From: Hyphochytrium catenoides
Lineage: Eukaryota > Protista > Hyphochytriomycota
Reading direction: 5' to 3'
DNA: 64,000 bases
Assembly: GCA_900088475.1 (NCBI GenBank)
Contig: FLMG01002043.1
Coordinates: 1 to 64,000, forward strand
The translations under genes were made by a program, and so were the position numbers. The notes beneath the pieces were generated by a model that was not told the origin of the DNA, ran no database searches, and saw only the letters and a program-made list of their open reading frames with translations. Positions 1 through 64,000 of the stretch are shown piece by piece (positions within the stretch are counted from its first letter, which is position 1; every line of letters starts with the position of its first letter).

Positions 1-320
1 AGAGAGAGAGAGAGAGAAGGAGGCTGGGAGAAGTGAGATTCAACTCATGCTGATGACGAGGACTCGAGGTCGATGTCTGTTGATGGACTTTTATGTTCTG
101 ATACACAAAAGAGAGGGAGAGACGCAAACGAAGTAGAGACCGGGAGAGAGACAAGAGAGAGTATGAGTGAGAGACAGAGAGAGAGAAAGAAAGAGAGAGT
201 CGGATGAGTGTGTGGATATCAGTGAGAGAGAGAAAGAGAGAGAGAGAAAAGAGAGAGAGANNNNNNNNNNNNNNNNNNNNNNNNNNNNNNNNNNNNAGAG
301 AGAGAGGGAGAGAGAGAAAG
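1..320. repeat. (AG)n-rich microsatellite tract with assembly gap (N 261-296)
   Basis: Runs of AGAGAG/GAGA directly visible on both sides of a 36-N gap. Confidence 0.95.
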
Positions 321-636
321 GAAACTCGTTTGGGTGATGGGTTTCTGATGCGGTTGGGCACGTGTCACGTCGAAAAGAACTGAGATGTGATGAGTCGCCG
401 ACCTTCCTTTATATTATTATAGAAAATGATATGATAACACAGCACTGACAGTACCTTACTGGCTCTAACTGGCTCTTCTGACCCTTGTGGCAAGGGATAG
501 GAAACATTGCTTAGCTGTTGAAATAAAATTGGTTGAATGGGAGTGCTAACATAACAGCAGCACTGCTACGAGTACAAATGATGAAATTTATGACGAAGCA
601 TTCAGCCACTATTGAGTTCGTCCCCAAAGCAAGAGG

Positions 637-701
637 CCCTAACCCTAACCCTAGTTCTACTCGTAACCATCCAACGGACTTGCTAACGGGATGTTAGGGT
701 T
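637..701. repeat. Short interstitial telomeric-type repeat (CCCTAA)2CCCTAG with an inverted GTTAGGGTT partner
   Basis: ccctaaccctaaccctag at 637-654; gttagggtt at 693-701. Confidence 0.6.
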
Positions 702-2272
702 TCTCCTCTTTGGTTATACTACTGTTTTACCGTAGGACGGGATAGTTAAAACTGAGACTGTAGCTGCACTTCCTGGTTTTTTCACGTTTTATTAGTAGTT
801 CCACTGGCCCGCGGAAGTCATCCGCTTGCCGCGGCTGGGGCCCGGCAGATTGATGATATTGACGTGACTCTTTGCTCTTTGGCCATCAGCCGGGAAGCTC
901 GCCTCAACCGGGAGACAACTCTCCGGGAGCCAGGATACGAGCTAATAGGCAGGAAGGGGTGGACCATCATCATCGCTACTGCGAATGATGTACCTTTCTG
1001 CCCTGCCCGCCCACTAAAAGACAAGTACGGCGGACAATGGCAGAAGATGGAGATGAACAGCTGCTGCTATTAGTAGTACCGCATGAACAGGATTACTCAC
1101 CGTAAAATAGTCTTAGACACAGCAGGCACAAAGGAAACTTCTTACAGGTAATATGGATATACTACCCTGCCCACTACATAGCAACAGGATGAGATACTAC
1201 CTTTCTCCTGCCCGCGTTATTGGGGCACCAAATTCATAAGAAAATGGGAGCCATTGCATTAATATTAGACTACAGGTACCCGTTTGCTACTCATTTCTCA
1301 CAGATGTGAGGAGCACGTGAGGTCTCAGAGAGGAGTAGCACTTGGCAACGTGCAAAAATGAGAGAGGAAGATGAGATAATAAGGAATTCACTCAAGGGAG
1401 TGCGCCAAAGCTTAGTTCCTCATTAGGTGGCCTGTTTTCTCAATGAGAGCTGAATAAGAGTTTGACTTTGGCTTTAGCCAAAGCTGGTCACACGATAGAA
1501 ACTTGACGCGTCGTCCTCACGCCTGCTATACAATTTCTCCTCACAAACTGTTAAATCATTTCTTATGGTCACGCAGTGCCAGCCTTCACTTTGTACATCG
1601 GATGGTTAGCTCAGTAGCAAAGACCGTGAGCCCTTCCTAAGAGTCTGTTTCGGGGATCTTTGCATGAGAGACGAGCAAATACAAGTTCATTAGCCCCGCT
1701 CCTCATCATATACCATCAGAAAGGGTGCTCTCTTGCTTACCGCTTGGCTGATGTTCTCACTGGCTCTTTGATGTCTGCATACAAGAGCTGGATAATATCC
1801 TAACAAGAGAGCAAGCATTAGAATTAAGATTAAATGTGCGCAGTTCAGAGAAGAGCTTAAGGAGAACTAGCTATGCAAGCGAGTGGTGGGGAGTGAACTG
1901 TAAGGGAGAAGTACCACCCTAAAGTACCTTCATTGGTTGCAGAAAGGAGACATCGATGCCACCAATGTCTGCCACCCTCTCGAGGGCAGAGACCCCGTCC
2001 AGTATCGAAGCCTTCATTTCTCGCCTGCCAAAGAATGAAGGAGTTTGACTCTTGATCCCAGCTCTCCTACACTTCTATTGCAATTGAAACTGTCTTTCCG
2101 CTGACCCTACCTGAGGCTATGCTCGTGCTCGTACCGCATCTCATGCAAATCAACGTTCATCACCACGACATAGAGACTTTCTTGGGCTAATGCCGCAAGG
2201 AGCTTGTTCCAATAATTTCAGGTGAGAAGACCAAAAGTGGAGCATATACAATCGTAAAGAAACGCAGAAAAG

Positions 2273-5200
2273 TCAGAGCCTCTGTACACAGCGGAGGAGC
2301 TCTCCAAAGACCGCCTCTAGGTCTTGCCCCTCCGATACCCCTACCTTCTTGCTTCGTTCTGTGTCCTGCACCTTGTCGGTGATGGCATCTACCGAGCGCA
2401 GCCTCTCCGAAATATAGCGCTGACACAGCAGGCAGGAGTCGGTAACACGTTAGAATCAGTGGTGACAACTATGATGTATCAGGACAGCTGCAGTACTCTA
2501 TGCCTAGTTGAGGACATAACGCCACGAAGGAAAGAGAAAGAAGGGGAGCAGGATCGGGGGTGAAGATGAGACCTGCAGCAATGTTAGATGCCCGACTGCC
2601 AAAGAGTTCGCTGCCGATAGGATGCTTAGAGGGACGTAGTCCAGCAGTGGCCTAGCTGCTTCTTCGTCAAACTGAGCCTAAGAGTCCGAAGGAAAAGGAA
2701 TGAGAGACTTTGCCAACCGAGAACTTTACGGCATGTCATCCCTTGATGTCTTACCTGTCCATCTGAAGTCCTTCCAACTACCTCAAGAGAGGGCGTTAGA
2801 AGTCTAAAGACTCCTAAGATGCGTAGAAGGACCTATAGTATAGAAAGCACCCGCAATGTCGGGAGAGGAGAGCCAAGAGACTTAGTCACGGAGACAAGAG
2901 AAGGAAGATTTAAAGAAAGCAGTGGGGGCGAAAAACTTGAAAGACTGCAAGGGCAGATAGAGAGAGAGGGCTGTTTCGGGATAGCAGGCGAAGCAACCAG
3001 ATCAACAGCAGCATACGGTATCAAAGGGAGCAGAAGGGTTCCGGAAGCATTGTCCCTAAAGGTCCATGACAACAGGCAAAAGGTGCCAAGGGATAGAAAA
3101 GGAAGTGTTAAGGGCGTTCTCAACCTGTGCAATGAGTTCCTCTATTCTATAGTGGAAGTGATAGTTTCTGCGGCCGCCATTCTCGACCTTTTCGGAAGAA
3201 GTCATGGCCGGCTTTCCCCTCCGAGGACTACTGGATAGACGATTTGGGAAAATGCATGCAGGACATGAGCGAAAGAGAAGAAAGAGCGCGCGTAGTCAGC
3301 CAATTCGTGGTCAGGACTAAAAGGGTAAGAGCTTTCCAACGATAGAGGTCAAGAGATTTCTCGAAGAAGACAAGACTTAGGGAATAGTCAGTTCCATCAG
3401 GGCAAAGTGCGGAAAGTAAGCAAATAGAGTAAGTAAAGAGAAGGGGAAGAGGTTAGGCCGTAAGTACTATACGAAGGATTGCCCAAGGTCGACAGCCAAA
3501 CTTGAGAGAGAAGGTGAACAGCACCAACCCAAAGGTACCAGCAAGGGAATGAAACATATAGAGCGAAGTCGCTCTGGAAGGGCCATCGTAGCCATAGAAT
3601 TGCCCTCAAACTGTGGGAAAGGTGACCGAACAGCTATGATCGAGGCCAGATAGAATGAAACAGAACCTTGTTTGCAGTGCCCTTAGTGCCTCTTTGACCG
3701 CTGCTGCTTCCTCTTCCTCCTCCGGAGATATCGCGTCAACTAGCGCACTCAGTCGAGCGTGATGTGCTAGGGAGTTGGTGCCCTCTCCCACCGAGTGGGA
3801 CAGAGAAAGGAAAAGAGGAGGAAGGAGAGAAAGGAACAGAGAGATGGATCGCAGAGATCTTAGCTTCCACCTCTTTTTCTCCTTCGTCATCTCATAGAAC
3901 AGAGTCATGGCAGCTTCGGCTTCTTCCAACAACGCCACAGTCCACTTTGCTGGGCGGAATACGCCTTCTCAGACGAATCGCAGATGGGCGGAGGGAGAAA
4001 GAGAGAGAAAGAGAAAAACGAGAAGAAGATACAGAGCAAGAAGGGCGGTAAGAGTCACGTTTGGGAGGCAGAAAGAGAGGTTGAATACTGTCTTTGTATA
4101 AAGTAGGAGGGCTCGCGGTAAGAACCACGATATGATGCCTGCTAGTCGGAAAAGGAACTAGCTAAAACGCATTGATGGCAGATCGCACCTGGCATAAGAG
4201 GTTCATAAACCTCCAGAAGATATACCAGCTCATCAAGAAAGAAGTCAAAGCTCTCTCCAGTCCTTCTCTCTTCCTGTCTAGCACTTCGAATGAGATCTGC
4301 CCCGAGGCGAAGTAGTAGACACAAAGAGATATGCGAAGGACTGCGCTCCTGCGCTGAACCGCCTGACGGAGAAAGAGAGAGGTTTGGATGAGTCCTAAAG
4401 ATGTAAGGAGAACATAAAAGACAGACAGACGAGAGAGAGAAGGGGAAAAAAGAAAAGAGGGAGCTATACGAGCCATCATAGCATAAGGAGTGACTAGCAA
4501 TCCAGTGACAGCCTGAAGAGATGGGCCACAGAGAGGCAGACTATATACAACGATCATCCCCTGACCATATCCTCGTCTCCACACCGTGCGCTTCACCGGT
4601 GTAGCCCAGTCGTTGGCCTCATTTTCTTGGCTTGCTCTCTCTTCTGCTTCTCGCTTAAGCAACTGGGATACCTGTGAAAAAGAAGAGACACAGGCGGGGC
4701 AAGAAGAAGGAGAGCTCGACTCAGTGTCAAATCCTCCCTTGTGTCTTTCTCGCGACTCTCTTCTGCCTCCATACATTGCTCCCTCTCTAAACCTGACCAG
4801 TTTGTCTACACTTTTAACTTCCTCGACCTCTTACCACTTCTCCGAAGTACTGACTGTGGATTAGGGTCTGCGGCACTCTCTCCCGCACAAGATCCCCAGC
4901 TAAAAAGGGATTCTGGGCCATTGTGACCAACACTTCCAGGATAGCGCAGGCAGAGTGTGAAGGGGAGCACCGAAGGGAACTGGGAAGAGCTACAGCAGGG
5001 ATCGTTGTTGCAATGAAGAGAGAATGAAGAGCAAGTACGAAGAAGAGGGTGAGAGATTCAGCATAATGGTCTAAAGGCTTGCACATAGAAGGAAGCAATA
5101 TGTTAATATAGGACTCGAAGACCAGACGAGCAGGCACTCTTAAGCACAAGAGGACAGAACTCGCAAAGCAGGCAGCAGAGGAAAGCTCTTGGACGATAAC

Positions 5201-8200
5201 ATCTGTCTGAGAATGATGAGGTTGGCTCTGCATCCGGAGAGAACGTCAATGCAGATGGCAAAATGGGTAGAAGCAGAGCGAACGTCACTGCGTTGATGGC
5301 AGAGCAAACAGGGTAGCGGGTTTCTGGCTTCTACTGACCGTTGTCTGGCAGGTTTTGTCCTGCTTCTGGCTCCTGCGCCAATGATAAAGCCTGGAAGTGG
5401 GAAAGCAGCGCAGACAGGACGCCTTGCTCTCGGAAAGTCTGGAAGTGTTCTCGTCCTTCTAATGACGAAGAGAGAGGTACGAGCCCTGCAGAGCAGCTTT
5501 TCTCTTGGACGAGCAGACAGAGGAGAGCCATACACACTTGGAAGAGAGAATCGAGCTCCTCTATGGAAAAATGGTCCTCTACATCAATGGAAATAGCCTT
5601 GTTAGAGAGGAGAAGGAACTTGAAAGACACAGAAAGAAGGATAGTAGAGATATTCAATCAAGCGGCCAAGAGGACGGCCTAGGTAGTGAAAAGAGCGCGC
5701 AAGCTACTTCTGTCACCTGTCTGGCTTGTTCGTCTTCTATTAGTCCCTTCGCGGAACCTTAAACAGAGTCTAACGAGGTAGACAGCGCGGCCTCTAACAG
5801 ACCGCTGCTGAAAGGAAGAAGATGAAGAGATAACAACTCCGCCATATTCATCATTAGGTTTGTCGGCAGCATTCTCTTGGTCGCCTTCCTCCAGCTCTCG
5901 CAGATGACGGAAGAGCAACAAAGCGGAAGTGAGAACTGCCGTCAACAGTGAGAGAGAGAGCTTCTGCGTCGTTCTAGCTGCGACCGAGAAGAGCTTTCTC
6001 TCCTCCTCCTCTTTGTATTTGGAGAAAAAGTCTCCCATGGGCGAGGGAGAGAACCTATCAGCTAGGGCCAACAACGTATCCAGCAAAGAGATGGACTGAG
6101 AGACAGTTAAGCGCTTGCTGTGCCGAGCCTAAAGCAGAAAAGAGAGCAAGAAGCACGTAGTGTTAGGTGCAAATGAGGGCACTAGAAGTATGCATAGGCC
6201 CCTGTGGAAGAAGAGGCAGTCTTAAAACAACGACAGGAAGAGAGAGGAAAGGACAAGTCGAAGGTAGAGGACTCTGGTAAAGAGAAAAAGGGAGGCGCGG
6301 CGGATAGGTGGGAGGCTTGGTCTAACCTTTGTCATACTTTTGGCAGGGTCTGCCGTCTTTCTCAGCACAAAGTGCAGCTGATGGTGCAGCATCGCCGCTA
6401 ACGACTCACAGATTGCAGAGGTCGAAAGAAGAGACAAGAGACTCTCTTGTCTGTCAACCGCGCGAGTAAGAGCGTCTCCCAAGCTCCGGATCATAGCGAA
6501 GGAGGTGCGATCCCCCGCGAAGAAAGAGACATTCTGGGATGGAGTTTTGCTCGTCTCAGCTACTTCCGCAGGTAGAGGAGGATGCGGTGGAGAGGACTGA
6601 ACATGCAGAACCGAGGACCGACGAGTGAGAAGTGGCGACATCTCTAGAGAGCTCCTGCTGGTAGAGACCGAGGTTGATGCCATAGGAGAGGAGGAAGGCT
6701 GCAGGCAGCAGACTTCCATAAAGACCTTCCAGCCTCTGATGAGAGAGAGCTATAGAACCAAAGTTCGAGGTAAGACGAAGAAGAAACCAGAGCAAGGTGT
6801 AAATAACCACTGCTTAATGGAGTCTCGCTCTTTCATGCCGTTCTCTTCTCTTCTCTACAACTTTGTCTCTCAATCGTTCACTGCAGCATTTTGCTCCCTT
6901 TCCGCAGTGCCTTACTCCTTTCTTCCCAGGTTATGATAGGAATTTCTGGTCCTCTGTTCCACACTTACCTGCGCGTCGGCATAAGAGAGTGCTCTGTTCA
7001 CCCTTTTCACCTGGAGTAGCAGCTCCATCCCTTTAGGATCGGACAGTCCAAGAGCTGCGCTCAGCGCCGCCTCGTTAAGGTCCATAGGAAGAGACAATGC
7101 GGACTGTATCAAGTAGGGAGAGAAGACAAAGGACTCTCCATATATGGTCTCTCCCCATCGACCTGGTGTCTACCAAACGAACAACTGCATTAGAAGAAGC
7201 TATACGGAGAGCGATAGAGTGCGATAGAGAGAGACATGCACAAAGACAGACAGTGCGCCACCGAATATGACTGTCAAAGGAGGTACCGAGAGACAAGAGC
7301 AAAGTTAGAGCCAACGCTACATGGAGACAAGAGCCACCAGCAAGCATTCTTGGCAGTAGAAGAAGAGGAGGAGAATAGGTACGAAGAGTGGCGCGGAACT
7401 GACCCTAAAGCTATGAAGAGATAGAGAAAGAGTTCTCTCTGCTATCGCTTTTAGCTGCTCAAGCTCCGTGGCACTATAGTCAAACCTCGTGTACTCGACG
7501 ACGCAGCGAGAGAAGGTCTCCTCCGAGAAGCACTTTTCCACGTAGGGAAAGAAAAGGAGGGGACCAAAAGAATTAGACGATGGACGGAAATAGAGACACC
7601 GGACGCGTTTGAGAAAGTCCGGAGAAGACAACCAAGCACGGCAGGGACGGGGACGACATTCAATAGAGGGATAGACAAAGAGATTGACGAGAACTCGCTC
7701 CCCCAGCGCTTTGCATGGAGCGAGAACAGAAGAGGAAATTGCCAGACTGATATACCTTTTTAAGCGTCTCCGTCAGCGCCTTATCCTCGTCCTCACCACT
7801 GCCTTTCTGATGCCTCGAATGCCATTCCACGGCCAGAATGCCCAGGACGAGACTCCGGCAGGCTAACTGATGGCAGCAGTCGGCTGAATAGCCACTCTCG
7901 TCTACGCAGAGCAAAGGCAGTAAGAGGAAGAGAGAGATTGAAGAGACAGCGAGAGAAAATGAAGACGAAGAGATAGAGGCAAGCTATGTACAGAATGCGA
8001 GGACTGTCTAGCACCCTTCATTTAAAGAGGTACCTTTGCCTCCTTCTAGTGGGAGAGAGAGAATCGACGTGAGGTTCGCCCAGAAGCTATCGTCCTGTCT
8101 CAATCCTCGAACAACCTATAATGAGAGAGAGGAGAAGAGAGATGTAAATGGAATCAGGTAGATTCGACCAATGAGCCGGCAGCTTTTCACTTCGGATACC

Positions 8201-11200
8201 TTGGTCCTGCAGGCACTCTCCTTCTCTCCCTCTTCCTTTACCCCTCTCTCTATCCTCGCTCCCCTTTCTCTCTCCCTGCCCCCCATATCTTTCTTACTCT
8301 GTCTGCCTCTTTATTTCTCACTCTTCTGCTTTTTCTCCTCTCTCCCTTCAGCTCCGCCCTTTCTTTTTCCTTCTCTCCGTATGCTGGTCGCAGTCTCTCT
8401 CCATGTGTCCGTCAGAATCGTTGGTGCTATGACAGAATCTCTCTAGAGCTGGTTGTGCCTACCTGGAGATGCTGTCTCCTGCCCACTGCGGCTCCATTCC
8501 AGAGAAAGAGGAGGACCTGAAGAGTAGCTTCAAGTACCATTGGCTGGTCTACTATCAGAGCTCTTGAGTCCTTGAGAAGGGCAACGAAGATAGAAGAAAG
8601 AGACGGAGACGGATCGGACGCGGCAGATGGAGCCTGAAGAAGAACCCCCGCCAGTCCTACATGGCAGGAAAGAGAGACGAGCAAAAGGACCAGCAGTATT
8701 GGAGTGAGAACCTCACTTTGCAGGAATACAGCTCTGACCTTCTTTTAAGATAGGCATGACATCTCTGTTTCTTGTCCCATCTATCTTTATCCCTTGTTCT
8801 GGGCCTTACCTGGTTGATATTCAAGGGCCGCCTTCACTAGCGCTAAGGCAGCGGTCTTAAGGTGAGGAGACTCATCTCCTGGCTGCTGAAGGGCTCCCAC
8901 AACGGAGCGCCGCAGGGCTACGACGTTGAGAGACATGCGGGAGTTCAAGGAGAGAGGGGGAAGGGCAGACAGTGGGTCTGATTAGGAAAACAATTGGACA
9001 TACTTATAGCGGTTTCTGCACGAGAAAGGTCCTTCTACCCACCTTCTCCCTGGTCCTCTGAAGGGAAGAAAGCCATGACAGAGCTCTGATGCGGCAGCTC
9101 AGCGATGGGGCGCGAGGAGCCTGTCGCGCTATTCATATTGTCCAAGTTGGAGTCGTCCGTACGACTAGGTGGAGAGACTGAGGACTGCTCAGAGGAGCAG
9201 ATGCTTAGATAAACAAGGAGGCGAGTGGCGAGGATGGGTAGTGCTCTCCCTGAGGGCCTCTTATAGTCCAGGAAGGCTCTAACTATGGTCACCAAGTTGG
9301 CTCCATCTAAGAAGAAAGTGGAAGGAGAAGATGGAGGAGGAGTTTGAAGTGAAGAGTAAGAGGAAGCGGAGGAGAGAAAGACTGCCGACGTGGCTGACGC
9401 ATATGTTGAGACCTCTACCGTTGACGTGAGAAGGTCAGCCTTCTGTCTTGCCTTCCACGCCAGCTGAGAAGGAAGCAGCCGAGGATCCACTGGGGAGGCA
9501 CAGGAGAGTGGAGAAGATGGGGAAAACTCTTCTGAGAGCACGGCCGCTTCCAAAAGAAGGAGAGACTCAATGGCCATTAACTCAATGAGGTTGTACTCCA
9601 AGGCGCTTATACCGCGGAACAGGCCCCTCTCAAAGTCAACAAACCCTCTTTTCCCATAAGAAGACGAGGAGCCAAAGCGACCGCTGTCATTCTTCCGTCT
9701 CATGAGGTCAGAGAGAGTTAGCCCAGTCTGGGACGAGATAGATTCAGTGGTCTGAGCCCTAAAGAGTCCAGCTCCAGTAGACCCGGAGACCAGGACGACC
9801 AGGGGAGGATAGAGAGCCCGCTGCGTCACTCTGTCGTGAAGAAGCGCCTCTACAACGACAGCAAATTGATAAAGGTGAGGAGTCAGTAAGGCAAAGTAAG
9901 TGCCAGGTGGTAAGAAGAGAAGGACCGACGCCAACGTTTTTCGTGGACGGAGCTTATACCTATGACAATTCGCTTGCTCTCAAGTGCCACAGTGTCAACT
10001 AGGCCCAGGACGGAGTTGGTCTTAAGGTAGGGAAGAGGAGCCTGGGCCGGCGATGCAATCGAGCAGAGGATCAGACGACTACGGATTGACTCAGAGATGG
10101 AGATTGCGAAAGGCAAGATTGAGTGTGGTGGGCTCTAAGGAAGGATTGAAATCTTCCACCGACAGAACAAATGCAGTCAATGACCAGAGGAAGAGACAGA
10201 GACAGAGAGTGTAAGAGAGAGAGACAGAGAGTGTAAAAGAGAGAGAGCGAGAGAGAGAGAGAGAGGAAAAGGGAGAGCTGAAGTCGTGAGTAGCTTTCAA
10301 GTTTTACCTCTAGCACTTGGCGCAGAGCTCTAGTACACAGCGCACCAATCTTCCACCGCTGACTGCGACGAGAGTATCTCCAGCTGTCATGGGAGGACAG
10401 AACGGACAGAATGACGGACAGAATACGAAGCAAAGCAGGTTCCTCCCATCCCTTCCCAAGCGTAACCTCTCCAACCCTTATCAAGAACTGTAGAAGCATC
10501 TCGTCCTCTCTTTCTCCTTTGCTGGGAGGTGGAAGAGGGTGTTGCTCTCCTGCGGGTCCATGCTTTTGAGCACAGAAATAGAGCTCACACACTCTTTCCA
10601 CAAAGCGGCCAAAGTCGAGTAGAGTAAGGGGAGAGAGAGAAAGACCACTGGCAGGATGAGAGGAAGAAGGAACAGCAAAGTGCAAGAAGAGTCTTTCGAC
10701 TATTGGGAGAGAGAGGCCATATCCCAGCTGCTCTTGTAGAGCATTGACAAAGTCTTTCGCCTCTATCTGCCCACCTTGAAGAGGCATGCCGTCCTCTCTA
10801 CTACTCCCTCTTCCCGCGCTTCTCCCTTTGTGACGAAGAAATAAGCCCCGCAATCGCAGCGCCGGGTGCTGCTTCTGAAGAGAGGTGAGCAAGGAAATAG
10901 AAAGCTCCAAAAGAGAGAGGATCCCCTCATAATTGCCCGTGTGTATCTCGCGTGAATGCAAGAGAGAAAGTGACGCTTGGTAGAAAGAATGAAGAAGATC
11001 TCTTTCGCCTGCTCGTCCCCAAAGTGGTGATGGAGGTACTGCAAGAGAGTCATCCCGCTTCTCCAAGAGGTACAGCAACAGCCGTTTCCCAGTCTTTAGC
11101 CCTGCGACCGTGGAAAAGAGCTTTAGACAGCCCACAGAGATGTCCTGAAGAGTCGCTAGGACATTTTCCTTCTGTCGTTCTCGCCGACGTCTCAAGCCCT

Positions 11201-14200
11201 CCCAGTCACTGGAGAGTGGGCTTGAGTGAGAGAAGGAGGAAAGATTCGAGGTTTTATCTGCGGTTGCCTCGTGGCTCACCTCCTGGAGCAGCGCTGTAGA
11301 GTGAAGGAAAGTAGAAAGGACGCCTCGAAGTAGGTAGAGAATGCCGGTATCATCAACAGAAGAACAAAGAGAGGGTGATGAGCTCGAAGCGACAGACTTC
11401 TGCTTCCTCATCTTCTCACTGCTGAGGGCGGAAAGGAGACGTTCTCTCTCTGTCTCGGAAGTGACCCCAAGCTGCAGGAGATGCTCTTCTGTGACAGGAA
11501 GAGAAAGCAGGTGATCCAAAGTCACGCCTCCTTCCCAAAAGAAGGAGGAGAGGCGTTCCAGCTGATGAGATCTAAGCCAGTTAAGCAGTCTTTCCTCTTG
11601 AATGTGAGAGCCAAAGCGACAAAGAAAGTCGTCCCCTCCATCACCTCTCTCCTTCTCCCCGCCTACGGTCGCATAATAAAGAAGAGAGCCCAGAAGCTCC
11701 ACGCTGGACTTGCACTCCAGCAGCGTTTGCGAAAGATTATCCTCAATAGGAGAAAGAGACAGAGTCTTCAGTCTCTTCTGCCCGAACGAATGCGAGCGAT
11801 GAGAGGTAGAGGAGACACTGAGGAAGGAAACTAAGTCCTCTACGTTCACTTCCCATAGCCTTTGAAGGTTTTCCACGAGAATTGGCCACGCAGAGAGAGA
11901 ATATTCCCACTGGGCAACGGTGGCTCCTGTTTTTTCCACTCCGTAGAGAGCCGAAGAGCGGCGGGACAGAGGAGGAGAAAGTATTTTGCCTCTAGTTCCC
12001 CTCGGAAGCGAGATCCCCTCGGTAGTGTAGGTGTATCTGGAAGAGAGAGCAACCCCTGGAATGTCTGCCACATCAGGTCTCTCCTTATTCCGCTTGTCCT
12101 GTCCAGTAAAGGGAAGCATGGCCAGGAGAGGCTGAGGAGGCAGAGGAAGGGAGAGGAAGGATATCCCTCTTCCTCCTTCTCTTGCTCCAGCTAACCGCTC
12201 AAATACTCGCACTGCGCTCTCCATATCCCCAATTAAGGAAGAACAGAGCGTCGTGAGGGCCCAGGTTCGCCAGGGAAAGAAAGACAAAGAAAGAGAGATC
12301 ACTCCCTCAATGGCATCGGGTGTCTCTTCCTCAGTTTCCATTTTACTCCAGACGGTCGAACAGAGAGATGGAACGCCCTTCAATGCTGCAGAGAGGAGAG
12401 TAACAAAGACAACGACATCTTTTTCGGTCTGCGTCTGCTGTAAATAAGGAAGCGCAAGGAAGAGCGCATTGCTAAAGTCTCTCAGTATCCTCTTGGACAA
12501 GAAAAGGCCATAGAAGGTCCTTCGTGACACCACTTCCTCTCCGTGCAGCGCACTCTGAGGGATCTCGTCAAGCACTTGCAGAGGCAAAGAGGGAAAGTGG
12601 TCAATCTAAAAGCATCGAACACACCATCCCACGCCCTTCTGGACCCCGTTTCCATTACCCTTCTGGCAACCCTTACAATAGCTAGCCGCCCTCACGGTGT
12701 TAGTCAATGGACTTATACCTGTAGGAGAACTGGGCAAGTCACGTCCTGTTTGTCCGTCCCGATATTCTCCATAGTAGCCCACGTACGAGGTCCACGGCGT
12801 CGAGGTACCGGTCAGAGCGGGCTTTGGCAGATCAAAGAAAAGAGGCGCAAACGGATGATGAGCCACAGCGCTATGAATTGAGGGTAGATTTCGAAACCAG
12901 CAAAAGTGATGCAGAGGGCTTAAAGAGCGAAAGAGATTGCTAAGAAGGTGTCGAAAGGTAGCGGACCTCAAACCGCTTGTTCTCGCTCTCCATTGTTTGA
13001 GCCATAGAAAGAAGGAAAGCCATGGCCCCTAATTCATCTCCAAAGACAGAAGCCTGCGTGATGGTCTCCTCACTGCAAAGAGCAGAGAGTCGCGAGAGCA
13101 AGTCGTCCTCTCTCCCTCTCTGACTCATCCTGTCTAGCCCCTGTAGCTGCACTCGTAGGAGAGCAAGCATGCTTCCCCAGGCTTTAAGGAGAACAGCATG
13201 AGGAGGAGGCTCTGAATCTGCTCTTTCTTCGCTAAGGTACTTCCCAGGTCCCTTCCACGCTACTGCGGCTGTTCTCAGCTCCTCGTTAAAGAATTGATCG
13301 ATGGCTAAGAATTGTGACAGGCTCTGGTCCGTGAGTGTAGATGAGGAAGAAGGTAGCAAAAGCGGGTGGTAGATAGCTCTTTCTCCTGTTAGCTCTTTCG
13401 CTTCTTGACCGGTGAAGAAAGAGAAGCTGAGTCCCTGTAAGAGGACAAAGACCATACTCTGCGTCACTGCGCGGCACAGGTCAATCTTTCCATTTGGCAC
13501 CAGGAGAGAAAGCTTAGTCCTGCAGGGGCCAATAAGACAAGTTAGCATCCAGCCTATGGAAAGTAGATAAGAGCGACGTACCTTGAAGTGCCAAAGTCGA
13601 GTTTGGAGAATAACTCCAAAAGGCGGAAGAAAAAAGAAGGCGAGATATGTATCCTCTGCACCGTGAGAGCCTGCAGTAGCTGCAGCAAAAGATTCTCCTC
13701 TGAGACGCACTGCTGGGCCCACGCCACCTCGTGCCGATGATAGAAGTCCACCAGCTCTTCTCCCTCAACCTCCTTTCGTCCTGTTAACGCTTGGAGCTCG
13801 CATGAGAATGGAGAGTAGACGTTGGGAGCGTCGTTATCATAGAGTTCCTGAAGCTTTCCCAGCACTTCGGAGAGGACACTGCTCTCTTCTCCTGCTGTTC
13901 CATGGGTAGAATGATTGAGTATCTCATCCAAATATTCCTTTGCGAGGGAGTGGTAAGGATGCGACTCTCTCTTCTCATTGGCGATACGTAGTATCTCTAT
14001 GACAAGCTCTACAAGTGCTCTCCTCTCTCCATAGTAATAGTCACGGAGATCCTCAAACCATCCCAGTCCATCCCAAAAGCCTTCGTTAACCGTGGAAAGG
14101 CTGAGAGAGCTATGGAAATCTCGGAGAAAGTCCCTGAAGAGCTGGAAGGTTTGAATCTGTCCAACAACAGAGCAGAAGCGGAGCATCAGGATATGAGCTT

Positions 14201-15022
14201 TAAAAATTCAGCTGGAGCCATCAGCAGGTACTAATAGTGCTTAGCGGTGTAGCGACAGGCTAAAGAGCCAGCCCCGCTGTAGAGTTATGAGAGAGAGAAC
14301 GTGTCGAAGAGTTCGTCAAAAAAAGTATCAGATCCATGAGAAGCGTCAGACCTCATTCAGATGCAAAAGGCAGCTGGCCACCTTCACAAAGGCCCTTTCC
14401 TTGGGCCCTGAGATCTCAACCTTAGAGCTCTCAAGCTTACAAGAAGAAAAGAGAGACGTCAGAAGCACTTTTCGCTCCCCTTCGCAGGCTATCCTTTCTT
14501 TCTTCCTCTCAGAAATCATCCCCATACTCTCACATTCTCTCCCACATCCCTACCTCTTCCCTTTCTTCCCGTCGAGAAGCTCCTCTCTTTGCTCGTCTCC
14601 CCTTTCAACGCCGTCTTTCTTCCTCCGCTCCTATGCCCTCAAGAGTCACAGTTTACCTTATGGATCCGAGGCACCTGTTCCCCGTCAAGGACCTTTCTTG
14701 CAGCCTCAGAAGGCGCTTCGTAGAAGCTTAGAAAGTGCTTCAGCCTACCGGAGGGATCTAAAGAACGACAAACTTCAGTAAAGCAGAGCTACTCAGTCCC
14801 ACCCAGGGAGTCACCTAACCCGCGATACTTTCGTCTCTTGAGCCTTCATAACCCCGTGTTGTCTATCTCCCTCTCTTCGGCCAAATAACGTTCGAATGTC
14901 CGGTGTATCAATAGCTTACCACGGCGCAGCAAGTTGAAGAACTCTGCAGCGTCAGGCAGCAAGTCAGGAGTTCGCCTAAGGAGGGCCAGAATCACGCTGG
15001 AGGGCAATGAGAGCTCCTCCAT
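2273..15022 (-). CDS. NUP188: Nucleoporin Nup188-like scaffold protein, multi-exon, with inserted SAM and EF-hand-like modules
   Basis: Spliced exons give collinear Nup188 motifs: LSFYEAPSEAARKV (~14.7 kb; cf. LSYYKPPS), KVASCLLHLNE|IQTFQLF (intron 14157-14351), DYYYGERRALVELV...HPY (cf. DYYYEERTCILR...HPY), LPRGTRG...QWEYSLSAW (cf. IPQGTVG...RWEYSYSSW), EIHTGNYEG, and SHDSWRY...QRWKIG. Probable start MEELSLPSS at 15022, followed by a GTAAGC donor. The last exon reads ...EAVFGELLRCVQRL with TGA at 2275-2273. Exon boundaries in the 3' half are not all resolved. Confidence 0.88.
10190..10270. repeat. Intronic (AG/CT) microsatellite within the Nup188-like gene
   Basis: gagagagagacagagagtgta-type repeats; the track ORF reads through them as LSLSLSL, which is probably intron. 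Confidence 0.75.
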
Positions 15023-15550
15023 ACTGTCTGGTCGGCTCACAATCGTGAGTGCGATGCTCTGACGACCCCTTGTCACCCTTTAGGTCATCACGGAGGGACC
15101 CTGGACCATTGCTTTTCACCAATCTGCAGCACGCAACTGCCCCAGCACCGGCGACAAAGACGATGACTTTCCCTTTTTTGGAGAAGTTCTTGACTTTCAC
15201 TCAGTTGTGCTAAGGAAGGACAGAAGTTGTGCTAAGGATGGATGCACCTCTGGCTGGCAATTGCCTTTAGAGACCAGAGCTCCATCCGCCGCGAGCTGGG
15301 ATAGCACCACCGGCCAAAGAAGAAAGCTTCAGATGAAGGATCGAAGACGCGATGCGAAGGAAGGTGTTTTTGATGGTTTGGATTCGTAGCTGTGCCGTGT
15401 ATCAGCGGCCAGATCCTGTGAATGATAACTTGATATTGTGATTCACCCTCTTGACATCAAGGAGATTATCATCCTCAGTGATCAGGGATCATTGTAGAGT
15501 CTCAGCTACCAACCCATGGGGATTACATCGCTCTTGCCCAGTAGGAACTA

Positions 15551-15865
15551 GGAGCTCGTCTGCGTAAAAAAAGTGGGCACATTTCCAATTTGCCAATGTT
15601 AGGCTTTTCCTGTATTAAGGGCTATACTGACCTCCCTAAAATGTGGGCATCGAATGTGCTATGGGACATTACTGTATACGTCTAACCTGTAGATAATAAC
15701 AGGGACATATCCGACCGTATATATGACAGCGTTTAGCTCAATGCCCACTTAGTCATGCACATCCCCTACATTTAATCAATGACTTCTGGGCAGCGAACTC
15801 AAAGTGGGACAATTAAATTGGAAGATTTTTGCTTGTTTTCGTTCAAACTTACGTAGACGCGCTCC
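15551..15865. mobile_element. Putative MITE (non-autonomous TIR element, ~315 bp)
   Basis: Left end GGAGCTCGTCTGCGTAA (15551-15567) and right end TTACGTAGACGCGCTCC (15849-15865) are 15/17 inverted matches flanked by TA (or CTAG). The interior is AT-rich, non-coding, and repeats GTGGGCA/GGGACA motifs in both orientations. Confidence 0.75.
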
Positions 15866-17369
15866 TAGTCCTCATGATGTAGATCTATCCTAAGCATCGG
15901 ATCTGAAGTTTGTTCCTCAACAACCATCATCAGTAGTCCTCATCATGATGTCTCAGCATGAGTGCTGCGGTTCGTAGTATCTTGCTTGGGGAGGATCCTA
16001 CATCGTCGGGATGCCCGACTGGTGGTAGCGCTTGATCTCTGCTGGATTGACCGAAGCTATGGCAGTGTTTCAAGCGCTAGACACCTGCTTGTCAGCCCCC
16101 TATCTATAAAAAATGAAGGTTCCATCTTTAGGAAGGCCTCCGACGCCCGCCCAGAACCTAACTCCTCCTGCTGCTTGGCGAATAGTACTTGGGGGCACTA
16201 TTCCCTCTACTTCACTCAGAAATTGCTGGTTAATTGCTGTAAGGAGGAGAAGGGGCTCCGACAATGATGGTCTCGGTGGAGGTTGAGTCCGTGTTGAGGA
16301 GGTGACTGGGCTGGCCGCGTGTTCGTGATTTAGGCTTCCTCCGCCCGTACCTGGAAGGTAGAGGATCTCGCGGGCGGCTTATCTCTCGTCATGGCTGGGC
16401 TAGCCATTAGTCCATGATCCAAGCTTGCTCCGCCCTCGAAGAGGTAGAAGGGGCGGGCGAATGCCATCGTGGAGTGGTGTGAGAAGTATGGGCCCCTTTT
16501 TTTCACGGGAATCGTAACCAAGTATGAGAGCTCGTACGACGACGACGGGGTTGACCGTGGGCAGTCTTGCTTGACGTGGACGGCGTCCGCGAGAACCCAG
16601 CTGGTGCTCTCTTGCTCTAGCTTAGGAGGGGTTAGCCCAGCACTTTCCGAATCTTCTTGAAATATGGCCAGCTCCTACCAGCTCCTTTATTGCCAAGAGA
16701 ACCAATAATACCCCTAGATGCACCAACAACGAACGCTCATGGGATGGCCGGATCGATGATCAAGACGTTAAATATGAAAGCAACAGAATATTGTGCTCTA
16801 GAGAGAACAGCAACCTTTTTCTATGTGCCTGGAGACCATGGTACAAGATGAAGTCGACTAAGAATAACAGCTGTGCATTGCTCATAATGAGTATCAGTAG
16901 TAGAAGAGAGCACAAGTATCTAGCCATCAAGGCCATAATTATTTTCTGTTTGTTGTTATCCAGAGAGACTTGTCGGCAACTCCTTCCCCCAGTGCAGAGG
17001 TCTCCGTGTCTGGCCCATAATAACGCATCTCAGCGTGAGAGAAGAGAAGTTGTCAAGTTTTTCATCAGGAAGGACCTAACAACAACCATTGCTTCCTAAA
17101 AAGGCGATATAGCACGACAGACTCAGAGCCTTTCAAACGCGGACCAATGCGGACGATTGTGAAGTGTTGGGAAATACTTCCTAGGAGAGGAAGGAGCAGG
17201 AAAGGACAAGGCATGAAGGACGAAAGATAAATAAGGTATAAATTATACTGGTTATACAAGCTGCTGATAGCCTTGTCGACCCACACTACTGCTAGGGGAT
17301 TGGCCTTCCCTTACGGCATTTGATCCCGTTTCCCTATTCTCCCAGCAGAATATTATCAGCAAAGTGCGT

Positions 17370-18353
17370 TTATGCCAAGGCTAGGTAGTAGGCACTAAAG
17401 GATACTGAGAGTAGAGTAAACGTACTGGTGAGGGATATAAAAGAAGTCCCTGAAGAAGCCTCTGCGGTACCGATCTTGCCGCCCACAACAGAAGGGGCAG
17501 TGGTGCGAACTGAAGGCTGATCCTGCTGCTCCCCAGAGGTAGTGGGCGTCACAGTGGTGGTAACAGGGACAGTAGTAGGGGCAGCAGTAGTAAGAGGAGG
17601 AGGCGTTGTGGTTGGAGCAGCGGTGGTAGGAAAGATAGCGTTCTTATCAGGAGTGCCTGTGAACCAGCTGCCATCGCCTAGACACTCAGCAACGGTGGCG
17701 AATGTTGCACCACGGCTCTTGAGGAAGTTGGTAACCTCGCCAAGGATGTCAATCGAAGGTTGATAGGTCTCATGCATAAGTGCGATCAATCCCTCCGGCA
17801 GCTGTGGCTGCGCCGCAAGGAAACCCTTGTACGCCTCCATTGTCGTAGCGGCACTCTTCCCAGGCTGCCAGTCATGAGTGTCCATATTCCAGTTGATAAC
17901 TTTCACACCGCCGTCTGCCAGGGGTTGCAGCTCATGCGGAGTGTTACAGTTGCCGTACGGGCAGCGAAAGTATGTTGGAGCAATGCCAAGGATCTTCTTA
18001 AACTCCGCATTGGTCTGTTGCACTTCTTCCTGTAAGATTTGATTGTAGCTAAGAGTGGGAAGCTGCTCATGATTGTAAGAATGGGAGGCCAGCTGATGGC
18101 CCTCTCTGAAAGCACGTTTGACAGCATCAGAATATTGCTGTAGATTTTTTCCTAACCAGAAGAAAGTGAGGGGTATGTTCAGCTTCTTAGCTTGGTCAAG
18201 AAGCTCTTCCGTGTTTTCTGAAGGTCCATCATCATATGTGAGTGCGACAACACCCGGCTTCTGGCAATGGTAGATTTGGGAGAGCCCCTGGGTTGGCACC
18301 GCTAGTTCCGTGCTCAAAAGAAGTGCGGCCAGGCCCAGAACGCTTGGCAGCAT
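17370..18353 (-). CDS. Secreted, probably GPI-anchored polysaccharide (chitin) deacetylase, CE4/NodB family; intronless
   Basis: Signal peptide; all five CE4 motifs (TYDDGP, HSYNH, RCPYG, DTHDW, LMHE); fungal-CDA-like ends CQKPGVVALTYDDGP and TVAECLGD; Thr/Pro-rich stalk; hydrophobic C-terminal tail after ASSG. Confidence 0.95.
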   Translation of the reverse strand: MLPSVLGLAALLLSTELAVPTQGLSQIYHCQKPGVVALTYDDGPSENTEELLDQAKKLNIPLTFFWLGKNLQQYSDAVKRAFREGHQLASHSYNHEQLPTLSYNQILQEEVQQTNAEFKKILGIAPTYFRCPYGNCNTPHELQPLADGGVKVINWNMDTHDWQPGKSAATTMEAYKGFLAAQPQLPEGLIALMHETYQPSIDILGEVTNFLKSRGATFATVAECLGDGSWFTGTPDKNAIFPTTAAPTTTPPPLTTAAPTTVPVTTTVTPTTSGEQQDQPSVRTTAPSVVGGKIGTAEASSGTSFISLTSTFTLLSVSFSAYYLALA

Positions 18354-21321
18354 GGTGATAGATATTGTTGGCGTCGAATCCTAGGACAATAGTTGGGCTT
18401 AAGGCCAGGATTGAGGCTTGTAGTAGCTGGCGGGCGTGTCTCCGTGTCGTGTGTCTCACGAAGCAGCAAGTCTCAAACTGATGATGATGGAATCTAAGGA
18501 CGTAGCCAAGACAATCCACTCACTGTTGGGTCAAACGAAAAAGAACGAGCAGCGTCGCGCCCAAAAGGACACCAAAAGGCAGATTCCATGCGAGGGAAGA
18601 TGACTGCTTCTTCACCTCAATATTTGGTGGTCATCATCTGTGGAGGAACGGTGATAAAGAGGGAAGGGAGGGGCGCAGCGGAGACCTAACATTTTGGCGG
18701 GCTTCTTTGCTTTGTGAATAAAATTTTGGTCCAGCAGCCTCATCGTCTGCTAGGAGGAAAGGGCGGCATCAAGAGGGCAGGGGGAAAAACAGTTACAGAA
18801 AGACAGGAGACAGAACAGGAGGGCCACAAAAGCCAAGAGGAGTGAGGATGCTACTGGAGAGAGAGATAAACAGGGGTGACGGTATATAACTGAGGACTTT
18901 CGTACATGAGACAAAGAAAGTTGGGAGCGGAGGGCTTTCCCGCTTAATGTCCACCCTCCCTCCTGAGAATCTGAGCCTTTAGAGCCAATCTTGCTTCCGG
19001 CTCTCTGCTATAATAATGTTAGACCTTTGTAGCACAAGTGTCAGCCATCAAGGCTCCTGAAGTATCTTCTAACCTTATGAGGAAAGACCAGCCTGAACCT
19101 TCATTTGTAGCATTATTTTGAATAGCTGGGTTGTGCATTTGCATCGATTATAGGGAGAAAGAAATAAGGATTCGGCATAAAGGTTTCTTTTATTCTGGGA
19201 TGGAGCTGAAAATAGGTACAGTAGGTTCTTTGTCTGGAAGGAAGAACTCCTTATGGAGAGTTAGTAGTTCTAGAGTAGGCAAAGGTAGGCCAGCAGCTGT
19301 TGTTGTCAGATGATGGCGGTGAGCGGGTGACTAAGTCCTTCAACCCTAAGCTAATAAGAGCAAGGATTGAGCTACAACAGATAGGGATCAGGGACCACCT
19401 TCCTTGGTAATAACAAATCAAAAAGACCCATGCTGCTTTGTGTGTCATAGTCTTAGACGGGTAGGAGACAGCCCACCAGCTAACCTTGACTGTGCTCATA
19501 GCCTGTGGTCAGAATATGGACCATCCTGGGAAGACTGCTGCTCATACTTTATTACCTGCTGTTGGTGATGTATGTACAACCGCTATCCTTACCACAAGTA
19601 CAGTACTCTGTCTCTGATGGCTCTTGGGTGGGACCTTTGAATGTGCCATCGGCGTGGTATATAGGGCATCGACAGACATCCCCCAAGACCTACCAAGCGT
19701 TTACCTTCGCATGAGTTGGTATGACCCGCGGCTACCCCGAGGGACCGAGGCTTGGTACTCTGGATATCTTCATGCCAGGTAAGACAATCAGACCAATAAC
19801 AGGATGACAGGGCTTGTGAACTCAGCAGTCAGTAGCACTCATAATACCCTAAGACTGAAGACAGAAGATCTAATCTCCGCAAGCCTGCCAAAACCTCAGC
19901 AACAGAGCTCGCTATTGAACGAAGCGATCTAAGTTAGTGGGCGCCATTGCACTCTTGCCACCTTCATTCGAGCTGTCGTCTGTCCAAGCAGCTTTTTATA
20001 CCGCTTCCTGCTCTAGAGGAATGTGTATAATGAAGAGGAGGACGACCGAGACGGACAGGTAACAGTTGAAATAGCAGGAAACACGGAACCAAAGAGTGGA
20101 AAGCTGAAATCTGTGAGTGTGTGGGGAGGATGAAGGAAGAGGTCGACGGTGACGCCTTTAAGGCCGCACCACACCGTCCTGGTCAGAGTTAAGAGGCGGA
20201 AACATTCTACTCGTGACGCAGGAGGAAGGAAACACCACGCTCGCTAGTGGCAATCTTCATCGTCTGCCGATTCCTTTCCGCTGCCTGATGTAGATAGAAG
20301 AACTCAAGTGATCTGGAACTCCAGTTCGCTGAGCTTCTCTCTTTATTAACATCGCCATCAGATGTTGGCTGTTCTTGTTCTTCAGGTGTTGACAGGGATG
20401 GTCGGTGCTACATAGGTCCAGCGCTCGTGCCCCGCGCGTCGTCGCTCTAGTCTAGGTGCTGTTGCCATAGAAATGTTGCTCCTTCAATAAGGTGGGCCAT
20501 GAAACCCGGGCCTAATGATGATGTTACACCAGAGCTATCTTCTCTTCCGGGCGTAGACAGAGGAAGGCTTCTCCGGTCGCTAATAAGAGGAGCCCACTGG
20601 GAAGGGAAGGAGCATGCAAGGAAGAAGCCCTACTACTGATGACAAGAGCAAAGACAAGGGAGCGACTAGTGCGGCTTTGGGTAGGCTGCGAAGCAACCAC
20701 CTCCTTGTTCATGAGCATTAGCAGTAAAGTCTATGTGGCCTTTACCTTGCTTCTTCTGGTTGCAGTTCTAATTTTGCCAAGGAACTCCCACGACGCGAGA
20801 CTCTTCTTTCATCTCTCTAATAACACTTCCTCTATCGTGGTGTTATCCAGTAGCAGAACGAATATCTATAATCTTATACAATGGACCATCTTCTTCCCGT
20901 CCACGTCTTTTATGTTTCCTGCCATCGAACAGACAAGGGATGCTTGCTAGAGTCTTCGTCCCATTCCGTTGTCTGCCACCTAATACATTTTGTTCATCCG
21001 GGCTCACTTCCTAGCCCGGATGGAGAGTCCTTGCTTGCAAAACTCTTTCCAACGGCGCTTTCATCTGTGTCCAGAGAAGCTTTCCTCTATCTGTCGCCTC
21101 TTTCCAACAGACGGAGAGACGAGTGCGCTCGCTTAGGACAATCTTGAGGAGGAGTAACGCATGATGAAGAGACACTGCTAAAGAAGGCCGCAGCGCCTAA
21201 GGAAGCATGCCCAACTCGAGAGAGAATTCTTTCTCCGGGTAGGCAGCGAGAGAAAGTCTTGGAAGGAAGTTCTTTCTCCACTTCTCCTCTACTACCTCTT
21301 GGATACACCTCTACCATCTCC

Positions 21322-23133
21322 TCATCCTGGTGGAGTCCTGTTATTCTTCGCGAGTGAGGAGGTCTGGAAGGCGATGGAAGTGGGAGAAGCAGGGGCAGGA
21401 GGAGGAAAGGAAGGGAGAGAGCTGACGATTGTGCTAGTAGGCACAACTACTGATGACGATGACGGCTTCCAGTGGCCTCCTCCTGCCTGACCACGTTGCT
21501 TCGTCTGCCTGGCATCACCTCGAGATCTGCCTTCCTCCCCTTCGTCTCCCGTTACAGCGTTCTTTCGTTCTTCTCCGTCGTCCAACATTTCTTCCAGAAG
21601 CCTCACTCTTTCCTTTATAAAGACACAGTCCCTGGGATGCCTGTAAGCCGTTATAATAACCTTAGCCATTAGCACCAGCACCGTCAACCCGCGATGAATG
21701 CAAAAGTCAAAGAGAGAGAAACTCCATCGGAGAGTTAAGCCATAGTTGATGTTGGACTCCAGCTTGACCAGTCCTTTGGCCAAATCTAGACGATAATAGC
21801 AGACGTCCTTTGGGATACGCAGCTGCAGCACTGCCACTACCGCCAGAGACCAGAGGAAGAACACTGCCATCGTTATTCGTAGGCGTTTCCTTATGGACAC
21901 CGGGCTGCTGTCATACAGCAGGAAAGTGACTGCGAGGAAGAAAAAAATCGCGAGACAGAGTACGCCCACCACTGAAGAGAAGCACAGAGATGCCCAGAGC
22001 GACAGAGAGAAGAACGCTGCCTCGGTGAGGAGAAAGAGCGTCTCAAACATGAAAAACGTCCGCTGCAGAAGAGCAAAATTCATAAGTGACGTGCTCTGGA
22101 GGGCCATATAACTGATGGAGAAGACATAGACAAAGGCATAGAGAAAGCGTTGTACTTGTTCGCCCATCACGTCTAGGAGAGAGAGCCAGAAGCCTGTACA
22201 TCCTAAGCTGACAACCAGCCAGTTGGAGAAAGTGATAACCTTTCTTCTCTTGTACCACCAGAGAGAGAAAGGACCGCCAAAGAGACGGGTCATAACGGTT
22301 AAATGACTCTCTTCAGGGCTAAGCGGCCAATAAGGTGTCACCGCGACCAGTGCGCGGTGCTTTCTCACTTTTCTTCCTTTCTCTCCTTCGCCTGCCTCTC
22401 TTCTTGCCTTCTCTACGAGCTCTGGAAAGGATGGGCCTGGCAGTACCTTCTTCTCATCATTATCGTCTCTTGCCTGCTTTGCCTCCTTGTGTTTATAGTT
22501 GTTGTCAGCGCTCTCTTTGTCTCTCTTTCTCAATAGATAATCGTCCTTCTCGGCAAGGCCGACCGGAAGAAACATCGATGAGGGAGAGAAAGGAGGCGAG
22601 GAAGGAAGAAATGATGGAGGTGGACAAAAGGAAGTGGCCGGGGCCAGGGAGAGAGAGAGAGGGTGACAGCAAGATGGACACAAAGAAGCGGACGGAGTAG
22701 TAGAAGAGGGAGACGCACCAGTGAGGGACAAGAGAGAGCCACTAGAGTAAGAAGGCGGCAACAGACCCGGTGACCGTGGACAGAGAGGCTTCAGAGGATT
22801 AGACGGCCTGATGGAAAAAGCACTCCGTGTCTTCCGCTCCACTTCTTCTCTCTCCTCTCCCTCTCTTTTATCCAAGTCATCCTCCCGCAAGAACCGCTCA
22901 ATTTCCTCTTTGACTCTCAGGAGCTCTTTCCTTGCCTCTCTCGCCGAGGAAGACAGATACACATCATGGCTTTCCTGGCTGTTTACGCTGGTCAGCGTTG
23001 TTCGCCGTCTTTCTTCCTTACGGTCTTGGTCGCGCTTATTCCTCTGTTCTTTCAGTCGCTGCAACAAGGGAGACGAAAGGGTCTGAATCTCCTTAGCTCC
23101 AAGAGATCCTGGAGGGGGAGACGACAGAGGCAT
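21322..23133 (-). CDS. Uncharacterised multi-pass membrane protein with a low-complexity/coiled N-terminus
   Basis: 603-aa ATG-initiated ORF. About 6-7 hydrophobic segments lie between WLVVSLGCTGFWLSLL and GLTVLVLMAKVII, followed by YRHPRDCVFIK. The N-terminal half is Ser/Pro- and Glu/Arg-rich. Confidence 0.8.
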   Translation of the reverse strand: MPLSSPPPGSLGAKEIQTLSSPLLQRLKEQRNKRDQDRKEERRRTTLTSVNSQESHDVYLSSSAREARKELLRVKEEIERFLREDDLDKREGEEREEVERKTRSAFSIRPSNPLKPLCPRSPGLLPPSYSSGSLLSLTGASPSSTTPSASLCPSCCHPLSLSLAPATSFCPPPSFLPSSPPFSPSSMFLPVGLAEKDDYLLRKRDKESADNNYKHKEAKQARDDNDEKKVLPGPSFPELVEKARREAGEGEKGRKVRKHRALVAVTPYWPLSPEESHLTVMTRLFGGPFSLWWYKRRKVITFSNWLVVSLGCTGFWLSLLDVMGEQVQRFLYAFVYVFSISYMALQSTSLMNFALLQRTFFMFETLFLLTEAAFFSLSLWASLCFSSVVGVLCLAIFFFLAVTFLLYDSSPVSIRKRLRITMAVFFLWSLAVVAVLQLRIPKDVCYYRLDLAKGLVKLESNINYGLTLRWSFSLFDFCIHRGLTVLVLMAKVIITAYRHPRDCVFIKERVRLLEEMLDDGEERKNAVTGDEGEEGRSRGDARQTKQRGQAGGGHWKPSSSSVVVPTSTIVSSLPSFPPPAPASPTSIAFQTSSLAKNNRTPPG

Positions 23134-24269
23134 CTCTCCCTCCCTCTCCTCTGAGGCACTCTTTCTTCCTTACAGCCTCGCTTAGCTACCACTGTCGCCC
23201 TTTAGAGTGAAGGGCACCTTTCCCACATGCTAACGAAGGCATGAGACTAAAGAAGAAAGAAAGAAGAAAGAGATCGAACAGCCAGTCTATTTTCAAAGAC
23301 CGGAAGAGCTCTTCTTGTACGAGGTAGAGACAGCGAAGGAGGCAGATTGGAACAGAGAGTGGGAACGCAAAAAGGTGATGCTCCGGCTGCGACGACACAA
23401 TCGGGACAACGGGGCCATCCCACTACAGGAATAGCAGCGGAGTATCGAGAGGATTATGGAGCAGCAGAAGTACGAGGGCGGGGCGCGCCTGTCTTCTCCC
23501 GGCCAGCCTTTACCCGGCACTGGCACATCCTCCTGCCACCGCTGACGAGCAGAGGGGAGAGCAGCAGCAGCGGAACGAAAAGAAAAGCGGAGAGGTGGTT
23601 GAGAGGAGAGAGCTAGGAGAGAGTGGAGCGGCAGTGGATGGCCTGTGAAGGTGCAAAGAAGCACAGGGGAGGCAAAGGAGGAGATAGAGAGAAGTTGTTG
23701 AACAAGAGGCAGGATTGGAACTTAGAGAGAGAGAGAGGGAGAGGGGACTGTGGAGAGGAATACAAGGAGAGAAGGAAGAGGAACTCGAAGCTCTACTGGC
23801 CGCCAGATTATTGAGAGCTTGTTGCAGCCTGGCTGGCTTTAACTCTTGCAGAAGCCATGCTATGGATTTTGAGGACAACGTGCCACCGTCTCTTTATTAA
23901 CAATGCTGCTTTGGTCTTTCCTCTGTCTCCTTATTCTTCCCCTTTGATGATCAGACAGCTAGGGACCAAAGAAGATAGATTGATGGAATGTGAGAGTTAA
24001 GAGCCCATCACCCTCTCTCTCTCTTCCCTGTGGCTCAGGGGTTAGCTCGCAACCTTGGCCCTCCCTCGTCTGTCTTCTTCCCCCCCCAGCGGACCTTCTC
24101 TCGTTTGCCCTTCCCTCCTCCCTCCCCTTCTTACTAGACAGAACCATCAGGTGGTAAAACGTAAGCAACCTCTTCCGCTCTCTCTCACTATATCTCCTTT
24201 CCTGTCTCCCAGTCCCTTGTGTCGCCATCCTATCCTTTCGCTTTCCCTCTGACCCAACTCCCATCATGC

Positions 24270-24358
24270 CTCTCTCCTTCTCTCCCTCTCCTCCCTCTCT
24301 TCTCTCTCTCTCTCTCTCTCTCTCNNNNNNNNNNNNNNNNNNNNNNNNNNNNNNNNNN
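24270..24358. repeat. (CT)n microsatellite running into an assembly gap (N 24325-24358)
   Basis: Directly visible. Confidence 0.95.
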
Positions 24359-25029
24359 AGGCTCAAGCTGTCGTCGCCTGCACTGCTCCCCGCTACCCTG
24401 ACACACAGACCGCACCCAAAACTCCGTATTCCTGTGATGCAATAACTGACTTCTTTTTCAAGATATGGGTTAGGGTAAAGCGGAGTTTCATGTTGTCAAG
24501 AGTGAGATGTAACCACCACCCACCTCCTCTCAAGACCGTTACGGGCCACCACTCCTGTCGGTTGATGGTTATTCCGCAGGATCATAAGTGTTATCCAGAA
24601 TCACACTGCTTGATTCAGTATCCTCTGGCCCTTCAGCAGCCGCAGCTAAGAGCGAAGAGCTGAGAGGAAGATCCCTTGCTCTCACCATCAGCTGAATGAT
24701 GATGGAGATCCACGAGAGCGCGAAAGCTCGTACAGTATTAGAGAGGAAAGAAGAAGATCTCTCCCGCGGTGGATCTTTAGTGTGGGACTGGGAGTAGGGG
24801 ACAAGAGACCTTGCCGCCTCTTCTCTTTCTGTTGTTGCTGTGGACCCTTCTTGCTGCGGTGGACGTACTTGGTGTCTGGCTATCAATAGTCATATATGGT
24901 GCCACCCAGAGCCAAGCTGGAGCACAACTCTATGACCAAAACAGAGAATAGAGACGACTAGTCTAGTAGACGCTGTCCAGAGCATAAGGGGCTTCTAGAC
25001 GAAGAAGTCGTTAAGATTTTGACTGATAT

Positions 25030-25833
25030 GTCCGCTGAACTTCGTCCATCCCGCGTTAAAGGACAATGGATCCTTTCGGGTTGGGGCAGACGCCAGGAGG
25101 AGGGAGGAGACGAGTTCCTCCTAGCAGTAAGAGAACGTGTAGAAGAGGTCAGCGGTGACCGTTGCTAATGCTTGTTGTTGCTGTTGGTGGAACCAGCATC
25201 ATACAGCAGAGAGAGAGAACTTTCAAGATCACGATGTATACTTCTTAAGGCACGGCGTGTGCGGTAAAGATCTCGCCTGTATCCGATGGCGAAGAGGTTG
25301 AGCGGATTGAAGGAACGCCGCCTTAAGACCACATCCATTGCGTTCCTTCAAGGAGTAGGCCACGCCTTTTTGATGATGGCACCAGGAGGCCTAACAAAGA
25401 AGACAAGCAACCATAGAGAAGTTGCTTACGTTGTCATCAGACGTGGGCCTGAACCTGCTAGAGTGCGATTTACCACATGCAGCCGCCTATTGTCTCAAAC
25501 AGTATGAGGAGATACTATTGCACCGACGTCGTGATAAGTGGGTCGCAGGAGAGAACTATTTCGTGACGGCGGTGCCAATGTACAAGGTCCAAACTAGAGA
25601 CTCAGTAGGTTGAGAAGACGACGGTAGAGCTCCAAGGCGACCTTATCAAACAACTGGCAGTAGCAGCGCAGCGACTGGCCCATGCGCTGGGGTCGTCGGA
25701 TCCTGATGTACTGCCTTCCAACACCAGTCATGACGAGTCGTGACCAGAAGATATCAATTGCGGTTCTACTATCGACGCTCTTCTTGAGATCTTCTTCCCG
25801 TTGGCCGAGGGTGCTGCTGTCTTGAAGCCCTAG
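25030..25833 (+). pseudogene. Probable decayed coding sequence of unknown family
   Basis: Protein-like helical text is interrupted by stops and a frame change: ...QRRQATIEKLLTLSSDVGLNLLECDLPHAAAYCLKQYEEILL..., then TVELQGDLIKQLAVAAQRLAHAL...ES*PEDINCGSTIDALLEIFFPLAEGAAVLKP*. Confidence 0.4.
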
Positions 25834-27752
25834 CCCTTCCCTGCAACTATTCATACGACGATGGCGATCTGTCCAATTGTTCTTCTTTATCTTTGTCGAT
25901 AGGGAAAGTGTTATGTTTAGTCGCTTGTCAATTCCTGACTACCTTCCGTCGTACTACTCAATTGAAGGAAGCCTCGTGAGAAAGACTTGAACAGTGCTGT
26001 CTCCTCCATCATTATCCCCTTGCTTTACCCCTCTATCTGTTTCTCAGCTCTTCTGTCATCCTCTTTTCCCTTGTTCCAACTCTTTGTCCTTGTTCCACCT
26101 CTTTGTCCTGTCTCTCCTCGCTCAAATAATACGGCTCTTCAGACGTGCACTCCTATCAGTGTCGTTAACGGGAAGAAGAAAGAGGTCTACTAATTATAAG
26201 CGCCGACCTCACCAGCAAGAGCTTCTATATTTACATCGAACGTCCATTATCATATATAAGAACCATTAGGTGCATGCATGCGACCTCTATCCACATTCTC
26301 ATTCAGAGACAAGATATCGTCATCTTGCGCGGGTGCCCCTCATCTACTTGCTGCTTAATGCAAGGAGAACCCACCCACTGACGCTGGTTTTGAGAGTACT
26401 AGCCATACGTACGTCAGGGCAACCAGCTACAGCCTTGCGCTTCCCTACGATATCATATTTTCTTCTTGCTTTCCTTTCTCCATACAATATGCTCTGCTTC
26501 TTGCTAGTCATCGGTTTGGCCCCCTCTGAGCTAACTATTTCAGCTTCCCATCATAGAGAGTACTGTCGACCACCCTCTTCTCGCCTCTTCTGGTTCTCTG
26601 CCATCATCGAGGGAAACTCCAAGGCAAACATTTATGAAACAAAGTAAAATCAACCTAATAACTTATGCTTCTGGTGCCCCTGAAGAATGATGATGTAGAA
26701 GATACACCAGAAAGGCTCAGAGAAAGCAAAGAAACGACCGATCTAGGCTAAAGAGACGAGTAGCACTTCCTTCAGTTGGCTGTGATGGATCTACCATTGG
26801 TCGATTGGACCCATATCAAGTTCATCAGTGGCTACGGAGCTAGGCGAAGGAAGCCTAGAAGAAGGCGTGACCTCTTTGTTGCCCGGGACGAGGCCTCTGC
26901 TGGTTTTTTTTTTAGATAAGAGAACACCACTTAGTATTGAGGGACATTGAGAGTCGCAGATGTGAGGCACGAAGGTGGAAGGGAAAGGTTAAAGGAAACA
27001 GGAACTAAAGAAGTGCACTCACCTTCGTACTGATGAGGAGAGAGAGTGAGTGCACTATTCTCATGGGAGATTGAACCGACCAATCTTTGTAACGGACAAC
27101 ACTACAACCTTTCTATCTTTCCTTCTGCCGTGCCGATCCATAATCATGATAACTGAATAGCTCTAGATAAAGAATAAATTTAAACAACATTGCTGATAAG
27201 CGAATCGTGGATGTTCTGTTTTTGGGGTGACGGAGCTTTCAGAATCTTAGAAGCCATCTTCTTCTCTTCTTCTTCCTTCCTTCTTCCTTGGTGCTCCTGC
27301 TAACTCCTGCCCTCCGTCGTGCTTTATCCCAAGGCCGCGCAGCTGGCTGCTCGTTGTTCTTCTTGGTGGTGGAAGAAGGGCAACAGGGGCAGAGCCATGC
27401 GGGGGACAAAGACAGCGAAGAGGAGAGGTAGCGCACCTTCAAGTAGGCAGGAAGAAAGCCCAACCCCGCTTTGTCCTGGTAGAGAGCCAAACTTCTCAGC
27501 TCTTTGCGCCCGTCCCATTCCCTTGGCGCTATCCTTCTGTTTAGCTCGTTGAAGCCCATCACTCTGATCTTCTCTCTTAGGACCGAATCTACCTTCCCAA
27601 CCCCAAGCGCACTCATATCTAAAACTGCAAGGACGAAGACAGGCATCATACCCTCACCACCTAAAAAAGGAATCAAAACTCCTTAAGAAGGAGCTCGAGT
27701 TGGGAACTCTTACACTTAGGAGAGCCGGCCATAAAGTCTCTCAAAGAGAATA

Positions 27753-28022
27753 ATGCCATCCCTGGTAGCTGACGAGCTCAAAGACATTGAAAACAAGCTC
27801 CGGAAGACAATCCAAGGCCTGGAGCGGCTGCAAAAGGAAGGGGGACACAATACGGACGATCTGAACCCATTCCAGGATCAACTGCGAGAAATTGACGACA
27901 AGTGGAAGGAAGGAAAGATCGAGGTTGATGGACAGATCCCCGAAGGACAGGCAGAGATATCCGAGCTTCTCGCTCAAGCTCACGACCTCGTAGAGCGACT
28001 ATTGGACTCCATGGAAGGCTAA
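27753..28022 (+). CDS. Small Cub1/DUF2408-like protein (single repeat unit)
   Basis: 89-aa intronless ORF. FQDQLREIDDKWKEGKIEVDGQIPEGQAEISELLAQAHDL matches the DUF2408 repeat pattern Q..L.EID....DGKF......PEGQ..L..LL..C. Confidence 0.85.
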   Translation: MPSLVADELKDIENKLRKTIQGLERLQKEGGHNTDDLNPFQDQLREIDDKWKEGKIEVDGQIPEGQAEISELLAQAHDLVERLLDSMEG

Positions 28023-28555
28023 ATATACCTGGGAAATCCTCTCCATTTGGAGGGCGCTTAGGAATGTAGAAAGTGCCTTTGTATAGTGACAGTAAGGAAG
28101 TTTATAGCAGACAAATGGAAGAGAGACGGAGAAAGATGTAGATAGGGCAGACACAGGAAGAAAACGCAAAGAGAAAGAAAGAGCGACTTTCTTATCGAGA
28201 TGGAGCTCTGGTCTGTCTATAGGTTCAAATGATTAGCACCCAGAACCTTGACCCATAAAGGGTAAATGAAAGCTGCTGGACTATCACCTAGTTGGTTGGT
28301 TTCTCTCTCTATAGTCCTTGTGAAGCCTCATTTTGGACGCGGCTGTTGTCTCCTATTCTCCCCACTCCTCTGGTCTAGCGATAGGTGCGTTCTAGCTTTG
28401 TGAGTGTGACATGGAGCTCAATGGTTATCTCGTTGGTCTTGCTTATCGCCCCAGCTCTGGCAGGCCCCATACCTTCCCACCGCACAGCCACCTCTTTCGT
28501 CCTCTGACTCTTCACCCCTGATACTTTCTCTTTTGTTATCAGCTATGGTTTTGGT

Positions 28556-30185
28556 TTAAATAGAGTTCTGCTGGTCTGCATAGGTTTCATATCTCCCGAT
28601 CTCTAGAAAGTCTCTGACGCTGCTGTCTAATGAGATTCCTGGGAACTTTAGCAGCTCCGCCAGAAACTCTTCTAGCCCTTCTCGTCGCCGCGCCACAAAC
28701 TCTGGCGACATGTTGTCCTGACAGCACCACCATGTGCGAGGTGGCTGAGGTGGTAAAGATTGGAACGAGCAGCAAACAGGGAGAGGAAAAGGCAGGATAT
28801 GGCAGATGGTTAGAGGGACTTTAAATTGTGGAGTACCCAGGACGGTCTAGGAGCGCGGACAGTTGAAGAAAGGCAGAAACCGCGTAGAAGAGCTCAAACA
28901 GAAACCAGGCAGAGTCCCCAGAGTCGATGGTTTGGTGTGGTAAAACCTACCAGATCTGGAAGGTGCCCCTCAGAGAGAAAAGAAACCTTCGATACGCTGG
29001 CAAATAAATAGAGAAGAACAAAGATGATGAGGGAGAGAAGGGAAAAAGCGTGGAATTGGGAGACGCATCAGCTGGTCGGGCAAAAGCGGTAATCCTCAGC
29101 TTTCTCTGTCACTGACTCCCCATCGGCACTAGCCTTGTGCTTACATAATCACAGGTATACCGCCCAGTTCTTTCTTCGACTCGCTAGGCTCTACGCCGCA
29201 CGCCATCCTCTATTACAACGGGCCTATTTTCGCTCTATTCTGCCATCTACCCCATAGCTTCCTCTCAGCGCACGGAGCTGTTGCTTTCCCACCTCCCATC
29301 CGTCAGAGTTCTTTGTTCTTACGATATATGAGTTCCAAGATCTATCTTGGTAACCCACTATCTGTCTCTCTCTACTTTCTATGCTTTGCAGTCTACACAG
29401 AAGGCATCATGCTATGGTCTGGGCAGCTCTCCTCAGCCTACCTCTCTCTAAAACTGGCAAACTCCCGATAGCGACGCCAGACGTCCCATGTGAACTCTGC
29501 GCAGGAGATGGAGATCTTGTACTCAGTAAATCCACCGCGTGGCGAGGTGCGTGACTCTGGAACATTCAATGTGAAGAACTCACCGCCTGGAAGCGAGAGA
29601 GAAAGAGAGACGTCGGAGAAGCAGACAGACGAACGATGACGTGATCAGGTCGAAAGGAAGTCAGAGAGGAAAGACGGTTAGTTGAACCTAAAGATCAGTT
29701 AAGGAGCACATCACGGAAGTGAGAACGGGACGAAGGAGAAGAGGAATGGAAAGCTAACAGGAATAAAGTATAGCTGGTTCCACCAGGCCAGAAGGATTGC
29801 AATGCTGGTGCTTGACGACGCAGGGCCTAGAAAGGACATTATTCTGACGGTGATGGGGGATGAACAACAGCGGAAGACGGAGTGAAGGTTTGGAAGGAAG
29901 AAAAGGTGAAGGAAGGTATGTCTCAGTGTAGTATCAGTGATGCTGAAGGAGGAGGATGGGTCCCCTACCATAGCGCTTTGACCATTTCTCCGCAGGCAAA
30001 AAGACAGAGCAAGGCTGTCTGGGCGTGCCATTCATCCTTCCTCCCAGGGCTTGTCTTATATTGTACCTCTTCCCTTCTTGGCACCCGACCAGCCCTTGGC
30101 GGGATCTCAGGGATGAGCCGTAAGACAGGAAAGTCAGCCGCAAGCCTGATGCCGTCTATATCTTCTCTTGTCCTTCTTGCCTCCT
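28556..30185 (-). CDS. Small PX (phox homology) domain protein, spliced; 5' end unresolved (may extend to ~30690)
   Basis: Exons 29969-~30185, 29759-29826, 29442-29586, 28951-28996 and 28556-28744 join in phase at GT-AG introns to give ...FTEYKISISCAEFTWDVWRRYREFASFRESVSKVSFLSEGHLPDLPPRTWW...MSPEFVARRREGLEEFLAELLKFPGISLDSSVRDFL...SI*. This contains the PX motifs RRY.EF, LP.LPP and RR..LE.FL. Confidence 0.9.
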
Positions 30186-30699
30186 TTTATAGGAGGGGCC
30201 CGCTCCCTTTGTTTATAAGCCCTTGCGCACGTACTTCTCACTAATCGATGGGTGCCCAGGAGCTTGCAGCTGGCGAAGATAGGGAGGAGAGGACGCTGAG
30301 GACCGCAGGAAGAATAGGAAACCGTTATGCGGGAGGACAGTCGATCACTCCGGTGACTTGTCAATGGGTCTTTTGGGACCTACTGAGCTGGGTGAGGCTG
30401 TGGGTTGACGGAGGAAGGGGTAGCGGCCTTGCTAGATGGCTGTCCTGAGCTTCCTGCCCTCGTTTTGGCGGCGCTCCCAATTTTTTCATGCGCTGTCTGT
30501 CTCCTGTCCACGCTCCTCCTCCCTCTGTCTCTGCTTCACTGCTGCTGTTTACACTTTCCCGTCTCCTTGTCGCTCTAAGCCACTCTGTGTTTTTGTAACT
30601 GTGCCTCTTCCTCTTGTTTTCCTAGGAGTTTGATGTCTCTGTCTCGGGTCCCCTCTGTCTCTCGTCTCTCTGTCTGTCCTGCTGGTCCCATCTGATGCA

Positions 30700-31250
30700 G
30701 AGTATGGATCGGGTCCTCTGCTTCCCACTGCTGTAACAAGCGCGGTGTCCTGGCTCTGATGATGAGCAGGAAAGGATCAAAGACACAAACGGACAATCTG
30801 CTCCCGATTATTGATTTTTCAGACTTTTAGACTTTATAACTTTATAAAAGTCGTAATCAGTAACTAAATACTGGTTACTACTCTCATTCCTGGATCTGCA
30901 GATCTGCAGTATTCAGAAGTTTCGGATCTTCCATCCTCCGCATCATCAGAATCCAAAGCACCGACGATGATGCACTTCTTCGTCGTCGTCAGTCGGGAAT
31001 CTTCATCAGAAAGCAGCTCGAGGTGATCTGGCAGACAGAAGAGGGCCTGACAGGGAGCCGCACCAATCAGCCTAACATACACGACCAAAGGAGTCATCAC
31101 CAGAAGGGTAGTGCCGCTTCTAACAAAGCCGTCCCAGCGAGCTCAGCGGACAAAACTCCAGGTTCTTGTAGGCAAGCTTAGTGGGCTCTTCTCGGCCAGC
31201 ACATATAAACGAGGACTCTGGCCCCTAGTCAGGCCTTGGGAACGACAACG
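30700..31250. promoter_or_regulatory. Putative bidirectional promoter between the PX gene and the Ypr097w-like gene
   Basis: Short intergenic stretch between divergent genes, with an AT-rich imperfect palindrome at 30808-30863, a perfect palindrome CTGCAGATCTGCAG near 30895-30910, and TATAAA about 45 bp before the ATG at 31251. Confidence 0.4.
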
Positions 31251-34200
31251 ATGGATGGACAGCCGTACTCGCTCTCAGAGACAGATGAAAAAGAGGAGCC
31301 AAAGTCCCACCAGGAGCAGCAAAGGAGCCAAATAATTGATAACGAGGGGAGGATAGACCAGGAGCCAGCAGCCTCTCTTGTATCCACGGGAGCCAAATTA
31401 GACGGTAGATCACATATGCGTTGTAGTTCCCCTATCCTTCCCGCAATAAACTAACTTGCTCTTCCCTTTACAGAGCTAAACTTGGGGAAGAGCGAAACGG
31501 AAGGCGGTGCTCGTTCTCCTTCGGATTCATCTGGGTCCCATGTTCCTGCTCCTCCTCCCTCAGACTCTTCCGATCTTCTTGAAACTCCTCCTTCCCCTTC
31601 TCCTTCCCCTTCTCCTGGCGACCTGTTGACTTATCGCTGTGTATGCGGACTGCTTCTTCTCGTCCCATCATGGGTTGTGCACTTTCAGTGCTCCGTCTGC
31701 AGCCAGCATCTACAATCGAGTGTCGCCTTGTCATCACAGCTGGAGGGGCGAGAGCTCACGCCTGAGTTGCTCAAAGCGGAGAAACCTAAGATGATCCTCT
31801 GGTGGCTGCTTAGGGCAGGTGGTGTCTTCCTCATTCCACTTTGAGCCTTGCTAAAGAACACACTCTCTTTGTTTCGTGATGTCTTGCTCTCCAGCTTGTC
31901 GGTCAAACCCACCCCAGCCAAGCCGGTTCTTCTGTCTCACTCCTTTTCCTTATGGCAGCCGTGAACGAAGACCTAGACAAGTTCCTTGATAGAAAGGACC
32001 TGTCAACCTTTGGAACCGAAGAAGCAGAGGACTATGTCACAGGTTCTACCTGCATAAGAGCTATCCATTTCGAAGACCACCTCTACCGGGGTTTTGCCCT
32101 AGCAATTTTTCTCCCTGTCTGTCCTTAATCTTCATTCCCCTTTCCTCTTAACACTTAACCGGCACTCATGCAGCGTCCCTTCACTCCACATAGAGTTCTT
32201 CCGCACGGTCACGTCCTTCCCTCTATTTGCTGAGGATGCCAAGTGCTTGGAGAGCATTCGCCAAGCTTTCATTTATCTTCCAGAGATCGACAGGCAGCTT
32301 ACCAAGTCGACAGGTCTGGACAGAACAATAGAGAGTAAAGCTTAAAATGGACAAAGAGAGACTAGCCCCGACAGGCGGCCGTAGAGAGGGGGCGTGCACT
32401 AGGCGACATATACATACATGGTCAGGACCAGAGAAGGAAACTTTAACGGGGGGAATTCAGACGCTCTCTCACCCAGATCCAGCTACAGCTCACAGGAGCT
32501 CCTTCCTTATGTTGCCATCCCCTTCACCTATCCACGTCCTATTGGTCCTTTCCAGGCAAATCCTTGAAGCGGAAGCTCATGAAGACCATCCTATCTCCGA
32601 TGTTCCACGCAGCAGCAGCAGGAATGGTAGAAGAAAAGCAAGATGAAACTGAAGAGGCGCCTAAGAGTGAGCCCTGCGGTTATCTGGACCGTCCTCCACC
32701 CTCGTTCTCTTCTTCGTGCTCGTCCTTATCTCTCTTTCCACCACCTTACTTTCTGATGCAGCTCCCTCTTCCAGATGCTATCGATATCGTTCTCTTTCTG
32801 GCTAGCTATGTAGTTTAACAACGTTGGTCTTTGACCGTATTTAACTATCTATCTTGGCAGTTCTGCAGGAAAGCCCAAAGTCTTATGCCGCACTGAACTA
32901 TCAGTTCAAGGTGCAAGCGATGAAGTATTTCATGGAGCAAGGCCCTAGTGAGACTTCGCTACTCTGCTGCTTTATTCTTTAGCTCCCCTCTCCCTTCGCT
33001 CCTCCTGGTTCCGCCAACGTTGGTTTGCTTCACCATTCCTTCGTTTTTCAATGAAGAGGAAGTTTCTCCAGCTCTCGTCCTACGACTCTTTAGATCTACC
33101 GAACGACATCTCGTCCCTTCTCGCTCTGAGAGCGTTCAATGTTTCTCTTCCCGTCCATTTTAAGGTCTAGCTTAGGGTACTTCACGAATGCTGGCCTATA
33201 ACGCTTGACTCCATCTTGTCTCTTTGGATTTCTCTTTCGAATCTTCGCTTTTGAACCTCTTTCTTTCTGCTTCCCTAGCTCTCTGGTGATCGTATTAAAG
33301 GTCCACATTTTGTCTTCGTTTCCGTAGGTGCTATCTCACGTCAAGTCGACGAGTTCGTGTGCTGCCACTCAATTTCCGAGCTCCAGCCTGCACTTCGCTC
33401 CCTCGTCTCTCTTCACATCTCGAAGACAACAGAAGGGACACTTGACTCTCTGGCCAAGGGAATGGATGTATCGAAGATGCGGCGCCTCTTCCGCATTGTC
33501 CCACGAAAGGCTATCATGCAGACCGTCAAAATGCACTTCGGAGGGGCGCTCATTAATGAGCTTGTTAGGGTACTGCATGCCGACAGCGCTTCTTTTATGT
33601 CTTAAGGCTGCAATTGGTAAACTTCCCTGTTGTGGCTCCGTACACTGAGAGTAGTTGGCTCCTTTTCTCTCCCATTGTTCGCTCTTGTCAGAACAGCCTC
33701 GGCCGTATTAGACTTTTTCTGTCGGTGATCTACACGGCACTAACCTGCGCCGTTCATAGATTATATTTGTGAAGCCGTTCAACGCGAAAAGTGTATATGA
33801 GCGGATGGTGGAGGAACTGGTTGAGGTGAAGAAGACAGAAAAGACGCTGGCGCTCGCGGCAGGGCAGCTTCCGGCCACTGTCCGCGCGGTAAACCGTCGA
33901 CTTTCTCTCACTGGGAATATATCTTCTGTTTTTGTTTTCTATTTCTTGCTTTGGCCTGGCGGCGGCTTCCCAGTTTGTCACTATGCTCTCTCCGCGATAT
34001 GCATCATATCTGCCTGACGTCTTACAAAGTTCTTTTCTTTTCTTCTCTTGCTCAGCGACTGCTTGGTTTTCTGGATCATTCTGGTGCCGAGTTAGCGGTC
34101 AGTGAGAGCACGTTTGTCTCTCTTCTGCCCGACATCTTGCAAGACCCAAATCTTGGTGCAGCACTACCAGGTCCAGACTATGCCAGAGCTACGACAGGGT

Positions 34201-37050
34201 AAGGCTTTTATGGCTAGAGTCAAGCTAGATCAAAGGAGGATGCTCTGGGATGGGGAGCAAGGACGAGCAGAGAAGCACGCATACTCGACTCTTTCTCTTC
34301 AGCTGGTCCTTCCTGCTATCTACTGATGTTCCGAAGCAAAGGGGTGCCATTTACACCGTTCCCTATTGGCTTTGCTTCTTCCGGCATACTCCATTCATGT
34401 TTTCGTCTGCGTTGGACGCTCTATTGAAAGCCTCTCCTCTCCTGCTCTACTGGTTTACCCGTCAGGGCTGGTCCGACTCTTTGCTTTCACTTCGTCCGTG
34501 ACTCTCTGGACTTGGCTGAGAAGCGGACGACGGTGCAGATGCTCTGCAGTGAGAAAATTATGACGCTGTTGAAGACGGTTCTACCATCAGTACAGGTCCT
34601 TTAGCTACGAAGCAGGCATTGTCTTTTCTTCTCCTTCTACGTCGCATGGAGGGCACTTGCCATCTCTCTGAGCAATGCGTCTACCTTTTTGCCACCTATC
34701 CCCCATCCTGACATTCATGTCTCTTCAGTATATCTGGATAGGGCCAGTGTGTGCGAAGCAGAGACGTTCTCAACTTTTTCTTTGCCGTGACTGATAACTG
34801 TTTGCTTCCAGGGTCCGCTGGTTGAGATGGCGACGCGGAAGGGTAGTGGACTGGTGCAGTTCCTGCAATCAGTCTTTGACTTTTGGGAGCTCGCTATAAA
34901 TGTAGAAGGAGAGGGAAGAGGAGAAAAGGAGAAAAGAGAGGCAATAAGCAAAGCAGTGACGGACGTGCATACCAGACTATACACTCTCTTGCATAATCTG
35001 TTTGCCACAGATCCCGGTACGATAGGGTAGACAGAGACCCCAGAGACAGGCAAAAGCACATTGACTCTTAGTAGGCTTTGCGAGTTTTCATGTTTTCTCT
35101 TGCACCGCGCTATTATCTTTCTTTTGCTCTGTTCGGCTTGGCGTTTTCCCTCTGGCTTTAAGTCCAGCCTGGTACTTAGCTGAGGCATCAACGAGCCAAG
35201 AATAGGTCAGTAACTGTCCGTCTTCTCCAGGAGTCTGGAAGCGGGTGGCGCTTTGGTTCTTCGAGACGTATCAGAAGAATTTTATCAAGCTTGATATCCA
35301 GGTGAGGCGCTCATCCACTTGGTCTCTGTCACGCTGTACTATCGACCGCTTTTGCCCTGTTCCGCGGTCGGGCCGATATTTGTCCCGAATGGTCGCTGAG
35401 CTCAACTTTTACTCAGACCCTTCTGGCTCCTCTTCCACAATCGACGCAAGAAGAGATTTGGAGGGAGGCTGAACTTCTAGTGCGCTATAATGAGCTAAAT
35501 ATGAGAAGGCCTCCAGGTTTGACATAGGGAGCCTTTAGTCGTGGGGAGGCTGCAGGGGCGCCAGAGCTTAAGGTTCATTGGCAGGCCAGGATTGGGAAGT
35601 GGACGATACCCCGTTCCATTATTCTGATGTTTCCCCTCCACAGGTACTTCAGACCTGCCAGAGCCGCTGATCGTCCATCTTCAGGAGCTCCAATCTTCAT
35701 TCAATGCACTCCTTGCAACGGCGCGAGGGCCACAGGGGAAGAGCGGAAAGGAGAGGCTACGGAAGAAAAGCAGCAGATTCCTGCAATGTGAGTAAGAGGG
35801 CTGTCCACGTGCTTAGAAGGACACTTCATTTTTTCATCCGCTTTCCGTACTCAAGCTTGTCCGGCGTTCTGAAATGTTCTCTCTCTCATCTCTTTTTAAC
35901 TTTAGCACTGTCCGAGTCAGAACCAAATGCGCGGTCTCTAGTGGTGAGCCAGCTGGAAGTAGTTTATGATGGAGACAGTACGGAGAGCTTACAAAGCAGA
36001 GGATTTACAAAGGTCAGTGTCGTTGTTTACACATCTTCCTCTGCGCCTACATCCTCGTGTATGTCCTTTTGTTTCTTTGCTATCTCTCTATCTTCAGTGC
36101 CGCCGGTAAGATCTTCCTTGCTCCGCTGTCTTTCTCTCCCTCCCACCTTCCTATCAACAGGTCGGGCACCTAAATCCAGGTGAAGGTGGAAAAGGGATCT
36201 ATCTCTGGATTCGCAAGTCGCCAGCGTCTCTAGCTTCTCCGGCGTCTGCGCGGCAGAAGCCTGCGCCAGAAGAACGATTTTCAGAGCCACTCTCTGGTAT
36301 CGCGCTGTCCACCTCTGACCAAGAGGAACAGAAGCTTCGAAAGGAGGTCAGCTTACTTCCAAGTCATGAATCGCTAGTTGTTTTTGGTTTGGCTGTGACC
36401 CTCTGCCGCCGGTTTGTCGAGCTCACTTCGCTTGCTTTGCTTTTTGGGACCTCTCTTTTGCTCTTGAACAGGGCTACATTCAGATCCAGAAGCGACTCAA
36501 CCGCGGGATGAGCCTTGGCGGGAGCCATGTCTATTTATGGTTAGACCTTCTTAGCATCTGAGTGCCCTCTAGGGCTATGTACTCTGTGTCTATCTCTATT
36601 GACTGGTGCTCCAGTCTATTGGTTTAGTTTCCTTCGCTCGGCTGCTGCCCTTCCAAGTCCCGCCAACGGCCCTCGTTTTGTCTTGTCTCGACTTCCTTCC
36701 TCCTCAATCCAAAGCCTCATGTCTGTCGTCTGACCCCGGTGGTGTCTGAAGGTATAAGCGTGGCGGGTCGCCCCCAATCTCCGACTTGCTGCTGATGGAG
36801 ACGGACCTGGACCTGGTGGAGACACCCCAAGGCTTCTACTACCCACTGAAGACGCATCAGAAGTTCAATATCTTTGCCAAGGTTTGTCCACCTTGCTTTC
36901 TCTTCTTTCTTCATATTTCCTCATAAACTCTACATTGCCGTCCGAGCCTAGCAAACACTCAGTGTCGAACAATTGGCGTCTGACAAACTCGCTTTCCTGC
37001 TTGCGCTCTCTAAACCTCAGCAAACCCGCATCTGCTATGCCTTTCTATAA
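31251..37050 (+). CDS. Ypr097w/Lec1-like protein (PXB + DUF3818/PXC regions) with an N-terminal Cys4 zinc finger and C-terminal MABP-like repeats; multi-exon
   Basis: Hand-spliced peptides: CVCGLLLLVPSWVVHFQCSVC; ELTPELLKAE...DLSTFGT...EFFRTVTSFPLF (PXB-like); HSISELQPAL...MRRLFRIVPRKAIMQTVKMHFGGALINELVRIIFVKPFNAKSVYERM (DUF3818-like); VVSQLEVVY...GFTKVGHLNPGEGGKGIYLW...GYIQIQKRLNRGMSLGGSHVYLWYKRGGSPPISDL...PQGF...QTRICYAFL* (MABP-like). Stop TAA at 37048-37050. Confidence 0.75.
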
Positions 37051-37263
37051 GCGAGGCTGACGGACAAAGCACCACTAGCTAGCAGCCGGACGTTGCTCCT
37101 ACTCACTGTTATCTCTGTCACACCTGCTATACGGTTCTGTCCTTCCTTCCTACCTTCCTACATGCAAGTGTCTTAACTTGTAGGGCGTCTTTCCATTATC
37201 TCCGTCCCTTATGGGGCTGAATATATCAACGTATTCACGGCACTATGACATTATCCTTCCCAC

Positions 37264-40200
37264 TTATTCCTCTGGCACAAGCTTGTACTCTTGGGGCTTT
37301 GTCTTCCTCCTCCGATACAGCGCAGTGCCCAAGGTTCCGATAATCAGAACAGACGTCAGAATAGCGGCTGGGGCAAGAGAAGAAGAGACCAGCAATCAGA
37401 AAGAGGTCGTTTTGGAAAGCACATTTGAGTTCGATGACAGGCCTCCTACCTGCTATGAGAATGGCTGAGCCCGAGGACCCAGCCTCTCCCGGTCTCTGAT
37501 AGTCAATAATCCAGGTCCGAATCTCCATGGGCCGCAGGGTCACAGAAGACGATGAAGAACGAAGAGAGGATTTTTCCTCGCTTTCAGCGGACTGAGTCAA
37601 CGTGTCAACCTCGGCACTGCAAGAGAGAGCACATATAAAGTCAGGTCTTTGGCAAAGGTGATGGTACTTCAATGTCACAGAGCTGTTTTTCGGAAGCTCA
37701 CATGTCTCTAATTTCTCACTTTGCACCTCCGCCAACGGACTATAACTCTCTCATCCTTCACATGGACTCGCAAGCCCAGCGCTCTTAATCTAATAGAACG
37801 CGAAAGAGTCTGTTGCGTACCCTTCTATCTTCCACTGGAGCCTATCCATTTTCTTCTTCGCTTTCAAAGTTGACAAAGTCATCTCCTCCGTGCTTTGAAT
37901 GGATAAATGTTTGTCATTGAAGAGATCGTTCAGGTCCAGCTCCACATCCGTAGTGCCGTTGTTTAGGCTATGCCGTGCCTCATAGAGATGTGCAAGGCGA
38001 AGTAGAAGCTGCTTGTCTCCAAGCTGCTGGACAGTTAGCAGCTGAAGAGACGGAGGAAGAGGTCGCACCAGGAGAGAATGGTTGAAGGCGGTGGTATTGG
38101 CATCCAACTGGCGCAGTGACGCTAACATATGGAGAGAGAAATAACAGCGGGGTTCGACAGCTTAGAGATTGGTGGGGGCAAAAAAAAAGGAACTACGACA
38201 AGAACAGACAAGTCAATCTAGTTCATAACGTCAACAAGCGAAGAGCCAGGCGACAGCCAAGGTATGCGTAGTAAGCTTTAGCTGGGTACGGTTGACTAGC
38301 TAACGGAGCTATTCGGATGGCGCCCGGTAGGAGAGACATGGGAGAGGAGCGACATCAAAAGGACAGCATACCTGCGGAGGTGAACAACAGTTCAGGGTGG
38401 GCTTGGTGCTCCGCCTGCGCTATAGGATAGGTCTCTTCCTCCCTCTCAATCCTGTCCAGCGTGATGCGATAACGACCCGTGACGACCAATCCGTGACAGT
38501 TAGGGTCACACACCGTCTCGTTCAGTGCTTCGGACACTCCTGATGAATGTTTAAAGGGCCCAAAGAGCGTGAGATATCGAGCATGACAACTGTCCGGATG
38601 GCAAAAGGTACGCACTGCACGAAGAAATATGCAGGACACGGACAGGTATTCCGTCCTGACGCATGAAGAGCAACCTTGACAAACCAGAGAGGTGAGAGAA
38701 GCAAGGTCTACATCTATGACCTCTATCATCATCGTGGAGCAGGCGTCGATGCGCCATGAGTTCGATCTCTCCGTCCCGCAAGCTTGCGCCGCCTTGAGCC
38801 CTGTCCGTCTGCGATGCGAGAGAGAGAGGGATGCAAAAGGTGGTGAGCACCGACTCACCATTTATACGAAAACATTAGGGATAGACTAGATCTCAGCATC
38901 CGTGGTCTGGCCACAAGACGGAAAGCAGAAGGAAAGCGCATGCAATCAAGAAGTGCAAGAAGGAAGACCAAAGCCGCACATGTATCGTAAATCTTCTGTT
39001 TGTGTTTGGGTCCTCAATGAAAGCGAGCGCCGTCACGGGGTAATAATTGCCAGCCACGGGATCAGTCACCTCCAAGGGCCAGGTGTCGCGAGCGTTTCTA
39101 GTGTGAAAGGAAGGGAGAAGCATAGAAGAAAGAGGAGAGAACGTTCAGACCACATTACAAAGCTCAGTCTGACATCCAGGGTGTCCCTTCTTTCACTGCC
39201 CTCCCCCTTCTTAACCGCTTCGCCCTCTTACCTCTTTCGCCTCAGCACGTCTCGTCCATTGCTGTCAGTGAACATTACGCCGTTGTTCTTGAGGTCTGTG
39301 TGCCAAAGGCTCACCACCTCCTTTCCTTTGCCGTCCCCTATTGGGATTGGGCCAACCGTCCACTCCACCTCAACATACGGGAGAGCAGAGTACAGTCGCA
39401 CTGTTTGTTGGACAAGGGAACCGAATCGCTGTATGGAAGCAAGTCGGAGTGAGCTCAATCAAGAGGCAAATGGCAAGCTCACACGGGAGGCAGAACAAGA
39501 GGTGCTGTTCAATGGAAGAGGTAGCAAGCTGTTGCCTAACCTGGTGCATCTGCTGCACAACTTCTCCCTTCTCCACTTTCAGCTCAATATTTTGCCCCTC
39601 AGTGGCAGCAGGATGTGGCAGACAAGGAGGAACAGGCCCCTCGGGACAAGCTGGGCGGAAGATGTAGGCGCCACTAATGAAAAAAGGAGAGGGGGAGTGG
39701 GCTTAGCATTTGGCCTCCGTATCTCTTCATGCACTACAATGTCATTGCTTCTCGTTTCCAATGGCTTAAAGCTTCATGCTGATGCCTCTCGATTCTCAAA
39801 GCCAAGTTCCATAGGTTTAACGCATCTTACAGCGTCTGCAGCCACTCCTTTCTGGATCTCCCCTCTTGCTAGTACATTGGCGTGACTGGGCTCACCTTGC
39901 CTGTCCTCGGCGATGCTCAGTCTTCCCATCGCTACTTATGTAGTATCCCCAGTCCTGTCGCAGCTCAGTACGCACGCCGCTAAGCTTATTTTCCAGTGAA
40001 CCGATCAGGCCAGTCACAGGGCAGAAGCTCAAACGATAAAACTCATTCTCAATAGCAGAGGAGCTGCCTGCAAGATGGGGACCAAAGGAGAGATGAGTCG
40101 TGAGAAAGGCAACTGAGGCAGAAGCAGGGCTTTGTATCAGGCAACGCAGCTTTTTCAGGTGCAGTAAAGGTAGTCAGACACTTGAGAAAAGAGGAGATTG

Positions 40201-43200
40201 GTCAAAAGAAGGAAGAGAGAGACGGGAAAAGACTACCTCCACAATCAAGATCGGGGCCTGCATTGGCCTCTGCGGAGGGAGGCAGAGGCTCCTCATCGTC
40301 TTTCTCCTCTTGAACAACTGGATACCAGACCTGATTATCTGCAATCCAGGGAATTGGGGAGTCAAAATCATCGCTCTAATATGCGTCGACAGCACTACCA
40401 GTCTCGCCCTCTCTGGTCCCGCACACGATATAGCGGAGTATTAGGGCTGCGATTCACTATCCTTTGGCTCATTCGCACACCAACCGGTTCCTCTCCTGGC
40501 ACTCACCAGGCTGGGGCTTGATATCGACATAGAATGTGCTATAGCCCGCTGCCGGCAATTCTGCAAGGAATACAAGTTCTGTTTTCTTCTTCTTGTGTCC
40601 TCCACTAACGACGTCCTGGTCCGATGCTACCTCGGGCTTTCTGGGGAGGACTGTGACCAGCTGGGAGGGGATGGAGCGGCCGAGATGATCCGTAACCACG
40701 TACTGCCCATGAAAGAAAGCAAAGTGATCATTTTGATTGCGCAATATAGCTCAGGAGAATAGATAGCTTGAAACGGATGCGAACACGCTTGGGGAAAACC
40801 TTACCAGCTGGTTCTTACGCACTGGAAATCGTATGGGTTGCGTCCGCACTTGGGCTAGCGGATTATAGGCAATGATTGCTATTGCCTCCACCGCTTCAGA
40901 GGTGAAGTCACACCTGTGAAGAGAAAATGGCCTGGTTAGTTCCTTAGCCACTCTCAAAGATGGTTATTATTGCTGTCGCTGCCCATTCCCTTCAGTCCGT
41001 TTGAAGACACATCCTCGAGCACCTTGGCTACTACTCCTAACCTTGAACCGGTAATGCACCCTAGGGCCCGATACTTTGACCCTTAAACTTCTTATCTTAC
41101 CGTGTCTCATTGAGGTACCAGCAGGAAGTGAACGTAATGTTACCCTTTCCATCAACCTTTTGACCATTGGCCTCAGGATTCAGCAAGTGAAGTAGACTAT
41201 TTTTCATCACTTCTTCACAAAGCTCTCTTCCTTCATGCAGCCTCAAGGCGTAGTCCGCGCTTACGTGCTCCTTTTCGGTGCCACTCACGCCATCATGATG
41301 CTGTACCAGAGCCAACGCTTCCCAAAGTCGAGAAGAGGACAAGCCGCGAGACGCGAGAGGATGGGGGATCTACATGTCAGGAGAAGTAGTGTTATTGCCT
41401 TCTAAGGTTTGTTCATTTCGTCCACGCACATGCACTTGAAAGCTGAGAATCTAACACGTGCACTCAAGGTGAACTAACCCTTTTGATGGTAAAACACACT
41501 TACCTGGGCCTCCATTTGCCTACAGGACTGCAGCAGGGAGCTCATGCGGCGGACAAAGCCCTTCAATGAGGGCCGAGAGGTAAAATATCCAGTCCAAAAA
41601 GCGTGGCCGTCGTCCCCGCCAGACTTCTCGCGCCCATTTCGGCTGGAGGACGGATGGGCAAAACTTCCAGGATTGTCACAATAAGGGAAGAAGTCTCCCT
41701 TTTTCTCGGGCCATGCTGCGTCTGCTCGGTGCTTACTCTCCATGTACATGCGCGGCGTAGAGTAAAATGCGTTGATACGGCCGTCAAGGTTCACGTAGTG
41801 AATCAACTGCATAAGAACCGGGAATGCCCATAGTCGCCGTGAGCAAAAGCACGATAGTGGTAACTTGTGTGTGACAGGAGAGCCAGACCAACGAGGAAGA
41901 AAGACACCAAGATACCTAATACAAGCAGCAAGTCCTGCGAACTCTACATCCTAAGGGTGCACCGCTCTCTCTCACACGCTGCTTACCTTGTCAAGATTCT
42001 TGAAGTATCTGTCTGGCTCCTGATACTGGAAATCCGAGCCGAAGGTGAGCATTATGTTCCCATCTCTGGAAGCGTAATGCCCGCCCTGCTCCAAACAAGA
42101 TGCCACAAACTGGTCAACCCTAGAAGAAGTAAAGGCTTATGAGCCACTGCCATGGAGTACAGGGCAGGTTTACCTAGCTTGTAGAGCGTAGAAGCAGTAG
42201 TGGGGTAAAGAGAGCCATATCAGGCAGGCAAGAAGTTCTTACTGACCTCTCCTTCACATTTACGTCCTTGAGACGGGGATCATCTTGAATCGGCGCATCC
42301 CCATCTAAGGCAGGGCAAGATCGAAGTAGCTCAGCCATAAACACCTATTCAAGACTAAGGCCATGCAAAGGCTAAGAAAGTGCTTACTGCCCCCATTATA
42401 AACGTCCCAGCCGAAGCCGCCTGGAGGACCGTAAGTGCGCATGATTCCGCTAAAGATGTGTGCCGAGGCTCCAAGGCTATCGCTTGGACGCATAATAACC
42501 TGCATATCCACAAAAAAGAGAAGAGTATGTCAGTTTGGAAAGAGAGAGACTCACAAGACTGTAAAAGAGAAACCTACTCCCTCTAAGTCGAAGAGTGTAG
42601 GCTTACCTCCAAGGTACGGTCTCTTTCTCTCTTACGCCTGTCCTGATAGTCAATTCGGCCCAGGAACCAGCCATCAAAACCCATCAAGGCATTGATTGTC
42701 GCTTGAAAGGATGAATGACCCTGCGATGGGAGAAAAATGAAAGGCGAGACAGAAAAGGAGTTAGAAAAAACCTGAAAGACATAAGGAGTAAAGCTTCCGT
42801 ACAAAAGGGTCAATCTGCCATCCCACTCGGGGCGCCGCGTCAGGCCCAAACTCATTCAATATGAAGCGATGTCCCAGAGTCTGCTGGTCAATCATGTCCA
42901 CATAGTATGGAGCTGCCTCGTCATTCATACACCTACCAGGGCAAAGCTCGTTAGTCCAACGGGAAAGAAGGGATTGGAGTTTGGCTGCGCCTAGGAAAGG
43001 GAGACTTGAAGGCAAGAGAGAGAGAGAAGATAACCATCTATGCCCAGCAAGTCCTTACCATCCGCCATTGATGAATTCCAGTTGGCCTCTCTTCACCAAG
43101 TCCCGCACCAGGCTCTTCATTTCATCTCCTTGCTGCACCCACCAGCGGTATAAGAAGGCCATCTCGACGTAGATAAATTTTCTGCTCCAGAAGATGGAAG

Positions 43201-43923
43201 TAAAAACTTATTAGCGTGAGCTTTAGCAAGGCACACCGCGCTGTGGAAAAGCCTGTATCACCGCCGCCATAGTAACCACGCCAGGACGGAGTAGCACGAC
43301 ATGAGAATGAGCGCAGTCAAGGTAATACTAACCTGTCAGGATTGACAGTCAGCGCTCTCATGACGTTATCGAGAATGTACTGCACACCAGTATTCTCATC
43401 CTGATTGCGCGATCCTGCACAAGGAAACATGTTAGGCTCGCTATAGAAGAGATGCTCAAAGTAAAAGGAAGAACTCTTGAGTAAATAAGAAGAAGCAGCA
43501 AGGTACCCAGGAGAGGAAGGTCATCTTTGTAGCGTCCTTACCTACTAGGTACTGGTCCACAGTCTTTAGCCATCCGACATCGTCGTGGGTATGAGGGACG
43601 ATGTGAACGTTCAATTTCCCTTTCACCGGTCCCGAGCTGGTGTTATAGATCCCGGGGGTTAGCTTGTATCCGACTTTCTCTTCATAGCGCTTCTGAACAG
43701 CTTCCTTTTCCCTAAAGTCATAGTGAAAAATTTCCTCTGTTGCTGCACCGTCTTGGCTTTTTAGGAGAGCAGTATGCTGGTCTTTCTCGTAGGAGATGCC
43801 CTCAAACTGGTTGAAAGTCCATTCAAAGGCGGAAAACGCTTGTTGGTTCGATGATTGGAGAGACACGATTGTGGCTAGGATCAACAGGATCGAGCCCAAA
43901 AACGGAAGCATATATAAGGCCAT
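37264..43923 (-). CDS. GH38 lysosomal/vacuolar-type alpha-mannosidase (MAN2B1-like), multi-exon, with a C-terminal TM anchor
   Basis: [15 protein letters not shown] (Zn ligands), GGWCMNDEA, WQIDPF|GHS (nucleophile, split by an intron), [44 protein letters not shown] and TLRPMEIRT. Hydrophobic N-terminus from the ATG at 43923; terminal exon 37367-37264. Confidence 0.95.
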
Positions 43924-46900
43924 GATGTCCCTTGTAGATGGCTGGCTTGGGGAGAGCCTCAAATTCTCGCCACTTATTGCTTCTCGCCCCTTATTGCTTC
44001 TCCAGTAAGGCGCGTTATCGGTGATCGTCAGATCTCCTGTGTGTTAGTTCTCTTCCTCTTGGGCCCTGCTGCTGCTTGGCTGGATGGTGCTGCTGTACCT
44101 GCTTAATGCAAGAAGTTTGACTCGCGTCTTCTTCCTTCTTTCTGCACTTCTCAAAGTCAGCATCAGAACAGCTTCCTCCTTGACAGCGCTGACGCCGTCG
44201 CGGCCTGGGTGCCTTGACACTTTCTCCAGAAGACGAGGAAGAAGAGCAACAAGAAGACTGCTGCTCCAGAAAGAAGCAAGCGACGCGAGGGGTTGAAGTT
44301 CATGACTCATGACGAAGATCCAAGATCCAAACATCCAGAGAAAGAGAAGAGAAAGATTCTTTTTTCCCGCTGTACCTTTTCACCCCTCTCTCCCTAATTA
44401 TTGTCTTTCAGAGGAAAAAACCCGGGTCGTCGGCAATGGGACTCGGGTCGACAAAGTCGCCTGTGGCTTTCCCATACAAGTTGTGCTTTCTTCATAATAA
44501 GTTTATAACCGGCGACAACTATGGGTAGCCTACTTCCTATACAAGCAAAACACTAGACTATTCATTATTCACCTGCAACGGCACTACTAATAATAGAGAA
44601 CTGTATCCTACAGTTGTTGCTATCTTCTATGATAGACCTACTACGTGGTACTCGCTTTCCCCCTGCAGTTTGGACTGGTAGTAGGCTTGTGGTGGGCTGA
44701 ACCTGCACCTTCCCTCAGTAACGCTTGTATGTTGTTTTCTCTACACCGACATTCTCCAGTAACTAACCTAAAAGTCTACAGGAGGAGTACAAGTCGGCCT
44801 CCTCTTCTCCTAAAGAGGAAGAGAACTACGTAATAAAACTGTAGTTAGCAGCATGATAGCCTGGTATCTCTTCCCTTCCTCTCTTTCGCTCTCCCACACT
44901 ACTAGTTCTACTACTGTTGGAATTGGAGATACAGCTCATCCTCTTCTCGCTGTGACGGATGGTTAACGACAAAGAGATCCGGTAGATAACATCAGAGGAT
45001 TCTAGCGATATCTTCATGGAGTAGTGTGCAGAGTGTCGTTTGATCTATGGAGTCTTGGTCTCGCCACCATCTGTTAGGACTTGAAGGTTTCAGACTTTGA
45101 CATGCTACTTAAGCAGAGTAGGAGGATAGGCAACAAGGATTCTGTTGTTATTAGCAAGAGCTGCCTCAACTCCTTAGCTGTGGCACTAGCGCACAAGCAT
45201 TTGCCCTGGAAACAATAGAGCCAGAACAACTTGTGAAGAGCCTTCCTTGGTTTGCAGAAGAGGTGGTGCACGTATCAGGTCAGCAGTCATAGTGATAGTA
45301 GAGCTTTCAGGAGAGAAGGCTTTCTCCCCCTTTCACCTCTCTTGTCAACAGGGCTCTTCCTTTGGTCTTGCTTTGTTGTCTCTACATGGTACATTTTCTA
45401 AGGTAGGTAGAACTTTATGTTAGGAAAAACCTATTCTTCTCCTTTCCTCTACATGCGAAGCATAATGAAAAGAGGAGGCTCTCAGTCTCGCTTTTCTCAT
45501 CTCCGGAGAACACATTCTTATCGTGGACTGACAGAAGCTGCTGTTGCGCTCAGCGAAGACTCACTTGCTCGTGTTGCAATCTCCACATTCACTAGAGCTC
45601 ATATACTTTTCTCGTGACTAGTTCATCTTCCTCTGTGACATGATATCTCACAACTACTGCCCTATCCTCCCACCAGGCACTTTGTCACAGATGATACAGC
45701 ACTGGGCAGCTACTGTTAGCTGTCAGCAGGTAGTAGTAGGGTGCAGCTCGGGGGTGGTGCTACTCACGGAACAAACTCGCTGTTAAGATCTAAAATCGCT
45801 GGGACAGAAGACAACTTAACAGGAGCCCGTTGTTGTTGGAGCCGCACCACGCCCTACTAGTAGAGCGTTGTGCTGCCAGTAGAGAGGCAGTACATGCAGA
45901 AGAAGAAGGAAGAATAGCTACTACTAGACAGGAAGGTTAATGGTTAGACAAAAAACGTAGAGACGTCGTCGCGAAAGGGTCCTTCTACTCTTAGAGCTAT
46001 TATCATTGTATAAAGTACGTCATCGTCAAAGATTTGCTTCTATGCGTGAAAGAGTAGCCTCTTCTTCTTGCGCACTGCTGGCCTCTCCAGAAGGCACGAG
46101 GACAGAGCGCCTCTGGCTGATGGATAGTACTACTCTGCAATGCTGACGGCCAACAAATCCTTACAATTTGCACCCCACCAGCTCCAGACTTCCTAAATAA
46201 GCAGCATTGCGTAGACGGGATTATGGATAACAATTGTCGATCTCTTTTTCCCTCAAACTCTCTCTGAAGGAGAGTGGAAATAATAGTCAACGGCATCGAG
46301 CTTTAGCATTTATCGTCGAGAGAGCTTTGGAGGCAACAAGAGATCCTGCGGTATCGCTCACTCTTCTTACTAAATATCTATTATGTACGGGAACACTACT
46401 AGAACTATCTGGACTACTGTCGCTAATTGAAATCTTGCAAGGAAGAGTCCCGCTGTCCTCTGGAAAAATGACCACTGATGGCTACGAGCCGGAAAAAAAT
46501 AGCACAAGTAGCTGCCACTACGCGGTAGTAGTAGCAGAGCCTCCCATCTACCCTGTCCATGCAACGTAACAGCACGAGGCTTCGTCCCTATAATGAGGAG
46601 GTAAAATCAGAGCCGCTTGCCTGGTTCAGCCGGTCTCCCACTACTAGTGGATAATAAGGGACAACTAACTGATGCGATTTGTGGTTGGGAACAGCGATGA
46701 CTGTTGGCTTTTCTGTTTAGGCTCCCTTGCCCCGTTCCTAGGTGCATGTTCATCAGCAGCACAACGCTCTTACACGGTCCTGTCCGAATAGAAGAGTGGC
46801 TTCGGTCGCAGTCTTTCACCAGCTGAAAGCTCTGGTTCTAGAGACGGGAAAGTGTATCTGAAAGGCCTTATTGAGTTTGCTAACTGCTGTTCTTATTAGA

Positions 46901-47335
46901 GAGTGGCAAAGTAGGCCCATCCAGCAGAACAGCAGCGACTATAGGGCAAGACTTCGCGACAGCGCTCTTCTTGACTAGTAATACATCATAGTGATGCAGG
47001 CATTCTGAGCTAGGGATGGTGCAACAGAGCTGCCGTCAATAAGTCTTCTCTACGGTCGGGTAATGACGGCACTCCTTCGAATCCACCATCTCGCTTTCTC
47101 TTCAACCCTTCGTTATTGATGATAAGATCCCAACACGCCTCTTTAAGGGAAGCTCCTCAAACAATACTATCCAAGGTCTTCAAGAAGAGGGCAGGTGTTA
47201 TCCTCAAGAATGCTGACAGGCTGATAATAGGTGTATCTCTTGCCTCAGGCAGAGCTTCCTTGGGAGCATCAGGAAGAACTCTGCTTCTTCAAAGTTCTAA
47301 AAGGATCAACTTTTGGATTCAGCTTGATTCATCTT

Positions 47336-48336
47336 GTCCAACTCTTAAATAAGCGTGGGAGGAGGAGCTACCTACGATAACAAAGCCTCCATAGTAGAAA
47401 CAAAAACTTCGTGTTGCGAGCAAAGACGTTCTGTGCGTGTCAAGGCATAGCATTCCTTCTTGATTCATTGAGTCTAATTCCAGTGTTGCGCCTTGTCCTA
47501 CCTCAACAAAGCAAAGCTCTCCGTCATTAACGAAAGACTATCGAAACTCCATGACCGACGCAGATGCTTAACCTGCGGCAGTGGGCCGGATAAGCTTCAA
47601 CAGCCTCGAGCTGCGGAGGAAGCAGCCGTAAAAAGAACAACAGAGGTCTGCCTCCAACAATGATCATGACTAATATAACGTTTCTGCATCAGTCAGAAGC
47701 TTCGTGCTGCCATTCGGTGCTGTTTCCTGCATCTTAGTACTAGAGGAAGCTCCGGTATAGGTGACTTCTTTTCATCAAGCTTGATTCCTGCAGTCCACAG
47801 GGAACTCCATCATCATAATAAACCTTGACCCACTGAGTCAGTGTTATGATGATCAAGCAAAACCTGATTCAATCCCTCTGCACAACACCTCGATACCGCC
47901 ACAGGCCATGTGGGAAAGGGTGTCAGAGACTCAGAAGATCTCTGGATGATGAAAAGTTATTACCTCTAGTAGCGATAAACTTCTAGATCCTCATATTCAA
48001 AGGAGCAGCGGCACGCTTCAAGGCAGCACCCAGGCTAAGTTCTATTATCCTCTTGCGTCATGATCACAACTTGCGCCTAACTGGGCCTTTATCAGCTGGG
48101 GGATCTGTCTTCAACAACAGCAGTGGTGCTACAGAGTAGTCTCCGTGGCTCTGTATTGTCAAGAGATTGCGTCAGCCCATGGGATGCTCTTTCTTAGCGC
48201 CAGAAAGGAATGGTCGACGGTATATGGAGCTGGATTTCTTTAGGTCCAACTCTTATTACTCCTCTTGTCGTTCGATAAGGAAAAAACCTCGCGCGTAGGG
48301 CGCTTGCTTTATCTCTTGATTCATTGAGTCCAATTC
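47336..48336. repeat. Diverged direct duplication within decayed sequence
   Basis: Three blocks recur in the same order about 0.9 kb apart: GTCCAACTCTTA (47336, 48244), AAAAAC(T/C)TCG(T/C)G (47402, 48282) and TCTTGATTCATTGAGTC(T/C)AATTC (47458-47480, 48314-48336). Confidence 0.7.
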
Positions 48337-50032
48337 GTGACATCAGAGACAACCAACAACTGCGACCAATAATCACCCGGACTGAGGAGCGCCTGGATCC
48401 TGCCTTTACTACCCAGGAGAAAGCAACAAGAGTAGAAGAGAACCTTCTTGAAGGAGGAGCGGCATTTCCTGTCTGATCAACGTGGGCCTAAGGGGTTTTA
48501 TTCAGTTGGTCATCCCGCCTTCTCTTCCGTCGCGCTTCCGGACTTCTATCCCTGCACTCCTCTTGACAAGCAACGACGAAGCCTCAAAAAGTGGCTACTT
48601 CAACTTCAAGAGATGACGGCATTCTAGCTGAGAGTGGCTGTCTACCCTTGCTCATCTCTCATTTTGGATCGAAGGCTGTGATGACTGATGAGGAGTGGAC
48701 AGATCGAAGACCAACATCTGGCCACGCGCCAGCTCACTTGTAGACTATCCACTGCATAGGACGCCATCACTCATCCAACTAAGGGTGGTAGGGCTGGTAA
48801 AGGCTTCAATCGAGAGGAATCAAGCCCACGTCAATGTAACTTGGAAGAGTGAGTTCAGTCAAGGAAGGCGGTGCAGGGAGGCGGAGGAGCTAAGAGCTGG
48901 CGGCTGGCGAAGAGGGTTGGCGGTGACTGGTGGCACAGCTCCGAGGTCCGATACCTTGGACACCTCAATGGACAGCCTTGGACAGAGTTGGACAGCAAAG
49001 CACTGGAACCAAGGGAAACGGATGTCGTTCCACTTCTTCCCAGTCCAAACTCCACAACGTTGTTCGACTGTACACGACCAGTCTACAACGACGAACTCCA
49101 GTTAGACCATCTGCGGGCATAAAAGAAAGGCAAAGAAGGAAGAAGAAGAAGAAGAACTGAAGGAAGAGGGTGGGCCATTGATGGCCATCATCACATAACA
49201 GAAGATGATGAGCGTTTTCAAGGCTGTAGGACTGTCGTAGAAGCAGCGCTCGAGCTTCTGCTGTTCGCCTCGATTTACAGTGGCTGCTGCTGCTGATTGA
49301 GCGACTGCCATTCTCACCATCAGGCATCAGCGCAGCTTGAACATAGCAGTGAGCGGGTAGAATCCTGCCTCTGGACTGCGCGACCAGCGGTCATCTGGAT
49401 TTATTAAAGAGAGTTTGGGCATCCGAGGGTACGAATACTATGGAAGTACCTTGGACTAGATGGCGGCACGAAGACCTAAGTTGCGTGCCTCTGATCTTGA
49501 TGTGGCATGTCTAAGAAGCTTGATGCCTGGGATGCAGAAGAGCAAGTGATGAGTGCAGCTTAATGATTGTCTACTCTTTGCTCGTCCTCCATTCATGCTT
49601 GGGAAGTTGTCGTCATTGGAGATATCATGCTGGGGGGAATATCTCCATTCTGTTCTGGCTATCTGTCCGTCCTGATCATGATCAGGAAGCGCCAATACTC
49701 TTTTGCCCGTCACACCGATAGAGTGACAGCAGCGATAGCTTGAGTTAATCAATCATTGGAAACCTCAATGTTCAATCATCGCAGAGATATAGAACGTCAA
49801 AGGTCGATAGTATCCATTTATCCTGTATGTCCTCCAGCAGCGGCTGTTGTCAGCTCTCTTCACTTCTCGTCCTCTTGACTCCCAACTCTCATCTCTCCCA
49901 TTAATCTGCTTCCCCAAGGCCGGCCTCCGAAGACCGAGACACTCATCTCAATCATTTCTCAATTTACTCTCGTCAGAATAACCAGCGCCCAAGCTTCTGG
50001 TCGGGAAACCGGGTAATCTGCGGAAAGGAAAC

Positions 50033-51196
50033 ATGGGTCTGGGTTTATTGCTCAGTGTTCTCCTGCTTCAATATGCAACGACCGCAGTTCTACTCTACAT
50101 TCCTTTGACGGAGGCTTCTCCGACTCCCCTCGGTTCGCAGCCCCTGCCGGGATGGTTACCGTCTCGCCCCCCTGGCAAAAACATGATCATCCACAATAAT
50201 TGCCCCTTCAACATCTGGCCAGCTTATGTCGGGACTGATGAGAGAACGGGAACTCCGGTCTGGGGGCGCGCAGATTCCGCAAATCCCGCGGGAAACACCA
50301 TTCCAATGCCTTCCGGAGCTTACAAGGTAGTCCCCGTTTACAATGGCGCGGTCGCTGTGCGCGTGTGGGCACGAACGGGGTGCAAGAGAGAGTCCGACGG
50401 ACGGTTTGTTTGCGCCATCGGTGACTGCGGGAATGCAGAGAATAATTTTGATGGTAGCTGCTATAGAAGTTCTGGGAAGGGTGCCATTTCTCTCGCGGAG
50501 TTCTCGTTTACAGCTAACAATGGGAACACATTCTACGACTTGAGCTTGGTCGATGGATATACCGTTCCTATCTCCATCACGCTAGTAGGAACTGCCATTG
50601 ACACTCCTGGTAGTGCGCCAGACTTCAGCTGCGGAAATCCATTTTGCCGACCAGACCAGTCATTCAGTCAGTGTCCACCAGAGCTAAAGAAGAGAGACGC
50701 TACCGGAAAGGTTATTGGCTGCTTTAATATCCACGCCGCTGCAGCTGATGAGGAATTGAGAGCTGGCGCTACTTATGGCGCCTATCTGACCAAAATATGG
50801 ACCGACGCCGAGCTGTGGTCCAGAACCGCCTGCGACGCCCTTACCGGAGACTGCGGCGGCAACAACGTCCAGGAGACTCTTTATAGCGGAAACCACATCA
50901 AGCGCGGAACATACCTTGCACGTGAAGGAGGGAACCGGACGGGATATGCGTGCTCGCCATTCATCGACTGGATGGCACCTTATAAGGACGAGTTCGATCC
51001 TTTCATCTGCTATGATGAGCGTAAGCCTAAGCCCCTGAATGGCTTCGGCAGAGATTGGGGGATCGGCGCGTCGCCTTCGTATGCTCAGCTCTTCAAAAAA
51101 ATCTGTCCGCTGGCTTACAGCTGGCAGTTTAACGACGGCGAAAGCACCTTCCAGTGTATGGGCGATGATCTGAGTTACATCATTGACTTCTGCTAA
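50033..51196 (+). CDS. Secreted thaumatin-like protein (PR-5/GH152 family); intronless
   Basis: Signal peptide; NNCPFNIWPA, RVWARTGC, C..GDCG, SLAEFSF, FYDLSLVDGYTVPISI and YAQLFKKICPLAYSWQFND..STFQC...YIIDFC. Confidence 0.95.
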   Translation: MGLGLLLSVLLLQYATTAVLLYIPLTEASPTPLGSQPLPGWLPSRPPGKNMIIHNNCPFNIWPAYVGTDERTGTPVWGRADSANPAGNTIPMPSGAYKVVPVYNGAVAVRVWARTGCKRESDGRFVCAIGDCGNAENNFDGSCYRSSGKGAISLAEFSFTANNGNTFYDLSLVDGYTVPISITLVGTAIDTPGSAPDFSCGNPFCRPDQSFSQCPPELKKRDATGKVIGCFNIHAAAADEELRAGATYGAYLTKIWTDAELWSRTACDALTGDCGGNNVQETLYSGNHIKRGTYLAREGGNRTGYACSPFIDWMAPYKDEFDPFICYDERKPKPLNGFGRDWGIGASPSYAQLFKKICPLAYSWQFNDGESTFQCMGDDLSYIIDFC

Positions 51197-52779
51197 CAAT
51201 AACACTGTTCTTAGCGGCGCATATAAGAGTGCCGCTTCGCCTGGCACAAGGAACGTAAGGCTTCTTCACACGATTGGCTGGAGGAACATCTTGGTACAGC
51301 GATTCTTGCTGTTCGGCTCCTTCTCTCCATTAGCCGCCAAATCGACTCTTCTTCTCGGACGGCAGCTATGCCAAGTTCTTTGTTAGTTTAAGTCATGAGA
51401 CATTCTCTCGTTTTCTGTTCTAAAAAAAGTTATTGTTAGAGCACTGCTAGTCTCTATATTGTCATTCTTGGTACTAGTGCTAAGATGAGAGATGGGAAGA
51501 AGAGGGGAGAAGATAGAACAACCAGAGACGGAGATGGGAAGCGGAGATGATGACCAACAACAAGAAGGGTACAGACAAGAACAAAATATAAGCCTTTGGG
51601 TGGTCTTTTTCTGCTCCTCCTGTTCTATCTTCATCAGAAAAAGTGGAAGGTGTTTTGCTCAGTGGTCATATCAGAAAAGAGAGAAGGAGAAGAAGCACGA
51701 CTTCCGCCTTCCAAGAGAGAAAAAGCAAGCTGGGTTGGAGGACTAGATCGCCTCAGGTTAAGATGTGATTAGATGGCAGAGTTGGTTGGAAGCTCTTCTT
51801 CGTTGTGGTGCAAATAGCAGAATAAGATTAATGAAATTTATGAGCTCAAGGAGAGCTCAATGAACTAATGATCCCTACGTTCTATAAAGCCTATGTATGC
51901 AAAGCTATGAGAATGACATGCAAGAGAGAAAGCAGAGAAGAGGAACACTCTTAGCAACGGGAGAGTAGAGAGTGTTTGGACATAATTGAATGGTCACCAA
52001 GGGATCCATCGTCTCAGACAAGAGAATCGGCAATAAATTGGTGGCCAGAAGGAAGGGAAGAAGTGAAGTCGGAAAGAGAAAAATGTTCAAGAAGCAAGAA
52101 CAAATATCTAGAGAAATCATAAGAAAGAAAGTAGGACAAGGAGTCAAGAAGAAGAATATTCCTTGCTATAGAGACCCCAGAAGAAAAGGGTTCTCAGCAA
52201 GATGCACATTCTCCTCTTGCTTTATACTTCTGCTGGATCTCTCACTGTAACAACTCTTCTGCTGAGGAAACTTTTGTTACATCTGTGAAGGTGTGATGAG
52301 AGGAGTTATGAAGAGTCTACTCCGCATTCTTCTCATCATCATTCAGCCGGCACTGATCGAGGCCTATAGGACCAATGGCCAGATGGCTCCGAGGCCCACA
52401 GGATTGTTATACCGACCCCCATCGCCAGTGTTTATTTCGCTGAGCACTTGTTTCCATTGCAAAGGCGTGCGAAGAACATTGAATACTAGTTGAGACCTAA
52501 GCAGAATCAACAGCAACTCTCAAGGAGAAAAGGGAACAGAAAGAACTCGAGAACTATAAGAGGTGTACCGTCTTTCAGTTGCGACTCCACAACCGCTGAC
52601 CGTCCAGACCATTGTGGGAGGAAGTGATGTCTTTCTTTTCTCTTCTTTCCAGGAGCTATGACAGACTTTCTATTGAGCTGCTGAGAAGAAGAAGACAGAT
52701 TTGGAGAGAAGTTTTGCGGTCGGTGGGGAGTCGCAGATCACAATAACCAGAGGTTTAGAAAAAAAGTCTTTCCCTCCGT

Positions 52780-53690
52780 CCCTCTCTTCCCGTCTTTATG
52801 TTCTTTGTTTTTCCTTTCCATCTTCTCGCGGACAGATCTCACCAAGGTCTTTCTTCTGCATCCGCTCACTTTCTTTATGATGAGGAGGCGGAGCTGCTGT
52901 CTAGTTATTCTCATGTTGCATTCGGCAGCTCTTGCCACTCTGCAGCACCCTCTCACTTTCCTTCATCCCTTGCCTTCTCTGCTTGTCCGTTGTTTCTTCA
53001 TCACGCCTCTGACTCCTACACGCTCTATTATAATCTTTGTAGTAGCTCTTCCCTACTAGCGAGTATTTGGTTCCCGAGGAGAGGCTAACATCAAATAGAT
53101 GACCTCTCCCTTTCCCTTTGTTGGATCTTATTCCGTCTAAGTGCAAGCGATACAGCGTCGCCATGATGAGATTGACAAGGGCGTTAAACACTAGCCAAAG
53201 AGGCAGAGTAATAGAAAATCCGTTGCTCAGCTTTCTCAGGGGGCTGAGAATCATGAGAAACGTGGATAGGAGAATATTACCAAAGAGGTGACATGAAAAT
53301 GTAAGGCCGAAGAAAAGGAGGAAGATGAAGCAGAGATCCGGAGGAAAGGAGAGATGAGCCGAGAAGTTAAGGAGCCTTCACACGACGAAGAGGTCTAGGA
53401 GAGGCACAGCAACAGGAATAAGAAGAAGTGCAGAAGATGACATGAAGATTGGCAGGAGGAAGAAAGAAAGAACAAGAAGCGATAGAAAGGTACTGGAGGC
53501 TGTATAACAATGGCAGCTCGCTCGAATAATGGGCTGAGAAACGATGGACGACAACGACAAGTTCTTCTTCTAAGGTTGACTTCAGTAACGCTTTCCACTC
53601 TGTGATGGTTCTGTCTTCCCAACTTATTCCTGGAGCAGTCAACGAGCGCGCTGGATAATGTTAGCAGTTTTTGGCTATGAGGCTGACATT
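52780..53690 (-). pseudogene. Probable pseudogene of a multi-pass membrane protein
   Basis: Track ORFs 53378-53560 and 52901-53254 are one frame separated by a single TGA: ...STFLSLLVLSFFLLPIF...VPLLDLFVV*RLLNF...LCFIFLLFFGLTFSCHLFGNILLSTFLMILSPLRK...LPLWLVFNALVNLIMATLYRL. Further in-frame stops lie upstream and downstream. Confidence 0.55.
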
Positions 53691-55334
53691 ATCTGTGAAA
53701 CATCAAGCATTAGAGAGGGTGGTCCGCTCGGTTTCTTCTCTTCGCCTCAGCAATAAACTTTGTCGTTCTTATGGTGCGGCACACCATATCTGAGTGCCTT
53801 CTTGAAGGCGCTGAAATCCTGATGAGGGTACCATCCTTGGCTCTCTTATCATGTCCGTGCATTATGGATAATAGCTAAGGATCCTGGAGGAGCTGTTGAG
53901 GGCTGTGAAGCTTCGATAGAGCTCTGCGATCTTCGACGACGGTCTAACATATTGAATAATCCAACCACGACATTGGCGACATATCGTTGCCAGCATAATG
54001 AGCTTACTATGCTATCTCGCGAGGAGAAGCTCTGATTGAAGGAACCGTCGCATAACCTACGTAGCAGGAGTGATTCCTTGCTGCTGGTCCTATTTCGTCT
54101 GCCATTCAAAGAGCAGCCGGTGATAATAGGCTACAAGTGTGAGCTGCGGGGTGTCGAACAACTTTTGGCCGTTGTCCCCGATTCCAAGGATAGCACACAG
54201 AGGATGAGGCATGAGTGTTCGGTACTTTCAATCTCTGTGGGGACAGGGGAGTCATCTCGTAGAGAGCTGCTGTTCTTGAGGAGGGGAAAGTAGACCGTAC
54301 TAACGTGAGCTCGTTTGATTGAACACTGGACCTGTATGAATGTGCCCTGCTTCCGTCCGTCAGGAAGGTGGTTCTACACCCGACGGTCATCGCTTCAGGT
54401 AGACATCATCGCCCAAGAGAAACTCTCCTCCTATAATCAGGACTGCTGTCGGGTTTGTGATGCAAGAATGACTCTATCATAGCCGAAAGATGTGCGCGCC
54501 AGTTGCAAGGAATCAGCAGGACTTCCCGCGACGTCCGCGAGTCCTATGTCAGATTGCGTGAAGCAGGCAAGTGTTTGGCCTACTGGATGACAGTCTGTCA
54601 GTACACAAGAGCAAGAGCATCAGCCGAACCCTCGAGAAAACAGAAACTAGACTACGACTCTTCTGAAGTCGAGGATTGAGAGAGCCCGCTCTCAGATAAA
54701 GCGGAGGCAGGGGCCGCGATCTTCCCCAATCAATAGCATCCATGCCTGTGGAGCAAGTGGCACCATCGCCGAAAGTCTTCTGATGCACTCGCCTTCACCA
54801 TATTTATCAATCGAGTAGCTAAAGAAGAAGTGCTAGACTTAGAGACCTATATCAAAAGCACAGATGGTAACAACTTCCATGACTTTCATTGATGATCATA
54901 GACCGGCATCCAGGAAGCTCTAGACACCCAACAAGCAACGAAAGAGATTCATGAAGATCACTGTCTAGACCGAAGTGGCAGGGTCGGAGATAGAGTGTAT
55001 CAGCACCCGTTCAGGGGGTGGTCACAGCTAGCGAAGAACAAGAAGAACGGCGAAGAAAGAACAGTTAACATGCTTTATAGAAGATGGCTAATTACTTTTC
55101 TTATAAGCGTTCATACTAGCAGCAACAACATTTTATAAGAGATCGCTGTACATCAAGCAGCAGCAGGAAGAAGAGGAGACTGAGTTGAAGCAAGAAAGAC
55201 TACATAGAATCGAAGCCGGACTGCTGCATTTTATGGCTACCTGCATCGTGTTGGTTGTTGAGCATGATTACATTCTCCTTACTGCTTTTTATGATGAGAA
55301 GCCCGCTAGGTGGTGACCACACCTCGATTAAACC

Positions 55335-57777
55335 TCATCGCCCCCACGAGAGCAGAGCAAACGGGGTCCGATCATACGCACCATCCGTGGAGAAGACGAA
55401 AGAACCCTCAATGTGGAGGGATCCCTCTACGCCTCCAGACGATTCCTCAAACGACTCATCCATATAGACCTCCGCTTTGCTTCCAGTCGCCTCCAGGCCT
55501 TCATCATCTGCTCCACTTTTCTTCTTCTCCGCAATCTTTAATGCACTGCGTAGCGTTTGAAAGCCTTGCACAAGGCGCTTTTGCAGAGCCTTCCACTTCA
55601 GTTTTTCATCTTCTTTAATGAGGACAAGGCCGAACCCGATCTTCAGTGTAATGGACCGGTGAGGATCCTTCTCTTTTGAAGACCGAAAGCTATGGACAAC
55701 GGTTTTCTTCGCCATCTGAAGACAGAACTCCTCTATTAGCTTGAAGATGTTTCCATGTTGGCCCATCACCTCCCAGTCATGCAAGCTCAGAACTAGTTCA
55801 CATCTGAGAGCCTGGGACTTCACGATGAAATCTGCAAGCCCCTTTCCAGTGACTTGGCTCGTAGAATAGAAGTAAGCGAGTTCTAGATGAGCCATCTTCG
55901 CCAGCTCGGACAACCCTTTGTCGCCAAAGTAGTGGAGCCTAACTGGCTCCTGACCGTGATCCGGCTCCATCATGTATAGGAAGCGAAACTTCGGGCAGTG
56001 CTTGCGAATGAGCTTCACTGTCTTGTCCGTTACAAAGTCTGTTCTCAGGAAGAGATCAAGAGGCAGTGGCAGTGCCGTCATCAGGAAGGGAATAAGGAAG
56101 AAGAGCTAGCTATATTGGAGGAGGGGATCGAGCGGAGGTATGATGGCAGAACGATAGTAAAATATAGCGCAATGGAGAAGACTTACCCCCAAATATTTCC
56201 CCTTGGACGACAAACTCCTCTAAAGCCGGGCACGACGAAAGAAAGGCACCAAGATGTTCCACATTGTCAAGCACTCCTTCATACAGTTCATCATAGTTAC
56301 AGGCAGGAAGCGCCTCTGTGTCTTCGCTGATCCGGAGACTTCTAAGCTTAGGTTTCGATACTTTAGCCAGGATTCCGAGCAGCTCCGGGTCCTCCATGAG
56401 CTCGTCCGAGTCAAACTCCCAGGTGCGAAGATTCTGGCACCGCCGAAAGAAGGTCAACATAGTGTCATCTGAAGCAGTGTTGTCCATCTTGCGATAACAA
56501 AATTCATCAATGTCGTCGACTCCGCGGCCACCGAAGCACTCAAGATCTGGAGCGTATGTATAGAGCGCTCTATAGAAGTCGTCGTCTGCCGGTAGTCCGT
56601 CTCCGCCAGGACTCACGAGCTCTCCAGACATGTCAAGCCTTCGGATGCCCCCGTTATGGTGATGCCACCGCTTTAATGCGAGTTGGAAGATCTCTGGCGT
56701 GGGTCCATATACTGAGGCAACAAGCGCGTTGTCGTCTTCGTGGTCATCATGCGGCGCTTCCCCTGCTGCTGCAGCATGGCCAACCTTACCTACTTCGGGG
56801 CCGCTGCTTGTTGAGCTAGATAGCTCGCGGTAAGAGAAGGTATGAGGTCCTTGCTGCGGATGGCCCCGCACCCATGGTTGCAGGCAGTTTAAGTTCAGAG
56901 CCTCTAGGTGCGGCAAGAGCCTGGAGGCGGACTCCAGGATAAGGTTGTACCCGAACTCAGGCGCTTTATTTTGAAGCTGGTAGGTGCGGTTGAGGTCTGT
57001 CTCAAGAGTAAGACTTCTTAGGCCTGAAAGCGCGCCAAAGAGTTCATCCCACAATCGGAGAGCCTGAGGCGAGACCTCAAGAAGATCGCTCTTCTCTGCA
57101 GCAGGCACAGATCCCGTAGAGTCACCCTCATGAGGAAAAAGATCGCCGTAGTACTTTGGACAGTTAATGTACACTTTCAGATGAGTAATAGCGGGGTTGG
57201 CTCTGTTCTTCTCGAGAACTCGCGCTACCTCCATTCTGAGAAGGTCGAGGCGGTACTGTCTGTTGTCGATAGACTTATTATCCACAGAGATAACCATCGA
57301 CTCAGCGGGACGGCTATCCTCTGCCACAGCGTGTTGAATCGCAGGAATCAAAGCTTCTCGAAACTCCGGAGAGACACCTGATAGCTCCTCTAGGTTGCGG
57401 AGCTTGAAACTTTTCCACCATTTCTTCTCTTTAATTTGAGAACTCGATTGGTAGTCCATAAGGAACAATCTGGGCGGTAAGATCTCACCTTCGTCTTGAA
57501 GCCAGAAGTCTTCCACACGACAGCTTTCTGCGGCCTCCACAAGCACTTTCCGCAAGAGGTCCACAGGCAGAGCGGTTAGAGATGCTTGCTCCTTGATAAT
57601 TTTTGAGAGCGCGGTCTCATCGACACCCGTCGATCGTCCCTCATCTTCATTGCTTCTGCCACCGCGGTGTCCATTAGAAGCTCCTGTCGCCCCGCCTGCG
57701 GCGACAGGATAACTATTCCTTCTGGTGCTGTTCTTCACTACGGCATCACTTGCTGTGGAAGAACTGCAAGCGCCCAT
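55335..57777 (-). CDS. N-myristoylated F-box-like/leucine-rich-repeat (RNI/AMN1-type) protein, 2 exons, ~764 aa
   Basis: MGACSSS N-terminus; LTALPVDLLRKVL F-box-like motif; LRR units LSGLRSLTL, LPHLEALNLN, CQNLRTWEF, CPALEEF and VTDKTVKLIRKHCPKFRFL. Intron 56039-56186 (GTAAGT...CAG) joins the two track ORFs in phase as EIFG|DFVTDK. Confidence 0.85.
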
Positions 57778-60700
57778 TGCTCCTGGAATGTTGTGCTTGT
57801 TTTGTCCTCGGATTTTAGACTTCCTCCTAACCTGCTACCGCTTTTGCAAGTGGCTCACACTCTATTGATTGTTACAGCTATTATAATCTCTTCTAGGTTC
57901 TCCGGATGGGGCCGTTCGTACTGACGAAGATAGACGACTGAGATATATGGCGTTCTCTCTGGGAAGAGACTGGCCTCGATACACTTTATAATCCTCATTC
58001 TCCAACGACCTTGCCTTCTCCTGAACAAACAGACCAGGGAGCAGGAGAGGCGCGCAGCAGATGGAGCACGGGAAACTAGGTTCCGTCCAAAGACCGCAAG
58101 TCAGTGAGCCGCAATTCACAAAGCCAGCACTTCGTACACTCTTCCAATCAGGAAACTGCTGGCTCTTACCCTTCTTGCTGCATCCTTCGACTACGGCCCG
58201 CGTCATAATAACAGACGGTAGGTCATAAAGAGCCACACGCGAACCGGATCTTGACCAAATCCTGGTCAGGAGGATTCACCCCTGCTTGTTCGGACCGTGA
58301 AGCAGCAGCAGGAAACCGCAGCCATCCAAACCGCTTGTGGACAGACTCCCCTCCTGTCCCCTGCTTCTGTTCCATTATCGACTTGATCCTTCTTGCTCTG
58401 GCAAGAATCTCTTCTCTTCTGTCTTCTCTCTCATGAGCTTACCTTCTGGTAGGACATGAACTGAGGGAAATGAGCCGATTGATAGTAACAAGAGGGCGAG
58501 GGGCGTGCCACGTGAAGCGAACGAAAAGATAAGACAAAGATGATGCCGTCACGATCTCTATTCCGCTCTGTCTCTCTCCCACTGTGGCAAGTTTGGCCAC
58601 CGCTCATATTTCGCTGGACTCTTTCTCTACTTGATGCCCGACCAATGGTTGGGCAGGCCATTCTTAGGTGGGTAGTAAGGGTGACAGCTTTATAACTATA
58701 TGCCTTACTGTAGACCAACCCTGTGATTATCGGTACCATGTGGACATTAGAGAGGAAGGAGCCCGATTATTGCCAATGGGTAACGGACCAATCTAAGGTG
58801 CACTTGCCTACCTTTTGATTATGCTCCTTCTCTAAAATATGTGCCGTCTCTCCCTTCGTCCGTCCCCCTTCCCCTCCTCACTTCTGCTCTGCTGCTCTAG
58901 CTCGGCTCCCTTAGGTCACTCCAGCTATTGTACCGACCCACCCTCCTCCTTCTGCTTGCTGCTGCTTTATCTTTTAGAAGGACAAATGCCGGACATTTTA
59001 CCTCTTCGTTCTCTTCTCAAGCCTCTTCGTAGAAGAATCTCCATCCGTCGCTTGTTTTTCTTCGTTTCCCCGTCGTTCCAATAAGACAACGTCATCATTG
59101 ATCATTGATGAACGATCTTCCACCAGAAGCTAGGCAACCTTGATCGCTACTACTACTTCTACCACTATCTACCACTTATTGCGCACTACCACCGCTTCGC
59201 TACTTACATACCATCAACCTCGTGGTCAAGACAAATTACTCCTACCAGTAGTAGGTAGACGACGAGGCAGAAACGGCCTACACTATCGTGGAAGAGAATG
59301 AGGAAGAAGCAATAGTCGTAGAAGAGCAGCAGAGGTGGTTTACTATCCAGAAGGGAGCAGCAGCAGCATCTAGAGCGAGCAGCCTGAGATAGGGAAAACA
59401 ACTGCTACTGAACACCAAGAAGAGAGAGAACAAGAATAAGAATAAGAAGAGGAGCAGCAAGAAGTGCTCCAAGAAGAACAGAAGAGCTTTGCTTTCTGCA
59501 TATAATTCTTACTGCTTGTTTCGTCGGTTATTCCACGTTTGGTTTCCGTCAACGCTAATCTAATAAAAGACACTAGGGGAGAAGAGAAGGATGCATAGTG
59601 ACAAAGAAGAGAGGAGAAGGATCCGTACAGAAGAGTAGGAAGAGAAGTGAAGGCTGGTCCTTACGAAGGAAGCGGCAAGCTGCCTCTCCAAGGATACATT
59701 TAAACCTTCTGCAACAATGCTAACGCCACCTTCTCCACGAATCGTATTCACTTCTCTTTCTCCAAGTCTGTACGGTACGCATCCTTCTTTCCTCTTCTCT
59801 TCTCTGTACGCATCCTTCTCCTCTTCCCTCCTAACGTTTCTTATTCGACCAGTGGTCACTTTTTTTTCTTCTATACGCCTCGTTTTCGTCGTCTCTTGTT
59901 CTCTTCTCGCATTCCGTCAGCATTCACTATAGGGTTATTTTTCTCCTGCTAGTTCTCCTGCGGCATTTGGTTATGATGCTATAAAGTAGTAGGAAACAGA
60001 TCATTGATGAAAGTAGCAAAGAAGAGAGAGAGAGGGAGGAACAAGAAAGAGGTGGGATTACTATATACAAGGGACGAGATGATGAGGGGAAAGGAAGTTA
60101 AAAAGCACCGCAAGGTATCATGGTCCCCGAATAGAGACAGTTCAATCGATCGCCTAGCGCGACTGTTCAGCTCCCCTGCATCTGTAGAACTTCAAAAACA
60201 TTGATGTGAGGACGGTAGAAACACCGACAAATCGTTCTTCTGTTAACCTGCATCGAGAGCCAGCCTGGAGCGGATGTCTCCTATAGGTGCTGCTGCTGAC
60301 CTCTGGTCAAAGTGCACTGTCTTCGGCTTCACATACTTTATTATGGCCACTCATTAGGAGCAGGCTTGTTCTTCTAAAGCTGCCTGAGTAGCCAGGGCTC
60401 AGCCCGTCATCGGAAGGACGCTGGGCAAAGCCGCCTATCATATAGGAAGACTGCTAATTGGATCACCGCAGTGTCCAGTACATGTAGTAGATGTACTAAA
60501 AATGGATCAGAGATTGAATGTCTCAGCTCCAGTTGCCAGAAAGTCTTTTTGTCTTTCTTCTCACAGTTTGCCCTGGTGGTCTGCTCTCCCTCTCTCTCCT
60601 TCTTTCTGTATGTGTCCGTCTCTCTCTCTATTTGTCTTGCTCTCTCTCTCTACTCCCTCTCTTCTATAAGCACGAGCGAAGGAGCATGCGCGACTACAGC

Positions 60701-61904
60701 GATCGAGAAGGAGAGAGACAATCACAGTTGAAGTGAGAGGCAGCGGAGGCGTAGTTGCACAGGCCGGTAGTTTTAGTTGGCTAATAAATCAATCAGCCTG
60801 AGGTTGTGCATCTATCCTCTTCGCGTTTACCGGTGTAGTGGGCCTCTGACCTTAACAGCGTTGGGCAAGGACAAGCAACGAGAGGAGGTCCTTCCATCGA
60901 CAAATGACGTACTTGAAGTCCTCTCATACTCCAGAGTGCTGCCTTGACCATTCACCCGCGTGACGAGACAGCGCGGTTATGAGGCTCAGACAGGCATCCA
61001 GGAGTAGAAGAGCTGGTCTTAGCGAGTTTGAAGCATGGTGGAGCCACCAACGTTCTTCGATAATAAGAAAGAGGGGAGGGGGGAGAATGAGGGCGGTTGA
61101 GAAGAAGAAGGGGCATTGCCGCACGAACAACGGTCACCAATCTGCCGTGCCACCACGACCGACCCCCTCTTCGGATTCTGATGCGGTTTGGCTGCTGGCT
61201 GACATGCCTGGGAAGGGAGCCTCTTCCTACTACATCTAGCCCCAAACAGAGCGAGAAGACAGGGCAAGGAAAGAAAGAAAAAAAAGTGATGAGGCAACCT
61301 TCTCCTGTATCAATAATCGATAGTTATTATCATCATCAGAATAGAACTTATTTAGTCTTTGAGGGGAAGCAATCTTCGGAATGAAACGATGCTTCCTGCT
61401 GGATGAGCTGCGAATTAATTTTTTCGAGCTGTGTACACAATGAAGAAGAAGGAATCCAGCCCATCTTTTCCTCCCACTCAAGCTTCTCGTTCAATACTAT
61501 TCTTCTTCTAGAAGGCCACCTTTCTACCTCATCTTCAACCTGCTTGTCTACTGTCCCATTGCGTGCCTACCAACCGTCATTGTGACTCACACATTGCGTT
61601 CAGTCGGTTCTTCCGTCTTCTTCCTTCGTGCTGAGATCCAGGCAGCTTCATGTCCGCCTCGTGTTATCCCTCTTCTTCTCCTCCTCGTCCCTGACGACGA
61701 CTAAATGACGCCAGCACTCTCTCCTTTCCTGTATGGTCTTTCTTTCAGGCCTATAACGGGTGGTGGTTACCGTGGTCATCAACGCAAGATCTTGACGGAC
61801 GGCGAGGAAAGCGTTATTATCGACCAGCAACGGCTCAGCTCAATAGGAGAAATATAAGTAGACGGGAAGTATCATTGCTCAACTTGTCGGAAGCAGTTAC
61901 GTAT

Positions 61905-62025
61905 AGCTTTTCTTCCCTTTTCTCTTCTTCCTCTTCCTCTTCTTCAGCGTTTTCTTCTTCTCCTTCTTCTTCTCCTCCTTCTTCTCCTCCTCCTCCTCCT
62001 TCTTCTTCTTCTTCTTTTACTTCTT
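61905..62025. repeat. (CTT/CTC)n trinucleotide low-complexity tract
   Basis: Directly visible. Confidence 0.9.
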
Positions 62026-63085
62026 AGTGCAGTAGCTACCAGTAAAAATTGTTTTTATAAAATCTATTTAGTAGTAGTACGGAGTAGTAGCTACTCATCC
62101 CACAACTAGTTTTTGGGTAATAAATGCCATACCAACTGGCAAAAGTTTTACTTCTTTTACTTCTTCTTCTTAGTTAATCGTTATTAGTAGAAGATGTAGA
62201 AACCTTTATTTTCTATATAATAAAACAATAATAGTCAAAACAGTACAGTTGTAGGGAAAAAAGGAGAACAAGAAGAAGAAGAAGAGAGGAAGGAAAAAGA
62301 GGAGGAGGAGGAGGAGAAGAGACAAGAGCCACAAAGTCTTGGTCTCTTCAACTCGCCCATCGTTATCAATAAAACAATGATGAATGATCCCTGATGAATG
62401 GATAAGTACAAGGCGGAGAAGGAGGCGAACAAGAAGAAGCCACTTTTGCTTCCTTCATCGTTCATGCCCGAGGAATTTTTTTAACGGCCAGACAGCTTCG
62501 AAGACCAGGAAATGCTGTCTATTTTTATTAGTTGATAAACCCATACTTGTCACTGCAATTAACCCCGTCGAGTGCCTATGATGGCCTAACTGAAGTTACG
62601 CGGTAGAGGGCTTTTACGTGACACACGGGAACCGTTGCAACAAATAAAAAAGGACTTGCTACACACACCGTTCAAGCAGCTCCGCACATTCGGTTCTCGC
62701 TGCTCTGGCTTTCTTCTTTCTTCCTCGCGCGCCCTTTACAGGAGATCTCACTGTCTTTTCTGATCTCTCCCCTCCCTCTGTCTTTCTCTATTTCCTTTAT
62801 TATCGTGGATGATGCTGATGCTTCCGCTTCCACAGTACCAACTCTCCCTTTCTAGCTCCGGCTCTCTCTCTTTCTCCATTATTATTGGGAAGTTCCTCTT
62901 CCTGAGACTATTGAGGGAAAGTTATACTCCGTATGACGAGAAAGAGCAAAAAGAATTGAATCAGAGAAGTAGAGCGTCCCGCCATAGAGAGTGAGAGAGA
63001 GATAAATCGTGAAAGGAAGAGAACGTGGAACGACGAGCGTCACTAGACAGGCTAGTGAAAAGCGAGGGCAGAAGAAAGACATAAG

Positions 63086-63314
63086 ATGGAAGACAGAGAG
63101 AGAGTTTTAGAACTACAGAGAACACGAGAAGAGAGAGAGAAAGCCCGACGAGGGGAGCAGAGAGAGAAGAGACGGGATAGAAGAGGAAGGGGGGATCAAC
63201 AGAACGAAAAAGAGGGAGGTAGGGAGAGAAAGAGCAGAGAGGGAGAGAGAAAGAGAGCGTCAGAGAGAGAGAGAGAGAGAGACGAGCAAAGAGAGGGTGA
63301 GAGAGGGCGACGAG

Positions 63315-63346
<32 letters not shown>

Positions 63347-63370
63347 AATTGAAGAAAAGAAAAGAGCTAC
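63086..63370. repeat. (AG)n and (TA)n microsatellite tract
   Basis: Directly visible; the E/R-rich track ORF here is a repeat translation. Confidence 0.9.
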
Positions 63371-64000
63371 TTCAGAACCGGCTGCCTTTTCTCAATAGCA
63401 GCAGAAAATGAGTTGCAGGAGACGAAGAGAAGGGCGTGTCCTAGAACAACGTAAAAAGAAGCGAGAATAAGGAAGGAGAGAACCAGAGAGAAAGAAAAGA
63501 GGGGAGAGAGAGAGAGGAAGGAAAGGGAGAGAGACAGGGAGAGGCGCAGAGGGAAGAACGTACACAGGAAACGACCATTCGCACGAAAGAGAAAAGAACT
63601 GCACTTTCTTTCTAAGGAATATCTCTTCTCTGAGGAGGACGCTGTAATAAGAAACACAGAAACTCCTTCTTTTTGATGTTTCGTCAGTTTCTGTACCATT
63701 TGCCGAGTTTTTCTCTCTCGCGCGCGCGCACGCTTCCCACCACCACCCCGCTCTCGCCTGCATCTCTTCGTTCTTGTTCTCCTCCTGCACTCCTCGCCCT
63801 CTCTCCCACATCCCTAGGGGATCTTTCTCTCTCTCTCTCTTGTTGTCTTCTCTTCTGTTTATCTTTGGTCTCTTCCAGGAGATCCTGACAAGAAAGGACC
63901 CAAAAAGAGGCGCGTGGTGGGCGATAGAACTCTATTCTTGCGCTTTCTTCGTTTTCTTGGCGAGGAAGAACATCTTCTTTTGCCTTCTTTTTTATTTGAT

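Follow-up and report, generated by a model that had tools for sequence, protein, structure and literature searches.

The window, a stretch of 64,000 nucleotides from Hyphochytrium catenoides, carries on its minus strand a Nup188-like gene which, as read from its open frames and splice sites, spans from about position 14800 to beyond 9000. All the features described below lie on this strand, and the searches were run exon by exon or segment by segment. Its introns are short; they begin with donors of the GTACGT type and contain a CTAAC branch motif. At the 5' side, an open-frame block (13557..14207) includes the putative N-terminal Nup188 exon with a YYxER...HPY motif, supported by a match to the Pfam profile Nup188_N and by a GTACGT donor near 13582. 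A 63-nt GT-AG intron with the CTAAC branch motif separates it from the next open-frame block (12943..13519), a helical exon of approximate boundaries defined by its stop-free frame and a CAG acceptor near 13520. Then comes a single exon of 766 codons (10308..12605), contained in a stop-free frame of 844 codons (10074-12605). Its acceptor, ttttag, lies directly upstream of 12605 and its donor, GAG/gtaaaa, at 10307; beyond this donor the open frame continues through a CT-repeat intron. Further downstream, a 314-codon stop-free helical frame (9038..9979) is probably where the gene continues, as one exon or several; neither Pfam nor the PDB provided any match to it.

The 766-codon exon holds most of the features that are relevant here. 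It contains a putative Nup188-specific SH3-like region that extends from a PRGTRG motif to the WEYSLSAWP motif (11883..12008) and is supported by a profile match to chain 9sob_B, a Gly/acidic linker (11628..11663), recognized by its composition, a sterile alpha motif (SAM) domain predicted to be a five-helix bundle (11421..11597), a Ser/Lys-rich linker also recognized by its composition (11349..11423), an EIHTGNYEG motif (10923..10949), aligned with RGHGRYPAT in an orthologue, a second insert which, from its position relative to that orthologue, appears to be a degenerate EF-hand pair (10575..10859), and the start of a match to the Pfam Nup188 N-terminal subdomain III (10299..10433, profile positions 177-221). 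An earlier note on this DNA, made from the sequence alone, had described the SAM segment as lying in frame within one long exon, between the motifs QWEYSLSAW and EIHTGNYEG. This holds true on the minus strand, where 11421-11594 is the exact coding position of the peptide that was quoted and where both QWEYSLSAWP (11883-11912) and EIHTGNYEG are in the SAM's own frame; a plus-strand reading of the same positions yields nonsense and was discarded. Two other candidates were set aside. At 11598-11888, a Pfam "Ariadne" match of 23.9 bits was attributed to chance similarity between helices. Within the exon there is a single strong donor, at 11279; its sole good acceptor is 71 nt away, and the corresponding intron was rejected because this length would break the frame.

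The host gene and its relationship to Nup188

The affiliation of the host gene was studied using several of its segments. The frame 13557-14207 matches Nup188_N with 13.6 bits (E = 0.033, cut-off 22.4), and its best match in a sequence search of the PDB is human NUP188 (residues 86-187). When the N-terminal region was searched as a two-sequence profile made up of the window and its orthologue on contig L002 (see below), human NUP188 (E = 0.0099) and Xenopus Nup188 ranked first, and the alignment to NUP188 covers the YYxER..HPY motif. A profile of the region that precedes the SAM (window and P0001, the protein of the same orthologue) retrieved a single PDB match, residues 505-565 of 9sob_B (E = 0.0043). 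This chain of 1965 aa is named "Nucleoporin (DUF3414)" and has the TRGR and WEYSLS motifs in common with the host gene. From its molecule names, we take the entry 9sob to be of plant origin. In Arabidopsis, At4g38760 has been reported as a NUP188 homologue (PMC6006428). An SH3-like beta insert within subdomain III is described as specific to Nup188 and absent from Nup192 (PMC3679522); the Pfam profile of this insert provided a weak match, to the TRG segment of the orthologue only (12.8 bits versus a cut-off of 21.4, E = 0.1). At the end of the 766-codon exon, the subdomain III profile reaches 21.3 bits (E = 1.5e-4, cut-off 24.3), the only match to this profile in the whole genome. Finally, a language-model search with the 316 residues that precede the SAM had only Nup188/Nup192 clusters among its ten best named matches (0.95-0.88); the same kind of Atlas search with the whole exon returned only weak RyR/IP3R-type EF-hand clusters (0.79).

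Nup188 and Nup192/205 being paralogues, the second gene was also sought. It is a separate gene, located on contig C4479, which matches the Nup192 profile with 150 bits and corresponds to Xenopus and human NUP205 as well as to chain C16 of 9sob ("NUP205"). Since the NUP205 chain of 9sob is thus matched by the C4479 gene, 9sob_B is the other paralogue, NUP188. The host gene is closer to NUP188 (human, Xenopus and 9sob_B) than to Nup192/205, and it is present as a single copy. The Pfam scans of the genome revealed no second Nup188 candidate, and whole-genome scans with the Nup188_N, Nup188_C and SH3-like profiles gave no usable match. Nup188_C was found neither in the C-terminal half of the host gene nor in the whole-genome scan, and PDB searches with the downstream frames and two short profiles retrieved nothing relevant. 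All the Nup188 matches of the gene lie under the curated Pfam cut-offs, and their signals are weak (E values of about 0.01-0.0002), yet they are concordant and in order. The resemblance to Nup188 proposed in the earlier note therefore stands on several concordant matches, each of them weak individually, and on the existence of a distinct Nup192/205 gene. From these matches, we identify the host gene as the Nup188 paralogue of this genome.

The SAM domain

The SAM consensus that the earlier note had recognized by eye is also recovered by profiles. The 78-residue segment alone scores above the Pfam cut-offs for both SAM_1 (PF00536, 30.6 bits, E = 4.6e-7, cut-off 23) and SAM_2 (PF07647, 29.3 bits, cut-off 20.5). 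Scanning the entire 61-Mb genome in all six frames with SAM_1 gave 16 matches, of which the Nup188 SAM is the seventh best (29.9 bits, E = 4e-5). The full-length alignment of this domain with eight SAM paralogues from the same genome shows identities of 19-27%, hence no recent duplication of one of these paralogues gave rise to the Nup188 SAM. The five-helix fold that had been proposed as a check was predicted by AlphaFold2 using an alignment of these paralogues (pLDDT 86.9, pTM 0.70), with helices at residues 4-19, 23-32, 36-41, 46-52 and 57-76. A single-sequence prediction of the SAM and its flanks is weak (pLDDT 45), yet it also has five helices in the right span. When the model was compared to the PDB with Foldseek, the best 50 matches were all SAM domains (probability 1.00, target TM of about 0.8, rmsd of 1.2-1.5 A), including those of tankyrase, ANKS3/6, Eph receptors, BICC1, SARM1 and CASKIN. 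The fold is consistent with the profile results and is not an independent proof, because a model computed from SAM paralogues is drawn towards the fold of the family. Judging from the profile scores and this predicted fold, the segment is a genuine SAM domain.

About 95 residues separate the domain from the SH3-like insert that precedes it, and about 190 from the EF-hand pair that follows. Both of its flanking linkers (11628-11663 and 11349-11423) are unstructured in the single-sequence model, which places no helix in either of them and has low confidence in the first one and a pLDDT below 50 in the second. Low-complexity linkers on both sides are typical of globular domains that are inserted into repeat proteins and tethered to them. 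A two-copy complex prediction of the SAM gave a score of 0.01, which provides no answer and speaks neither for nor against self-association.

A relative of the gene and the age of the inserts

An exhaustive HMMER search over 1.84 billion representatives, using the single exon as query, found one relative. P0001 (295 aa, 30% identity, E = 1e-7) sits on Logan contig L002, a 15-kb sequence of 58% G+C that ends inside the gene. The window and L002 share two collinear matching segments (E = 6e-7 and 2e-13). Directly after the SAWP exon, the L002 exon 10893-11008 has a partial match to SAM_2 (E = 0.016) and shares 34% identity with the first half of the window SAM. With an HMM built from the other SAMs of the window's genome, this slot was the single best of 334 six-frame pieces (E = 0.0046, versus 2.6 for the next one). 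It is followed by what we read as a 72-nt GT-AG intron and then by a segment resembling helices 4-5. L002 would therefore contain a SAM-like segment whose first half is supported by sequence similarity and whose second half depends on this reading of the intron. The intron positions in this segment differ from those of the window.

After a shared G.Y motif, L002 also encodes a canonical EF-hand pair (EF-hand_1, E = 2e-13; EF-hand_7, E = 8e-12). The pair is split by an 84-nt intron, without which the loop-to-loop spacing is the standard 36 residues. The region 10575-10859 of the window has no Pfam match; its helices are present and its loops are expanded and devoid of calcium ligands. By position, it appears to correspond to the canonical pair of L002. 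Since the SAM and the EF-hand pair are found at matching positions in both sequences, the inserts predate the split of the two organisms. Both thus seem to be old and to have been retained as coding sequence, a view based on one relative of about 30% identity. The earlier note had considered the SAM as a lineage-specific insert. Its absence from the solved Nup188s agrees with that suggestion, but the insert is also found beyond this genome, as L002 keeps a SAM-like segment.

Word-index protein searches, carried out with the 838-residue frame and with the two-sequence profile, retrieved only P0001; these blanks say little, because the length band of the search leaves out full-length Nup188s. 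Two scans of metagenome loci found no relative. For the FAD-binding gene that neighbours the Nup188 gene in L002, no counterpart was found in the window's genome.

Comparison with known Nup188 proteins and SAM-containing systems

The known Nup188s (PDB 4KF7/4KF8, 5IJO chain J, 7WKK chain B and 9SOB chain B) are large alpha-solenoid scaffolds of the inner ring, as the window protein would be; Nup188 binds Nic96/Nup93 and linker nucleoporins there. They have in common with the window protein the YYxER..HPY motif, the TRG and WEYSLS motifs of a putative SH3-like insert, and a match to subdomain III, all in the same order, and a separate Nup192/205 paralogue exists alongside. The differences are the low sequence identity of the window protein, too low for the Pfam cut-offs, and the content of its subdomain III, where a SAM domain and an EF-hand pair are found in addition. 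The structural description of the fungal protein mentions only helical repeats and the SH3-like insert (PMC3679522). In the PDB sequence search with the whole exon, the SAM segment matched free-standing SAM domains and no Nup188 chain. Neither SAM nor EF-hand is among the common families of any of the Atlas Nup188 clusters retrieved by the language-model search. In the full-text literature, nothing relevant was found on Nup188 together with SAM, sterile alpha motif or EF-hand. As far as sequence searches and the literature show, none of the solved Nup188s (human, Xenopus, plant and fungal) has the SAM, in agreement with what the earlier note states on the yeast and human proteins.

Among SAM domains, those that bind proteins or polymerize (tankyrase, ANKS3/ANKS6, Eph, BICC1, SARM1) have the same five-helix fold and are 21-33% identical to the window SAM. 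In SAM domains, homo- or hetero-oligomerization makes use of mid-loop and end-helix surfaces. They are located at the termini or between the domains of signalling proteins, whereas the window SAM is internal to a pore scaffold. The EF-SAM unit of STIM1/STIM2 also combines an EF-hand pair and a SAM in one polypeptide, as the window and L002 do. In STIM, the EF-hand pair immediately precedes the SAM and packs against it; in the window the order is SAM then EF, with about 190 residues of helical repeat between them. Moreover, STIM EF-SAM is found in the ER lumen, whereas the window protein would be a cytosolic/nuclear pore protein. STIM has a working calcium loop; canonical EF loops are seen only in L002, those of the window being degenerate.

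Interpretation of the locus

Several scenarios may explain these observations, and some of them call into question the gene model itself. The host could be another alpha-solenoid, its Nup188 signals coming from chance or from a shared helical-repeat composition. Every Nup188 match is indeed sub-threshold and the C-terminal half of the gene has no match at all. Nevertheless, four independent segments and methods agree on Nup188 and follow its N-to-C order, the motifs YYxER..HPY, TRGR and WEYSLS are specific, the Nup192/205 paralogue is located elsewhere and the genome offers no alternative Nup188 candidate, all of which makes this scenario very unlikely. Alternatively, the SAM segment could be spliced out of the mature Nup188 or be restricted to an alternative isoform. 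The two short introns of L002 (72 and 84 nt) are in frame and free of stops, so an open frame alone does not prove that a segment is exonic. Yet no GT-AG pair of credible donor and acceptor consensus spanning the SAM was found in the sequence, a complete domain is encoded in frame with both of its Nup188-like flanks, and L002 keeps a homologous segment in this slot, its introns lying elsewhere. It would be surprising if the domain were removed, and the SAM probably belongs to the mature Nup188.

Other scenarios concern the function of the domain. Binding of RNA hairpins is known for some SAM domains, and the pore would be a suitable place for mRNA handling; the SAM could accordingly belong to the Smaug/Vts1 type and retain transcripts or RNPs there. 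In a rough test, however, the window SAM appeared to lack the electropositive RNA-binding surface of Smaug/Vts1 and was net acidic (9 D/E versus 5 K/R, pI 5.2), and its best structural matches are protein-binding or polymerizing SAMs. RNA binding is less likely because of this acidity, and we give the scenario little credence. The co-occurrence of the two inserts at fixed positions in both species, the flexible linkers that hold both of them and the canonical EF loops of L002, normally spaced once spliced, could also evoke a calcium-responsive unit loosely comparable to STIM EF-SAM. The EF-hand pair would clamp the SAM and a change in calcium would release it for self-association, the version of the window being calcium-blind. 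Against this stand the reversed order and the long helical spacer relative to STIM, as well as the retention of the SAM in the window in spite of degenerate EF loops, which implies that the SAM is independent of calcium binding. The calcium-responsive unit is thus rather improbable. So is the broader proposal that the EF-hand pair and the SAM of Nup188 jointly tune inner-ring contacts, with a scaffold that would be calcium-responsive where the EF loops are canonical and a calcium-blind derivative in the window.

The explanation that we consider probable is that of a single-copy Nup188 bearing an old SAM and a degenerate EF-hand pair, in which the SAM would serve as a docking or oligomerization knob and probably not as an RNA binder. 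The SAM would be a surface knob tethered by its linkers to the Nup188 solenoid, in the N-terminal ring domain, and would act as a protein-protein docking or oligomerization module. Its partner could be the SAM of another Nup188 or some other SAM protein of the cell, and the resulting contact would be a lineage-specific addition to the inner-ring scaffold. A tethered protein-docking knob on this scaffold is, we infer, the most likely function of the domain.

Significance

The prevailing view of Nup188 is that of a simple helical scaffold, with the SH3-like insert as its sole extra. What appears to be new here is the presence in Nup188 of a SAM, together with an EF-hand pair, canonical in L002, neither of which was found in the solved Nup188s or in the literature. 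Since a SAM and an EF-hand pair seem to be built into the ring domain of Nup188, some protist pore scaffolds would have gained interaction modules of the signalling type. These inserts offer a handle on the lineage-specific addition or regulation of inner-ring contacts, and on the long-standing, unsettled question of whether calcium can act directly on this scaffold. If the calcium-sensing reading were true, the pore scaffold would respond directly to calcium in the species that have canonical EF loops.

Genome context and the Nup188 paralogue

The genome assembly to which the window belongs comprises 61 Mb in 4759 records; the Hyphochytrium catenoides assembly was published as 4758 scaffolds plus the mitochondrion (PMC5795050). 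An assembly gap, visible as a run of Ns, lies close to the start of the window, at about 230-290. Elsewhere in the window, a polysaccharide (chitin) deacetylase gene (17370-18353, minus strand) and a thaumatin-family gene (50033-51196, plus strand) each consist of one long open frame. A clear orthologue of Nup192/Nup205, the paralogue of Nup188, is encoded on another contig of the same assembly (C4479, 124657-132753) in at least four exon blocks with scores of up to 150 bits; its conservation greatly exceeds that of the window's Nup188 gene.

Introns and open frames

The 15-kb contig L002, which carries a relative of the window Nup188, contains two stop-free introns of 72 nt (11009-11080) and 84 nt (11750-11833). 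Since the lengths of both are multiples of three and neither contains a stop, a prokaryote-style gene caller ran across them. In this lineage, a stop-free frame by itself is no proof of an exon. The window intron located 3' of the SAM-bearing exon (10074-10307, minus strand) is a long tract rich in CT dinucleotides; it is in frame without a stop and resembles a Leu/Ser-rich tail.

Probable calcium binding by the L002 Nup188

The helical stretch at 11598-11888 (minus strand), flanked by the SH3-like region and the SAM domain, scores 23.9 bits with the Pfam Ariadne domain, against a cut-off of 23.5; this is probably a chance match of helical sequence. The Nup188 scaffold encoded by L002, the sole detectable orthologue, contains a canonical EF-hand pair (11669-11956), interrupted by the 84-nt intron. 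Its counterpart in the window (10575-10859, minus strand) has two enlarged loops from which the acidic ligands are absent, and no Pfam match to this counterpart was found in that interval. The L002 pair is probably calcium-binding, and a Nup188 that binds calcium would be noteworthy by itself.
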